Positions 1 to 64,000 of a DNA stretch of 64,000 bases are shown here, in pieces. A program made the position numbers and the translations under genes. The notes under the pieces are model-generated. The model worked only from the letters and a program-made list of their open reading frames with translations. It made no database searches and was not told the DNA's origin. Numbering within the stretch: position 1 is the stretch's first letter; each line of letters opens with the position of its first letter. The stretch comes from Lytechinus pictus. Lineage: Eukaryota. The stretch lies in contig NC_087249.1 in assembly GCF_037042905.1 (NCBI RefSeq), positions 6,572,001 through 6,636,000 on the forward strand. The letters are read 5' to 3'.

Positions 1-16
1 AGCTGCTAAGCCTTAC

Positions 17-232
17 TCTTCCGATTCCATCGTCGTTGTCCTGTTCCTCTCATAGAGGTCATCCTCGATGTCATCCGTCGTCAAGATTCCCTCGTCGCTA
101 ATGGCGGAGTGGACATCGTCCGTCCTCCTGATACGATTCTTCCCCTGCGATGTTGACTCCTCATTGTCCCTTCTGAGCCGTGCCTTCACGGCTGCAGGCT
201 TCACGCTTTGCTCTTTCCTCAGCAATATGCAT
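17..232 (-). CDS. MYO9: MYO9 exon 19 (216 nt), start of tail: [12 protein letters not shown]...TTTMESE
   Basis: ttacag|A ... GA|GTAAGG; phase 2-2, in frame with exon 18. Confidence 0.85.
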
Positions 233-3200
233 CTGTAATTAAACAAGGAAAAGTTGCCCTTATTATCATTCAAATTGTTGGCTGTGCTCTATTAAAAGAA
301 ATCGACAAGCGCAGCCGAGTTACTTTCAACGACTTTCAACCAATACACTTTCTCCACTCCTTGGGGAGTATTCCAGAGTATCAATAGCGAGGCATATAAT
401 ATTGAATTTTACATCCTACCAGGTACATGTACACGTACATGTAGCTATTCATTTTTTAAGATACATGTACTATATGTAGTTTATTTCTTCCACAAAGAAA
501 GCCTAATGATTTGCAAGATTTTAGCAATAGGAAATTTTGCCAAAAAGTATTAGAAGGAAATCCTGCTTGCATGCTAATTACATAAATACAAAAGATTTAA
601 AAGATATATGGTTAAATCTAAAGAACTTTGTCGCGTGATATATAGATGTGTAAATGGGAGAATGTGCCCTCTGAGGTAAACACTTATTTTATTAGAGTGA
701 AAATAAATAAACAAAATAAACAAAGGAGGAAAGGGAATGAATTGTTATTTCAAATAAACTTGTATGAATTGTAATAAAAAAGGTGGTTCACGAACCACGA
801 GTCTCCCCTGACTCCACGATCAATAAAATATGGAATATGATCTTTTGACCCCTAGATGACCTTTGACCTTATCATCCTCTCAAGAACACACATGTGGTAT
901 TACCCAATGATTATTTGTACCAAGTATAAAAACAATTAATGCAGATAAAAAGTAATGAGAGCAAGTTGAACAAAACTTGAAAAAGGATGGACATGACCTC
1001 ATATCATTTCACCTTTTGACCCCCACCTTTGACCACATCATCCTCATAAACACAGATGTGATATTACCCAAGGATCATTTGTACCAAATGTGAACATAAT
1101 TGATGCAGAAATAAAGAAATGAGTGCAAGATGAACAAAAACTTGACCTTTTGACCCTTAAATGACCTTTGACCCCATTATCCTCAACAACACTACATGCA
1201 CTATTGCCCAAGGATATTTTGGACTAAGTGTGATAAAAACTGATGCAGAAATAAATAAATGAGGGCAAGTTGAACAAGAACTTTTAAAAGGGATGAACAT
1301 GACCTCATATCATTTGACCTTTTGACCCCATCATTCTCATGCTGTCACATGTGGTATTACCAAAGGATCATATGTACCAAGTATGAACATAACTGGTGCA
1401 CAAATAAAGAAATGAAAACAAGTTGAACAAAAAATTTTGAACAAACCAATGGACTAACGGGAAAAGTGATTACTAGGTCTCGGCCGAACTTCGTTCAGGC
1501 GAGACAACAGGAAAAGTGCATGTACATGTACATGTACTAGGTCTCTGCCGAACTTCGTTCAGGCAAGACAAAAAGTGTTTAAAACAAAAAATTCAAATGA
1601 GTCAACTAACAAAGGCCAAGAAACATCTAAAATGAGATTGATCTTTTCCTAATCAATTTCAGTGAGTAACCAAAAAATAATAATTCAACAAATACATGAA
1701 AATGTGAAGGATTTAATAGAGGAATTAATCAGTTAAAAGAACTGACCGAAAAATAATATTCATCAAATAAAGGCAAAGAATGATATCATTGACAATTTAA
1801 CCAGTCTATTAGAAATTACCCTAAAAATGAAAATTTATCATATAACGGTAAAAGAATTAACCGATACTTGAAACAAATATACATAATTACCAGAAAAATC
1901 GTGCACAAGATTTCTAAATGATGTAAAAAGTTTTATGTAAGTAGGAAAGTTTTATCAAGTGAAAACATATATGAACGTGTCAACAAATAAAGGAAAAAAT
2001 ATCTAATAATGAATTATGATTAATTTCCACAAATTATTGCAAAAAATGTTCAAGAAAAACAGCAAAATTCTGACTAAAAGTTCTGTTTACATGGAGAGAG
2101 CATTACCTGAAGCAAAAATAAATCAAAATCAAATGTCAAAAAACGAAAGAGAATTCATTTGTGATTAAGAACAAATTTGCAGAAATTATAAATGATTGAA
2201 AAATGAATGCACGTATCTCATCTCCATACAGTTCAACCTGATGAAACCAATGAAGTATAAAATTGATTTACAAAGACAGGAAGCGAGGAATATTGAATAA
2301 CTCATGTTATCATGCTTTTAATACATGTAACTCGAAATCAGCAAGATAAATGTTTTGAATAATTGAAATTTCTTTATACCAGTAATACCTTTTGTACCAT
2401 ACATATTTCTTCCTGATGTTGCAACAGCAAAATTGGTTAAAAGGTAAACAAAGAATGAAAATTTTTTAACTTTTTTTGTTTAAATGACACCACAGTAATT
2501 AGCAAATATGGCTTCCATTCTTAAGATTATATGTAAAATTAACTCAACGAAAAAATGAATAAGTTTGAAGACATCAGAGACAGATAATAGATACAGGAAA
2601 ATTTCAAATAATTCATAATGTCAGAAAGGAGGATCATTCAGATTATCAGTATGCTCTCTTGTTCCAAGGCAGCCAGGGTTTTAATTCTGGAAGTTGCTAT
2701 AATATAATTTAACATTTAATGTCTGCTTTAACTGCTTATCTGTTGTATTAAATTCCTTTTAAATTGTTTTGAAATTGCTGAATAAATAATCATAATAATA
2801 ATAAATCATCAAACAAATATTTCAAGAAAGAAATAAGGTTGTTCTATTGCTACATCAAATGATAAACCAAGCACTGACGCTAGATTTTTTTTTTAATATT
2901 TGAAAATGAAAATTGTTTCACTTTTTAAGAAAAGCCAAAAAAAAAAACAGAACATAATCTGTAAATCAAAACACAATATTTGTTTAAATAAACGCTGATA
3001 CAGTTTTCAATATTTGTCACGTCAATGCCTTAATTGATATACACTGTATATTCTGTATTGCTTCATTTCAAAACCCCATGCAATTTTGCATATGTGCAAA
3101 CTTACGAAGTCCTATCTGAACATTGTCGTATTCTCCTGGGGTTTATTTTTCGCTTCCTTTACAATAAATGGACACAAAAAAAATCATTATGATGCATGGA

Positions 3201-6200
3201 CAAGAAGAAAATGAACACCTTTTGACAGGCCATTCCACCAAGTTATTTTAAAGCCAGTAAAGATCACTAATAGAGGTAAAATATCAGATCAATTCTCTAC
3301 TTATCCTTCCTGCAAAAAAAAAATATCCATCTTGCTTGTCCTTTTCTCTGGTTCCATGTTCTAGGTTTCTCTGACCTCATTCAGAACTACAATTATTGTC
3401 ATCTTGGTTTCAGATTTGATATATTTTGTTTTCTTTGGTAGTCAGTCACAATTTGAGCTACATTGTTTGTTTTTTGTGTGTTCCACCATAATTGTTTTTT
3501 TTTTGCCACAATGATTCTCTTACTGATACAGTACAAACTCTTTACAAGACTTCAGCTAAATTAACTTGGAGGGCCATGCAATTTTTTTTCCTAATTTGAA
3601 ATATTTTTGTTTTTTCATCTCCATCAATCTAACTATCTAATTCAACCCTCCTATTAAAGAACTGAATTTTGCCTGTTAGCTCCTTCATTGATGGACTTGT
3701 CCCCTTTTGCTGTTTCTTTGGGGTACTTGTCCCTTACAGACAACCAAATTTTCCCTTTAAGTTCCTTTGTTGGTGTTTTTAGCTTCCTCGATGATAAACT
3801 GGACAGGTCCCTTTTAGCTCCTACATTGATGGTCTTGTCACTTTGTCCCTTTTTACATCCTTCGTCGATGGACTTGTCCCTTTCAGTGTCTCGATCAATA
3901 GAATGACCTCTTACATGTATGCCCCTCCATGGTTGGACTTATCCCCTTTTGTCATTCTCTATATTTACCCATCCATTGGCTAGTTGGACTTGCCTCTTTC
4001 TTGCCTCGATGTCTCTTGTTCTTGACTGGAGCAGAAGGATACCCCTCCTTAATAGTCTCTGACAATTTCTCTGTTCTATCATTTTGGATTAACCTCTTTC
4101 TTGCCTTGATGCCTTTTCCTTGATCACAGCAGAAGAGTGCCCCTTTATAGTTCCTGGAAACTGCTTTGTTCTATCGATTTGGACTTACCTCTTTCTTGCC
4201 CTCATGCCTCTTGTCCTTGACTGGAGCAGAAGGATGCCCCTCTTTAGTTTCTGGTAATTCCTCAGTTCTAATGCCATCCTCCAGAAAGCTTGGATGACGA
4301 TTGCAGCCTTCCTCTGCTCGTCGTATATCCTTCTATCAAGATAACCACGCCAGTGTGCCTAAAAGATTAAGAAGATACATCAAAACTTGTATATAAAGAC
4401 TGCTCAAAGGAAGCCAGAAAATCAGTCTTTAACCCAAACTTACCTGGGGGGGGGTCCTTTTCACCCCCCTGGCCTTTTTTGTGATAAATCCGCAGTGTAA
4501 AATTTATTTTTTTTACCACACCGTTCGCTGACTTTTTACTTCCATTGAAGTCTGACATGACTTTTGAGACCAAATTTTTGAAACCTGGCTACGCACTTTA
4601 GAAATTACGCGACATGTGTGGCGTTATCATTTCACAGGTTTATTATTTCATGTCTCGCACATCCTGAGATACCAAGTTTAGGAAAATTGTTTAAATATGA
4701 AACAAAGGTTTGGCTTGCAATGATGATGATTTACTTTCCATTTGTTGTGCGGTGTGTGGTGATGATGTTGATGATGATGGTGATAATGATGATGATGATG
4801 TTGATAAAATTGATGATGANNNNNNNNNNNNNNNNNNNNNNNNNNNNNNNNNNNNNNNNNNNNNNNNNNNNNNNNNNNNNNNNNNNNNNNNNNNNNNNNN
4901 NNNNNNNNNNNNNNNNNNNNNNNNNNNNNNNNNNNNNNNNNNNNNNNNNNNNNNNNNNNNNNNNNAATATTGAGCCACATTTCTGTTAAAAACATTCAAA
5001 GGCGCAAGCTCATCCAATTAAGTTAATTACTATACATCTGCTGAAATAAGTGAGCTTTGAGACATACATGTAATCTGTAGTCCCTGATGGTGTATCATTA
5101 ACTAATACTGATTTCAACATCAATTTCAGTTGATGACACCCAAACCTGGTAGGTGTTATCTTCCTCCTCACCTGCAGTTTGATAATGGATTCCCTCGTCT
5201 CTAGGTAACGTCTCCTGGCCAGGATCCCTCGGTACCACCACTGGATCTTGCATATCCGCTGGAGCACATGGGCATGGAGCGCTTCCTGGAGCTTCACTCT
5301 CTCACTCTCTCTCAAGAAAACCTGGAGATGAAACAAAGTGTGAGGAACTAGATATTGGCTTCACAAATGAATCTGATATTACTTGGGAGGGATCATAGCT
5401 GTATGAAGGTTTGCATATTTCCAGAATCTGAGAATACAACCTCACTTGACTAAAAGTCCTAGGTATGATTTTACAATAAAAATCTTATTCCCAGGAAGAA
5501 GATCATATTCAAATAACTGTCCTGTACTTTCCTACACAGTATCACAAGGAATGCACAATTTGTATAAGGTTAAAATACATGACTGTAATTCATTTAATCA
5601 TTTAACTGCATGTACATACATGTACCATCACCATTATAATCATAATTATATTCATTGTCATAATTCCCCAGTCTCTGGGGATGAGGTCCATCCAGTGGAA
5701 ATTCCCTAGTCCTCAGAGATGATGCCAACCCACAGGAGTTGTCCAGTCCAGGGGAATGATGTCCACCAAGGGAAGTTCCCCAAGTCCCTGGGGATGATGT
5801 CCATCAGGGGGGGGGGGGGGGTGGGGAGCACCCCAGTCAAGGGGAATGAGGTCCACCACCGGAAGTTCTCCCTGTCACTGGGAATGATGTTTACTAAGAG
5901 GAGTTACCCCAGGCATCAGGGAAGATGTCCACCCAGGAAAGTTGTCACTAGTCCTTGGGGAAGTCTAGTCTACACTGGGAAGTTCCGCCAGTCCCTGGGG
6001 ATGTTGTCCTAGAGGCATCCATACTGAGGTGATGATGAGAATACTAACCTTTGATTTGCCAATCTGATAGTTGGTGTCATCCAGGTCCATCGATACAAGG
6101 AATGTCTTTATCTCTCTGGCTGAAGCCTTCATCTGCTTCGGTAGCAACACTTTGTACTTATGACAGAATTCCTACACACAAGAAGAAAAAAAACAATGAA

Positions 6201-9200
6201 AGCAAAGCAGATGAACTGTCAAGCCAAAGAGAGCATAACTGTGATGTCTAATGGGTATTAGGCAATTTATGCCATAATAAGCCTATTGAAATTTAAATAC
6301 ATGAATGTGACAACTAGTGCTGTTGTCGATAGGCCTCATATCGACATACATTGTACAAAGGATTTTCAATGTTTCTGACATGTCGACATGCACGCACCCA
6401 CATCGACATGTAAACATGAAATAAAAAGGGTCTAGCCTAAAGTCACGAGTGTAAAGCTTACCTGAAAAGTTAGAAGCATTTATCCACATTAATTGGCGCA
6501 ATTAAAAGTTTTATTTGGCTTAGCAGTGCATTAAATTAAAAAAGAATGCCTGCGAGCTGCGCGGCAGCAGAAATACGTCAGTGCGGGGCCCTAGCACGAC
6601 GATCATTTGATAGACCTCTATGCATTCTAGCGCGGTATAGCGCTAGCGAGCGTAGAATTCACCGTATCGTACCCATCTCTATTCACCGTGCTTGATAATA
6701 CGCTGCTCCTCGATGTATAACTTTTCACATAGACGTGAGCAGCAGCGAACACGTTTTTGTCAAAGTTGTGACCGCCGTAATTGAGCGCTTACTTCATTTC
6801 ACAAAGTCACAGAAAACTTACCTTCCTTCATTTGGAGATTGTTGCATTGATCGCCGCAGAAGTGGTACTGAAATTATCGATTGATTTTTATTATTTTTTA
6901 TTGTCAATTTGAGGAGCTTGCGTTACTTTGCAGCATATGTGTACCAGCGCATAATACGCAATGATCACTGTTGCAATTGGTGATTCTGAAATAGGCTCCG
7001 AGTGTTATTGCGCAATGCTTTCGAGACCGGATCGGATCTCCAGAATAAATGTGGATTAAATCAGTGATTTTGGAAGTAAATTCACTCTAGCTTAGTCAAA
7101 ATATGTTTTCCTGAACTGAGCCTGTAGTATAGATCTAGATCTAGTGTGGGGATATCACTCATGTCAAGGTGAATACATTTGACTGACAGAGTGTTATGTG
7201 CTACGATCGAATGATTGTTAGGAGCTAGGGCTAGGCTAAATTATGGTCCCCTTTTCATGTCGACATTGTCGATGTCGCGATCAATTTTTAAGCGACATGT
7301 CGACATAGATTTTTGTTCCCGACAACACAGATATCTGTACCATCACCTACTCTACTACCACAGGCCATCGCTGCCCAGTTTTCCGAAAAGGGGGAGTTAG
7401 TCTTGAAATGTACATTACAGATGATTACTAATAACTGTAAGAATAAATCAGGCTATCATTTCATTTCTAAAGAAACACTCAAATTTCTCGACAGGAAAGA
7501 ACTTGTTTAGAGTTACTTGGTAACATAATTATTGCGGTATGAATGTCATGAGAACTAAATTATTGCGTTACCATTTAATTGGGTTTGCTTTCCAACACTA
7601 CACTGCTGAGAATGATGCATTATGGGTTAGGAACCTGGCCAGATATGAGGACTTGAGGTGGCTCCTGGTTACTATTTGCTTTAAAATAGCTGCTTAAGTG
7701 GGTTTTTTTCTTGAAGGCTCAAAGACAGTGAACGTACCTCAAATTTGAGTCTGACGTTGTAGCCGGACTGCCTGATCCTGACCGTCTCCAGCATACCGGT
7801 GTAGCGTAGCTGCCTCATGATGAGCTCTTCGTCCAGACGACATGGCTCTTTCTGGGAGTTGGACTTGATGCACCGAACAAAGAAGGGATTGGCTTGGTTC
7901 AACGTATCCATCAACTTACTCAACGAAGACTGAGATGAGAGAGAAGATATTCATGGGAGGGTAATTATTAGTGAAAGACATACTATTACTGGTGAGTTGG
8001 CTCAGTTGGTAGAGCGTCCGTTTCAAGCCTTGGCCACATCAGATCAAAAGACGTTATTGGGGTTGCTGCTACTGTTTGGAGTTAAACAATCTAAGGGATG
8101 GAGCAACGTCGATCTGGCGCTGCGCAGTGTCTGCCGGGCCCAAAATTCACTGGGCAAAATGAATTTTCGAAGTGTTTCCATATCAAATTTCTATTTTGAA
8201 CAATTAATATTGATTTCAAAGACCAGAGTTACATCATTATCATGCCATGACTATGGTTGTTAGTTAATTCAATCTACAATCTACAATTTAACATCAGAAT
8301 TCAAGACATCTACACTAATGAGCCAACTGGGTTGGAGACTATTAAGGTGAAGCTGCCCAGGTCAAACTTTTTTTTTTGGTGGAGGGGGGGACTTACACAA
8401 TTATATTCAACTGAGGCAAAATTAGACTTAAAGATGTATATAACACATGCTTGTATATTCAGGGGGCCGTCTTACAAAGAGTTATGATTGATCCAATAAA
8501 TTGTATCTCTATGGAAATCCATCAGTGTCATAAATTTTTCTACAGGACATTTGCACAATGTTCTTTGTAAACAAAGAGAAGCACAGTGAATTTTTAAGAA
8601 AACAATTAATGCATCATAGATAGAAAATATTTTGACCAAACATGCATAATACATGTTGACGTTACTGGCCGTCCATACTTGTGATTGATCGGATCTATCG
8701 CAACTCTTTGTAAGACGGGGCCCTGGTCTGATGAAATACATCATCTACAGGCGATAATTCAATGGAAGGTTGACTTTGACAGAGTCTTCTGTATAAAAAA
8801 AAAATCAATTCAATTTACCTGGAACTGTGCACATACTGTCGGTGGATGTTTCTTGGATTTCCTACGATTTGGAGAGTATCGCCCAGCGATCTTCTTAACT
8901 GACTTCAGATCTCTTAGACTCTGCATCGAAGAAAAACAACAACAAAAGAAACCTTTCTAAACTATAAAGGGTGATAGACCATCATTGAAACACACATAAA
9001 AGAAATTGAGAATATAGGTATCGTCTTTGTTTGAAGACAGTGATGACTTAGACCTTGAACAGTGACATAAAGGGAAATCTGAATATCCAACTAAACAATT
9101 CACAATGAATCCCAAAGGTACTACATTTATAAATGAATCATGTAGCAAGTACACTAATGTTTGAACGATCATTCTACCTGGTGGGGGTTTCCTAAAGCTG

Positions 9201-12200
9201 TTCGTACATCTAAGTTAAAAATGACTTTAAGAACGACTGGTGATCCGTTCTTACGCACTAAATAATCACCAATGAACATTTAATGGTATCATTTACCACA
9301 AAAAGGATCACCAGTTGTTCTTGAAGTCACTCTTAACTTATGAACAGCTTTATGAAACACCCCCTGGACTATTTCCCTTTCAATTACTAATGAGATGTCG
9401 AATTATATCAAAAATTGGGGAGAGGTGGGCACTTTGGTAAAAGTGCGTTTCATAGGATTGTCAATGATTCTTAAAAAGGATGGGCATTTCTAAGTAAAGA
9501 GTTATCACTAGATATAAACACAATGCTGAAACCACTGGCAGAAATTATCCATGTTCTATCAGCATGTTAGATTTTTTCAAATTTCTTGGCTTTTTAGAGA
9601 TTATTTTAATTGGAAACTGAAAATAAGAAATCCAAAAGTAGACACAAGCAATCCAAATTCAAATATGAATTCTAGAATTTGGAACGTAAAATATGAAAAC
9701 TTGAATTTTGAATTCCAGAATATAGGACATGGAATAGGAAAAAAAATAATTGATTCAACATTCCTACATACATGTATCTATTCTATTGGCTAGTTAAAAC
9801 TGTAATATAAATGAACTGAATATTAAAGGTACATGTATCCTACAAATGAACTTAATATTTTGAAAATATCCACCCTCAATCATTATTCCTTCTTAATTGC
9901 TAAATTGATTTAGCTTACCTTTGAGGGCTGTACTTGAGCTCCACGGAATGATCGATTTCTTCTGCTCATTGGGAAAAAAATTGTAATTAAAGAGTGAATA
10001 ACCAAGTACAAATTGTGCATAGTAATTCATCAAAATATTGCTTCAATTCAGACAAATTATTTGTCTTCATATACATGTACACATTGATTACAGATCATTG
10101 TGCCACTATCCTTAGCAGATCTCTTTATAAGTTTATTTTAAAAAAAAAGACTTTTAAATCTGTGGGAGTCTTTTTTTTAGATAACTCACTGGAGGTCATA
10201 TAATGGCAATGGTTTTCAATTTGCAATCCCATGCATATTTTGTAATAAAAAATTGTTTGGGTTTTTCTCCTTGTCTTAAATTTTCAAGGATACCAAATGG
10301 TAATGCCAAAATAATCACATGTATTTCTGCAGGTTGCAGCCAGAAAATGTGTTTATATGTAACTATTAATATTGTACCAGTATTTAAAATTCTAGGCTTT
10401 AAATTCTTGTTAATCGTCTAAAGGCCAATAACAAGCAACCCCAAAACATTGAGAATCCCTAAAAAATTGGAAACTTTGTCAAATGACTGATAAAGTTTCT
10501 ACACATCATTGAGATAAAATTTAAAGTGTGTATTTCAAATCATATTCAGATTTTATTAGCAGAGCAACAGCAAATAAAGTTAAAAAGCTTTTTGGTAAAA
10601 ATTCGAATATTTTCTGCGGCAGGTGCAAAGAAGAAGTTAGTTCTTTATCAGGTGCAGGCTTTGTGGCAAGAATCATCAGCTCTGCTTGTTATGGCTTTCA
10701 ATTCTAAACCCTAAGTGCATGGAAATGTAAACGTGAAAGCTCCAAAATGAAATCGAATTTTCAACTTTATCTTTAATGATTCTAACATTGAAATTAATCT
10801 TTGTGTAATTCTTCACCTACATGTCGGGAATGAATGCATAGGTAAGACTAAGGTACATCAGGGGTGTGTCTCACAAAAAGTTTTAAATGGCTTAAAGTGA
10901 TACTTAAATGGTAATGATACACAGGAGTGAACATGATTTGACCATGATATGATGTGTAAAATGCCAAACACAACTTGAAATGTACATGTATGAGTGACTT
11001 GAAGTCACACTTTTTGTGAAACACTCCCCCACCAGGACAATGGTATGGCACTGATATTGTATGACTTGGAACAGCTACATGTATTCAAATGCATTATGGT
11101 TGTAGTCAAGATGCAGTAATCTACAACCTTGTGTGTGACATGTACATGTAAATGTAGGTTGCAAGACTACAGTACATTGCATTCCAGGACTTCAGGCACA
11201 GGGTCATTCCACTCAATATATTCATGATTTCTTCAAACAAGGTATTCATATGAGGGGAAAATTCTGGCATGCTATCACACGATATATAACAATTTTCATT
11301 CTACAAACACGTTTTGGACAAGGGAGAAGGATTAGAATTGTAATTCTTCATAACATGACTCTATCAAACAACCATAAAAATATATACATACATGTATACA
11401 GTATGTACAATGTATATGAAAAGATTAAGTTGACTGAATATCAAAGATACTGAAAAATGATATATTTTGAAACAACCCATTTGAGATAATTATTGAAATG
11501 TTTGAACAAGTTAAAATAAAATCCTTTAAAGTTATGTTTGTTATACATTATTTTCAACAATTATGAAATTATATACGAAAATGGGATATTTTGAACAAGT
11601 ATGGAAATGGAATGTTTCAACCATGGGCAAATGTACAATTTTTTTGTGTGAAATTTTTATAGCCAAAAGTATGTAAAGGTGATATAATGTTGATGTAAAT
11701 GCACAACATGAAGGGCAGTCAAGTTATGTCGGAGGAGAGAACAAGAAAGCTGGGAAGATTTAATTTTCTTTCATTGCCATGCTTATTTCAATGTGGTAGA
11801 AAGACTTTTGTCTCAGAAACAGATATAAAAACAAATATTTGCCTACTCCGTAAACCTTATTGGTAAATCATAACACCTCTGTGACTTGTGTAACTATTGC
11901 TGACTCATGCAATACGAAACTGGTAACAGATTTCCCATATTTGTAAAGATACAAATTTTTGAAAGGCTCATAACCCAGTTCCAGATTATTTTTTCTCAAC
12001 CTTTATACTTAATACCACCAATGTAATTTCATCTATTTGAGAAAAAGAATGAAGGCATGCTTTTACAGGTAAATTAATTTTCATGCTCTATAATTAATAA
12101 GACTGGCAAGAGTAGCAAAAAAATTCTTGTCAATACTATATTTTGTTGAAAGACAAACAAAAATATCTTTGGTGAAGTAAGCGTTTGCCTACTTAAGCTT

Positions 12201-15200
12201 CATTTGAGGATTTCATGCTGGTTTATTTAAGAATGACATGTATTTCCCCCTAGTCCAGCAGACCTTCACCCTTCAGTATACCAAACCTTTTCCCCTAGTG
12301 TTCAATCCTTTTTCCCCTTATATTCCAAACCTATCCCCCTAGAGAACTAACCCCCCCCCCCCCCCCCCGCTCCTTGTTTACCAGACCTTTCCCCTTAAGT
12401 GCACCAGAACTTTTCCTTTAAGGGTACCAGACCTTTCCCCAAGTGCACCAGACTGTTGCCCCCAGAACAGCAGACAGGGGGGGGGGGGGTTGTAAGAGAT
12501 ACCAATGACTGAAGTGAAGGACGTACTTGACCACTTTGGAGGCCCTTAGATATGTCTCCTGGTAGAGCAGTCTTGGCTTCGAACCCAGGCTCAGGCGAGA
12601 TGTAGGACTTAGCAACATTGGGCTGGTTAGTAGGGGGGATACTCCACGCGATGTCAGGCTGCAAGGCAGATGATAAGGAGGGTGGGGATGGGGTAACGCA
12701 GGGGGACGGAGGGGGGGGGCATGGCAGGCAGGCATGGTGACGACGATGAGGCAGCCAGTAGGGGGTGGGGTGGGGAATGGGTGGCAGGAGGGGGTGGGGT
12801 TGGTGATACAGAGAGAAGGTGGGGGAGGGGTGGGGGAGGGAGATGGTAAATATACGTTTTGAAACAATATCATTTCATGCCAGTCATGCAACTCAAACAC
12901 GTAAAGCCAGGGTGCGTCGTTGATAATGATACATAAATACACGGCCTATTCCAGTGCTGCTCAGTGGTATTTACTGGGTGCTGCGTTTGATATTTCATTT
13001 TCTTTGCTATCTAACTGTGCAGTGTTTTGTAGGCAGACATTTCAGGCATGTACTGTGACAAGCGGGTATGATTTTATTGTCGGAAACAAAAACAAAATAA
13101 CCGATTGTGCTGAGCATGCATTTTGAAGAGGTAACGCACCCTGCCTTCCATGTACAGATATACATGTACCGATATATTGAATAACAATTACTTTCTGACA
13201 TTGATATATCAGGTGATTGACTTACAAAATACTTGGATACATATACAAATTATCAGCATTTTCACACAACCATACACAGAAAAGATGCAAGAGAGAAAGG
13301 AACAGGAAAGTTAAAGCACAGGATATACATGTACATACATGTACATACACCTGTAGCTGTATATCGATGTTTGTATACATGTACATGTATGTATGCTTTA
13401 GGGATAAGGACTGATACATACAGATGTACGTGGAAATGAGTGTGTGGGACTGACCTCATTTGATTTATGCAAGTGTATAGTGAAGGGGTTGTAAACATAC
13501 AATAACTACGTCAGGGTTGCATAGGCCTATCTATGGTCTGTGATTGTGTGATTTTCAGGTACGATTTTCAGTATATGATATTTACAATGAGTTGTATTTT
13601 ACCATAATACCCTTAAAATATATATATATATATATTTAGAATCATGCCATAATTTTCCTGTAATAAAACATGCCTTTTTTGATATCCACTGCAGCAGGAA
13701 TAATTAGAAAATACATAAGATCTCTTTCCATGCAAAATAAATTGCTTCATTTCATTGGGTTATAAAACTCCTTTAAAACACAAAAACAAGTATGTGGGAC
13801 TAATCTCAATATCTTGCATAGCATAACGAAAATCTGGAAATTGATGCAAATCAAACACATTATTAAAGAAATCAGTGGATGCTGGTTGGGCAAAGGCATT
13901 AAACAATCTCACAACATGAAATTGGAAATTACACTTTCAAATTACATAATTCCTCAATCTAGGAGATTTTATCCTGGTTAATAGTTTGTCTGGGTTTTTT
14001 TTATAATAAGGGAGGATATATTTGCACATTCATTGTCAAGCAACACACGGGCAGTAAATGTCTGAGAGGTGTTTGTGAATATACAAGTTGATATATATAT
14101 ACATGTACAAGGAATGAGTGAGGGGTAGGATCGAGTGCATGCCTAGTCTCTTTCTCAACTCACTTGATGAGCGCCATTATGCGGTAACACCTAGAGGCTG
14201 TGTACAGGTTTCTGGGAAACAGAAACAAGTGACTGGGGGTTAGAGTCTACAATGTAAATCATCAATTTGGGGGGATATACATGTAAGCAGACCGATGAGT
14301 GCCTTCAAAGCGTGCGATGTTCAATCTTTCTCTGTTTCCGTAGGAACTATTGTACAATGTGTGGTAGTCTTCACACCATCAGAGCAATAATGTCCTTATA
14401 TAAAAAGATCTATAGGTGTAGTTATTTGTATGTGAAATTAAAGCAAATTAAGAGCAGTTATTAGCAATAAACATCATAAGAATGTTCTTTTTATCAGCGA
14501 CTAGAAACGTACATGTGCTCTGTTATTATTACATATTATCAATGTTATATGAATTGACCACATAAAAACTATTCATGTTTGGGGTTATAAATAGGCAATT
14601 TTACTCTGAATTTAGAATAGAATTAATCACTAATAATCATGTGCTGTTAGGCACGTCATAAAAAATCCCAATAGATTAAAAGACCGCCATTAAAAATTCA
14701 AATGTTTTTATTCTAAGCAACCTGAATTCAAAATACAAAAGGATTTCAATTATCAATGACGTTTTTAGTTGATATTAATATGTTTATGATTGCAAAAAGT
14801 CTTTAAGGGGACTAAGTAGGTGAAAATTGATAGTTGCAACTGATCTTGAATGAAGCCATTTTGGATTCCAGTTGTGCACGGTTAACATGGTGATCGATGA
14901 GTGATGTCTGTGAAGTACTTACATAGAAGCACAATGGTGCGGACATCTATCAACAGAGGGATTCAAATAATAAAAAAAAGAAGAGTTTCACAAAATTTAT
15001 TTTCAAAGGGGGTCATAAAGGAGGTCACTTTGAAGACACTGAGGTCATTAAAAAAAAAAAAAAAATCAATAATGACAACATGGACTGGACGACAACATTT
15101 TGGCAGCATTTGGTCTCACATCTACGCAGAGTTGTTTTGAGGAAAAACGGTATTGAACGTCAACGAATCATATTGGAAAGGAAAGACATTTTCAAAAATT

Positions 15201-18200
15201 GTGTAGGGAGCATATTTCTAAAAACCTAATTTGAGCACATCGTGTTGAGAGAGAAAAGAAAGGAAATAGACGAGAATCGAAACAACATTCACACATATTA
15301 TACACTTAACCCGACAGGAATCAATATCATCGAGAGTATTAGTACGAACACAAGAACAGTTTCATAACAATATTAACAGAATATGGATTTATCCAATAAT
15401 TTCATCACAAATATACCACTACCAATCTACAGTTTATAGCAAGCCCAAAAGGACAAAAACAGGGAAACCATAATAGTTTGATATTCAACCAAGGGCTGTA
15501 TAAATTTTTGGAAGGAATTTGGATAATCACAAATTTCAAATAACATCTCATGAACAAAATTACATGTATCCAAATTGACAAGGGGAGATTATAATAGGGG
15601 CTTAAAGGGGGAGACCACTCTGACAACAAAATTGCTCAGATAAAAATATAGTGAATTATTTGGTGAAAATGAGCAAATTCCAATTAAGATAAACTCACTA
15701 AGTTGTGATGAATCAATTTATCAACACTGTAGCAAAATGAGTAAGGCCCTCTCTAAAATTTCTCATTAATTTGAAATGGATTCTCAATCAAAAGCATTCT
15801 TCCATAAAGGGTCGAATACAAGATTTTTTATTTTTTTGCAGTTTCATAATTCATATTATTTCATTGAAATTTGCTTGATCTATGTGATCAAGTCTTGCCT
15901 AGTTATGGTATCGAATATGAGGGGAGACCTTTTGAAAATGTCACATTCTTTTTTAACACGCTAAACCCAATGCCAGAAATATCTCTGGTTAGGGTCTATG
16001 GAAAATATATTATTATAATCATGAAATCCAATTGTGCTCAACTAGTGTATTTTCATTCTTATTGATGACAACTAGAAACTATACTTTTTTTTATTTCATA
16101 TCAAAGTTCTTCTCCCTTCTTCTCATAAAAGCAAATTTGTAGCAGAGTGACCTTCCCCTACATAATCATGTATTAATGACATCATCTTTGAAATACAAAC
16201 AGTATCATCCGGGGCAAAAGGGTTTTCTATTGTTGAATCCAATCTATCACATTGATTATAATCATATAAGACAGAAAGACAGTATACTTGCTATTCATAA
16301 TTTGGTTCTGAAAGGAATAATGGAATGTTGCCTCATTACAAGCATTTAATATTTCATATAAAAGTACCTGAGAACGTTTTCGTCCCTTCCGTCAACGCTA
16401 AGACTGAGGTTTGGTGGCCGCTTCTTCCCTTTTAAACCTGAAAAAATAACATGCATTAAAGCAAAAATGGTGTGAAAAGTCAATCAAGTAAAAATGAGAA
16501 AAACAGTAGTTGCCTGGAAAGAGTCTACAGTGCTTCAGCAATGGACATGTTATTGTAAATGCATTCCGTTTAAAGAGCATTGGTAAACAATAGTAAATCA
16601 CATCTGCTAAAATGATAACTTGATCGTGTTATATTATTTCTGGGGGAAATACATGTATGAACAGTCAAGTTTTAAATAAAAGTTAATTAATGCAATCACG
16701 TGTTCATAAAGACACTAGTTTCTAACTGTTGAGCTAAGAAGAAATGAATATCAGTCTAAAACACTTCAAAACACAATAATGATCAGAATATTTACTGAAG
16801 CTCTCTATGCAGAACGCATCATACTCTATGATTATCACAAAAGAAGTGCATATCAAATACAGAAATATACACAATAAACAGAAAGAATGTGATCTATTTT
16901 GTTTATTAAACTGATCCATAATTATTGACTCACTTGCATCTTTACTGAGACTTGATCCTGCGAGCTTGAACGCACTCACTGATCTGAAAAATGCTCTTAA
17001 GATGGCCCATCTGAACACAGCTACTGGGTTCTTGCCCACAAGTTCTCCAACGAATGCCAGTCTACTGTTCTTCAACACAGACACAATGTCTATCCTCATC
17101 AGGTCAGTGTTCTTTTCTCTGAAATCCTATACAGGTCAAAGATCAAAGGTAACACCAGATATATTGATTGAAATCAAGGGTTTTAAGCTGGATATGACAG
17201 TTTGGAAATTATATTGAATTAAAAGCAGAATGAAGAATTTGCACATTCTATGGCAAAAAAAGTTGCTTTTAATGATTAAGAATAAAACTAACAATACATT
17301 CATCTAACATTACAAGATACCACCCTGCTATTGTAACTGCCTATCCTACACGGTGTCCAAAAAATGGTCTTTCATCGATTATCCAATTATACTAATGGAA
17401 AATTCTAGAATTCATACATATCTTCATTAGTTCACTACCTGTTCATGATAGGTCACACATACTTAAAATGTTTGCAAATGAAATTATATCTTTTCAAACT
17501 ATTCCTGTTTGAAATGATTCCAATTGATATATTTTGAAGACACTTCCCAAAGCAAGATCCACATTTATAGAACTTCCTGGCTTGAAATACTAAGTTTCAC
17601 TAAACCATTAAAGAATTTTTGTTACATGCAATAATTTGTGTACCCATAAAGAATAACAAACCTCTTAGGACATGAACCCCAAACCCATTAATTGTGATAC
17701 ATGGGGTAGAACCACAGCACCTACCTTGATGTTGTATTTGACCTTGCCAGCATAGTGTTGAATGATGAAAGCATGCTCCTGGATTGGTACTTGTTGGAAG
17801 TATTCATTGCCGGAATGCTCTTTCACAAACTTATTCAGTAGGTTGCTACCATCGGTGTCTTTGGCTGGGAAACTGGGCAAAAAGATATGCCAGGATATAG
17901 TATACAAATGTACCAGGCTTTGAGTAAGTATAGCGGGAATTCTTTGTCTCTCAGGAAAAATAGTAATTTTGCCAGTACAACCGAGGATGACTAATTCCCT
18001 CCATACTTTCGAAATAAAGGCCTGGTATATCCTACATTTAATAAGGTGGAAAAATAGATCTTGATAATCTAATTCTTGTGCTCGTAGTTCATCCTTTTTT
18101 AATCTGAACCAAAATTAGACAACGCATCGCACTGACTGACCTACTTTTCCTGAAGCCACACGCTCACTGTGGAACACGGATTTGTGCCTGCGCCGTCACG

Positions 18201-21200
18201 TCAAAGGACTTGCCCAGTAAAGTCACCGCGCTGACCGGTGCGCCTGAGAGGCGAGAGATTGCATGATCTGTGACGTCAGTGATGGAATAGTGCACTATTC
18301 CATCACTGACGTCACGGAATAGTTAATTTTCTTCAGTGGGCGTTCCATTTTCAACAGCACCGCAAAATAGTGGGAATATGTTTGGTCACATCATGCTATT
18401 TAAACCAATCAGCATACAGGATTTAAGTCATGTAGGATATAATGAACATTATAAAAGCAGAAGCAAAGCAGATTGATATTAAATGGATGTACTCTTGTAA
18501 TGAAAAAAATTGTACAGATGGCTGCACAGTACTGTGACTAGCAATTGATTTGCAATTTCATCTGCAGAAATTTTACGTCTCATATCACAGACAAATTCGC
18601 CAGATGAAATAACCAGATTCAAACCCATGTGGACTCTTAATTTCTGCTAATCTCAACGGAATCGTGAAACCACGGAGCTAGCAATTGTTAGACCTCACGG
18701 TTCTCAGCCGAGTATTTCAGATTAAAAATTTGCAAGTCAAAAATAAAATATATTAGAATAATAGCACTGGGTTTCTTGATATTTTTCTAGATTTTTTGTT
18801 CACACTTTCTTCCAGCCAACATCCAACATGGGCATGATACATAAAGGCCAAAACTACTGCAATAAGTTTGTTAGTTTTCTTAGAAGAACCTTTCTAGCTT
18901 TTTTTGTTGATACTTACTTGCAATCGTCATCTAATATGTGCATGATGCCTGTAGGTCTCTTCTCAATGAGCAAGAGACATCCTGTGTTGTCTATAAACTC
19001 AATGTCCTTCCATGCAATGCCTTCTCGCTTATACTCCTCCTGCAAAGAAAAACAAAACATCAAAGAAAAAATCGGAAGATGGGGTTAAATGATGACTTTA
19101 AAATCTTGGGAAATGTTGTGACAGAAATTTTGGAAATTTCATTTCATTATAATGTGATTGATATGAGATATTGGAATACAAAGAATTAATTGTCACAATT
19201 TTGATGATAGGCACAATATACTGTACACAGAAATGCATGTATGGGACTGCTATAAACAGATGGTCAGACAAACCCATTTCAGCTGGGTTTTTTTTATTTT
19301 TCTTCTTTCTTTTCTTTAGAAAATATGAAATGAATTTAAAAAAAAATGTGCAATATGAAAAGAAAGAACTTTCTTTTCATATGCAAATGTGACAGCATTA
19401 GAAGAATAATCCATTCCATGGAATGTTTATGTTTCATCTCATTTCTTTCACTATTCATGTTAAAGTTCATTGGAATTCATTTCATACGCAAAATGTACAC
19501 TGCACCGGACCCCATGACACAAAAATTTGCAATCAATCACTAAATGACAAAGGCCAATCATGATAATTGTGGCACACAATTCTGTCCAAAAGAGTCACCA
19601 CGAACCAATCAGGATTGTTCTATCATACATGTACGTGCACTCCATCATAAAATGTTTGTGTTATTCGTTCCTCACCTGTTCTAACTTGAAGACATGCTGA
19701 TTGAAGTAATACTGGAGATGCTCGTTGGCAAAGTTGATGCAGAACTGCTCGAAACTGTTCCTCTGGAAGTCCTCAAAGCCAAAGATATCTAGAACACCAA
19801 TGGAGTTACCCTGCAAGTGGTATCATAATAAACATGATCAGCTTCAGTGAAAACAATTAAAAAAACAGGGCCTCATGCAGATAACAAAGTGTTGCTATGG
19901 TTATGACCAACCACACCACTATAAGTCATTAAGAAAGCCAAAAGTCACAAATTTCTAAATCAATACAGAGATGCATCACTATCAATGTAAGTTATGAAGC
20001 ATATTAAATATAAAATCTTTATTTTACAAAAAAAATATATTGCTGTGATTATGGAAATGTACAGATGGCGGTGAGAAAAATGAATAAAACAAACATCTGT
20101 CAAACTTTTCTGCCTTCATTATTTGACAAGTATCCTCATGGCCCACACCAGAACTGCAATAATGTTTACTATAAGGTTTGTAAAATAGAATATCCAAATT
20201 ATTGAAAATGTACACGTATCAGTGCAAAACTGCACTGCATGTTACTTACAGGTACATTATGAAACAGCATCATTGAAAAAGAAGAAATGGCCAACATTTA
20301 ATACTTGTTTACTTCAGTGTCCTCCTTACAAAGGAAATTTTGATACTGCAGATAATTCCTTACTATTCTTATTTCAATGGCGCTAATGAGCATCCAAAAA
20401 TTAAGTAGACATTCAAAATTGAGTGTGTGTTTCAACTAAGAGAGTATAGCAGGAATAAAACAGGTTAGAGGAGAAGGAAGAGACAGAGTCAATGTCGGAA
20501 GAGTAGTTAGATTCGCCAAAACTGTCAGTGGCCGAGTTGTCAGGGTCGTTGGAGGAGGAGAAAGAAAAAGGAAAAGATAAAACTTATACTGCTTAAATCT
20601 AAAATAGACACTGAGGGGAACACAAAGATTAAGAACCAGTCAGAGTTGCAATCATACCTGGTGTTCACCTTTGACCTCGTAGCGAGATAAGAGGGCGTAG
20701 TTGACCTGAAGTACAATCCACTCAAACAATGCACAGTACAAACCCTTTGCCAGGGCGTTTCGTGTTGCTATGGCCTGAAAATGAAATAGAAAAGAAAATT
20801 ATCAAAACAATTCATTGATGCTAGAATGAAGATGAAGTTAAACAAACATAAATAGCGAGTTATTCACTTCTTTACATTAAATATATAATATAACATATTT
20901 CTGAGATTAATTTTCACACTCAGTCGAATTAAACACATCGGATATCTTTTATTGGCCTGAATAGTAAATGATAATTGTATTCATGTGCAAGGTAAGTAAA
21001 TAGTTTTACATAAGTCTCATACCATGTAAAAGACATGTATTTCAAATTCTCAAAACCCAGAAAATTCTATTTATAATAGCACAAATTCTTAAAAGGCAAA
21101 CATATGAAAAAATAATAGAATTTAAACACATCTACTGTATTTGTAAAATCTTTCATTCTGCAAAAACACCCAAATATTCTTATACAGAAGCCGATGTTTT

Positions 21201-24200
21201 TGTCTGGTAATTACCTTTACCAGCCTAAAAATTAATTTTTATTTCCTGTGACTATTTCTCATAATCTACTGCCTAAATCTGCAACATTGGATATTTAAAG
21301 CAGTAATGGGGATTTATTTCTGGTGCCCTTATTTTCCAGTGCTCTTTTGAGCATTTCATGGGCGAAATTGATTCAAAATCCCCTAGTAATTTCTTTCCCT
21401 GCTCTCTGCACGTACCTCAGCCATCCTATATTGCACAAAGAATTGTTCACCCCTGGCCACCGATTTCCTCTTGGTGAGGGCGAGCATCAGGGTCTCTGTC
21501 TTGACTTTGAGTAGGTCCGAAACCACCTTGACCATGGCGATGTTCTTCACCGTTACATAGTCCTGCTCACCGGCCTTGCGGAAGTTGATGTTGCCGATGT
21601 GCAGAACAGCAGACAGAACGGAGAATATTCTATCGAATACAATGCAGGGATACAAACAGGATATGGGGAGTATGATCAACATATCTTTGCAGAAGTCAAT
21701 TTTTGGGGACCACAGAAATCTATTCAACTTTAAATAAGAAGAAATTGACTTAGAAGAGGTATATAATACATGTACATTTTTCAATAATCCACTTAAATTT
21801 AAAGAATTACATCCATAAATCTATTGTTCGAAATGGAAATCAAAAATAGATATCCTCGGAAAATCAATTTTGCCCAATGTGGGCGTGGCAGCTACTTAGC
21901 AGCGCCAGATCAACGTTGCTCTATCCCTTAAATTGTGAAACGTCAAACAGGACCCTCGAACAACTGTAATTGCAGGATGTTTTCACAACCTGAACACAGA
22001 ATGTATACATCTTAAAGCATGCTGATTGGTTGTTGCTTCTGCAGACCATCACAAAAGGCCTACGTAGATCTGGCCAGGACCTGTCCCAGATTTAAACCCA
22101 AGGGTCAGCCAGGTGCTGCAATGCTGATGCCTCCATTTTGCAAAGGAACCATTGATTCTGCACACATGCTGATGTGGAAAAAAAATCCTGATGTTTTATG
22201 AAACATGCCTCTAAATTAATTTTCGTTCCTTTTTCATATGCAATATCAAGCAATAGTATGTGAATTACATGCAGGCATTTCAAGAAGACTTTTCATCTAT
22301 CCCTTCGTCACCTCACAGAACCCATCTTACACTTCATCACATTCTTAAGAGTCCATCTTACACTTCACCATCTCTTTAACAACCCAACTTTGCATTCTTC
22401 ATGTCACATATTGAGAAGTCAACATTAAGATCTCTTCATAATTTTCAGAGCATGGCTTACCTCTTCATGGTCTCTTTGGAGAACCCGACCATCTCCATCG
22501 ACTGTTTGAGACGGCCAAACTCGTAAGATTCATCCACTCCTTCTTGAGTGTAACAGTTGCTCTGAAAAGAAAATAAGGGGAAAGACAACATTTAGCAGAA
22601 GCTAAGTGGCTCATAATTTCATAAGAGCATAGACATTTGAACCCTCTAAACAACATTGCTGGTCAAAAGCATATAGGATAAGTCTAAAAGGAGGTAGTGG
22701 ATTATAGGTTTTGTGGAAGGTTTCAAGAATGCTTAATGTTACTGACAGATACGAGTGGATACAATTTGGGATTTTAACACACAAAAGCAACCGTTTTGCA
22801 CCTTTTTTCATATCAATGAACATTTTAAAAAGCTTAACTTCAAAAAGCCCAACATTCTGGGCTTCCAGAGCCCTGTGACATAAACAATTGATAATGGGAC
22901 TGTTTCGTATGATGGATCATACACAGAAATCCATGCAATCAATCATAGAAATCAGCCCATTGATCAAGCTTTATGTTATAGTTCCCAGGGCCCCATTGCA
23001 TTAAAGTTACCATTATGATGACTTTGCCATCCAATGTTAACTACCATGGTTACGCTGATCAACAGCCAATCAAAATCAAGGATTCCATGCAAGTTAGCAT
23101 TGGTTGGAAAAGTTGTCATAATGGCATCTTTTATGCAAGGGGGGACTGATCAATGCCAAAAGAACCAAGGGCATCAACCTATGACCTAGGCTATGGAAAG
23201 CTGGTGGTCTCTAGAACATTTTCAAGACTTGGTACTCTGACTTGGTAGTTAATGGCTAACTTGTGACTCGGTAGTCAATGGCTAACTTCTGACTTGGTAT
23301 CAATGGCTTAACTTCTGACTTGGTAGTCAATGGCTAACCTCTGACTTGGTAGTCAATGGCTAACTTCTGACTTGGTAGTCAATGGCTTAAATTCTGACTT
23401 GGTAGTCAATGGCTAACTCCGGACTTGGTAGTCAATGGCTTAACTTCTGACTTGGTAGTCAATTGCTAACTTCTGACTCAGTAGTCAATTGCTAAATTCT
23501 GACTTGGTAGTCAATGGCTAACTTCTGACTTGGTAGTCAATGGCTATCTTCTGACTTGGTAGTTAATGGCTAACTTCCGACTTGGTAGTCAATGGCTTAA
23601 CCTCGGACTTGGTAGTCAATGGCTAACTTCTGACTTGGTAGTCAATGGCTATCTTCTGACTTGGTAGTAAATGGCTTAACCTCTGACTTGGTAGTCAATG
23701 GCTAACTTCTGACTTGGTAGTCAATGGCTATCTTCTGACTTGGTAGTCAATGGCTTAACTTCTGACTTGGTAGTCAATGGCTAACTTCCGGCTTGGTAGT
23801 CGATGGCTTAACCTCGGACTTGGTAGTCAATGGCTTAACCTTGGAAGAGGTAGTAAATGGCTTAAGTTCTGACGTGGTAGTCAATGGCTTAACTTCTGAT
23901 ACTTGGTAGTCAATGGCTAACTTCTGACTTGATAGTCAATGGCTTAACTTCTGACTTGGTAGTCATTGGCTTAACTTCCTCCTTCATGGATTTTACTTCG
24001 ACTCCATAGTGTTTACATGTATTTCCATATTTTCATCCATTTTCTTCTTCCTTGCTTAACCCCCTTTAAGACCCATCACTTGATTTGCTGGGTCCAGTCT
24101 GATCCTCCATGTCAGATGATTTAATCCCAGGAAGCGGATCATTAGCTGGCTAATGCGCTAAAGTCATCACGCCTGGTCATGGAGCTTTGTTCAATCTCCT

Positions 24201-27200
24201 ATGCTATGGATTTGGGCTATGCTCACATCTTGGCTCATGTCAATAAAGAGACGAGACAGCTTGGATGTTGTGGTCAGTGTGCTGAGTAAGGTTTACCTGT
24301 CAGTAGGTGGTTTCAAACCGCCTCGATCACAAGAATCCCCGTTAAATTACGAGAACTTTTTTAGGCTGAAAAATACCCATTAATTATTCCTGCATTCACA
24401 CCGCCCTGAAACATACCCTTCGGGATAAGTTCCTGAAGTTACGAGCATGCGCAGTATGGTCTGATAAGCAGCAAGGCGCGAAATTCAAAATCACTAGCCC
24501 AGCAGCAACACATGCACGGCGCCGCACCCAACGACACGCTGGGCTAAAAGTTCCCGTAATTTGCTTTCAGACCGCCAAAATACCCACGACCTTGGAAAAA
24601 TCCCCGCGAAAGTTCTCGTAATTTCGCCAAGTACCTACTATTTATCGGGTATTTTCTTTCGGGGATATTACGCGTAGTTTGCTTTCAGACCGCCAAAATA
24701 CCTGGTATTTTCTGATCGGGGTAAATTTCCCGATCAGAGAATACCTGGAACTGGCGAACTTCGAGGCGGTCTGAAACCACCTAGAGTCAACACGACCAGA
24801 AATCCAAGCTTGCTCAAGATTTGTTTTATTTTTTCCACACCACATCTTCTTGCTTATTAGCAATGCGACCAAGATATTGATGGGTAAAAAGAAAAATCAC
24901 CCTCCCCCAAAAATATCCCTTTTTGCTCATTCAAATGACCAATAGATGGATTGATAAAAGTGAACATCTTTTGAATACGTACAAAAGTGATGGGGTAGTT
25001 GTTTATGCATGACATCACACATCTTGGTCGCATTGCCAATTAGAGGATCTCCATTCCATTAGTGATCTCAACATTTAAATGCTCATAACTTTTGGGTAAC
25101 TGAGGAAGGCCGCAGTCAGTAGCTAAAAAATTTTAAGGCAACTCTTAGAGATTTTTTTCTCGGGTTGAGAGAAACAGATGTTTTTTTTTTCTTGCTCATA
25201 TTTTTCCTATTATTTATTCCATTTTTCTCAAAACTTGAATTGATCTATTTCTTTGACTTTTTGTTTAAATTCTAGTAATTTCAACTTTCAAGAGTTTCAT
25301 TCTCATTTTAATAGATAATTCTAAGACTAGGTATTGTGTATATACAGGAAAAAAAATAATAAGCTGTTTAAAATTGTTTAAACTTTTTAAAACTTTAAAA
25401 AAACTTTTAAAAAGTTGAAAATAACTTGTTTTAAACTTTGAACAATAGTTGTTAGAATAACTGGCTTAAAACATCTTGCTTTAAATTTGAAACAGTGTTT
25501 TTACAGTGAATTAACAGGCTGGTACATGATTGAAGGGTTCATCAGAGTAAATAAATTTCAAGAGCCTCTGCTTTGGGTGGCCTTGATCAAAGTTCTGATC
25601 AACTGATCAGGTTTTAACCAACAGGGATGTAAATGTCAGATCCTATTGCCAGTAAAACACCTCCTTGACAAGGTCAGGTTTGACTTCACCTTGCAGTTCC
25701 TAGAAATTCAGATTCACTGGAGGTGTAAATTATATGTAGATATCATCTTTCTCTTCAATATGTAATGGAAAAGGACAGAGTGGTACTATAAATGCAAAAG
25801 CATCAATTTTATAATGCAGTTGCCAAGGAGGAGAAGGAGGAATAGAAGGAGGAGAAGGAGGAGGAAGAGAAGGAGATGAAGTAGAAGAACGAGGAGAAGA
25901 AAGAGTTGGAGGAGGGGGGAAGGAGAAGGAGGAGGGGAATGGGAAGGAGGAGGAGAAGAAGGAGGAAGAGGAGAAGAAGAGGAGCAGGAGAAGAAGTAGA
26001 AGAAGAAGGAAGAGGAGGAGGATAAAAATAATGATGATGATGGAATAGAGACCTACTGAATATTGGATTAATTTTTAATCTAAGGACCACCTTTAAAATC
26101 TCAAAATATTTAAATTCTATTCTTTTAGCTGTATATATTTACATCCACAAAGTCAAAATCTAAATATGATTTTCTGCTGGTCACTTCTCATAGCTGATCT
26201 GGATTTATTTTGAATCCTTGGAATTTAGAGTGTATTTTATTGCTTTAAGTACAAACATACAGTAATTCTTATATTGCATGATTTGCTTCTGTTTACTCAG
26301 CAAAATCACTTCATGTAAAAATAAAAAAATTTCCTTACAGCTTTTGAAAATGTAGTACAAATTTGTGCAAATGAAGACTGAAAACTAAAATTTCATATTC
26401 CTTCATCTATTACCATTCTGCTCTGTTTGTGAAGCTTTAAATTCCCTAGAAAAAAAAGAAATTTCTCACCTGGTTAAGATAGAAGTATTCCTGCGGTTTA
26501 TCCAACCAGAGGGCCTGCTTCTCCGCATCACTAGCACCTTTGAGTAGGTAATAGAAGACATGGTAGTTACGCTCATGGGCCGCCTGCGACACGATGCGCG
26601 ATTTCTCCAACAAGTACTGTTCAACGATGGCACTGGATGGTGAAAACAAGCAGGCAAAACAGAAACAAATCATTGCTCCGTCGGCTGACCAGACCGTTCA
26701 ACTGAACATTCCTACATGTACATGTATACTGGCAAAGCGCTAAACAGTTAATGTGCACAAAATCAAATGAATAGTATTTTCTCTTAATGTGAAGTGAAAA
26801 AAAATGTGGGAAGAAAATCAAGATTAGAAAAGTCTACGCTTCCTGTTTTAGCTACCAAATATGGAACTGAAAAGCTTATCTGATCAAAATAGAGGTTTGG
26901 CAAAAAGTCAATGTGCCTACAGGAGTTTAATAATTTTTAATGAAGTAATAAAATATGACTAAAATGTTCTATTTTTTATATAGCATTTATGTTACATAAT
27001 CACTTGTGTCATATGCACTGTGTAACTCTTTCAATATTAACTGAAACAGATATACATGCTAATAATTTGTGAACATGAACAGGTATTCTATTCCAAAGAT
27101 CCAAAGATGACACTGAACTTTTGGTATGGAAAAGACCTGCATCATACCCATTAGGTTCGATTATCTTTTTTTTTTATATTCAAGTTATTCATTTATTCAT

Positions 27201-30200
27201 CATAAAAAATGATGTACATATTTACACACTAAAACATGTTCAATCTGTACTCCCTTCCAATATTATAAATAAAGAAAGGTAGACAACTGTTTTTCAACAA
27301 TCATCTACAAGGAAAAAAACTTTTGGAAACATGATATGTTTGATATCAATATTTTGGTACAATCCATGATTTCTTCATAATTCCCCATTGAGTTCAGTAT
27401 GTTGTAAAATGTGCCAAGATACTTAAGAATATAATAGCAAAAGAAAATGGCACAATGTCAGCATTTATCACAATAAATGAGACAATGGCGGCTTTGGGAT
27501 TACAATTCACGAAGAGACTAAAAATAGATGGATGATATTTCAATTTTCCCTTCCCTAAGATTCAATTTGTTAAAAGGAAATTACCACCCTCAGAAACATC
27601 CAACTAATGTACATTGCTGCGTCATAGTTCGTATTAATAATAATACAAAAGCACATTGTTTGTTCAAATCATGGTCTTAAATTGACAACTAAAAATAAAC
27701 ATGACCTGGGTCCTGCAGCTAAAATACAGAATAAATTGTACAATACATTGTAATAGTAAGCCTATGGCAAATTACATGTAAGAACATCAGTAAAATCTAC
27801 TGGGAGTATTTATTGCATTATTATATAAAATTAATATGGCCTTTGTTTTATTATAAGGAAATAAGTTTTTCCCGTAATACATTCTGCACTCTCCAGTGAT
27901 CATTTCCACTTTCTCACAAATTGCCACTAATTGGCAGTGGCAATATATATTCAATAATAAAAAAAAAATTGATATACAGATCTTTCATAACAGTAATAAT
28001 ATGCAACTTTTAAGCACTTCACAATGTTTTTAAGTGCTGCATTCTACTACCCCAGCTTTAAGGTCAATAATTTGGAAAATATCATTTTAATGCTTTTTAC
28101 TGCACCACCAAATCATCACAATCGATTAATCAAATTTAATCAATAATTAAATTAAAATACTAAGCATATTGTATTATAAAATACACTCTTTAACTTTTGA
28201 GTACAATGTACAGTATCTGGATATATAATATGCATGCTTTACTAAAGATGGTAAAGAATGCAATTAATTAAATGCCATAATGATTTTTTAATAATTAATG
28301 CATAATCACAATAATTCCATGAATGAAGAAAGAGAATATATTATAGTATGGCTTGAAGCTATATCATGCAGGAGAAATAACATCATGAAAATAATGTAAA
28401 TATACTTCACATTATAATATTCTAGAGCAATACCCAGCAGTATTTCCAGTCTCCACATACATGTAGAAGTACATGAGCTACATGTACATAGGTCTGTGTA
28501 TTTGTGGTTTTGCTACACTTTAGTATCAGTGTTGTCGAGCGTAATTTTCTACACCATTTGTCTAAGTACCCTTAACAATGGAGTGTTTACAAGATTTATT
28601 TTGAATGGCATTTTCCGCCCTTTAAAGAACAGGATCAATTAATCAATATAGTTTGTTGAGCCACTGGCTGGTCTCTGGTGAGAGCTATATGTATATGCAT
28701 CAGACTCTCTGTATTAATTCCTATCACACTTTGACAATGAAAATACGCTTTATCACTAATCTGAATTGATTTATGGTGTTAATAAGGTAGGGTCCCGGAG
28801 AATAAATATTGTTTGGTATATTCCTATGCATTTCAAAGTATTCATTATACTGTACATTCATTGATTAATACGGGAATAATGTAGGCTTATATCTACATGT
28901 AAAGATCTCAAAACAGACACAAATTTGAGAAGAGAAACAGCATTCATCCTGATTCGGCGAAGGCCATTCACATTTAAAGGGGAAGTCCACCATAAAAATT
29001 GTGAAATATATTTTTAATTCTCCAAGAAAATCAAACAAGCTTGACACTGAAAATTTAAACAAAATTTGACTTTTTTTCCTTTGTATTGGGGTGGATTTCC
29101 CCTTTAAACAAAAATTTTTTAAAGCAGTTTTGGCCAACATCGGCAGAATCACATTTCATAATTCTTTTTAAATCTGCATTCCAGGATGAATGCCTTTACT
29201 AATAATTTGCATGAATATCAAAATGTTTGAAACTACTGTACATAGTATGATTTAAGGGCCCTCAATCTGCGCTGACCAGTCTTTCTCCACTCAGCGGTAA
29301 AAACCATCCATAATGTGACAATCTAACACCCTCTTCGCTCTAATAAGATATTCTATAATTGGAGCAAGGTCCTTTCCTGCACTTTTTGACATGAGTGTAA
29401 TCATGTTAAGCTCGAATGTTATAATTGAGAAAGGAAGATGGGGTTTTAAACCACATGTATCAATCATTGTCAGGCTTGTTTACTGCACGGTTTTAGATTG
29501 GTCGTTTAATGAAGGTATGGTGTGATTTTGAAAGGCAAACTCCATCAATCACGTCGACAGCAAACCTTTCTTAAAGCATGCAATCAAATCAAGCATTCTC
29601 GAGTGTCGACTTCAGATTGTAAATGGATTAAAGTTTAAATAAAGCTAGACTCTCATTAGATTACATGAACATGTACCGATATCAGACAATAGAGGTTTAT
29701 TGGAAAGCTCACACTTATATTACTTGCTTTCACATAGATCTGCAAGATCACAATATTCCCTGATATTTGCTGTTCAAAGAATGAGGTTAAAATGATTTAT
29801 AAAAAGTTCTGAATTGTGACATTATAAAAGCAACTACTTTTACGACATTTAGGACATACTATGTATAATATGCATTTGATAAATTTCCATTTTTTTAATG
29901 GCTTAGTCCTGATATAACCGTAATATTAATTTGACAAATTTCCACTTTTTATGGTTTATGACTAAAATAATTCATAAAAGCAGGTGTGAAACGATGTGTA
30001 TGATGATGATATAATGGATGCACAAATAAACTCATTTTCATTTTTCTGAGAACATTTTTATACTGAATCTACATCAAGACACAGGGAGCTGCATGGATGT
30101 GAAGTCACAAAATAAAAACTTTAAAAATGCATAAACCTGTAGGCTGTAGCTCTGTTAATATTTGGCCGATTTTCACAAAAATCTTCACGTTTCCTGCTCG

Positions 30201-33200
30201 TACAGTAAAATTATTAGCATCAACTTTCCATCCGGGTGAATTTCTCCTTTAATGATTACTACATGGTACACAGTGTCGTCTGTGCCTTTGCGAAAAAGGG
30301 GGTCACGGCAAGTGTTGGCAACATACATGAGAATACACAAAAATACAATGAGAATTATGAGTTATATTCATTAATTTCATATAAAGTACTTACATATGTG
30401 GAGGTGATGGTTCGACAAATGCAGTTAAGCAATCCATCTCAAATTGGATTATAAAAGCATCAATGCATGCTATAGAAAAACATTTAATTTCAAACATACA
30501 CAGAAGATTAAACAGCATGAAGATGTAATGAACAATTTCAGTCATGTTCTTGCATTCTTCTATTAAAGCAAGCCTGAATAAATCTATTTCTATTTTTTGT
30601 AACATGGACCTAGCCATTCTCGAAGAAGTACAGTGAATTACCACATCAAATGGAAACAGCATCACTACAGATGTCAATTTTATACAAAGCAATAAGAAAA
30701 TTTTCTTTCAAATGAGTTATCTAATCATTCTGACTTAAAATGCAACTCTTAGTCCCCCCTTACTCCTTTCTTCTCACAAAATCTCCCTTCATCCTTCACC
30801 CCTCAATACCAACATGAACTAATCCTCACAAAGTAGAAAAAGCCATGCTGGTTATCATCAACATGGTGCATTCCATTCCACACACAGGGGTGTGCAGCTT
30901 ACCCATCACTCTCAACGTTATCTGTGTTTATTGAGCATCTGGAGAAAGCATAAAAATAAAACATATTCATACATGCCTACCTAAACTTGGATAAATATAA
31001 TTAAAAGACATAAAAGTTAACCTGGTTTCTAGAACAAATTATATGAAATTAATTGTTAATGGAATTTCCATAATTACATTTAATACAGTGTTACGCCACA
31101 ACTCCTAATGCATGTGATAGAAAATAAACAAACCACCAAAAGGAAGGGAGAGAGAACATTATTTACCATGTTATAGCAAATATATATTTTTATATTTCAA
31201 CATGAAGGCAAGACCAAGGGATGGTGTCAAAACCATAATTGCTTTTTTAAAAATACAACTTACATGTATCCATCTACAGTAATATTTGAACATATATAAG
31301 TGTATCTGTTTTTAAAGACATTAAAAAGAAAATTTTACAAATAAATACCAATTTCACTATGATCTAGAAGTTCCCTCATTTCTAAAAAAAATTGTGAAGG
31401 CACAAAAAATGAGCCATTTCTTCTTTTTTTCATAATAATTTTCCAGCAAGGCTCTTTTAAGTTTGAAAATGGAAACCTCCGTACCCCTCTCGAAATTGGC
31501 AACTCTCTGATCTTGGTATGATGACTGTTACATTCCAAAGTACATGTACATGACTACATGTACATGTACAACTTTTCATCATCAAATCATTCATTTCTTG
31601 AACCTAAAAAATCTTTCTCCATCACACACCTTTTTTAATACCTAGGCTACAAATTATTTAGGATAACGTGGGGGTTGAAACCACCCAATAACTCGTGTTT
31701 TAAACTAAATCATAACAGGAACGCTAATAAGAATATGCAAGAATATAATCTTTTTATAAAAAGAAAACCTTCAATCTTATTTATTTACTTCAGAATCATT
31801 TCCTTTCTTGAACCTACACATCCTTCTTCAGGACACACCCTTTCCTACAAATTACAATTATTGGGGATAACGTGGGAGTGACACCATTCAAAAAATAATG
31901 TGTTAAAATTTATTAAAACAGGGACACTTAAGATTTAAGAACATGCAAGAAAATATTTTTTATAAAAAGAACCCCCCAAAAAAAATCATAACCCTTTTTA
32001 TTCTATGGAGATAACATTTGAAATCCTTTTGAGATCACACACAAAAATTAAATCATACATAATGAAAGAGCATGAAGATGGATAATGAGTATACTTTTAA
32101 AGTATTTCAATGGGAGGGGGGGTGAACTTCATGTCTTGATGAAAATCAAAATGGCTTGTTACTGTTTGTAGGTGCAACCACAATTCAAGAAAAAAATATA
32201 TTTTCATAATATTAAAATTGAAAAAATTAGTATTTTGCTCCAAAATAAAAAAATATATTGAGAGTAGATGGAGGAAAGCACAAAGGTTTACTACTTTCAT
32301 TTGATTTTTACATGCTTGTTAATCAACAGAACTAAATGTATCTCAGCTTTTTTTTCTAACAGCATGGATTAGTGTCCAACACATATTGCAGACATACAAA
32401 AATTTCAGCCTAGAAAATACTACATGTACATGCAGAATGCCTCATATTTTTAAAATGTATGAAGTTAGGCCCCCCCCCCCCATGACTTCATGTATTAGTA
32501 ACGTACAAGTTCTTCAAACCAAAGAATCTTTTGTCACGGTTGTTAGTGAAGACGTACACTGTAATTGATGGCAAATTGGCAACAGTGACTGATAAGACTA
32601 CACGTTACATATAATTTCGCACAAATCAAAACTTAAACATAGAAGGGAGAAAAATTGGAAGAAAAAAATGCATCACTAAAATATATTGTAAACTCTAAGA
32701 TCACAGATCTAAATGTATGCATTTATTAAAGGACAAGTCCACCCTGACGAAAAGTTGATCAGATTTGAATAAAAAGAGAAAATTCCACCGAGCATAACAC
32801 TGAAAATTTCATCAAAATCGGATGTAAAATAAGAAAGTTATGACATTTTAAAGTTTTGCTTAATTTCACAAAACAGTTCTATGCACATCCTGGTCGGTAT
32901 GCAAATGAGGGGACTGATGACATCACTCACTCACTATTTCTTTTGTATTTCATTATATGAAATATGATTTATTCCCATTTTCTCCTCATTGTCCTTGCAA
33001 TAAAGTTTCATTCCTCCCTGAATATGTGGAATTACTATCGCCTTAACATTTTATGGTTCAGTCAAGTTGGTCCTTATTGTCAATTCTGTAAAAAGTGAAA
33101 TATTCTATATTTCAAACAATAAAAAACAAAAGAAATAGTGAGTGAGGGACATCATCGACTCTCTCATTTGCATGTCATTGAGTTGTGCATATATAACTGT

Positions 33201-36200
33201 TTTGTGAAAAATAAGCAAAATTCTAAAATGTCATAACTTCCTTAGTTTACATCCGATTTTGATGAAATTTTCAGCAATATGCTAGTTTGATTTTTCTCTA
33301 TTTATTAAAATCAACATTTTTCTGAGGTGGACTTGACCTTTAATAAATGTTTCTGAATAAAATGAAGACAAGAGTCAATTATACATTCAACACAAATCTC
33401 ACAAAAAGTACATTAAGCCCATTTACACTCATTCCACAACTCTTTCTTTTCTTTGAACAGCTCAATTTACGCTTGTAAGCATGAATAGAGTATATCTCTT
33501 TTGTTTTTTTATTACGTTTTAAATTTGTTTTTTTTCTCCTATCAATAAATAAAGAATAAAAGATATTCATTTTACATATAATATCAGCTTTCTGCCAACA
33601 GTTTCGTCCATTAATCAGAACATCCTGGAATAATGTTACTTCTCAAATTTGATTAGCATTTGTGGTTGTCAAAGAAAAGATTTCAACTATGTTCTGTACA
33701 GTTCTATGTAAAAAATTGCTACACAAGTGAAATTTTGTGTAGCGGCCATAAAATTATATGGAGCAAATTGCGATGCGATACCAGGAAATGTATTCCCTGA
33801 CATCTCCATGGAAGTTAAATTCTTGGCATTTGCTTCAGTGAAAATTTGTCTTATACACAGATCTATGGAAACTCTGCAAGTCAACACCTAACGCACATCT
33901 GAGCATTAAATCCTAATAACTTATTCTACAATTCTTCTGTAACATTAACACTATCACAATCTCAACACTGGAGATTCTTTTGCATCCGTTGCAGCAGAAC
34001 CAAATACTAGGGCCAGTATTCAATACGATACTTAAGCCAGATTTTAAGTATTTTACTAAGCATTTTGCATATTTTGAAATACTTAAATCCATTTTTGGCA
34101 TTAACTTGCATTTTGTATTGTATTGTGATAAGATTTAAGTCAGCCACCTACCTGGCTTAAGTCTGGCTTGCGCGCAGTTTACAAACTTATACACGCAGTC
34201 ATACATAATGCGCACAGATGAATACATACGTTGCACATTATTTGGTTTTAAACTTTATTATGATTTAACAATGGTTGTTACATGTAGTAGGCTACATGTA
34301 AGTATTTTGCTTAAATTTGACTTGATAAAGTAAAATACTTAGATGTAATCTGAATAGGAGTTTAAGAATTTTGCTTAACCAAGTACTCAATCAATTCTTT
34401 CAACTGAATACCAGCCCAGGTTACCATCTAAGTCACTTTAATAATGATACATTGTACATGTAGAACTTTCATGAATTAAAACATTTTTACAAACATATTT
34501 TTTTAAGCAAGTTAAACTCATATTAGCTTGGATTTCTTTCTCAGTGTAAATGGACATATTCTCTCCAGAACATATATGCACATGAATTAACCACAAATTG
34601 ATAAAGCTCTCTTTCCTGTAAAATTGTAAAATGTGATTAAATGTAGAAAAGGACATGGATTGAAGTGGATGTAATTAAATGATTGCAGCTAAAACAAAAC
34701 TAACAAAAAATACTTGTTATTAAAGTTTGTAATTAACATGATATGCAATCTACATGTACCTGTAAAATAAATCTCATTTTCTATCCATGAAAAAACGTAA
34801 GTGTCTGTAATAAAGTCAAATAAGTTATTAAAACCAATAAACAAAATGGCCCTGTATGTATTTGACTATAAAAAAAAATTAAATTGTTAAATTTGTGCTT
34901 CTCACAAGAGAAATCGTGAATAATAGTCAAATTTGAATAGTTTGCAAAATGCAAATCATACACCTACTTTTTCAGCCTCAGATGGATTTCAAAATGATGT
35001 AATCATGGATGCTTTTCAACATTAAAGTTTATTGGGAGGAAAGGACATACATGTATACAGTACGGTACATACATGTAAAGCATATTAATCAACAATGCAT
35101 GCAGAATGTTCGAAATGCACAACATAACATATATATAGTAAAATCAATGAAAACTCTATCTTACCCATGAACTGTGCCATTTTCCCTGTAGTTGATTTGG
35201 ATGAATTTCCCAAAGCGACTACTGTTGTTGTTTACTACTGTTTTTGCATTCCCAAATGCCTGGTGATCAAAGAGAAATAAACATGTTACATGTATATTTT
35301 CAAAACATTCATGAATTCAATAAAAACATGTTACATTTTTAAAAGTAATTTATTAATACAACTGCAGATTAAGTCCTTCTTTGTTTACTACATAACTGTA
35401 ATCCATTATTTCAATAGAAAGTCTGACTTAAGGGGGCAGCCTTAAGGGGGCACAAATAAAAAGCAAAAAGTGAGGAAAAAATAGAGAATAATGGAAGAAA
35501 GACTAAAAAACTTACAAAATTACCCTTAAATACAACCATGAAGCTTAATATCAGAGTTGACAATTGAAAGAGATATGATTTCAGCGTATAGTTGCTTGAC
35601 TAAATACACGGACATGTACAGTGAGTCTATGAATGTATGCATTTGATACATCAATATAAACAAGTGCAAATTATTTTATTTCATTTTCAACAGAACCAAA
35701 AAAAAGTATGCTCAATACATGCATATGTACTGTATAAAGAGAGAGAAAAAAAGGTAAGATTACCTGGAGTTGTACATACTCCAAGGGGGTGGTTTCAGTA
35801 ATAAGAAATTACATGTACAGTACTTCCACAGCTTCTACCCCTACATGTATGTAAATTTCTTCTTTTGGGGGAGGGGCTGGTTGAAACTACATGCAATTGC
35901 ATAGTAAAATGCAATACAATACAAATTTACTCTCAAATCGATTTCTGTGTGAAAAAGTAAAATGTTTTTATCATAATCAAACATGTATGCTTTATCTCCT
36001 CTCAGTAGCTACATGTACAAACATCCCAAATACTTCAAATTTGTATCTTAAATGTCTATCCCCATCAAAACAAGCAAAAACATCCACCCACTACACAATT
36101 TCTTCAATTCCTTTTCCTTTTTCCCCTCTCTCCTCCCTCCCCATGCTAATTCAGGCCAAGTTTAGCGAGGGCAGAAATAGAATGAATGCACACGAAAATG

Positions 36201-39200
36201 AGATGAGATGCTTTACTGTACAAGTAGCCTTGGAGAAAATAAGTGAATTTGAGTCCATTTTCTCAAAATAGTCGCACAGTGACGACAGCAATGCTACCTG
36301 AGTATGCACAACAATATCTCCACCAGGAATAGCCACTTCTCTCTACCCTATTTCGGGCAATTCCTACCCTCATCTCATAATAAAACACTTCTTATTGGAT
36401 GATAATACCGATCAAATAATTTGTTTGTGTCTTAGCCAGAGTCCCATTCTCGAAAGAATATTTTGTTCGCAATTTTCTGATAAATTAGGGATTGGCAGTG
36501 TTTGCCAGTAGAGAGGAACATTTATCACAGCATAAAAACTTTAAAAGCCAGGGAGAACTGACTTATGTTTTATTGCATGCCGTAAGCCAATCCAACAAAA
36601 GGATATTGATAAATTGGGCAGAAATTCAGGACATTCTTCCAATTTAAATAATTGACGAATGCCAATAACGGCCGCATTAATGTGAACTGCCAGCCCGGAT
36701 CCCTAATTAATTGAATACTCCCGTTATAAATATGTCAACTTCGAGGTAAAAGTACATGTACATAATGTAAATACCAGCTCATGCATGTATTGTACAAGCA
36801 TGACATTCACATTGCTTTTAACATGATTGAATAGACAATGAAATGATGAGGAAGAATATGCATGTTTATTTTTTTAAAAGGTTGCTATAAAAACATAAAA
36901 ACAAGTACCAAATATAAACCAAAACATCACTATTTCAATATTATGTCAAGTCAATTTCAATTTTAATGAGAATCTATCACTTCAATTGCCAATGATGACA
37001 GGCCCTACAGTTATCCATCGGTAAGAAAATCTATGATATTGAAAACACAAGTTTTATAAGATCAATCGTTAATCTTGCAAGTCAACAACTTTTTCAATAC
37101 CTATGCAGCTGACCAGAGAATGTGATATTCTTGATTTTGAGTAAATTCATTTTTGTCACAGTACTATTGTAATTTCTATAATTTGCCAAAATTAGTTCTT
37201 AAGAAAATAATGATTCACCAGATATCATACTTGCTTTCATAAAACCCTTCCTCTCAAATCAAGCTGGTGGACATGTACATGTATCAAACTAGTAAGTACT
37301 ATGCTGTGAGGCATCATGGTCTAGTGGTTATGACTCTCTTTCAATCTCAGGGATATGGGTTCGATTCCCAGCCATGGCGTGTTTTCCTTCAGCAAGAAAT
37401 TTATCCACATTGTGCTGCACTCAACCCAGGTGAGGTGAATGGGTATCCGGTAGGAAGAAATTCCTTGAATGCTCGAGTACCTACATTATATAGGCAGCGC
37501 AGCTTCATGCAAATCCCAGGTAATATTATCGCTTTGTATCCTCAGGCAAAAAGCACTTTATACATGTAAATCCAGCTATTATCATTATTATTATAGAAAA
37601 GAGAATACCTATTAAAATACATTTCTACCATGCATGTTCTATATCATTATAAAAATCCAATCATCAAATAGTTCCCAGAGAGCAATAATATTGAGTGATT
37701 ACCCATAATTCCCTATTCTAATAGGGGATCAGGAGTGCATCATTTATCATTTCCAGGATAGGGGGTACAGACAATGAAATAAACTGTTTATGTATGAGTC
37801 ACCAACATAAATGTTCCCTCCCGATCCATTAACTCGAGCTGTGTTCATACATTTTTTTTTACTCTATCTTTTCTATTGAAGTTTGGTTTGGTTTAGTTTG
37901 GTTTTATTTACCGTATAAAAATCACAATAAAATACATTTCACAAGATATTAGATTAAAGTGAAATCACTAGCACTAGACTAGCATATTAAGCATACTCGT
38001 TATCTTGAATATTTATAGAACACCACCCGACATCGATGAATTATGGTTATTAAATATTCATTTTAAAAATCACAGTATATTCCAGTGAATGACTGCATCT
38101 GTCTTTCCCCTGAATATAGGAATCATAAATTACTTTGTTTGTGCCCGTTGAGTGATGAATAATTATTTTTGTAAACTTTTCTGATGTTCTTCACACAAAT
38201 CTTACTGAAATATGATTTAAATATTTCTTTTAAATGTTACAATTCTGGGAAGCAAAAAATCAAAAGCTTAAATTTAACGCTATATGAATACATATTGCTC
38301 TTCCAGTGTATGTTTACTTTGTATACTGCCTTTAAAAACTTGTGTTTTGATGGTCAAAAGAGTACTGTCACAGAGGTCGTTATTTCACTAGTTTCACGAT
38401 TGTAAAAAATGTTGATAAATCAAGAGAGTTAATTATGTATTGCGCAAACCCAGGTTTGCTTTGGTATATGCAATACCATTTACATGCTATTCAAGCTAGG
38501 CCTAATTTTAAAAAAGAGCCCTACTTGCACATGTTCCATAACCCAATGTCAATCCCTAACTCCAGCTCATGGGAATGGGGTTTCTTGAATTTCAAGATAA
38601 ATCTCAATTGAGTTAATTGGGCTGGGGACCTTTTCATCAACATATTTGTCTGAGAAGTTGTCAGACCCGACATATCTTGTTTGGCTGAGAGGCACTTTTA
38701 CTATGGAACTGTCAGATAAAACTGGACTTGTCAGATAAAACATCCATCGAGTAATTTCATGAAATGCTCCCCTGATCCTAAGAATCTTGCATTGAGCAAA
38801 TTGGCGCTGGGATCGGCCTATATGCTAGAAGACATGAAATATTCATATAGGGCACAATGCTTCTAAGCGCTTGATTTAATTACCTCGGCTTTAGCACAGC
38901 TACCCCGATCGGACGCTCAAGCATTCAAGGAATTTCTTCCTACTGGGTACCCATTTACTACAGCGGGTGAAGAGTGGCAAATGCAGATAAACACCCTTGC
39001 CATAGGACAAGAGTGCTGCGGTGGGATTCAAACCCCAGACCTTGAGGTTCAAAGTCAGGAGACTTATCCACTGAGCCACATTTACCTGCCCTTAGATTTC
39101 AATCATTCACAACACAATATAAAGGTAATGAGTAATTTGGTATACCTCAAGCACTGGGCCTGCTCCTAAAAGAGTCTGTTCTACACCACTGGCAAATCCT

Positions 39201-39988
39201 TTCTGACTCAGTGCTGTTAGATGGTGTATCAACAATGTAGTACTTTCTGTCTTCCCTGATCCACTCTCTCCTGATATCACAATACACTGATTCTGTTTCT
39301 CCTGGAGCATCGTATGAAACGCAGCATCCGCAATTGCAAAGATGTGCGGGGGAAGCTCCCCAAACCTGTGGTTCTGATACAAATTGACATACTTTGGGTT
39401 GTAGATAGGGAAGAACTTGAAAGGGTTCACTGCTATAAGTATTGATCCAACATATGTGTAAATCTTGCCCTTGCGAAATCTGGCCGATAAGTTGTCCAGG
39501 AGTGTCTTTTCGTTGAGATCAGGCAGTTTGCATAGGTCATGGCAGTCACCGGATGCTGAGGGTTGCGGGAAATACCCGCTCACAAAGGAGTCTATGCTCT
39601 TCATGTCAGACATGTCTGGGAGTGCTCCTGGCGTCTCGTTTATGCCACGTAAAAAGAAGCGGTAGTTCGTCTGAAAGGTGCCCGAATCGGTGGAGTCACC
39701 ACCTCTGCTGTCCACTATCTTTGGCCAGAGTAATTGCACTTTGACGGGACACTCCACCAGGTCTAGCCGACGCTCCTTGCAGCTCTGTCCTGAGTCTTGG
39801 CAAACCTCTGACAGACAGTATTCCTCGGGGTCGGAAAGGGCAAGCTTGCAGCAGAGGGCCTCCAGAAGGTCTTTGGTACTGGTCTGCTTGGTGGCTTGGA
39901 TGACAACGTAATGCCGATCGGGGTCAACGGTACCAGGGTGAACCCTCACAGCATAGACGGTGTCGTCCACCCCAACACCATCCGCCAT
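17..39988 (-). CDS. MYO9: Unconventional myosin IX (MYO9A/B-like), 5' part; spliced CDS of 19 exons, continuing past the window start
   Basis: The spliced exons listed below give one open frame with an RA domain, [25 protein letters not shown], the myosin-IX motifs RNALAK and [11 protein letters not shown], a long loop-2 insert, [26 protein letters not shown] and 4 IQ motifs. All introns are GT-AG with matching phases. Confidence 0.96.
770..1571. mobile_element. Helentron-associated (HINE-like) non-autonomous element with an internal tandem array
   Basis: Left hairpin GTGGTTCACGAACCAC plus a sub-terminal IR (GTCTCCCCTG / CAGGCGAGAC); about four 130-175 bp TGACCTTTGACC-rich units; 3' stem-loop GTCTC...GAGAC present twice. 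Confidence 0.6.
3984..4270 (-). repeat. Three tandem copies (95-100 bp) of the exon-18 3' end and its donor
   Basis: GGCAAGAAAGAG followed by GTAAGT (4188), GTTAAT (4093) and GCAAGT (3993); CTTCTGCT is shared by all copies. Confidence 0.9.
4189..4358 (-). CDS. MYO9: MYO9 exon 18 (170 nt), IQ2-IQ4: [10 protein letters not shown]...IQAFWRM...[12 protein letters not shown]
   Basis: ttttag|GCA ... AG|GTAAGT. Confidence 0.93.
4719..4819 (+). repeat. Imperfect (GAT)n microsatellite abutting the assembly gap
   Basis: gatgatgttgatgatgatggtgataatgatgatgatg. Confidence 0.9.
4820..4966. other. Assembly gap (N run)
   Basis: 147 N bases. Confidence 1.
5172..5321 (-). CDS. MYO9: MYO9 exon 17 (150 nt): VFLRESE...[12 protein letters not shown] (IQ1)...IKLQ
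   Basis: ctccag|GTT ... CAG|GTGAG. Confidence 0.95.
5665..6015 (+). repeat. Degenerate minisatellite, about 40-bp unit (CCCCAGTCCCTGGGGATGATGTCCACC..GGAAGTT)
   Basis: Roughly 8 recognisable units. Confidence 0.8.
6049..6171 (-). CDS. MYO9: MYO9 exon 16 (123 nt), converter: [12 protein letters not shown]...YQIGKSK
   Basis: gtgtag|GAA ... AAG|GTTAGT. Confidence 0.95.
6316..7330. mobile_element. Putative non-autonomous DNA transposon with CGACAT-rich subterminal repeats
   Basis: Ends TGTTGTCG / CGACAACA; many TCGACAT/ATGTCGA motifs at both ends; CpG-rich interior against an AT-rich background. Confidence 0.55.
7738..7929 (-). CDS. MYO9: MYO9 exon 15 (192 nt): [24 protein letters not shown]...GYNVRLKFE
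   Basis: tctcag|TCT ... GAG|GTACG. Confidence 0.97.
7995..8215 (+). mobile_element. SINE-like repeat with a degenerate tRNA head; related copy on the opposite strand near 21830-21950
   Basis: A-box TGGCTCAGTTGGTAGAGCG; AAGGGATGGAGCAACGTCGATCTGGCGCTG closely matches the reverse complement of 21899-21929. Confidence 0.5.
8463..8722. mobile_element. Harbinger-like MITE, family A, copy 1
   Basis: TIR GGCCGTCTTACAAAGAGTT..GATTGATCC; CAG/CTG flanks; homologous to 59820-60099 and 63487-63758. Confidence 0.85.
8819..8920 (-). CDS. MYO9: MYO9 exon 14 (102 nt): [34 protein letters not shown]
   Basis: gatgcag|AGT ... CAG|GTAAAT; the KKxPPTVxAQFQ motif ends loop 2. Confidence 0.93.
9181..9363. mobile_element. 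Harbinger-like MITE, family B
   Basis: TIR GGGTTTCCTAAAGCTGTTCGTA / TATGAACAGCTTTATGAAACACCC; CTG on both sides. Confidence 0.8.
9919..9961 (-). CDS. MYO9: MYO9 exon 13 (43 nt): [15 protein letters not shown]
   Basis: gagcag|A ... AAG|GTAAGC; phase 2 to 0; resembles the basic KNKNF-type segment of vertebrate Myo9 loop 2. Confidence 0.88.
10861..11032. mobile_element. Harbinger-like MITE (degenerate)
   Basis: GGGGTGTGTCTCACAAAAAG ... CTTTTTGTGAAACACTCCCC. Confidence 0.65.
12245..12465 (+). repeat. Degenerate short tandem repeat (CCAGACCTTTCCCC-type, about 21 bp)
   Basis: Repeated ACCAGACCTTTCCCC / CCAAACCTTTTCCCC motifs. Confidence 0.6.
12527..12658 (-). CDS. MYO9: MYO9 exon 12 (132 nt), loop 2: [44 protein letters not shown]
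   Basis: gccttgcag|C ... AA|GTACGT; phase 2-2; preceded by a long C-rich tract. Confidence 0.8.
14164..14211 (-). CDS. Candidate 48-nt loop-2 cassette exon ([16 protein letters not shown]), phase 2-2
   Basis: CTAAC branch point, tgtttctgtttcccag acceptor, AA|GTGAGT donor, open frame. Confidence 0.6.
14293..14346 (-). CDS. Candidate 54-nt loop-2 cassette exon ([18 protein letters not shown]), phase 2-2
   Basis: caatag|TTCC...CG|GTCTGC; open and symmetric, but the donor is weak. Confidence 0.35.
14923..14946 (-). CDS. Candidate 24-nt loop-2 microexon (RCPHHCAS), phase 2-2
   Basis: ctctgttgatag|ATGTCCGCACCATTGTGCTTCTAT|GTAAGT; frame-preserving, no stop. Confidence 0.5.
16368..16437 (-). CDS. 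MYO9: MYO9 exon 11 (70 nt), loop 2: [23 protein letters not shown]
   Basis: ttttcag|GT ... AG|GTAC; phase 1 to 2 is needed to join exon 10 to the downstream exons. Confidence 0.88.
16934..17126 (-). CDS. MYO9: MYO9 exon 10 (193 nt): [11 protein letters not shown]...[19 protein letters not shown]; start of the loop-2 insertion
   Basis: tatag|GAT ... A|GTGAGT; the FRWAILR segment is characteristic of the myosin-IX loop-2 calmodulin-binding site. Confidence 0.95.
17725..17872 (-). CDS. MYO9: MYO9 exon 9 (148 nt): [15 protein letters not shown]...[15 protein letters not shown]
   Basis: cccag|T ... AAG|GTAGG; HYAGKV motif. Confidence 0.95.
17909..18442. mobile_element. Non-coding element with an internal region complementary to its joined ends (Crypton/DIRS-like architecture), copy 1
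   Basis: Internal GGCCTGGTATATCCTACA (from 18019) is the reverse complement of right end TGTAGGATATA plus left end TACCAGGC; contains a perfect 46-bp palindrome at 18270-18315. Confidence 0.55.
18918..19039 (-). CDS. MYO9: MYO9 exon 8 (122 nt): [40 protein letters not shown]
   Basis: ttgcag|GAG ... AA|GTAAGT. Confidence 0.95.
19676..19810 (-). CDS. MYO9: MYO9 exon 7 (135 nt), switch II: [45 protein letters not shown]
   Basis: ttgcag|GGT ... CAG|GTGAG. Confidence 0.97.
20658..20774 (-). CDS. MYO9: MYO9 exon 6 (117 nt): [39 protein letters not shown]
   Basis: ttttcag|GCC ... CAG|GTATG. Confidence 0.95.
21416..21629 (-). CDS. MYO9: MYO9 exon 5 (214 nt): [16 protein letters not shown]...VQYRMAE
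   Basis: gatag|A ... GAG|GTACG; LSAVLHIGN motif. Confidence 0.95.
22461..22561 (-). CDS. MYO9: MYO9 exon 4 (101 nt): [34 protein letters not shown]
   Basis: ttttcag|AGC ... AG|GTAAG; phase 0 to 2. Confidence 0.94.
22989..23145. mobile_element. Harbinger-like MITE (CCAATC-centred, related to 42002-42146)
   Basis: GGCCCCATTGCATTAAAG ... TTTTATGCAAGGGGG; CAG/CTG flanks; shared CAGCCAATCA.AATCAAGG core. Confidence 0.7.
23239..23977 (+). repeat. Minisatellite, 26-27 bp unit GACTTGGTAGTCAATGGCT(T)AACTTCT, about 28 copies
   Basis: Head-to-tail units visible directly, with no spacers. Confidence 0.97.
24306..24781. mobile_element. MITE with 20-bp TIRs, TA-flanked
   Basis: GGTGGTTTCAAACCGCCTCG / CGAGGCGGTCTGAAACCACC; internal TTTCAGACCGCCAAAATACC repeats. 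Confidence 0.85.
25826..26042 (+). repeat. Purine-rich (GGA/GAA) low-complexity tract
   Basis: About 200 bp almost entirely G/A. Confidence 0.9.
26470..26632 (-). CDS. MYO9: MYO9 exon 3 (163 nt): [30 protein letters not shown]...YLNQ
   Basis: tccag|T ... CAG|GTGAG; YLLEKSR and ERNYHVFY motifs. Confidence 0.96.
28978..29103. mobile_element. Internally deleted TTAA-flanked (T2/Kolobok-like) MITE
   Basis: TTAA|AGGGGAAGTCCACC ... GGTGGATTTCCCCT|TTAA. Confidence 0.8.
32730..33339. mobile_element. TTAA-flanked (T2/Kolobok-like) MITE with long TIRs, copy 1
   Basis: TTAA|AGGACAAGTCCACC ... GGTGGACTTGACCT|TTAA; arms of about 200 bp pair; homologous to 44923-45518. Confidence 0.9.
34010..34417. mobile_element. 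Harbinger-like MITE; related fragment at about 48180-48360
   Basis: GGGCCAGTATTCA / TGAATACCAGCCC termini; TTAAG-rich interior. Confidence 0.65.
35165..35259 (-). CDS. MYO9: MYO9 exon 2 (95 nt), switch I: [32 protein letters not shown]
   Basis: caccag|GCA ... GG|GTAA; conserved myosin motif; too short for the ORF track. Confidence 0.96.
37308..37594 (+). mobile_element. tRNA-derived SINE
   Basis: A box TGGTCTAGTGG, B box GGTTCGATTCC, central CACTCAACCCAGGTG..AATGGGTA, (ATT)n tail; fragments also at about 53963-54050 (+) and 57325-57425 (-). Confidence 0.85.
38625..38771. mobile_element. Harbinger-like MITE (degenerate)
   Basis: CTG|GGGACCTTTTCATCAA ... TTCATGAAATGCTCCC|CTG. Confidence 0.65.
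38855..39079 (-). mobile_element. tRNA-derived SINE, related to 37308-37594, opposite orientation
   Basis: Reverse strand GTGGCTCAGTGGATAAG..GGTTTGAATCCC; shares AATGGGTA..GTAGGAAGAAATTCCTTGAATGCT. Confidence 0.85.
39146..39988 (-). CDS. MYO9: MYO9 coding exon 1 (843 nt): RA domain + motor start to P-loop (MADGVGVDD...[12 protein letters not shown]...GAGPVLE)
   Basis: ATG in CAACCATGG context; acceptor tgcag at 40010-40011 (exon starts 40009); donor GAG|GTATA, phase 0. Confidence 0.95.
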
Positions 39989-41427
39989 GGTTGAGCCAGG
40001 GGTCTGCACCTGCATTTGTGCAAAGAAAAACAAAAATAGCTCAGTTACTAATGAAAATATCTAAAACAAGCTATCGTCAGCGAAGAAATTCCCTGGTATC
40101 ATGACGCTTAGAACTGTATTTTGGCAATTCGTTTGAAAAACAATGATAAAAGTAATAAAAAAAACATTTTAACATCCAGCACCAATGACTGGAATTAACA
40201 AGGTCAAGCGAACTTTTGTTTCTTTGTTTTCTCACAGGGACAGCTGTAAAGGTGACAGAAAATGAAATAAAAATATTACTTAATCATAAACACCCACAAT
40301 CTTCCAGTTCAAAACAATGTTGTTATCATACCACAGTGCAGCCTTATATTGTGTGATGCACAAACTGGAGAAGTTCTGTATACACTTTACCTGCATAACT
40401 TTAGCACAACGTTGAGTGCGATCAAACATCATATGAAATGCAAATACCAAAATGAGGATACTGTTGTGAAAAAATCAACATCATACTCATATAGACTTCA
40501 GTATATCACTTTTATAACCAGATATTTTTCCATAAGAAGTTCCCTTTCTTGTTTGTAAGATTTAGTTTCCAAGATTAAAGGATCCAAACAAAAAGTACGT
40601 TATGCTCCTCGGTCACTGCCCACACACACACTTAAATTTTCTTTCACAAATTCACAGGTAAGCAGCTCTGCAGTAGATCGTCCTTATAAAAGTGACTTCA
40701 GAACTATATTTTGAATCTGTGTGAGTCAGGTAGGCTGGAGGGAACTCCTTCCATTCATTGAATTAAGTCATTGATGACTGGGCGACCGTCAGGGTTAAAA
40801 AGTGGGTTAGAATTTTACGATATTGCTTGACAATGCAACCACAATGGATGTTTGCTCAGGCTTTGTCATAGAGGAGGTTATAACACAAAAAAGCGTTTGA
40901 ATCTTTGTTACATCATCAATGGGCAATTTGCCTTGACACTGAGCTGTAAAACCATGCATGGTTTATTTACAAGCCCCCGTTCAACCCCCCCCCCCCCTGT
41001 CCATGTATGTCTGTCTCTCCCTCTCTCTTTTCTCCCTTTTTCTCTCTCCTTTTATCTACATGCATGTACATGTTTATCTTGTTATGGTGTCCTACATAAT
41101 CTGATACCTTTCTGTCACTCACAACAAAAAGTTGAATTTCCAAGGCAATTCAACAAAAATATCTAGCAGATACATGTATGTACAATCTTGTTCTGCATTC
41201 TCCACAGAATATTTTTTAACATAAAGAGGGAACAGGGATACTGATGTCACTTCTCCCTAAAGGAACTATTCCTTCAAAAGGATTCTATGGGATTAGGAAT
41301 AATTGGTAGCAATGTCCAAGTGCATGCTCTTCCTCATTCCTATTTGAAGGTGGTAGCGAGTTACAGCCTGTGACTTCCATGTTCCATGCTGAGAATCATA
41401 CAATAGAGAGGGTAGTACATAGTATAG

Positions 41428-41977
41428 TATACAATGACACTCGAGGATCTGGCTAAAACTATTCGCATGAAGGAACATCACATAGTACTATTCTCCCGAG
41501 GAGATAAGTACTATGTGATGTTCCTGAGTGCGAATAGTTTTAGCCTGTTCCGAGAATGGGTCATTGTATATTTGTTTTATATCCCTTCCACTCATACCAT
41601 TTTACAGCTAAACGATTTTTAATAAGTCGATAAAGAACAATCGTTGAGAAGTTGAGAAAAGAATAAGTCTTGCCGTATGGATCGTCTGTTCAGCGAGCGC
41701 ACCTGGTTAGTGCAGCTCGCCGAAAGTTTCCCGTGGCATGCAGTAGAGAGTACCGTAGGGCTGAGCAGCGCTCTGCTCGTGCCGCACAGCTCGCGAATCG
41801 TGAGGTAGGGGGGGTCAAAAAACGTATAGTTCACTTTTTCCCTAGGGAAAAAATGGACTATGCGTGACGTCAGCAAGGAAAATTAACTATTTCACGGCAA
41901 ACGTTTTACGGAGTAAAACTATTCTTTTTCTCCTTGTGTACACTCTCAATACAACAATCTTAAGTAAGGGATATAAT
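41428..41977. mobile_element. Non-coding element with an internal region complementary to its joined ends, copy 2
   Basis: Internal GTCATTGTATATTTGTTTTATATCCCTT pairs with left end TATACAATGAC and right end AAGGGATATAA; long hairpin 41428-41570; TGACGTCA and GAAAATTAACTATT shared with 17909-18442. Confidence 0.6.
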
Positions 41978-42001
41978 AAGTGCTAACTTTCTCGGCCCCT
42001 G

Positions 42002-42146
42002 TGGCCCGTTTCATAAAGAGTTAACAACTGTTGTAACTTTGCCATTATGGCAACAGGGCTCAGCAGCCAATCAGAATCAAGGTTACCATGGCAGTTACCA
42101 TAATGGCAAAGTTGCAACAGTTGTAACTCTTTATGAAACGGGGCCC
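42002..42146. mobile_element. Harbinger-like MITE, near-complete palindrome
   Basis: GGCCCGTTTCATAAAGAGTTA..CAACTGTTG / CAACAGTTGTAACTCTTTATGAAACGGGGCC; CTG TSD. Confidence 0.85.
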
Positions 42147-42479
42147 CTGGATTGTTAGTCTAGTCTGCTGTGCAAACACTTCACTCAAGTTACATGTACA
42201 TGTAAAGGTCTGAATTTGCAGCCTATAATGCCTTGGGTACTAAAGGCCCTCTCGAAACAGCATTTTTTTATATGTGCTAGTCTTTGTCTGGAGACCCACT
42301 TGTTGATCAAAGTTTCAATCAGGGTCTGTGCCTGCAGACTACTGGTTAGCCTATGATTGCTACGTAAAAGCTTATTTTGTGTGTAAAAGGATTTGGGTAT
42401 CCTCATCATGGGAATCTAGGAATCTACGGTCAATGGACAACAAAAGCCCCTCCCCCCACACCCCCACCTTTTCTTCTTC

Positions 42480-42565
42480 TATCTCTGTCTCTCCCCCTCT
42501 CTCCCTCCCTGTCTCTCAGACTCTCTATCTCTCTCTCTCTCTCTTTCTCTCTCATCTCTCTTTCA
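42480..42565 (+). repeat. (CT)n-rich microsatellite
   Basis: ctctctctct runs. Confidence 0.85.
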
Positions 42566-44922
42566 TTCTTTCTACAACATAAATCTTTAAATACCCAGAC
42601 TAAGGAACTGCAAATATTCCCTTTCCTCCTTTATTTACACATTCCACCATTCCATTGACACTTGGCTACTTACTCCCAATGTTTGAACAGGCATAGTCCT
42701 AAAATAACACTACTATTACCAGAAGCTTTTAAAATCCATTTATGGCAGTTTCTTTATAGATCTTTAGCATTTTCTTAGGTCAAATATCATTGTCAAAGGT
42801 CAATGACCAAGAAGGGTATTGACCTTAATGTGGGCCTGTGTAACCGCATGCAATTCATAAGACAGTAGAATTTATTTTAATGTAGTATTAACTTATTTCA
42901 AGCTATTTTGAACATAACTCCTAAACTTAATTCTTACAATATTATATCTTATTCTCACATACCATTTGCATTTATCCTAAGTTTTTCTCATTTTATTTTT
43001 TGCATGTCTTTTTTTATTTCTATAGGCCTATATTTGATGTGCATATCTGATGTATCTACCGTACTAACTTTTTCTAGAGATTCAATGAATAAATGAACTG
43101 AGCTGAACTGAACTTGTGATCATGTTTGACTGAAAATCTTGTTGATTTTTGTTCACACGTATAAAACAGGTCAGCCTGTCTACTACAGTGTGTGATATGT
43201 TCTATTGCAAATGGTTCCCAGCAAACAATTCAGAAATATGGAACTGAAAATAGTGCTTCGGGAACCAACTTATCCTACTTCATACATTTATAACGATTGT
43301 TGATGACAGATGGAATAAAACAAATCCACAATGCCAAATGAAATCTATTCTCCCCAGAGGAGTAGTCTTGAACTCCAGTCTCCAGACCCTGATCTTTCAA
43401 CAATAATTATTGCACTACATATATTAGGATCTCATCAAATCCAGAGTTTGATTGTGATGTACTAATACGAAATCTTTCCAGTCATTCACAAAATAAATTC
43501 ATTACATTCACTTGCTGCTATTGTTATTTTTGTAGATGCAATATAATCTACCAAGATTGTGAATTATTCATAATTAACATCACCGCACACCTTAGGATTG
43601 CTCTGCGACCTAATTTTGGAATAAAACACATTCAAATTTGATGCTAATATTGAAACATGGAATATCTTAGTGCGTAATGTTCTAAATCACTGTAGGAATA
43701 CCTGTAACTATGGCTTTGCTATCATCCTTATTATAGAATAAAAGCAAATTTTATCTAGTACGATTGGCTATATAATTTGAAACTAATTTGGCCTTTACTC
43801 CAAAATAAAGGCTTGCAATCATCCAAAATGTTTAAATTAGTATTCTTTCGGTTAATTTGAACCTCAAATAAAAAGATACTTTTCATTCACATTTTCAGAA
43901 AATGAGAAAAATATGGTTTGTTCCAGAATCGGATCGTGGACCATTCGTAAGATGTGCTGCGGCCTTAAGAGAACATTTGCTACAAATACTTGTAGCCTAC
44001 CTCTGGGAATTTTCAACTATCAATGGGTTGGTCCAGAAAAAGATATTTGCCTTTATATACACTGTACAAGTTTCATTCCATTAAAAAAAATTAATGATGA
44101 ATCATTTCATACTTCTTTTGTATTAAATGAAATATTTTCCTTTTCTCGAGCCATGCATGTTAATTGATAGCATGCAGCCATTTCATCAAGTCCCATAATA
44201 TTTCATAAAAATATGAGTCACGTACATGTAATGTAGTATAATCATTTATACATGATGTACTAGAATTGCAAGTAACCAGTCCATGGAAAATGTATTGTTT
44301 TTTTAATGATAATTCTACCAGCTTTGATTGTTCAATTAACTGATGTGAAAGTACATTCTTGGAAATGTGAAAAGGAAAGGAAGAAATCTCTAGAAAGTCT
44401 ACATAAATTTACATACTGAGCCATAGGAAGGAAGTAAATACATGTTGGTGAAAGTGATGAAACCAACTACATGTATTGTTCTTGCAAAAGGCAATGGATA
44501 CTACGTACAAGAATTGCCAACTCAGTCTTTCTTTCTGAAGCAAACCTGAGAAAAAAAAAGCATCTTTATATTGCTTCTGATGTGATATTCCATCCATCAA
44601 AAAGTAATCATTTGCTTTATAATATATTCCGCAATGAAGCAATCTAATCATAGAGAGAAAAATGAGCACATTTCTCTTTATAAAAACATGCCTAAACTAA
44701 ATCATATGACTAGATTCAGTCAAAGATCAGACATTCAATCTCTCCTGGGTGCCTATTGCCCTTGTTTTATAATTTATTAATGAGGGCTTATTATGGAAAA
44801 GATATTACAACTAGATAAAGAAACCTCGTATGGAAGCAATTCTGAATTCAGTGAGCAGGGGAACTCTGCCTAACCTTGATTAAGCAAGCATGAAATAACT
44901 ATTCTAAAGAATTGATAGTTAA

Positions 44923-45518
44923 AGGACAAGTCCACCCCAACAAAAAGTTGATTTGAATAAAAAGAGAAATATCCAACAAGCATAACACTGAAAATTTCAT
45001 CAAAATCAGATGTGAAATAAGAAAGTTATGACATTTTAAATTTTTGCTTAATTTCACAAAACAGTTATATTCACATCCTGGTCGGTATGCAAATGAGGAG
45101 ACTGATGACGTCATCCACTCACTATTTCTCTTGTATTTTATTATATGAAATATGAAATATTCTAATTTTCTCCTCATTGTCAAGTGAAACAACATGTATT
45201 TCCTCCAAGAATATGTGGAATTTGTATAATACGGTTCAGTCAAGTTGGTCATTATTGTCAAATCTAGCTGTAAAAAATAGAATATTTTATAATTCAAACA
45301 ATAGAAAACAAAAGAAATAGTGAGTGAGGAACATCATGGACCGTCTCATTTGCATGTCACTGAGTTGTGCATATCACTGTTTTGTGAAAATAAGCGAAAC
45401 TTTGAAATGTCATAACTTTCTTATTTTACATCCAATTTTGATGAAATTTTCAGCGATATGCCCGATTGATTTTTCTCTATTTACTCAAATCAACATTTTA
45501 CTGGGGTGGACTTGACCT
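44923..45518. mobile_element. TTAA-flanked (T2/Kolobok-like) MITE, copy 2
   Basis: TTAA|AGGACAAGTCCACCCC ... GGGGTGGACTTGACCT|TTAA. Confidence 0.9.
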
Positions 45519-46417
45519 TTAAACAATATAGGCCTACACTACTCTTGAATCCTTAATTGTGGAAAGAGATATGAAAAAAACTTTAGATTCAAGTCATGTT
45601 GAAAATATTTCGCTTCATAAAGTTATGAAATCAAACCATCAATTCCTTTTGCATTCATGAGCTGCTACACTATTACTGCATAGACCTAACTGCATGCATC
45701 ATACACAACACTGAATTATTCATTTTAAGAGGTCAAACCACGACCCAAGCTATGCCATGTGACCTAATAATAAACTTGGGATATAATATTTATGTGGGCG
45801 CTTCCTTCGTGGGTGAAAAATCTGATGTATATGTCAGATTTAGTTCACCACAATTTCAATTCTTTGATAATTGGTCGAAAATAGCTTGATTCCCAGTGTT
45901 TTCCCACACCCACAGGATATCTGAGTTAAAAAACTGAAGAAGAAAGGTATCAATTTTCATTTTTGTTTGATTTCATTTGGTTTATTTCCAAAAAAAATAT
46001 TATTACAACCTATATACTATGATTTTCATTTTGGAAACAGAATGTGCTTTGCTTGTGCATGACGTGCTGCAAGCCTTTATTATTTTAAGGCCAACAGGAT
46101 TCCTGATCAAACAGGCCTATTTTACAGCTTGTAGCATAAATTCATGAAGTAAAATTCCCTCCCCCCCCCCCCCGATTTGTAAATATTCATTATTTCTCCT
46201 TTTTTTAAATATGGATCTGTATTCATGTATTACTTCACACATTCTACAAATAATGGGATTGTTTTGAAATGATACACATAACCCCTATCTCATGCAGTAG
46301 GTTCACAGAAAGTTAATCCTTTGAAAGATTTGATACATTTTCCCATTCTCAAGCATGAGTAACAATAAAAAGATGGCAAACAACAGCTTGTACAATGGCT
46401 AGATAAAAAAACACTAA

Positions 46418-46844
46418 TATCCTTTTCACACTGTACTTTTTTCCCTTAACCACTGGAAATTGGTGGGGCTAAGGGGGGGGGCCTTAGCCCCACCAATTTC
46501 CCAGGGTTAAGCTTAGCCCACTTCGTTTTAGCAAAGTGTGCTAGCACATAGTACGGTACTATCTGGCCCTGCAAAAAAGCAGGATTAGCCGGCTTATTGT
46601 AGAGATACAGTGTGAAACGAAACTGGGCTAAGGAAAAGTGGGGCTAAGCAATAGCCAATCACAGAAGTCGAAATTGCAAGTTAATCACGCTCTGTATGGT
46701 AAAATCATCAATATTCATGAGCTGTGGGATGGTCCAGGGTTAAGGCGTTAACCCGGCTAAGCAGATAGTATGGGGTTAAGAAAGACAGTGTGAATCCAAA
46801 AAAAAGATAGTATGGGGTTAAGGAAATGCAATGTGAAAAGCATA
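46418..46844. mobile_element. TWA-flanked Harbinger-like MITE, copy 1 (GGGGTTAAG-rich)
   Basis: TAT.CTTTTCACACTG / CAATGTGAAAAGCATA; flanks TAA/TTA; colinear with 48448-48936. Confidence 0.85.
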
Positions 46845-48447
46845 TTAAAGCATTTGAATCCATGCCTCTGCCTGTGTGTGTGAGAACGTACACTGTACTA
46901 CAAATATCAAATCACTTCCTTCAAAAATTAATCAACATTGCATGTAATACCAAGTATTTATAGGCCTACATGATGATTTTATTTAATAGCTGTATCCACA
47001 CACCCATTTCAATACACTGTGTCTAAAAACCAAAATTGTACGCCCTATTACAGTACAGATGTAAACAAGAAAATTCTAACCACATGGCAGAGCTGGAGAC
47101 AGCAGCAGCAAAGGGTCTTGCTTTGTGTACACTTGTCAAAATCCATAGCACACAACAATGGCACCGCTCATCCTCAATTATTCGGAAGCCTCGATCCTCT
47201 GCTTGCGTGGCCTGGCTGGCCTAATAGGATACCTGCCCTTCGCAATCAAAGCATAGTGATCATAATAATGTCCACACGCTATTCAATACCCCACTTGATA
47301 GCATGCAGTGTGAAACTGTGAACTAAAATATTTTTTTCTAGTTTAGAGTTTGGATCTTGCGGTCATTAGAGTCTCTTTTTTTTCCTCCTTCCTCGAGTTA
47401 GAGCCATCAATTTAATTGGTCGGTAATTCTCTGTACATATTCGTATCAAGAGTCAGATCAATTAAAGTAACCCATTACTAGTATTTTATGTTGCATGAGT
47501 ATAGAAGTTAAATACTTTTTTGTTCCTATTATTCAGTCACACATTTCTAGCATATAAAAATAGTCATAGATTGTCCATCAGATATTGTCATAGAGTACTC
47601 ACAATGTCTATCCTATTGACTACAATAATAAGGAAGTACGTACGTATTGCTGTATACAGACCTACAATCCACAAACAGTAATATACAATCGCATTGTTTG
47701 AAATATCAATCACAGAGTGTGAGTGTTAGTTCTAGTTATTATTACAATATACAGGAAGTACTGATTTCTAGTTTTCTACTTTGTTCCATTTTCAATTCAG
47801 CTGCATATGAACGACAATCCAACGATCAAAGAATGTTTCCATTCCCAACAATACATGTAATTTAAATCTAGACAATAATGAAGTTTGTACAAATCTATGA
47901 AAATAAACATTGAATACCAGGACTGTAAGTGGTATTCAATTTAATGAATATTATTTTACGTAACATTTTGCTTGGCTAAACAAAATGCTTTAATTTGTAT
48001 CAGAATCAGATCACATATTTTACTTTATCATGCCACATTCAAGCAAAATACTCACTAGTATTAAACCATTTTATGTCAAAATGTTATAAAGCCAAATAAT
48101 GTGCAATGTATGTATCCACTGCGCGTACAGCATATATGCACGTTTGTAAAAATAAAAGTGCATGCAAGTCAGACTTAATACATGTAACCCAGGTAGGCAG
48201 CTACTGTAGATTTAAGCAAAATACTTCACTCAAAAATACAATTGAATACCAAAGATGTAAATAAGTACTTAACTTAACTTTACTTAACAAAATACTAAGT
48301 AAAAGTTACATGTACTTAAAATTATGGCTTAAGTTTTGTATTGAATTCCAGGCCAGCCCAGGGCTTAAATCAATCTAAGGACTATTCATTAGGCCATGGC
48401 AACATGTACAGTGTATGTCCGTTTGACTGGCTTCGATGCCCCTCTAA

Positions 48448-48936
48448 TATGCTTTTCACACTGCACTTTTTTTCCTTAACCCGGGAAATTGGTGGGGCTA
48501 AGGGGGGTCTTAACCCCACTAATTTCCTGGGGTTAAGCTTAGCCCACTTCGTTTTCACACGTTTCAGCAAAGTGGGCTAGCACGGTAAATAGTATGGTAC
48601 TACATGTATCTAGCCCTGAAAAAAGCAGGGTTAGCCGGCTTGGTGCTAGCATCACAATTGCGGTGCTATTAAAGAGATGCAGTCTGAAACGAAACAGGGC
48701 TAAGGAAATGTGGGGCTAAGCATTAGCCAATCACAGAAGTCGAAATTGCACGTGAATCGCACTCTGCATGGTAAAATCATCAATATTCATGAGCTGTGTG
48801 ATAGTCCGGGGATAAGGCTTAAACCCCTGCTAAGCAAATAGTATGGGGTTAAAATCGAAAAAAGATAGTATGGGGTTAAGGATAGTCCGGGGTTAAGGAT
48901 AGTCTAGGGTTAAGGAAATGCAGTGTGAAAAGCATA
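48448..48936. mobile_element. TWA-flanked Harbinger-like MITE, copy 2
   Basis: TAA|TATGCTTTTCACACTGCA ... TGCAGTGTGAAAAGCATA|TAA. Confidence 0.88.
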
Positions 48937-49376
48937 TAATACTAGGCCTTGGATATGTTTGGTCCCTGTGCTTGTTTTCAACCATTTTTTATGCTCAGGG
49001 AGAAGAGACTTTACCATGAAACTAATGAGATTAAATTAAAGACATGTTAAATGAATGACATAAAAATAACATATTCATGAACGAACATCATGAAAAATGG
49101 CAATCCAGCCTAAGGCTTTTTTTGAGGACACACTTATATTTTTCATATATCTTCGCAATATCTTTAAATTTCAAAATTTATTCAACATACTTTGAGAGAA
49201 AATCATGAGGAATGAAAGTAGGGTATTTACCATTATCATCTATATAGTGTTCTAGCGATGGATTAACAACGCGTATTTTGGTCTGCATCAATTGCCTGTG
49301 CAGTATCAGAGCGTATCCCTAAAAAAGACCAAAATCCTACGAATATCCCATAGGCTCCTGTATAAAATTTGCTATT

Positions 49377-49782
49377 TTTTTTTTTTTTTCTTTCAATGAT
49401 TTTTTTTATTTTCATAACTTCATATACATATAACAAACATAATCATTATACATTGTACATATTATATACAAATTGAAATAAAATACAAAACAAAGCATAT
49501 AAAAAAGGGGGGGGGAATTAAACAAATAAAATAGAAAACATTTCAGGATTGAATGGTTATGACATCACATATGATTTCGTTTTCCATCAAGCTGCCCAAA
49601 CTATTATATGAAAGAGGAATGTAGAATTTTCCATTTCTTTTCAAACTTAGATAATTGTTTATTTTGAATGCCAATTTGTTTTTCTATTTTGTATATTCGT
49701 TTCAGCTTTACAAGGAACAAATCAAAAGACGGTGAAATATTCAAATGTCTGCATGTATAAATCATTTGTTTAGCTACAAAAA
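49377..49782 (-). mobile_element. 5'-truncated L1/Tx1-type LINE with poly(A) tail and 16-bp TSD
   Basis: TATAAAATTTGCTATT at 49361-49376 and 49783-49798; poly-T on the + strand; minus frame FVAKQMIYTCRHLNISPSFDLFLVKLKRIYKIEKQIGIQNKQLSKFEKKWKILHSSFI* resembles an ORF2 C-terminus. Confidence 0.85.
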
Positions 49783-50053
49783 TATAAAATTTGCTATTGA
49801 ATATGAGAGCTTATTCAACAGCTGAGGGCGCGGGCGCGAATGCGTGAAATAAACAATGCGTACAACAATGAAGCAATGCAATACGCAGCATAGAGCACAA
49901 CTACGCTCCATGACGTCATAATGAACTACATGCAAGTTGCATGTCAAGGACCAAAATTGATCCTATGAAGTGATAATGGCATAAAGTGATAAGTGATATA
50001 TGTCTTGTTAAATCAAATTTCTCCCTTTTTAGGGGGGTGGAATAGATGATAAT

Positions 50054-50205
50054 AATTATATTGGATGGCGTTATTTCAGAAATACTCCACTAGAAATATT
50101 CCACTCATTAGGGCCAATATTCCACTCATCTGTGATTCGTGGAATATTTTCCCAAACTCCTGGAATATTTCTTGTATTCCATTCTGAGCCATCCAATATA
50201 ATATA
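50054..50205. mobile_element. Small foldback element
   Basis: TATATTGGATGGC / GCCATCCAATATA ends; internal ATATTCCACTC repeats. Confidence 0.6.
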
Positions 50206-50528
50206 AAAATTCAATCTATTTTCTTCATTAGAGTCCAGTCCCATCGATCGTTTGAGGGCAGCAAATATCAACATAACAATGGTCATCAATGTAAGATACA
50301 TGTACATGTATTTACAGAATGGGAAAATATAGAAATGCAGGATTGCCTATCTTAGCCATGTAATGTCATCTCAATATCCTGCGGTAGTACACTACTGTAC
50401 ATAGCATATATATATCTGATAGGCATACATTAATGTGCAAAGTAATAGGATGCAGATGGATAAACACGTACCACTTAACCTCACCCCAGAATCATGGAGT
50501 CAATACTCATAATCAATAATCTACTTAC

Positions 50529-50800
50529 TTGAGCCAAATCTCGAGAGCACTGATGCCGGCACAACAGACACTGACACCCATTATCATACACATCCTCCTT
50601 CTCCTCCTCCTGCTTCACGAACATCATTCACAAAGCCACTTTAATAATAATAGCCCAAACCTCCAAAATCGGATGAAGGCATCTTCCCACTGTCCGCCGC
50701 ATACATCCACTGACGAGGCGAGACTACACAACCACACCGCCTCTCAACTCTCTCCCCATTCATTCAAAACAGAGCTAGCGGAGAGCACTGTATTCCAAAA
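50529..50800 (-). other. Candidate upstream 5'-UTR (first) exon of MYO9
   Basis: Consensus donor CAA|GTAAGT at 50528; GC-richer unique sequence with no clear acceptor; (GT)n tract just upstream. Confidence 0.35.
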
Positions 50801-51600
50801 TATGTGTGTGTGTGTGTGTGTGGGAGCGCATGATAATGAACATGCCAGACACAGACATCCCTCGTGGACGGGTATTGATATTGTGCGAGGGGGGAAGGTA
50901 TATTTTGCATAGAATATATTGATTGCCTGACATTATACCTGCTCCATTTCTCATCAATGAGATCCAGCAAAATGGGAATTTTGTTATTCTTTTCAATAGA
51001 GCCTATTTTGGGGTTATTTATTTTTGTATTTGCCAGTGAAAGTACATGAAGGTGTAGAACTAGCATGTAGACCTTATGTAACGTAAGTCGTAATAGATCT
51101 AAAATGTTTAAATAAATGTATATGTCGTTGACATGGGATGAAAATTGAGCAATTAATCTGTCCTTTCTGTTCCCTTCATTCTATTTCAGCCTTTCATCTC
51201 CCTCTCTTCTCTTTATCTTTCACACAGTAAAACGGGAATTTGTTGTACTTTTCAATCTATGACATTGACGGTAGGTGTAGAATAGCATATTCAAGTAGGC
51301 CTATATGTACATATAAAATGATAAACATCTATCCAGGGAGTTAGGCCTATCAAACTGTTACAGATAGGCAAAATGCTATAAAATTCAAATTTCTTTTCTT
51401 CTTCTCTCTTCTTTCTTTTTTAGATCTTCATCTCCACCCCCCCCCCCCCTCTTTATTTCTTCCATGCTCTCGACAGCAGTATCTACACTTTATATTGCAA
51501 TTTACAAACTGAATGGCAGCCGTTTATAATCTCCTCAAACTTCATACAAATCACTGAAATACTTCATATTTCAAATATTGCATTTCTTATGAAATTAATG

Positions 51601-52064
51601 TATGATGGTGGGCCCCAAGTCTGCGCACCTAACAATTTGAGTTAAGATTTAACATGAATTTCTTCTTATTTCACAAAATCTTTCAGTTCATAATGTTCCT
51701 TATATTATTAAGAGTAAGTGTACCAAATTTCTCATTAAAAAATGTAAAAAATATAGGATTTTCTTGAAAAACCTCGGGCAGACATATTCAGATTGAAAAA
51801 AAAATGATACCCCATGTCTGCGCACTCATTCACTTCGCACACGATTCTGGGATTTTGGTGAGAAGGCTGCTTTTTGAGGCCGTCACATGAAATGCCCTAA
51901 ATTCATTATTTTCCCACCATTTTGAGTCGGATTTTTTAATGAATACCTGTCTTTGTATTGCATGTGAAAAGTTCGTGCTCGTTGCGTATCTTCTTTTACA
52001 ATCGAGCAGATACGCGTGTGCGCAGACAAGGGGGACTGCGCAGACTTGGGGGAACTTGCCATAC
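51601..52064. mobile_element. MITE of unassigned superfamily
   Basis: CCCCAAGTCTGCGCA / TGCGCAGACTTGGGG inverted ends; internal GTCTGCGCAC repeats. Confidence 0.7.
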
Positions 52065-53565
52065 CATTATAAAGCCTGGAATACCCTGGATACTTGTTCA
52101 GATTTGCACAGACAATATTCATCTTGATTCTTTTTTTTCAGAAGGGGGGGGGGGGGAGTGCGCAGTATGCAGTAATTTTCAAATAAAAACTTGGTTGTGT
52201 TGACAAACTACACGTAATTGCAATCACACTCTCAAAACCAATATGGAGACACAAGATTGAGAGAGATTAAATGGCATGCTATAAAATTTAAAAGGATGCA
52301 CCTCCATAGTCTTCTTGATAAATGCATAAATATTTTCAATTCCCACTGCGTGCCCAAAATCACTAGGGCAAATTAGTCTACAAGCACAGACTCATATTTG
52401 ACACTTTCATCAATTATACCATGTCTAGAGTGATATAAAGACTAGATGCCAAACTCTGTCTGTGGCAAATGAGAACCAGCGGCAGTACACTATGAATCTA
52501 GTCTCATTACTTCAGACTCTGCATTATGCACTTTGAAAATTGCAAAAAAAACAAGGGTCTGTGCCTGAAGACTAAATAGTAACCATACAAGCTATACATG
52601 GTGAAACTACAATATAGAATCTATAGAACAATTTGAAAAAATAATATTGTCAGAGTAAATGTTATTCTACTGATTATAAACCAAAGGTCAAGTTCATCTT
52701 TAAGCCTATTTGAAATGTTTGAAAAGTGTCAAATGTGAACAAAAACCCTTTTTCATCAAATCGAGTGTTGCTACCTTTTAACAAAGAAGAGCAGATTATA
52801 CCATTAGGTTTGATGACTGCATACCATATTTGACAAAACAAAACGGTCATGTGTCATCAGTATGAAAATTCCTTTTGAAAAAATTGAGAGAAACACAAAT
52901 TTAGAAAAAAATATATGTAGATTATCAATGTTGGTACATAAACTTCTAGTAATATGCAGCATTCATGTGATAGAGTCATATTAGAATCACATACTGTACA
53001 TGAAGGTTAATTTATAATAGGGCCTACATGATAAAACTTTTGTTTAAAGTGAAAAATCATACTGCTCTTTTGAGGTATTCCAGCAGAAAGAATGATAAGA
53101 AATTCAGAATAATATGGGGTCTTCAATGGGCTGGAAAAAAACTTCATCAAACTGCAACAGTCAAAATTATTTTTAAAAATTACTTTATTTTCCTATTACT
53201 TACATTTTCTTTAATTACATTAAACAAGTATATACATGTAGTGTTGAATTCCTGTGGTTAGAACTAAAATCATATATTCCAGGTAATGTACAAAGCATCA
53301 GAGAATTAAATTGAATTTCATAAAATTAACTGAAACAATGGAGATGGGGCAATTGCTTAGAGTGATTTGGAGATGACACAGACCTGTATTGTAACTCAAT
53401 CCCACTCATTCTCACCTGCATGTCATTAATTTTCCACCTCCAAAATCCCTCTAAGAATAAAATGTATTTTATTATAACAAATTGGCAACTTTGGCATCAT
53501 AACGGCTAACTGATATTCCAGTTCGACTTAGAACCACAGCACTCCTCAGATTTCTTCTGCTATAC

Positions 53566-53801
53566 CAAAGGCTCAACATTAGCAGTGGCCCGGGGCAACC
53601 AAAAATGAGAATTGGGCCACCAAAATTCTTTAAAAGTCAACACTTGGTGGCCCGGTTGGGCTACCAAAGTTTTGATAAATTGTAATGTTTTCTTTTGTTT
53701 CAGGCCACTACATTTGCTTAGCAGGCCACCAAAATTATGACACTTGATGATTTTGGTGGACAGATCGGGCCACCAAGAAAAATTTTTAGTGTGGAGCCTT
53801 G
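53566..53801. mobile_element. hAT-like MITE
   Basis: CAAAGGCTCAACATTA / TAGTGTGGAGCCTTG; GGCCACCA subterminal repeats; degenerate 8-bp flanks TGCTATAC/CAGTATAC. Confidence 0.65.
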
Positions 53802-54686
53802 CAGTATACCAATTGCAAATGAGAGAAAACAAATAATGTGGACTCTGTATGAAAAAGACAAGCTTTTCCAAATTTAAGTTCCCTATTAAAACTATGATCC
53901 ATCATCTATCAATTCAAATTGAATTTGAATTGAATTTCAATTTCAATTGAAATGAACATAAATCATGGCGTGTTTTCCTTCAGCAAGATATTTATCCACA
54001 TTATGCTACAGTCAACCAAGGTGAGATGAATGGTTACCTGGTAGGAAACGCAGTGTTCGTAACAGCTGCTCTGCTATTTAAAAGCCAGGGCAATTATGCT
54101 ATATTTACTGTATATAAGCAAGCATAATTATCATAAGTCTTTACAAAAAACAACTCATCCTGAGCTCAAGAAAACACATCCACAAATGTTGAAACACAAT
54201 TGAATCCAAAACTTCAAATACTGCAAGTGCAAAGGCAAAATATTGATGAATTCGAAGCTAGCTTGAATACAGACAGACTGTACTTGTTAAAGAAAAAGAG
54301 AAAGGAAAACAAATCTAAGGAAATTGCTGGGATAATTCCATTCCTGTACAAACCCCCGCTTCCTGAATATATGTCCACCAATGATTGTAAAGCTTTCCTG
54401 TAAGATCAAAATCATATTTCCTAAAATCTGGACTTCATAAACAGCCCACAGGGATACTGTACAAGGATAGAATGCATAAATATGGATATCACAATTTTAC
54501 ATACCCTGGTACTTGAAATTACTGTCAACATGCACAAAAGGAACATATCCATGTAGATATTATTATTGTTTCAGGTGTCAAATTCTAATTTCATTAAGAA
54601 TTTACAAATATTCACAATTCATTTCTAAATTTTCAAACAGCAAACTCTGAGTTCTCCAGTTTTCAGTGTTTGTGTAACATGCTCTG

Positions 54687-54814
54687 GGGCCCGTAACACA
54701 AAGCTTTAAATGATCGTAGTACATTTTTCAATGATTGATTGCATAGACTACAATGTACGATCAATCATGAAAATCAAGCGTACAATCAATCGCTAATCGT
54801 TGTGTTGCGGGACC
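54687..54814. mobile_element. Harbinger-like MITE
   Basis: CTG|GGGCCCGTAACACAA ... TTGTGTTGCGGGACC|CAG; similar degenerate copies at about 19507-19670 and 22870-22985. Confidence 0.7.
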
Positions 54815-56243
54815 CAGGTCAACCTGGAATCTCGATTCTAATTTAACTTAATAAGCTATTTAAAATCTATGCTAAAAAAATATCTAATAGTTGATGTAAT
54901 CTGTTAGCCTTTACAAACTAACACGCCATCATACATAATTACAATTCCATATTCTAGATGAAAATGTCCAAATTCTAATTCCACTTTTTAATGAATTCTA
55001 TATGGTACATTCAGGAAGTTGATCTCTTCATTTTCCATTTTATCTTGACTGACGCAAGTTCCGTGATGTAATTAGAGAAGAGGCATCAGGTTTACATCCA
55101 TTTTAAAAACAGACAAGTAGATGTTCATATCCACTGGCGTATATGTATATTCAGGCAGTGAACCTATTGTTCCGGTAGGGAAGGGGGGCGGGGTCTGTTG
55201 TGTCTCCTCCCCCCATGAACTTTCCCCACTTGAACAGTATATGATGTCACATAATCATGTATTATTTGATAACTTTCTGCTTCCATGCCTAGATTCAGTG
55301 GACATTAAAAGTGAGATTATAAATTGGAAATCATGAGAAACGCGCCATAGGTCTCTGGTATCACTGTGATAAGATGCCCAACCAGGAAACCTTTTATTTA
55401 ATCCATTTAGAATCACTTAAATGGTATAGCTGAGGGGGACGGGAGTGGGGACGACAAAAACCAACTGACAGCAGGAGGGCTCGAGCGTAGCTTGCTGGAC
55501 AGCGTGTTCCACACTATCTCATCCAACAGCAGGACAACGTTTATTAATGTCTTTTTACAAACCTGTATAAACGGGATACCTAGTTCAAAATCCTTGTACG
55601 GACAACAATGAGATTCCGGATCCAGCCGGTGAAAGTTTAAAACAAATCTGAAGTTGTAATGAACAATATAAAAACTCTGAAAGTATTTTTATTATCTAGT
55701 CGATTTCACATCAGTCATCTATAGATCAAGTTTGAACTTGCTAAATCAAGACATAATGGAAATTGGCTGAAAATCACCAACACAGATAAGTGCATGTGGG
55801 CACATGTACATGTATAATTTACTCCTTCTGTATTGTCAATCTGGACGAAAATTTGTCAACTGACAATAATGCAATGCATGATATGCCAAGTAACTCACTA
55901 ATTTCTCCCTTTTTCCTAGAATAATTTGTCAATAATTTTTATCATAAGGACTAACTGGTCATTTTCATGGATAGAAATCCACAACTGGATTATTTTCTTC
56001 AAGAAATATCTTCAGAAAACTTTTATTAGAAAAAAATGTTACATGTATAAAATTTCATATAATCATCAATTGGGATCTTCAAAAGGTGCACAGGCGTAAA
56101 ATAATGCACAAATTTGCCAATCATATTTATTGACATCTGACAATGGGATGTGTATCATATCCATTACTTTTCAATATTAGTGCAAAAACTTAATACGCAC
56201 GGAATACTGCACCGATAATGACAACTTTGTACTTTCTCTCCAA

Positions 56244-56643
56244 GGGCCGTCTGCACCAGCCAGAGTTTTCAAATTACCGCGCTTCTTCTGATCCGGCAAA
56301 TTATCCCGATCTAAACCATCTCGAGATTATTTGTAATGGAGACGCAATTATCGCACTAGTTTGTAGGATTAATCTCGAGATTGCAATCCCAAAACAACTT
56401 GGGATTATTTGCAAAATAGCACGCTATTTTACGAATTATCCCGCTAAATCGAAGGTGCAGACGCAACTCAGGATTATTTATTCACGGCGTCACACCATAA
56501 TGCATCTATGCCTCGCTCGAGCAGGAATTGCTCTTCTTGCGATGGTGGAGACGGGGTTTCTTGAATCTCGAGATTAATCGCGAAGAGGGCAGATCGGACT
56601 AAAATCTCGAGATTGAGCAAACTCGGGCTGGTGCAGTTCCGCC
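56244..56643. mobile_element. MITE, about 400 bp
   Basis: CTGCACCAGCCAGAGTTT / AAACTCGGGCTGGTGCAG; internal ATCTCGAGAT palindromes. Confidence 0.8.
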
Positions 56644-57048
56644 TACGGATATTTGTAAGATTTAACATTCATAACTTTATATGATCATTGAAGGCCACCA
56701 CAGACAGATGCCTCTCACTGCAACACCAATATCGAATTGTTATCATGTACAAATGGGAGAGAAAAGTACATTGGCTTTCTGCTCATCTCATTTACAAATG
56801 TTGTTTTCTTTTCTGTCATCATTATCATATTTCTTCCAAAGCATGGACACCCATCTAAATCATCTGTATGTAATGATCCTGAAATTGCTTTCATACTCCA
56901 CGATGACGGAGGAGTAGGAATGTGTGATTAAGGACACAGTGAAAGGTATAAAATCAGAGATGAACCCACAAGCCAAGATGAAAGCTAGGCTCGGTCAGAT
57001 CTGTGGGTGTTTGGATGGGAGAAAAGCAATCATGATAATAATGCATTA

Positions 57049-57246
57049 CACTGTATGCTTGTTTTTTAAAACCTGTCACTCTAACAAAAACTTGTTTAAA
57101 AATTGTTTTAACTTTGTAAAAATTATTCAAACATTTAAAACTTGTTTAAAACAAAAAAAAACTCATTTAAAACTTTGAATAGATTGTTAAGAGTGATGGG
57201 TTTTATAAACAACATGCTGAACATTTCAAAAAGTGTTTTTACAGTG
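57049..57246. mobile_element. CACT..AGTG-ended (EnSpm/CACTA-like) MITE; related copy at about 25345-25508
   Basis: CACTGTA ... TTTTTACAGTG; TTTAAAAC-rich interior shared with the other copy. Confidence 0.55.
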
Positions 57247-59785
57247 TGCGTTATTACAAATTCTAGTATAGCAATATGATTATTCAGCTACAGGTTTGCT
57301 AGCATGTAGTAGGCCTAATTCAAAGAATTCAAGGAATTTCTTCTTCTTAAAGATAGGCTTGTGTGGTGCCCATTTTATCCCCTGGGTGGAGAGAGGTAAA
57401 ATGTAGTTTAATGACTCTGCCAAATGAAGACCATGTCACTAGTCAGATGATTATAGCCAGTGTATTGTGATTGAATTAAATGCCTATGTGCAGTCATATC
57501 TTTTTTTACCCAAGTTTATTAAAGACAAATGAACAGTGTTTATATCTATAATGTACGTGTATGTAAATACATGTACATTACATTAAGAACATATAGAATA
57601 AAAAAATACTAATTTTTAAAAAAATCAAACAAATGGCCAAAAATTAAATCCCATTTTCAGGATGAAAGTCATGGTTCAAACTTAAAAAGTTGTTTTGCTG
57701 AGAAGCAGTCTGCATGTAAATCAAGCAGTATTAAGGAAATGACTCCAATGAACATAAGGTAATGCAAAGTCATCGGATTTAGCTCATCACTGGATGAAAC
57801 ATTTTTCCTCTCCTGTGAAAATACTAAAGAAATTATGGGCTGCCAGCCTTGTAGTAAAAAACTTTTGCTGGTATGGGCATTGTACAATGTACATATACCT
57901 CGCCAGTCATATACACATATACAAAGGGCTACATGCAGTGAAATAAGCGGGCAAAGCAGCACTTAACAAAGTATTTCCCGCTAAGTATAAAATACCTGTC
58001 AAAAGACAATTCCATTTCTTTTTTCAAATTATAATCACAGCACTTCAAACTGTTTACCCTTTGATAATATCCTTCATCCAGAGATAATACATCTGGCATT
58101 AATTATGTATGTATCACTATAAACATGCCCCATTTATCTTCACTTTGTAATTCAATGCCATTGTACATTGCAGTGTTGTTTATTGAGTAAGGAAAACAAT
58201 AAGCCAACACATGAATTATTTGATAGGGATCCCATCTAAATAATCTCAAAGAACCAGAGGAGCAGATTTGTCAGGTTTAATCGAAATCCAATGGGAGAAT
58301 AACAAAGGTACATACAAAAACGTACCTAGGTTTAATCCTTACCATTGTCACAAGGTTGGGAGACGATACTGGCTTTATAGTGTGATGCATTTGCCATACA
58401 TGTACTTCCTGAATTTAGTTTCAGGATGGTTTTCCGCGAATGTCTATTAATCTAGTTTAAGTCATGATTCGATACCCTTTGGCAGAAGATGTAAATAGAT
58501 TATTTCTCAATAGTTGGCGCTATATAAAAGCCTATGATTATTATTATTGTTGTTTTTTTATTATTATTTTCAGAATTATCATCATTATTATTATCATCAT
58601 CATCACCTATAATCATCATCATTATTTTCAAAGTGAGCTATGGGTGAAAATTTATTTCACATGAAATTTTCTACATGTACTTGAACTTTGCATATTTTTT
58701 GACACCGGGCAGTGTACTCCCTCTCTGAACAAACTTGACCTTTATAAGATGGAATTTCATCCCTCGTAGATTACTGACCTTATACAGAGTTTGGGTATCA
58801 TAGAAGTTGGCCATCTTGAATGGAAGACAAACCTCAATTAATTCATTAATTGCTGACATCCATGCCACTCATCTGGTAGAGGTCAGAATGTAATCCACAC
58901 TTTAATACAGAAGGATCCCAGGTCTCAAGATGCTACTTCACCCCCCTCCCCTCTTTTCTTCAAGAAGCAACATAATTTGTATAATTCTGTTTATTTCTTA
59001 AATTCTTCTTTATGATCAATGTGGCCATGATAAATGCCATGGTGTTGGCAAACATGGCTGATGAAGAGTAGTAATTATTGTTCCAGATACTGCTGGTCTA
59101 CCAAAGAAAGAGCCGAATGAGCCCAAATATTCAGTATTTACAGGTGTCAAAGGAGAAATACAAAATCCATCACAATACATGATACATAGGTCCAATAAAC
59201 AAACTTTTATTGTCAAAAATTCATCTACAGAGCAGAGCATCTTTAAGACTTGCATTCAAACCCGGCAAACGGCAAAATTGTGTCACAATACTTACTTTGG
59301 CCAACAAGTTCAGGGACAGGACTGCATGTAGCATTATACCTAATTTGTTTTCAGTGAAACATTATACTGTCATGCCCAATCATGTCCATTCACATTAATC
59401 ATTAGAACAACATTAAAGACACTCGTCTGAAAAGACATCATAGCTATCTTGGAGACATCCAAACCTTGGCATCAGATGCCTAAGAGCTAAACATTCTGAC
59501 ACTAAGTACTCTCTAAAATAGCCACCCATCAGTCTGTATTTTCTCTCTGCAGCTAGACATGTTGCAGATGTCCACCCAAACCTGAATTATAATTCGACTG
59601 TTGAAAAGTAGGTACACGCTCTGGGACTTCCAGGCAAAATTGAAATGAAAATTGATAAATAGCCAGGCCAAGCCTGCCCCTCTGATCGAGCAGAAACCAT
59701 GAAGGGTCCATCTCCATCAGCCCAGTTTATCAAATTATCCTGCTATTTCTGATCCTGCAACCCATTCAGAACGATCTTCTGAAGT

Positions 59786-60182
59786 GGGTGTTTCATAAAG
59801 CTGTTTGTACGAAGGACTGGGCCCCCCCCCCCCTTACAAAGAGTTATGATTGATTGGATCAATCGTAACTCTATGGAAATCCATCAGTGTCATAATTTTT
59901 TCTACAGGAAATTGCAAAATGTCCTTTGTAAAACAAAGGAGATCACACCAAATTGTCAAGAAATCAATGACTTTTAATATGGATATACATTCATATCTAG
60001 ATTTTTTTTTAAATAAACACACATTTTATGTGTTGACTTTGCTGGCTTTCCGTAGTTGCGATTGATCCGATCAATCGCAACTATTTGTAAGACGGGCCCC
60101 TGATGTATATAATTTAACACAAGGATCACCAGTCTTTCATAAAGTCGCTCGCAAGTTACAAACAGTTATGTAAAACTTCCCC
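59786..60182. mobile_element. Family B MITE interrupted by a family A MITE
   Basis: Left part GGGTGTTTCATAAAGCTGTT; right part AAGGATCACCAGT..AAACAGTTATG matches 9181-9363. Confidence 0.75.
59820..60099. mobile_element. Harbinger-like MITE, family A, copy 2 (nested)
   Basis: CTG TSD at 59817-59819 and 60100-60102. Confidence 0.88.
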
Positions 60183-61419
60183 CAGGATTACATAGGATTC
60201 ATCCCCATACAGGTTACAATCTTGGGAGCCGTTTCACAAAGCTGTTTGTAAGTAATGAGCAGTGTGGTTACGAGCAGCCGTATACAAAGAATCTTGAGAC
60301 CGGGCAAACTCAGGATGATGTAGACCCACATACATGAATGAGAGGGTTTTTTTACAGAATGATATCAAGTACGTGTTACGGTGTTGGATTATTCAATTTT
60401 CTTAAAGCCTAGGCCTGCACACTTCCCTATTCCTTTAATAGAAGTTGCTTTCTTCAAGGCTCCATGCTTTCTTCATGACTGGGAACCTATCTACCTGTTG
60501 CAATGAATAAGTTATTGCAATATAATTAATTGTTAAAATGTAACATTTGTTGTTGTACATTAGAGCTTCACCATATAAGGAAAAGGGTGAATATATACAT
60601 GTACATGTAGCTGATGCTATCAAAGTCAAATTTGACTCTGCATAAATTTGTGTTGGACATTGGGACAGAATAAATAGGTTCCTAGAATGTGTTTTCTTAC
60701 CATAAATAGAGGGTATATTCCCATGTAGTCCATTCTCCAATAAAGATTGAGAAATTACACCTCCGTCTGTCACTCCTTGGCTTCCCGCATCACAGAGTTA
60801 TATTTTTCCGATCATTTGGCACAATTAAAACACTTTACACTAAATTCCACTATCCTGAAGATGGTCAAATATAATCTTAACAGAGGAGGCGTCCATCCCA
60901 TTGCGACAACAAAAAATAAAATATGCTATTCCATACAGTAGAATAAATGTTAATGGATAAATAATGAATCACCCATTTCAATTTCACAATACAAAGTCTA
61001 ATTCCAGCCAGGCTCCTCCCACTCAAAACAAAATTCTTCCTGAAGCACTCCGATTCTGAAATGAACGATTTAATTCCAAACAGGCCTGTTCTGACATGGT
61101 TTGGTTGGGGGTATATTGAAGTTGAACCTTAGGAAGAGAATAGATGTGGTCTACGCTCGCATTTTAACAGATGACAAATTTAATCAGGAAACTATAATAA
61201 AGCAGTGCAAAAATTATAGGGTGCACGTGCGTGCCTCCCTTAACTACTCTCAAGCTTCGTGTGTATGTGAGGGGGAGACGGAGAGGGGGTGGGGGTGATG
61301 GGGATGATAGATTGTTTTGTGATTCATTTGGTATTTATGGGACCACTTCCTGCAGTTAATAGGGCTGGAAATTATATCTCTTTAAAAATATGATCTATGA
61401 TAATCTTTCCCTTGTGGAT

Positions 61420-61860
61420 ACGGGTGCGTTCAAGCCATTTTTCTAAGTTAGAATCACAAGCATGAATCACAAATTGAAACGTAAACATGAAAGAGGGTCA
61501 TTTTGGGAGAGTATTTAATCGTATCAATTTTTCCTTTTTTTCAAGCCCACCTACTGTACATCGCTGATCAATTGATTTTCTTGAAGCTCAAAATCATAAC
61601 AGATAAATCACAAACCCTAAACGCAAACATGAACTAAGGTCATTTTGGGAGAGCGTTCAATCGTATCGTTTCTTCTTCTTTCAAGCCCAACCATTGCGCA
61701 GTGCTGATCAATCAATTTCCTAACGCTGAAAATGGAACCACAAACAGGATTCAGAAAAATCGAAATACAATCATGAAAAGGGTTACTTTGAGAGAATGTA
61801 AATCATTTTGTTTCTTACTTTTTTAAAGCCCACCCAATGTGCATCACAGATAAATTAGTT
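61420..61860 (+). repeat. Three degenerate tandem units, period about 142 bp
   Basis: GGTCATTTTGGGAGA-like motif at about 61496, 61638 and 61781, each followed by AAGCCCA. Confidence 0.8.
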
Positions 61861-63486
61861 TGACCCAGGAGGTTACGGTCAATTCGGAGTGCACAAGTAT
61901 CAATGCATGTCCAAATTGGAAGGAGGCTGGTATTAAAATCAGGATTGAATATCTGTTACGTCAATTGATGGTTGAAGGTAGGGTATGCAGAATAGTTTTT
62001 TTCACCTTTTTCCAGCATTCCAACTTTGAGATTGCATTTTGAAAGACATATACATACATGAGCGTTTATGACCAACGAATAATTGTTTGAATGCAACCCA
62101 GCTTTGAATTTAACATATAAAAAAAACATCTTTAGGGGGAAAAGTGTCACATGAATGCAGCCTCAGGCTACAGATCTGTCAAGCTCTTCATGAGCTGAAC
62201 TATGAAATCATATCATGAAGTAATCAACCACAATGGAATAAAATGATCAATGACTTCTAAAATATCATATTAGGAGGATTAGGCGCAATGTGATTGAGGA
62301 ACATCTAACATTACTGACAAAAACAGTGTGTTGTTAAGACTTGGAGTAGCTATGCATGCACTAAACAAATAACACAATTATTCAATAATGTGTTGATGGA
62401 GTTTTTATAATTTTTTAATTCTGTTTAATCATTATTAAATATTTTCCCCTATTGAAGCACATCTGGGTATCCCCTTTAAAACAGGATCAAGCCTAAATTC
62501 CGAACACATATCTACTGCAGCAGAGCAAGGCATAATTTTTGTGACCTTTACACGCAAGAAACGCTTGGAGATGCATCAGTCCCAACATAATAGAAATGGA
62601 GATAAGAATTAAAAACATTTCTTGTATTTTAGAAGGGGGAAGAACTATACATGTATTAAAGGAGATAGAAAAGTAGGATCTGTCCGTGAACCATGTAATC
62701 AATTTCTTTAATAAAGTTCAGTTTGGCGAACAGGAGGTGTAGAAAGGCCAGCAGCTGAACGCATGGTGTGTGATTATTAGTGCGCATCATTGGCGAGAAA
62801 ACGCTTGAGCATCATAGAGTGCTTTCACACAAGGGCAAAGTTAATAGTAATAACTGTTAATTTGCAACATATTGTAATAATAGTAGTTTGAACCGTTTGA
62901 TCATGGAATTATGAATTACTAAACCCTCATATTTCTAAGTAATATTCTGTCAATGAGAGGCAATTTAGAGTTTCATGGAAATTCAATCGTAACTCTACAA
63001 CTCAATACTTGACTCGGCTCACACAAAACCATAACATAATTTGAGACACAAAAGGGAAGGCAATTTCAAACAAAACGTTCTGGTTTCACAACTGAAATGA
63101 ACCCTCAGCATTTGGGTTAGCGTAAACTACAAAATACCCCAGTACAAATGAAGCACTGTAGCACTGAACTCTGTCAGTTAGCACTCGTGTGAACAACCCC
63201 TATTTGCACATACACTGTAGACACAAGAAAATGCTTGAACGTCTTCTGCTTCCAGTGCACATGTAAAGTGCAGAAGTCTAGTAGAAATTGAAATGGTCAA
63301 TATAAAACTTTCTTTCATTAGATGTAGGGAAGTTGTCAAGAAGGGCATAGCCACTAGCAAATTTGATATGACCTTTTACTATTTGGACTGGCCTTCTATT
63401 TAAAAGAATAATTAACTTTGCAGAAAGTAGCAAAATTAGCTTCAGATGGAATCAGAGGTACAGTGTATCTTTTCCTCGTACACCTG

Positions 63487-63758
63487 GGCCACGTCTTACA
63501 AAAAGTTACGATTGATCCAATCAATCATAACTCTATATTGAAATCCATCAGTGTCATAATTTTTTCTATAGAAAATTTGCACAATGTACTTTGTAAACAA
63601 AGAGAAGCGCAGTGAATTTTCATGAAAACAATGAATGTATGAATATACATTATAGTTAGAAAATATTTTGAACAAACATGAATAATACATGTTGACGTTG
63701 CTGGCCATCCATAGTTGCGATTGATCGGATCAATCGTAACTCTTTGTAAGACGGGGCC
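63487..63758. mobile_element. Harbinger-like MITE, family A, copy 3
   Basis: CGTCTTACAAAAAGTTACGATTGATCC / GGATCAATCGTAACTCTTTGTAAGACG; CTG/CAG flanks. Confidence 0.88.
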
Positions 63759-64000
63759 CAGAAAAGTTAAGACAGAATGGAAGTCTTGAACCAAAAAAGG
63801 CAACAAACGATAGAGGTTTGCCATATGGTTCCATGAAATCTGCTCCGGCGATAATTGCTCCACTCTAAATTCCAAACACTATCGAATGACCAACTTCAAC
63901 CCTGGTTTTAACACTATACCCTACCCTAAACCTAACATAAAACCCTATTGCAACCCTAACCCTACAACTTTGACGAAATTAAGCCCATCTCTGGAGCAAA

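Follow-up and report, generated by a model that had tools for sequence, protein, structure and literature searches.

Short, frame-preserving alternative exons in the loops of the myosin motor are known from the non-muscle myosins II, in which the B1 (loop 1) and B2 (loop 2) inserts of NMIIB and the C1 and C2 inserts of NMIIC alter actin-activated behaviour or regulation, some of them being neuron-enriched microexons. In the single-headed class IX myosins, it is loop 2 that keeps the motor on actin. Among microexons, those of the SRRM4 type carry a UGC enhancer within ~20 nt 5′ of the acceptor and show neural-specific inclusion. The class IX loop-2 insertion has been described as both an actin tether and a calmodulin site in C. 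elegans Myo IX and rat Myo9b, in work that dealt with single isoforms and with deletions of the whole insertion (PMC3887004).

Here, we analyse the loop-2 region of a class IX myosin gene (Myo9) contained in a window of 64,000 nucleotides from Lytechinus pictus, in which a sequence-only reading had flagged five open blocks with AG..GT borders as possible cassette exons. We consider it probable that three of these blocks (24, 48 and 132 nt) are real phase 2-2 alternative exons of Myo9 loop 2, which exchange what we infer to be a motif, and that the other two (54 and 51 nt) arose by chance. The likeness to non-muscle myosin II lies in the use of short, frame-preserving alternative exons in a surface loop of the motor. 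That myosin, however, belongs to another class and has a short loop 2, whereas the urchin exons lie inside the ~100-150-residue class IX insertion; moreover, the urchin exons replace one another, whereas those of non-muscle myosin II are simply inserted. The insertion itself is of the same long basic kind as in C. elegans Myo IX and rat Myo9b, and its amphipathic N-terminal helix, to which calmodulin binding had been mapped (PMC3887004), is conserved in the urchin. The 24- and 48-nt exons also resemble the conserved animal microexons (≤51 nt) in being frame-preserving, in lying in a surface loop, and in being conserved together with flanking intron and silent sites; no TGC, as would be expected of the SRRM4 type, was found in the 22 nt 5′ of the 24-nt or the 48-nt acceptor.

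The same 132, 48 and 24+48 variants as in the window occur among the echinoid RefSeq (Gnomon) models of Myo9, which are automated and undescribed, and which make no mention of the location in loop 2, of conservation as deep as the crinoids, or of the alternation. The transcripts are thus not new, since the isoforms are already in L. pictus RefSeq. We found no paper on Myo9 loop-2 splicing in the literature searched, and within that literature the exons have apparently not been connected with the loop-2 tether, nor have their alternation and their crinoid-deep conservation been described.

The Myo9 gene and its loop-2 exons

The gene lies on the minus strand and leaves the window at its low-coordinate end, the Myo9 tail being outside. 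Residues 1-281 of exon 1 are 95% identical to S. purpuratus myosin-IXAa, which was the top match among 1.84 billion representatives, and the products of the orthologues contain RA (PF00788), Myosin_head (PF00063), IQ, C1 (PF00130) and RhoGAP (PF00620) domains. Two features characteristic of class IX were found in the window gene, namely, an RA-like extension fused to the myosin motor and a long basic insertion in loop 2.

The coding exons were located by tblastn with the S. purpuratus and L. pictus Myo9 proteins (Table 1). The spliced translations of loop 2 are contained without any mismatch in three L. pictus RefSeq proteins, isoform X1 corresponding to the form with the 132-nt exon, isoform X2 to that with the 24- and 48-nt exons, and a second X2 record to that with the 48-nt exon only (the L. 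pictus records are XP_063955777 (X1), XP_063955778 (X2) and XP_054756598 (X2, earlier annotation)). The upper 50K region ends and the insertion begins in the product of exon 10, which includes a conserved 14-residue helix, and exon 11 is the upstream partner in every alternative junction. The products of exons 13 and 14 are identical to their Diadema counterparts in 14/14 and 34/34 residues, respectively. From VAVFRW to AQFQ, the insertion comprises 102-146 residues, depending on the isoform, with a net charge of +20 to +25 and a pI of 11.3-11.8.

Table 1. Features of the Myo9 gene discussed in the text (positions within the window), with the evidence or content on which each entry rests
Feature	Position	Strand	Evidence or content
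Exon 1, RA-like extension and motor start	39146..39988	minus	translation
Exon 10, constitutive	16934..17126	minus	tblastn; contig joint 16435/16932 ("cut +2") in runs X1 and X15; frame check
Exon 11, constitutive, 70 nt, phase 2 end	16368..16437	minus	tblastn; joints from 16368 to 12658 and to 14211
24-nt alternative microexon, phase 2-2, acceptor TAG, donor GTAAGT	14923..14946	minus	RefSeq models, conservation
54-nt block, unsupported pseudo-exon	14293..14346	minus	splice-signal, conservation and RNA checks
Conserved intronic flank 5′ of the 48-nt exon, with CTAAC branch-point candidate	14212..14261	minus	blastn island against Diadema
48-nt alternative microexon, phase 2-2, acceptor CCCAG, donor GTGAGT	14164..14211	minus	RNA, RefSeq, conservation
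51-nt block, unsupported pseudo-exon	13455..13505	minus	splice-signal, conservation and RNA checks
C-rich (50% C) pyrimidine tract 5′ of the 132-nt exon	12659..12850	minus	composition compared with regions upstream of other exons
132-nt alternative exon, phase 2-2	12527..12658	minus	RNA joints, RefSeq, conservation
Exon 13, constitutive, 43 nt, phase 2 start, phase 0 end	9919..9961	minus	start agrees with the loose-end consensus at 12527 and 14164
Exon 14, constitutive	8819..8920	minus	basic C-terminal end of the insertion, up to AQFQ

The formal description given by the sequence-only reading is accurate in all respects that we checked. All five AG..GT blocks are present on the minus strand, each with a length divisible by 3, in phase 2-2 and stop-free in the Myo9 frame; the donors GTAAGT, GTGAGT and GTCAGT occur where they had been read, as does the CTAAC 5′ of the 48-nt block; and the end of exon 11 and the start of exon 13 are indeed both in phase 2. 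We note that the "exon 12" of that reading is the 132-nt block itself.

Isoforms and their conservation across echinoderms

Splicing was followed in four runs over positions 11300-17299, among which runs X1 and X15 are from L. pictus (in separate studies) and run X23 is from a sister species. That runs X1 and X15 are RNA is our guess, argued from the fact that their contigs skip introns at GT-AG borders.

The form containing the 132-nt exon is the major one in runs X1 and X15, as it is among most RefSeq isoforms. The joint 12658/16368 has a depth of 36.8 in run X1 and 58 in run X15, the loose end at 12527 carries exon 13 sequence, and a 6-kb contig of run X1 leads from exon 10 through exon 11 and the 132-nt exon into the start of exon 13. 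The 48-nt exon is joined to exon 11 in run X15 (joint 14211/16368, depth 20.6), where the intron has CT..AC ends, corresponding to GT..AG on the strand of the gene, as is also the case for 16368/12658. As this contig runs on at its loose end (14164) into exon 13, of which it reads the first 26 bases, an isoform consisting of exon 11, the 48-nt exon and exon 13 exists in L. pictus. It accounts for about one quarter of the junction depth in run X15, and none was seen in run X1; among the raw reads of the sister species (run X23), the junction from exon 11 to the 48-nt exon was found once (n = 1) and that to the 132-nt exon twice (n = 2). For both exons, inclusion and bypass junctions are present in the RNA of run X15. 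The L. pictus contigs are therefore not limited to junctions of exons 11, 12 and 13, since the 11-48-13 and 11-132-13 junctions both occur in them. For the 24-nt exon, no reads, contigs or junctions were found in the four runs over 11300-17299, and it is on the automated RefSeq models and on conservation that we judge this exon to be probably genuine.

The annotated isoforms (Gnomon models X1-X6 are listed for both L. variegatus and S. purpuratus) repeat this pattern. In S. purpuratus, isoforms X1, X3, X5 and X6 contain the 132-nt-type peptide, in isoform X2 the translation of the 48-nt block (15 residues) stands in its place, isoform X4 lacks the 24-, 48- and 132-nt peptides, and older models have CAHHCAS, of the 24-nt type, followed by the 48-nt peptide. 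The 132-nt exon is thus skipped in S. purpuratus isoform X4, as it is in the 48-nt isoform. The isoforms of L. pictus and L. variegatus comprise the same three forms (132, 48 and 24+48). Overall, the 48-nt exon is found in RefSeq isoforms of L. pictus, L. variegatus, S. purpuratus and Diadema, and the 24-nt exon in models from L. pictus (X2), L. variegatus (X5), S. purpuratus (an older model), D. antillarum and D. setosum. In Diadema, some models have only the 132-nt segment and others have the 24-, 48- and 132-nt segments in one product; because the latter join all three, either strict mutual exclusion is not universal, or these models are composite.

The alternation can be followed to the crinoid Antedon mediterranea, where the order at the locus is exon 10, exon 11, a microexon, a long exon, exon 13 and exon 14, and where, in isoform X4, the microexon LYTATRCY... 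(SLYTATRCYTWLKQM) replaces the long segment. Since the order of exons is the same, we regard the Antedon microexon as positionally orthologous to the 48-nt exon, the peptide of which is partly conserved in the crinoid. The Myo9 isoforms of the lobster showed no variation in loop 2. A word-indexed search of proteins, with the loop region of the 24+48 form as the query, retrieved nothing beyond three echinoid clusters, in a collection in which cluster representatives hide isoforms.

The sequence-only reading had proposed to look for conservation peaks on the blocks in related species, and these are found on the 24-, 48- and 132-nt blocks, in both L. variegatus and Diadema, and not on the 54- and 51-nt blocks. 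Against an intron background identity to L. variegatus of 90.5%, the 24-nt exon is identical at 24/24 positions (54/54 with its flanks), the 48-nt exon at 48/48 and the 132-nt exon at 129/132 (97.7%). At the larger distance to Diadema, blastn islands between exons 10 and 14 are confined to exons 10, 13 and 14, the 132-nt exon, and the 48-nt exon together with the 50 nt of intron that precede it; tblastn at the Diadema setosum locus adds exon 11 and CVHHCAS, each at its expected place in the order. The Diadema 24-nt exon retains the AG, the GTAAGT and the frame, and it differs from that of L. pictus, with the product C-P-H-H-C-A-S, by 3 silent changes and a Pro/Val replacement; across species the Cys and His residues of this product are invariant and its second residue varies. 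The product of the 132-nt exon, in which a segment rich in Ser, Pro and Leu, with three S/T-P sites of the proline-directed phosphorylation type, precedes a basic, helix-like end, retains ~75% residue identity to Diadema.

Conservation is tightest in the 48-nt exon, whose product is a short, helix-prone peptide with Cys. Between Lytechinus and Diadema, 45/48 bases and 15/15 residues are identical, all three changes being silent, such that 3/15 codons are changed in this exon, compared with 28/48 codons in exons 13 and 14 together (silent changes; Fisher p = 0.016). The corresponding blastn island extends from 14261 to 14154, and a stretch of ~24 nt 5′ of the exon, bearing the CTAAC, is nearly identical in three urchins. 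The residue identity, the constraint on silent sites and the retention of upstream intron are marks typical of a regulated, sequence-specific alternative exon.

The C-rich tract that precedes the 132-nt exon has a comparable counterpart in L. variegatus and Diadema, with a common CCTGCCTGCC motif, and may serve as a regulatory platform. We also considered whether the 132-nt exon could be looped out of the RNA by pairing of this tract with downstream G-runs, and rejected the idea: the minimum-free-energy fold does pair the two, with no support for a specific structure, as the z-score is +1.9 and 98/100 shuffles fold at least as well. An origin of the 132-nt exon from a repeat was ruled out, because the region is single-copy in the genome. 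As for the absence of recognisable MITEs from this stretch of intron, which had been remarked upon in the sequence-only reading, we found five weak inverted repeats, none of them MITE-like.

Consequences of the exon swap

In the models of camarodont urchins, the 132-nt exon alternates with the 48-nt exon, the latter being used alone or together with the 24-nt exon, and either choice is spliced straight between exons 11 and 13. The cell thereby selects the peptide that precedes the KRNRSF...basic tail. The insertion is 146 residues long with a net charge of +25 in the 132 isoform, 118 residues (+23) in the 48 isoform, 126 residues (+23) in the 24+48 isoform and 102 residues (+20) in the isoform without a cassette. 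The alternative exons are not especially basic themselves (net 0, +2 and +5, the microexons having 0 and +2). Three S/T-P sites come with the 132-nt exon, and three Cys and two His residues with the microexons.

Both the 48-nt peptide and the final part of the 132-nt peptide adjoin the invariant KRNRSF...basic tail, at a site that is a basic amphipathic stretch in mollusc, amphioxus and vertebrate Myo9. Mutually exclusive exons that arose by tandem duplication would be expected to match in length and to be visibly related in sequence. Here, the similarity between the two is weak, and their lengths differ (48 versus 132 nt); common to both are only an L-Y start, a basic, helix-like C-terminal pattern, the phase and the KRNRSF junction, and both exons occur in Diadema models. 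An AlphaFold2 model of the 24+48 loop segment, computed from a 12-sequence alignment, places a helix over the 48-nt-encoded residues with a pLDDT of ~40-45 (mean pLDDT of the model 46.8), which gives a hint that these residues could be helical. We hypothesize that what the swap replaces within the actin tether is a specific motif for interaction or regulation, beyond any change of length and charge, and that it would set a phospho-regulatable long form against a compact, Cys/His-bearing short form.

The main alternative is that the exons tune only the bulk length and positive charge of an unstructured electrostatic tether, for which the exact sequence is irrelevant. A tuning of length and charge was also the inference of the sequence-only reading, and the alternative is in line with the electrostatic tethering that the basic insertion provides in C. 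elegans Myo IX (PMC3887004), with the spread in length and net charge among the isoforms, and with the low confidence of the structure model, as disorder would predict. Tuning of length and charge holds in arithmetic terms only. However, a tether of irrelevant sequence does not explain why all residues of the 48-nt exon are retained from Lytechinus to Diadema and partly as far as the crinoid, with constraint on silent sites, or why the Cys and His residues of the 24-nt exon are invariant while its second residue varies, and the charge that the microexons contribute is small. The perfect conservation of the 48-nt exon therefore favours a specific motif over bulk charge, and we consider tuning of bulk properties alone to be unlikely.

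A more far-reaching version of the motif swap is that the 24- and 48-nt exons together form an ancient module of Cys and His residues (C-x-H-H-C, followed after 11 residues by an invariant Cys on a helix), which would act as a metal-binding or redox switch and be the alternative to the phospho-regulatable Ser/Pro segment. This is a speculative proposal, to which we assign a low probability. If it were true, echinoderms would have had two differently regulated Myo9 tethers from one gene since the common ancestor of crinoids and echinoids. Regulation by tissue or stage, which the sequence-only reading had also envisaged, is so far hinted at by a single observation, namely, the presence of the 48-nt form in run X15 and its absence from run X1.

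Candidate blocks, chance and the meaning of the choice

An open block with AG..GT borders is a common occurrence in this intron, and the generic pattern is not above chance: there are ~300 blocks per phase in a space of ~8 kb, with a similar number on the opposite strand, and 91 inside the span of the finding; dinucleotide shuffles give 236 ± 26. The 6.4-kb intron between exons 11 and 13 contains 236 blocks equivalent to the five flagged ones. When a donor matching at least 5/6 positions of GTRAGT and at least 60% pyrimidines upstream are required, 9/236 blocks pass, including the 24-, 48- and 132-nt exons; the 54- and 51-nt blocks fail.

It could be argued that all five blocks are nevertheless freely combined cassettes, the 54- and 51-nt blocks being rare or lineage-specific, as the frame is kept and AG/GT borders are present in all five, the 54-nt block is open in L. 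variegatus too, and the sampling of RNA is shallow. The details of the two blocks speak against this. The 54-nt block has a donor (GTCTGC) that matches at 3/6 positions, with 55% pyrimidines upstream, and it is identical to L. variegatus at 50/54 positions, which is the level of the background, with a 6-nt indel at the acceptor; its depth of ~4 in run X15 is at the level of pre-mRNA only. The 51-nt block is identical at 44/51 positions with a 3-nt gap, the first in-frame L. variegatus codon, as read from the alignment, is TAA, and its 5′ end (13500-13505) is without coverage in run X15. Neither block thus exceeds the identity of the intron background, and both have weak splice signals in an intron with 236 chance equivalents. 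The two peptides, moreover, have no counterpart in Diadema by tblastn or blastn, and they occur in none of ~20 RefSeq isoforms from six echinoderm species; nor did the four runs over 11300-17299 show a junction to either block. A joint 12499/13375 in run X15, together with depth at 13376-13499, was considered and set aside as spurious, since its ends are non-canonical and adjoin a low-complexity repeat. We conclude that the 54- and 51-nt blocks are chance open AG..GT blocks, and regard the existence of five cassettes as very improbable. The proposal of alternative splicing within the loop-2 insertion consequently holds for the 24-, 48- and 132-nt exons, on the isoform models and conservation for all three and on RNA for the 48- and 132-nt exons, and fails for the 54- and 51-nt blocks.

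A further possibility is that the 132-nt form alone matters, as its predominance in runs X1 and X15 and in most RefSeq isoforms might suggest, and that the short isoforms (48 and 24+48) are splicing noise without function. This is hardly tenable for a form that makes up about a quarter of the junction depth in run X15, whose 48-nt exon and upstream intron are conserved above the neighbouring constitutive exons, and whose type of microexon has been retained in the crinoid. Finally, that all five blocks are chance pseudo-exons, as the commonness of the pattern on both strands would allow, is refuted for the 24-, 48- and 132-nt exons by isoform, RNA and conservation evidence, with spliced contigs, RefSeq isoforms and cross-species conservation backing the three, and we give this reading virtually no weight.

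We return, then, to three alternative exons that would exchange a motif within the actin tether of Myo9. What is gained here is interpretation and evolutionary depth, and not new transcripts. At its core is a conserved choice of what stands directly before an invariant basic tail, either 43 residues rich in Ser/Pro or 15-23 residues that bear Cys/His, and this choice provides natural loop variants for testing the role of the middle of the tether.

Composition and repeats flanking the 132-nt exon

The acceptor of the 132-nt exon, an alternative exon in the loop-2 insertion of the Myo9 gene, is preceded by a pyrimidine tract of ~190 nt with a C content of 50%, compared with 14–23% in the upstream regions of the other exons here. 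The same tract is found upstream of this exon in Lytechinus variegatus, and a shorter C-rich tract sharing the motif CCTGCCTGCC with that of Lytechinus is found in Diadema; composition comparison detected no C-rich tract of this type at the locus of the crinoid Antedon mediterranea. The tract may serve as a platform to which poly-C or polypyrimidine-tract proteins bind.

Features of the Myo9 gene considered in this section
Feature	Coordinates	Strand	Position or basis
Pyrimidine tract	12659-12850	minus	directly upstream of 132-nt exon acceptor; base composition
Inverted repeat and tandem array	12230-12500	minus	downstream of 132-nt exon
Read-through past exon 11 donor	15838-16397		contig of run X15
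Two adjacent open stretches, IQ-type peptides	3981-4358	minus	

Downstream of the exon lies an inverted repeat whose arms, C13 and G18 homopolymers, are spaced 110 nt apart. It encloses about four tandem copies of a unit of ~24 nt that is rich in G-runs, and L. variegatus has this array as well. Raw reads whose loose ends are homopolymers accumulate over this region, and folding of it yielded structure no better than that of shuffles.

Read-through at the exon 11 donor

In the case of exon 11, a contig of X15 (a sequencing run from the same organism, presumed to be RNA) covers ~530 nt of the intron following the donor at a depth of 30, in comparison to 3–8 for other intron stretches. This contig ends in an A-rich tract containing AATAAA, and the reading frame, if continued past the donor, meets a stop after 7 codons. 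Either oligo-dT priming within the transcript or a polyadenylation site inside the intron could account for this contig.

Variation in the neck region and in loop 2 of other species

The two IQ-type stretches encode similar peptides that end in a common 10-residue sequence, and lie just downstream of an assembly gap (N run, 4820-4965). This pair may have arisen by local duplication within the part of the gene that encodes the neck, and the two stretches are possibly alternative exons.

We note that in an old S. purpuratus model (P0158) the peptides of exons 13 and 14 are separated by 23 additional hydrophobic residues, absent from every other isoform compared, which are probably a retained intron or a model artefact. 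Among vertebrate Myo9b-like representatives (P0034 and P0069 compared with P0039 and P0041), some have a stretch of ~30 acidic residues midway along loop 2 that others lack, which could be a difference between species, or could mean that loop 2 is alternatively spliced in vertebrates too.
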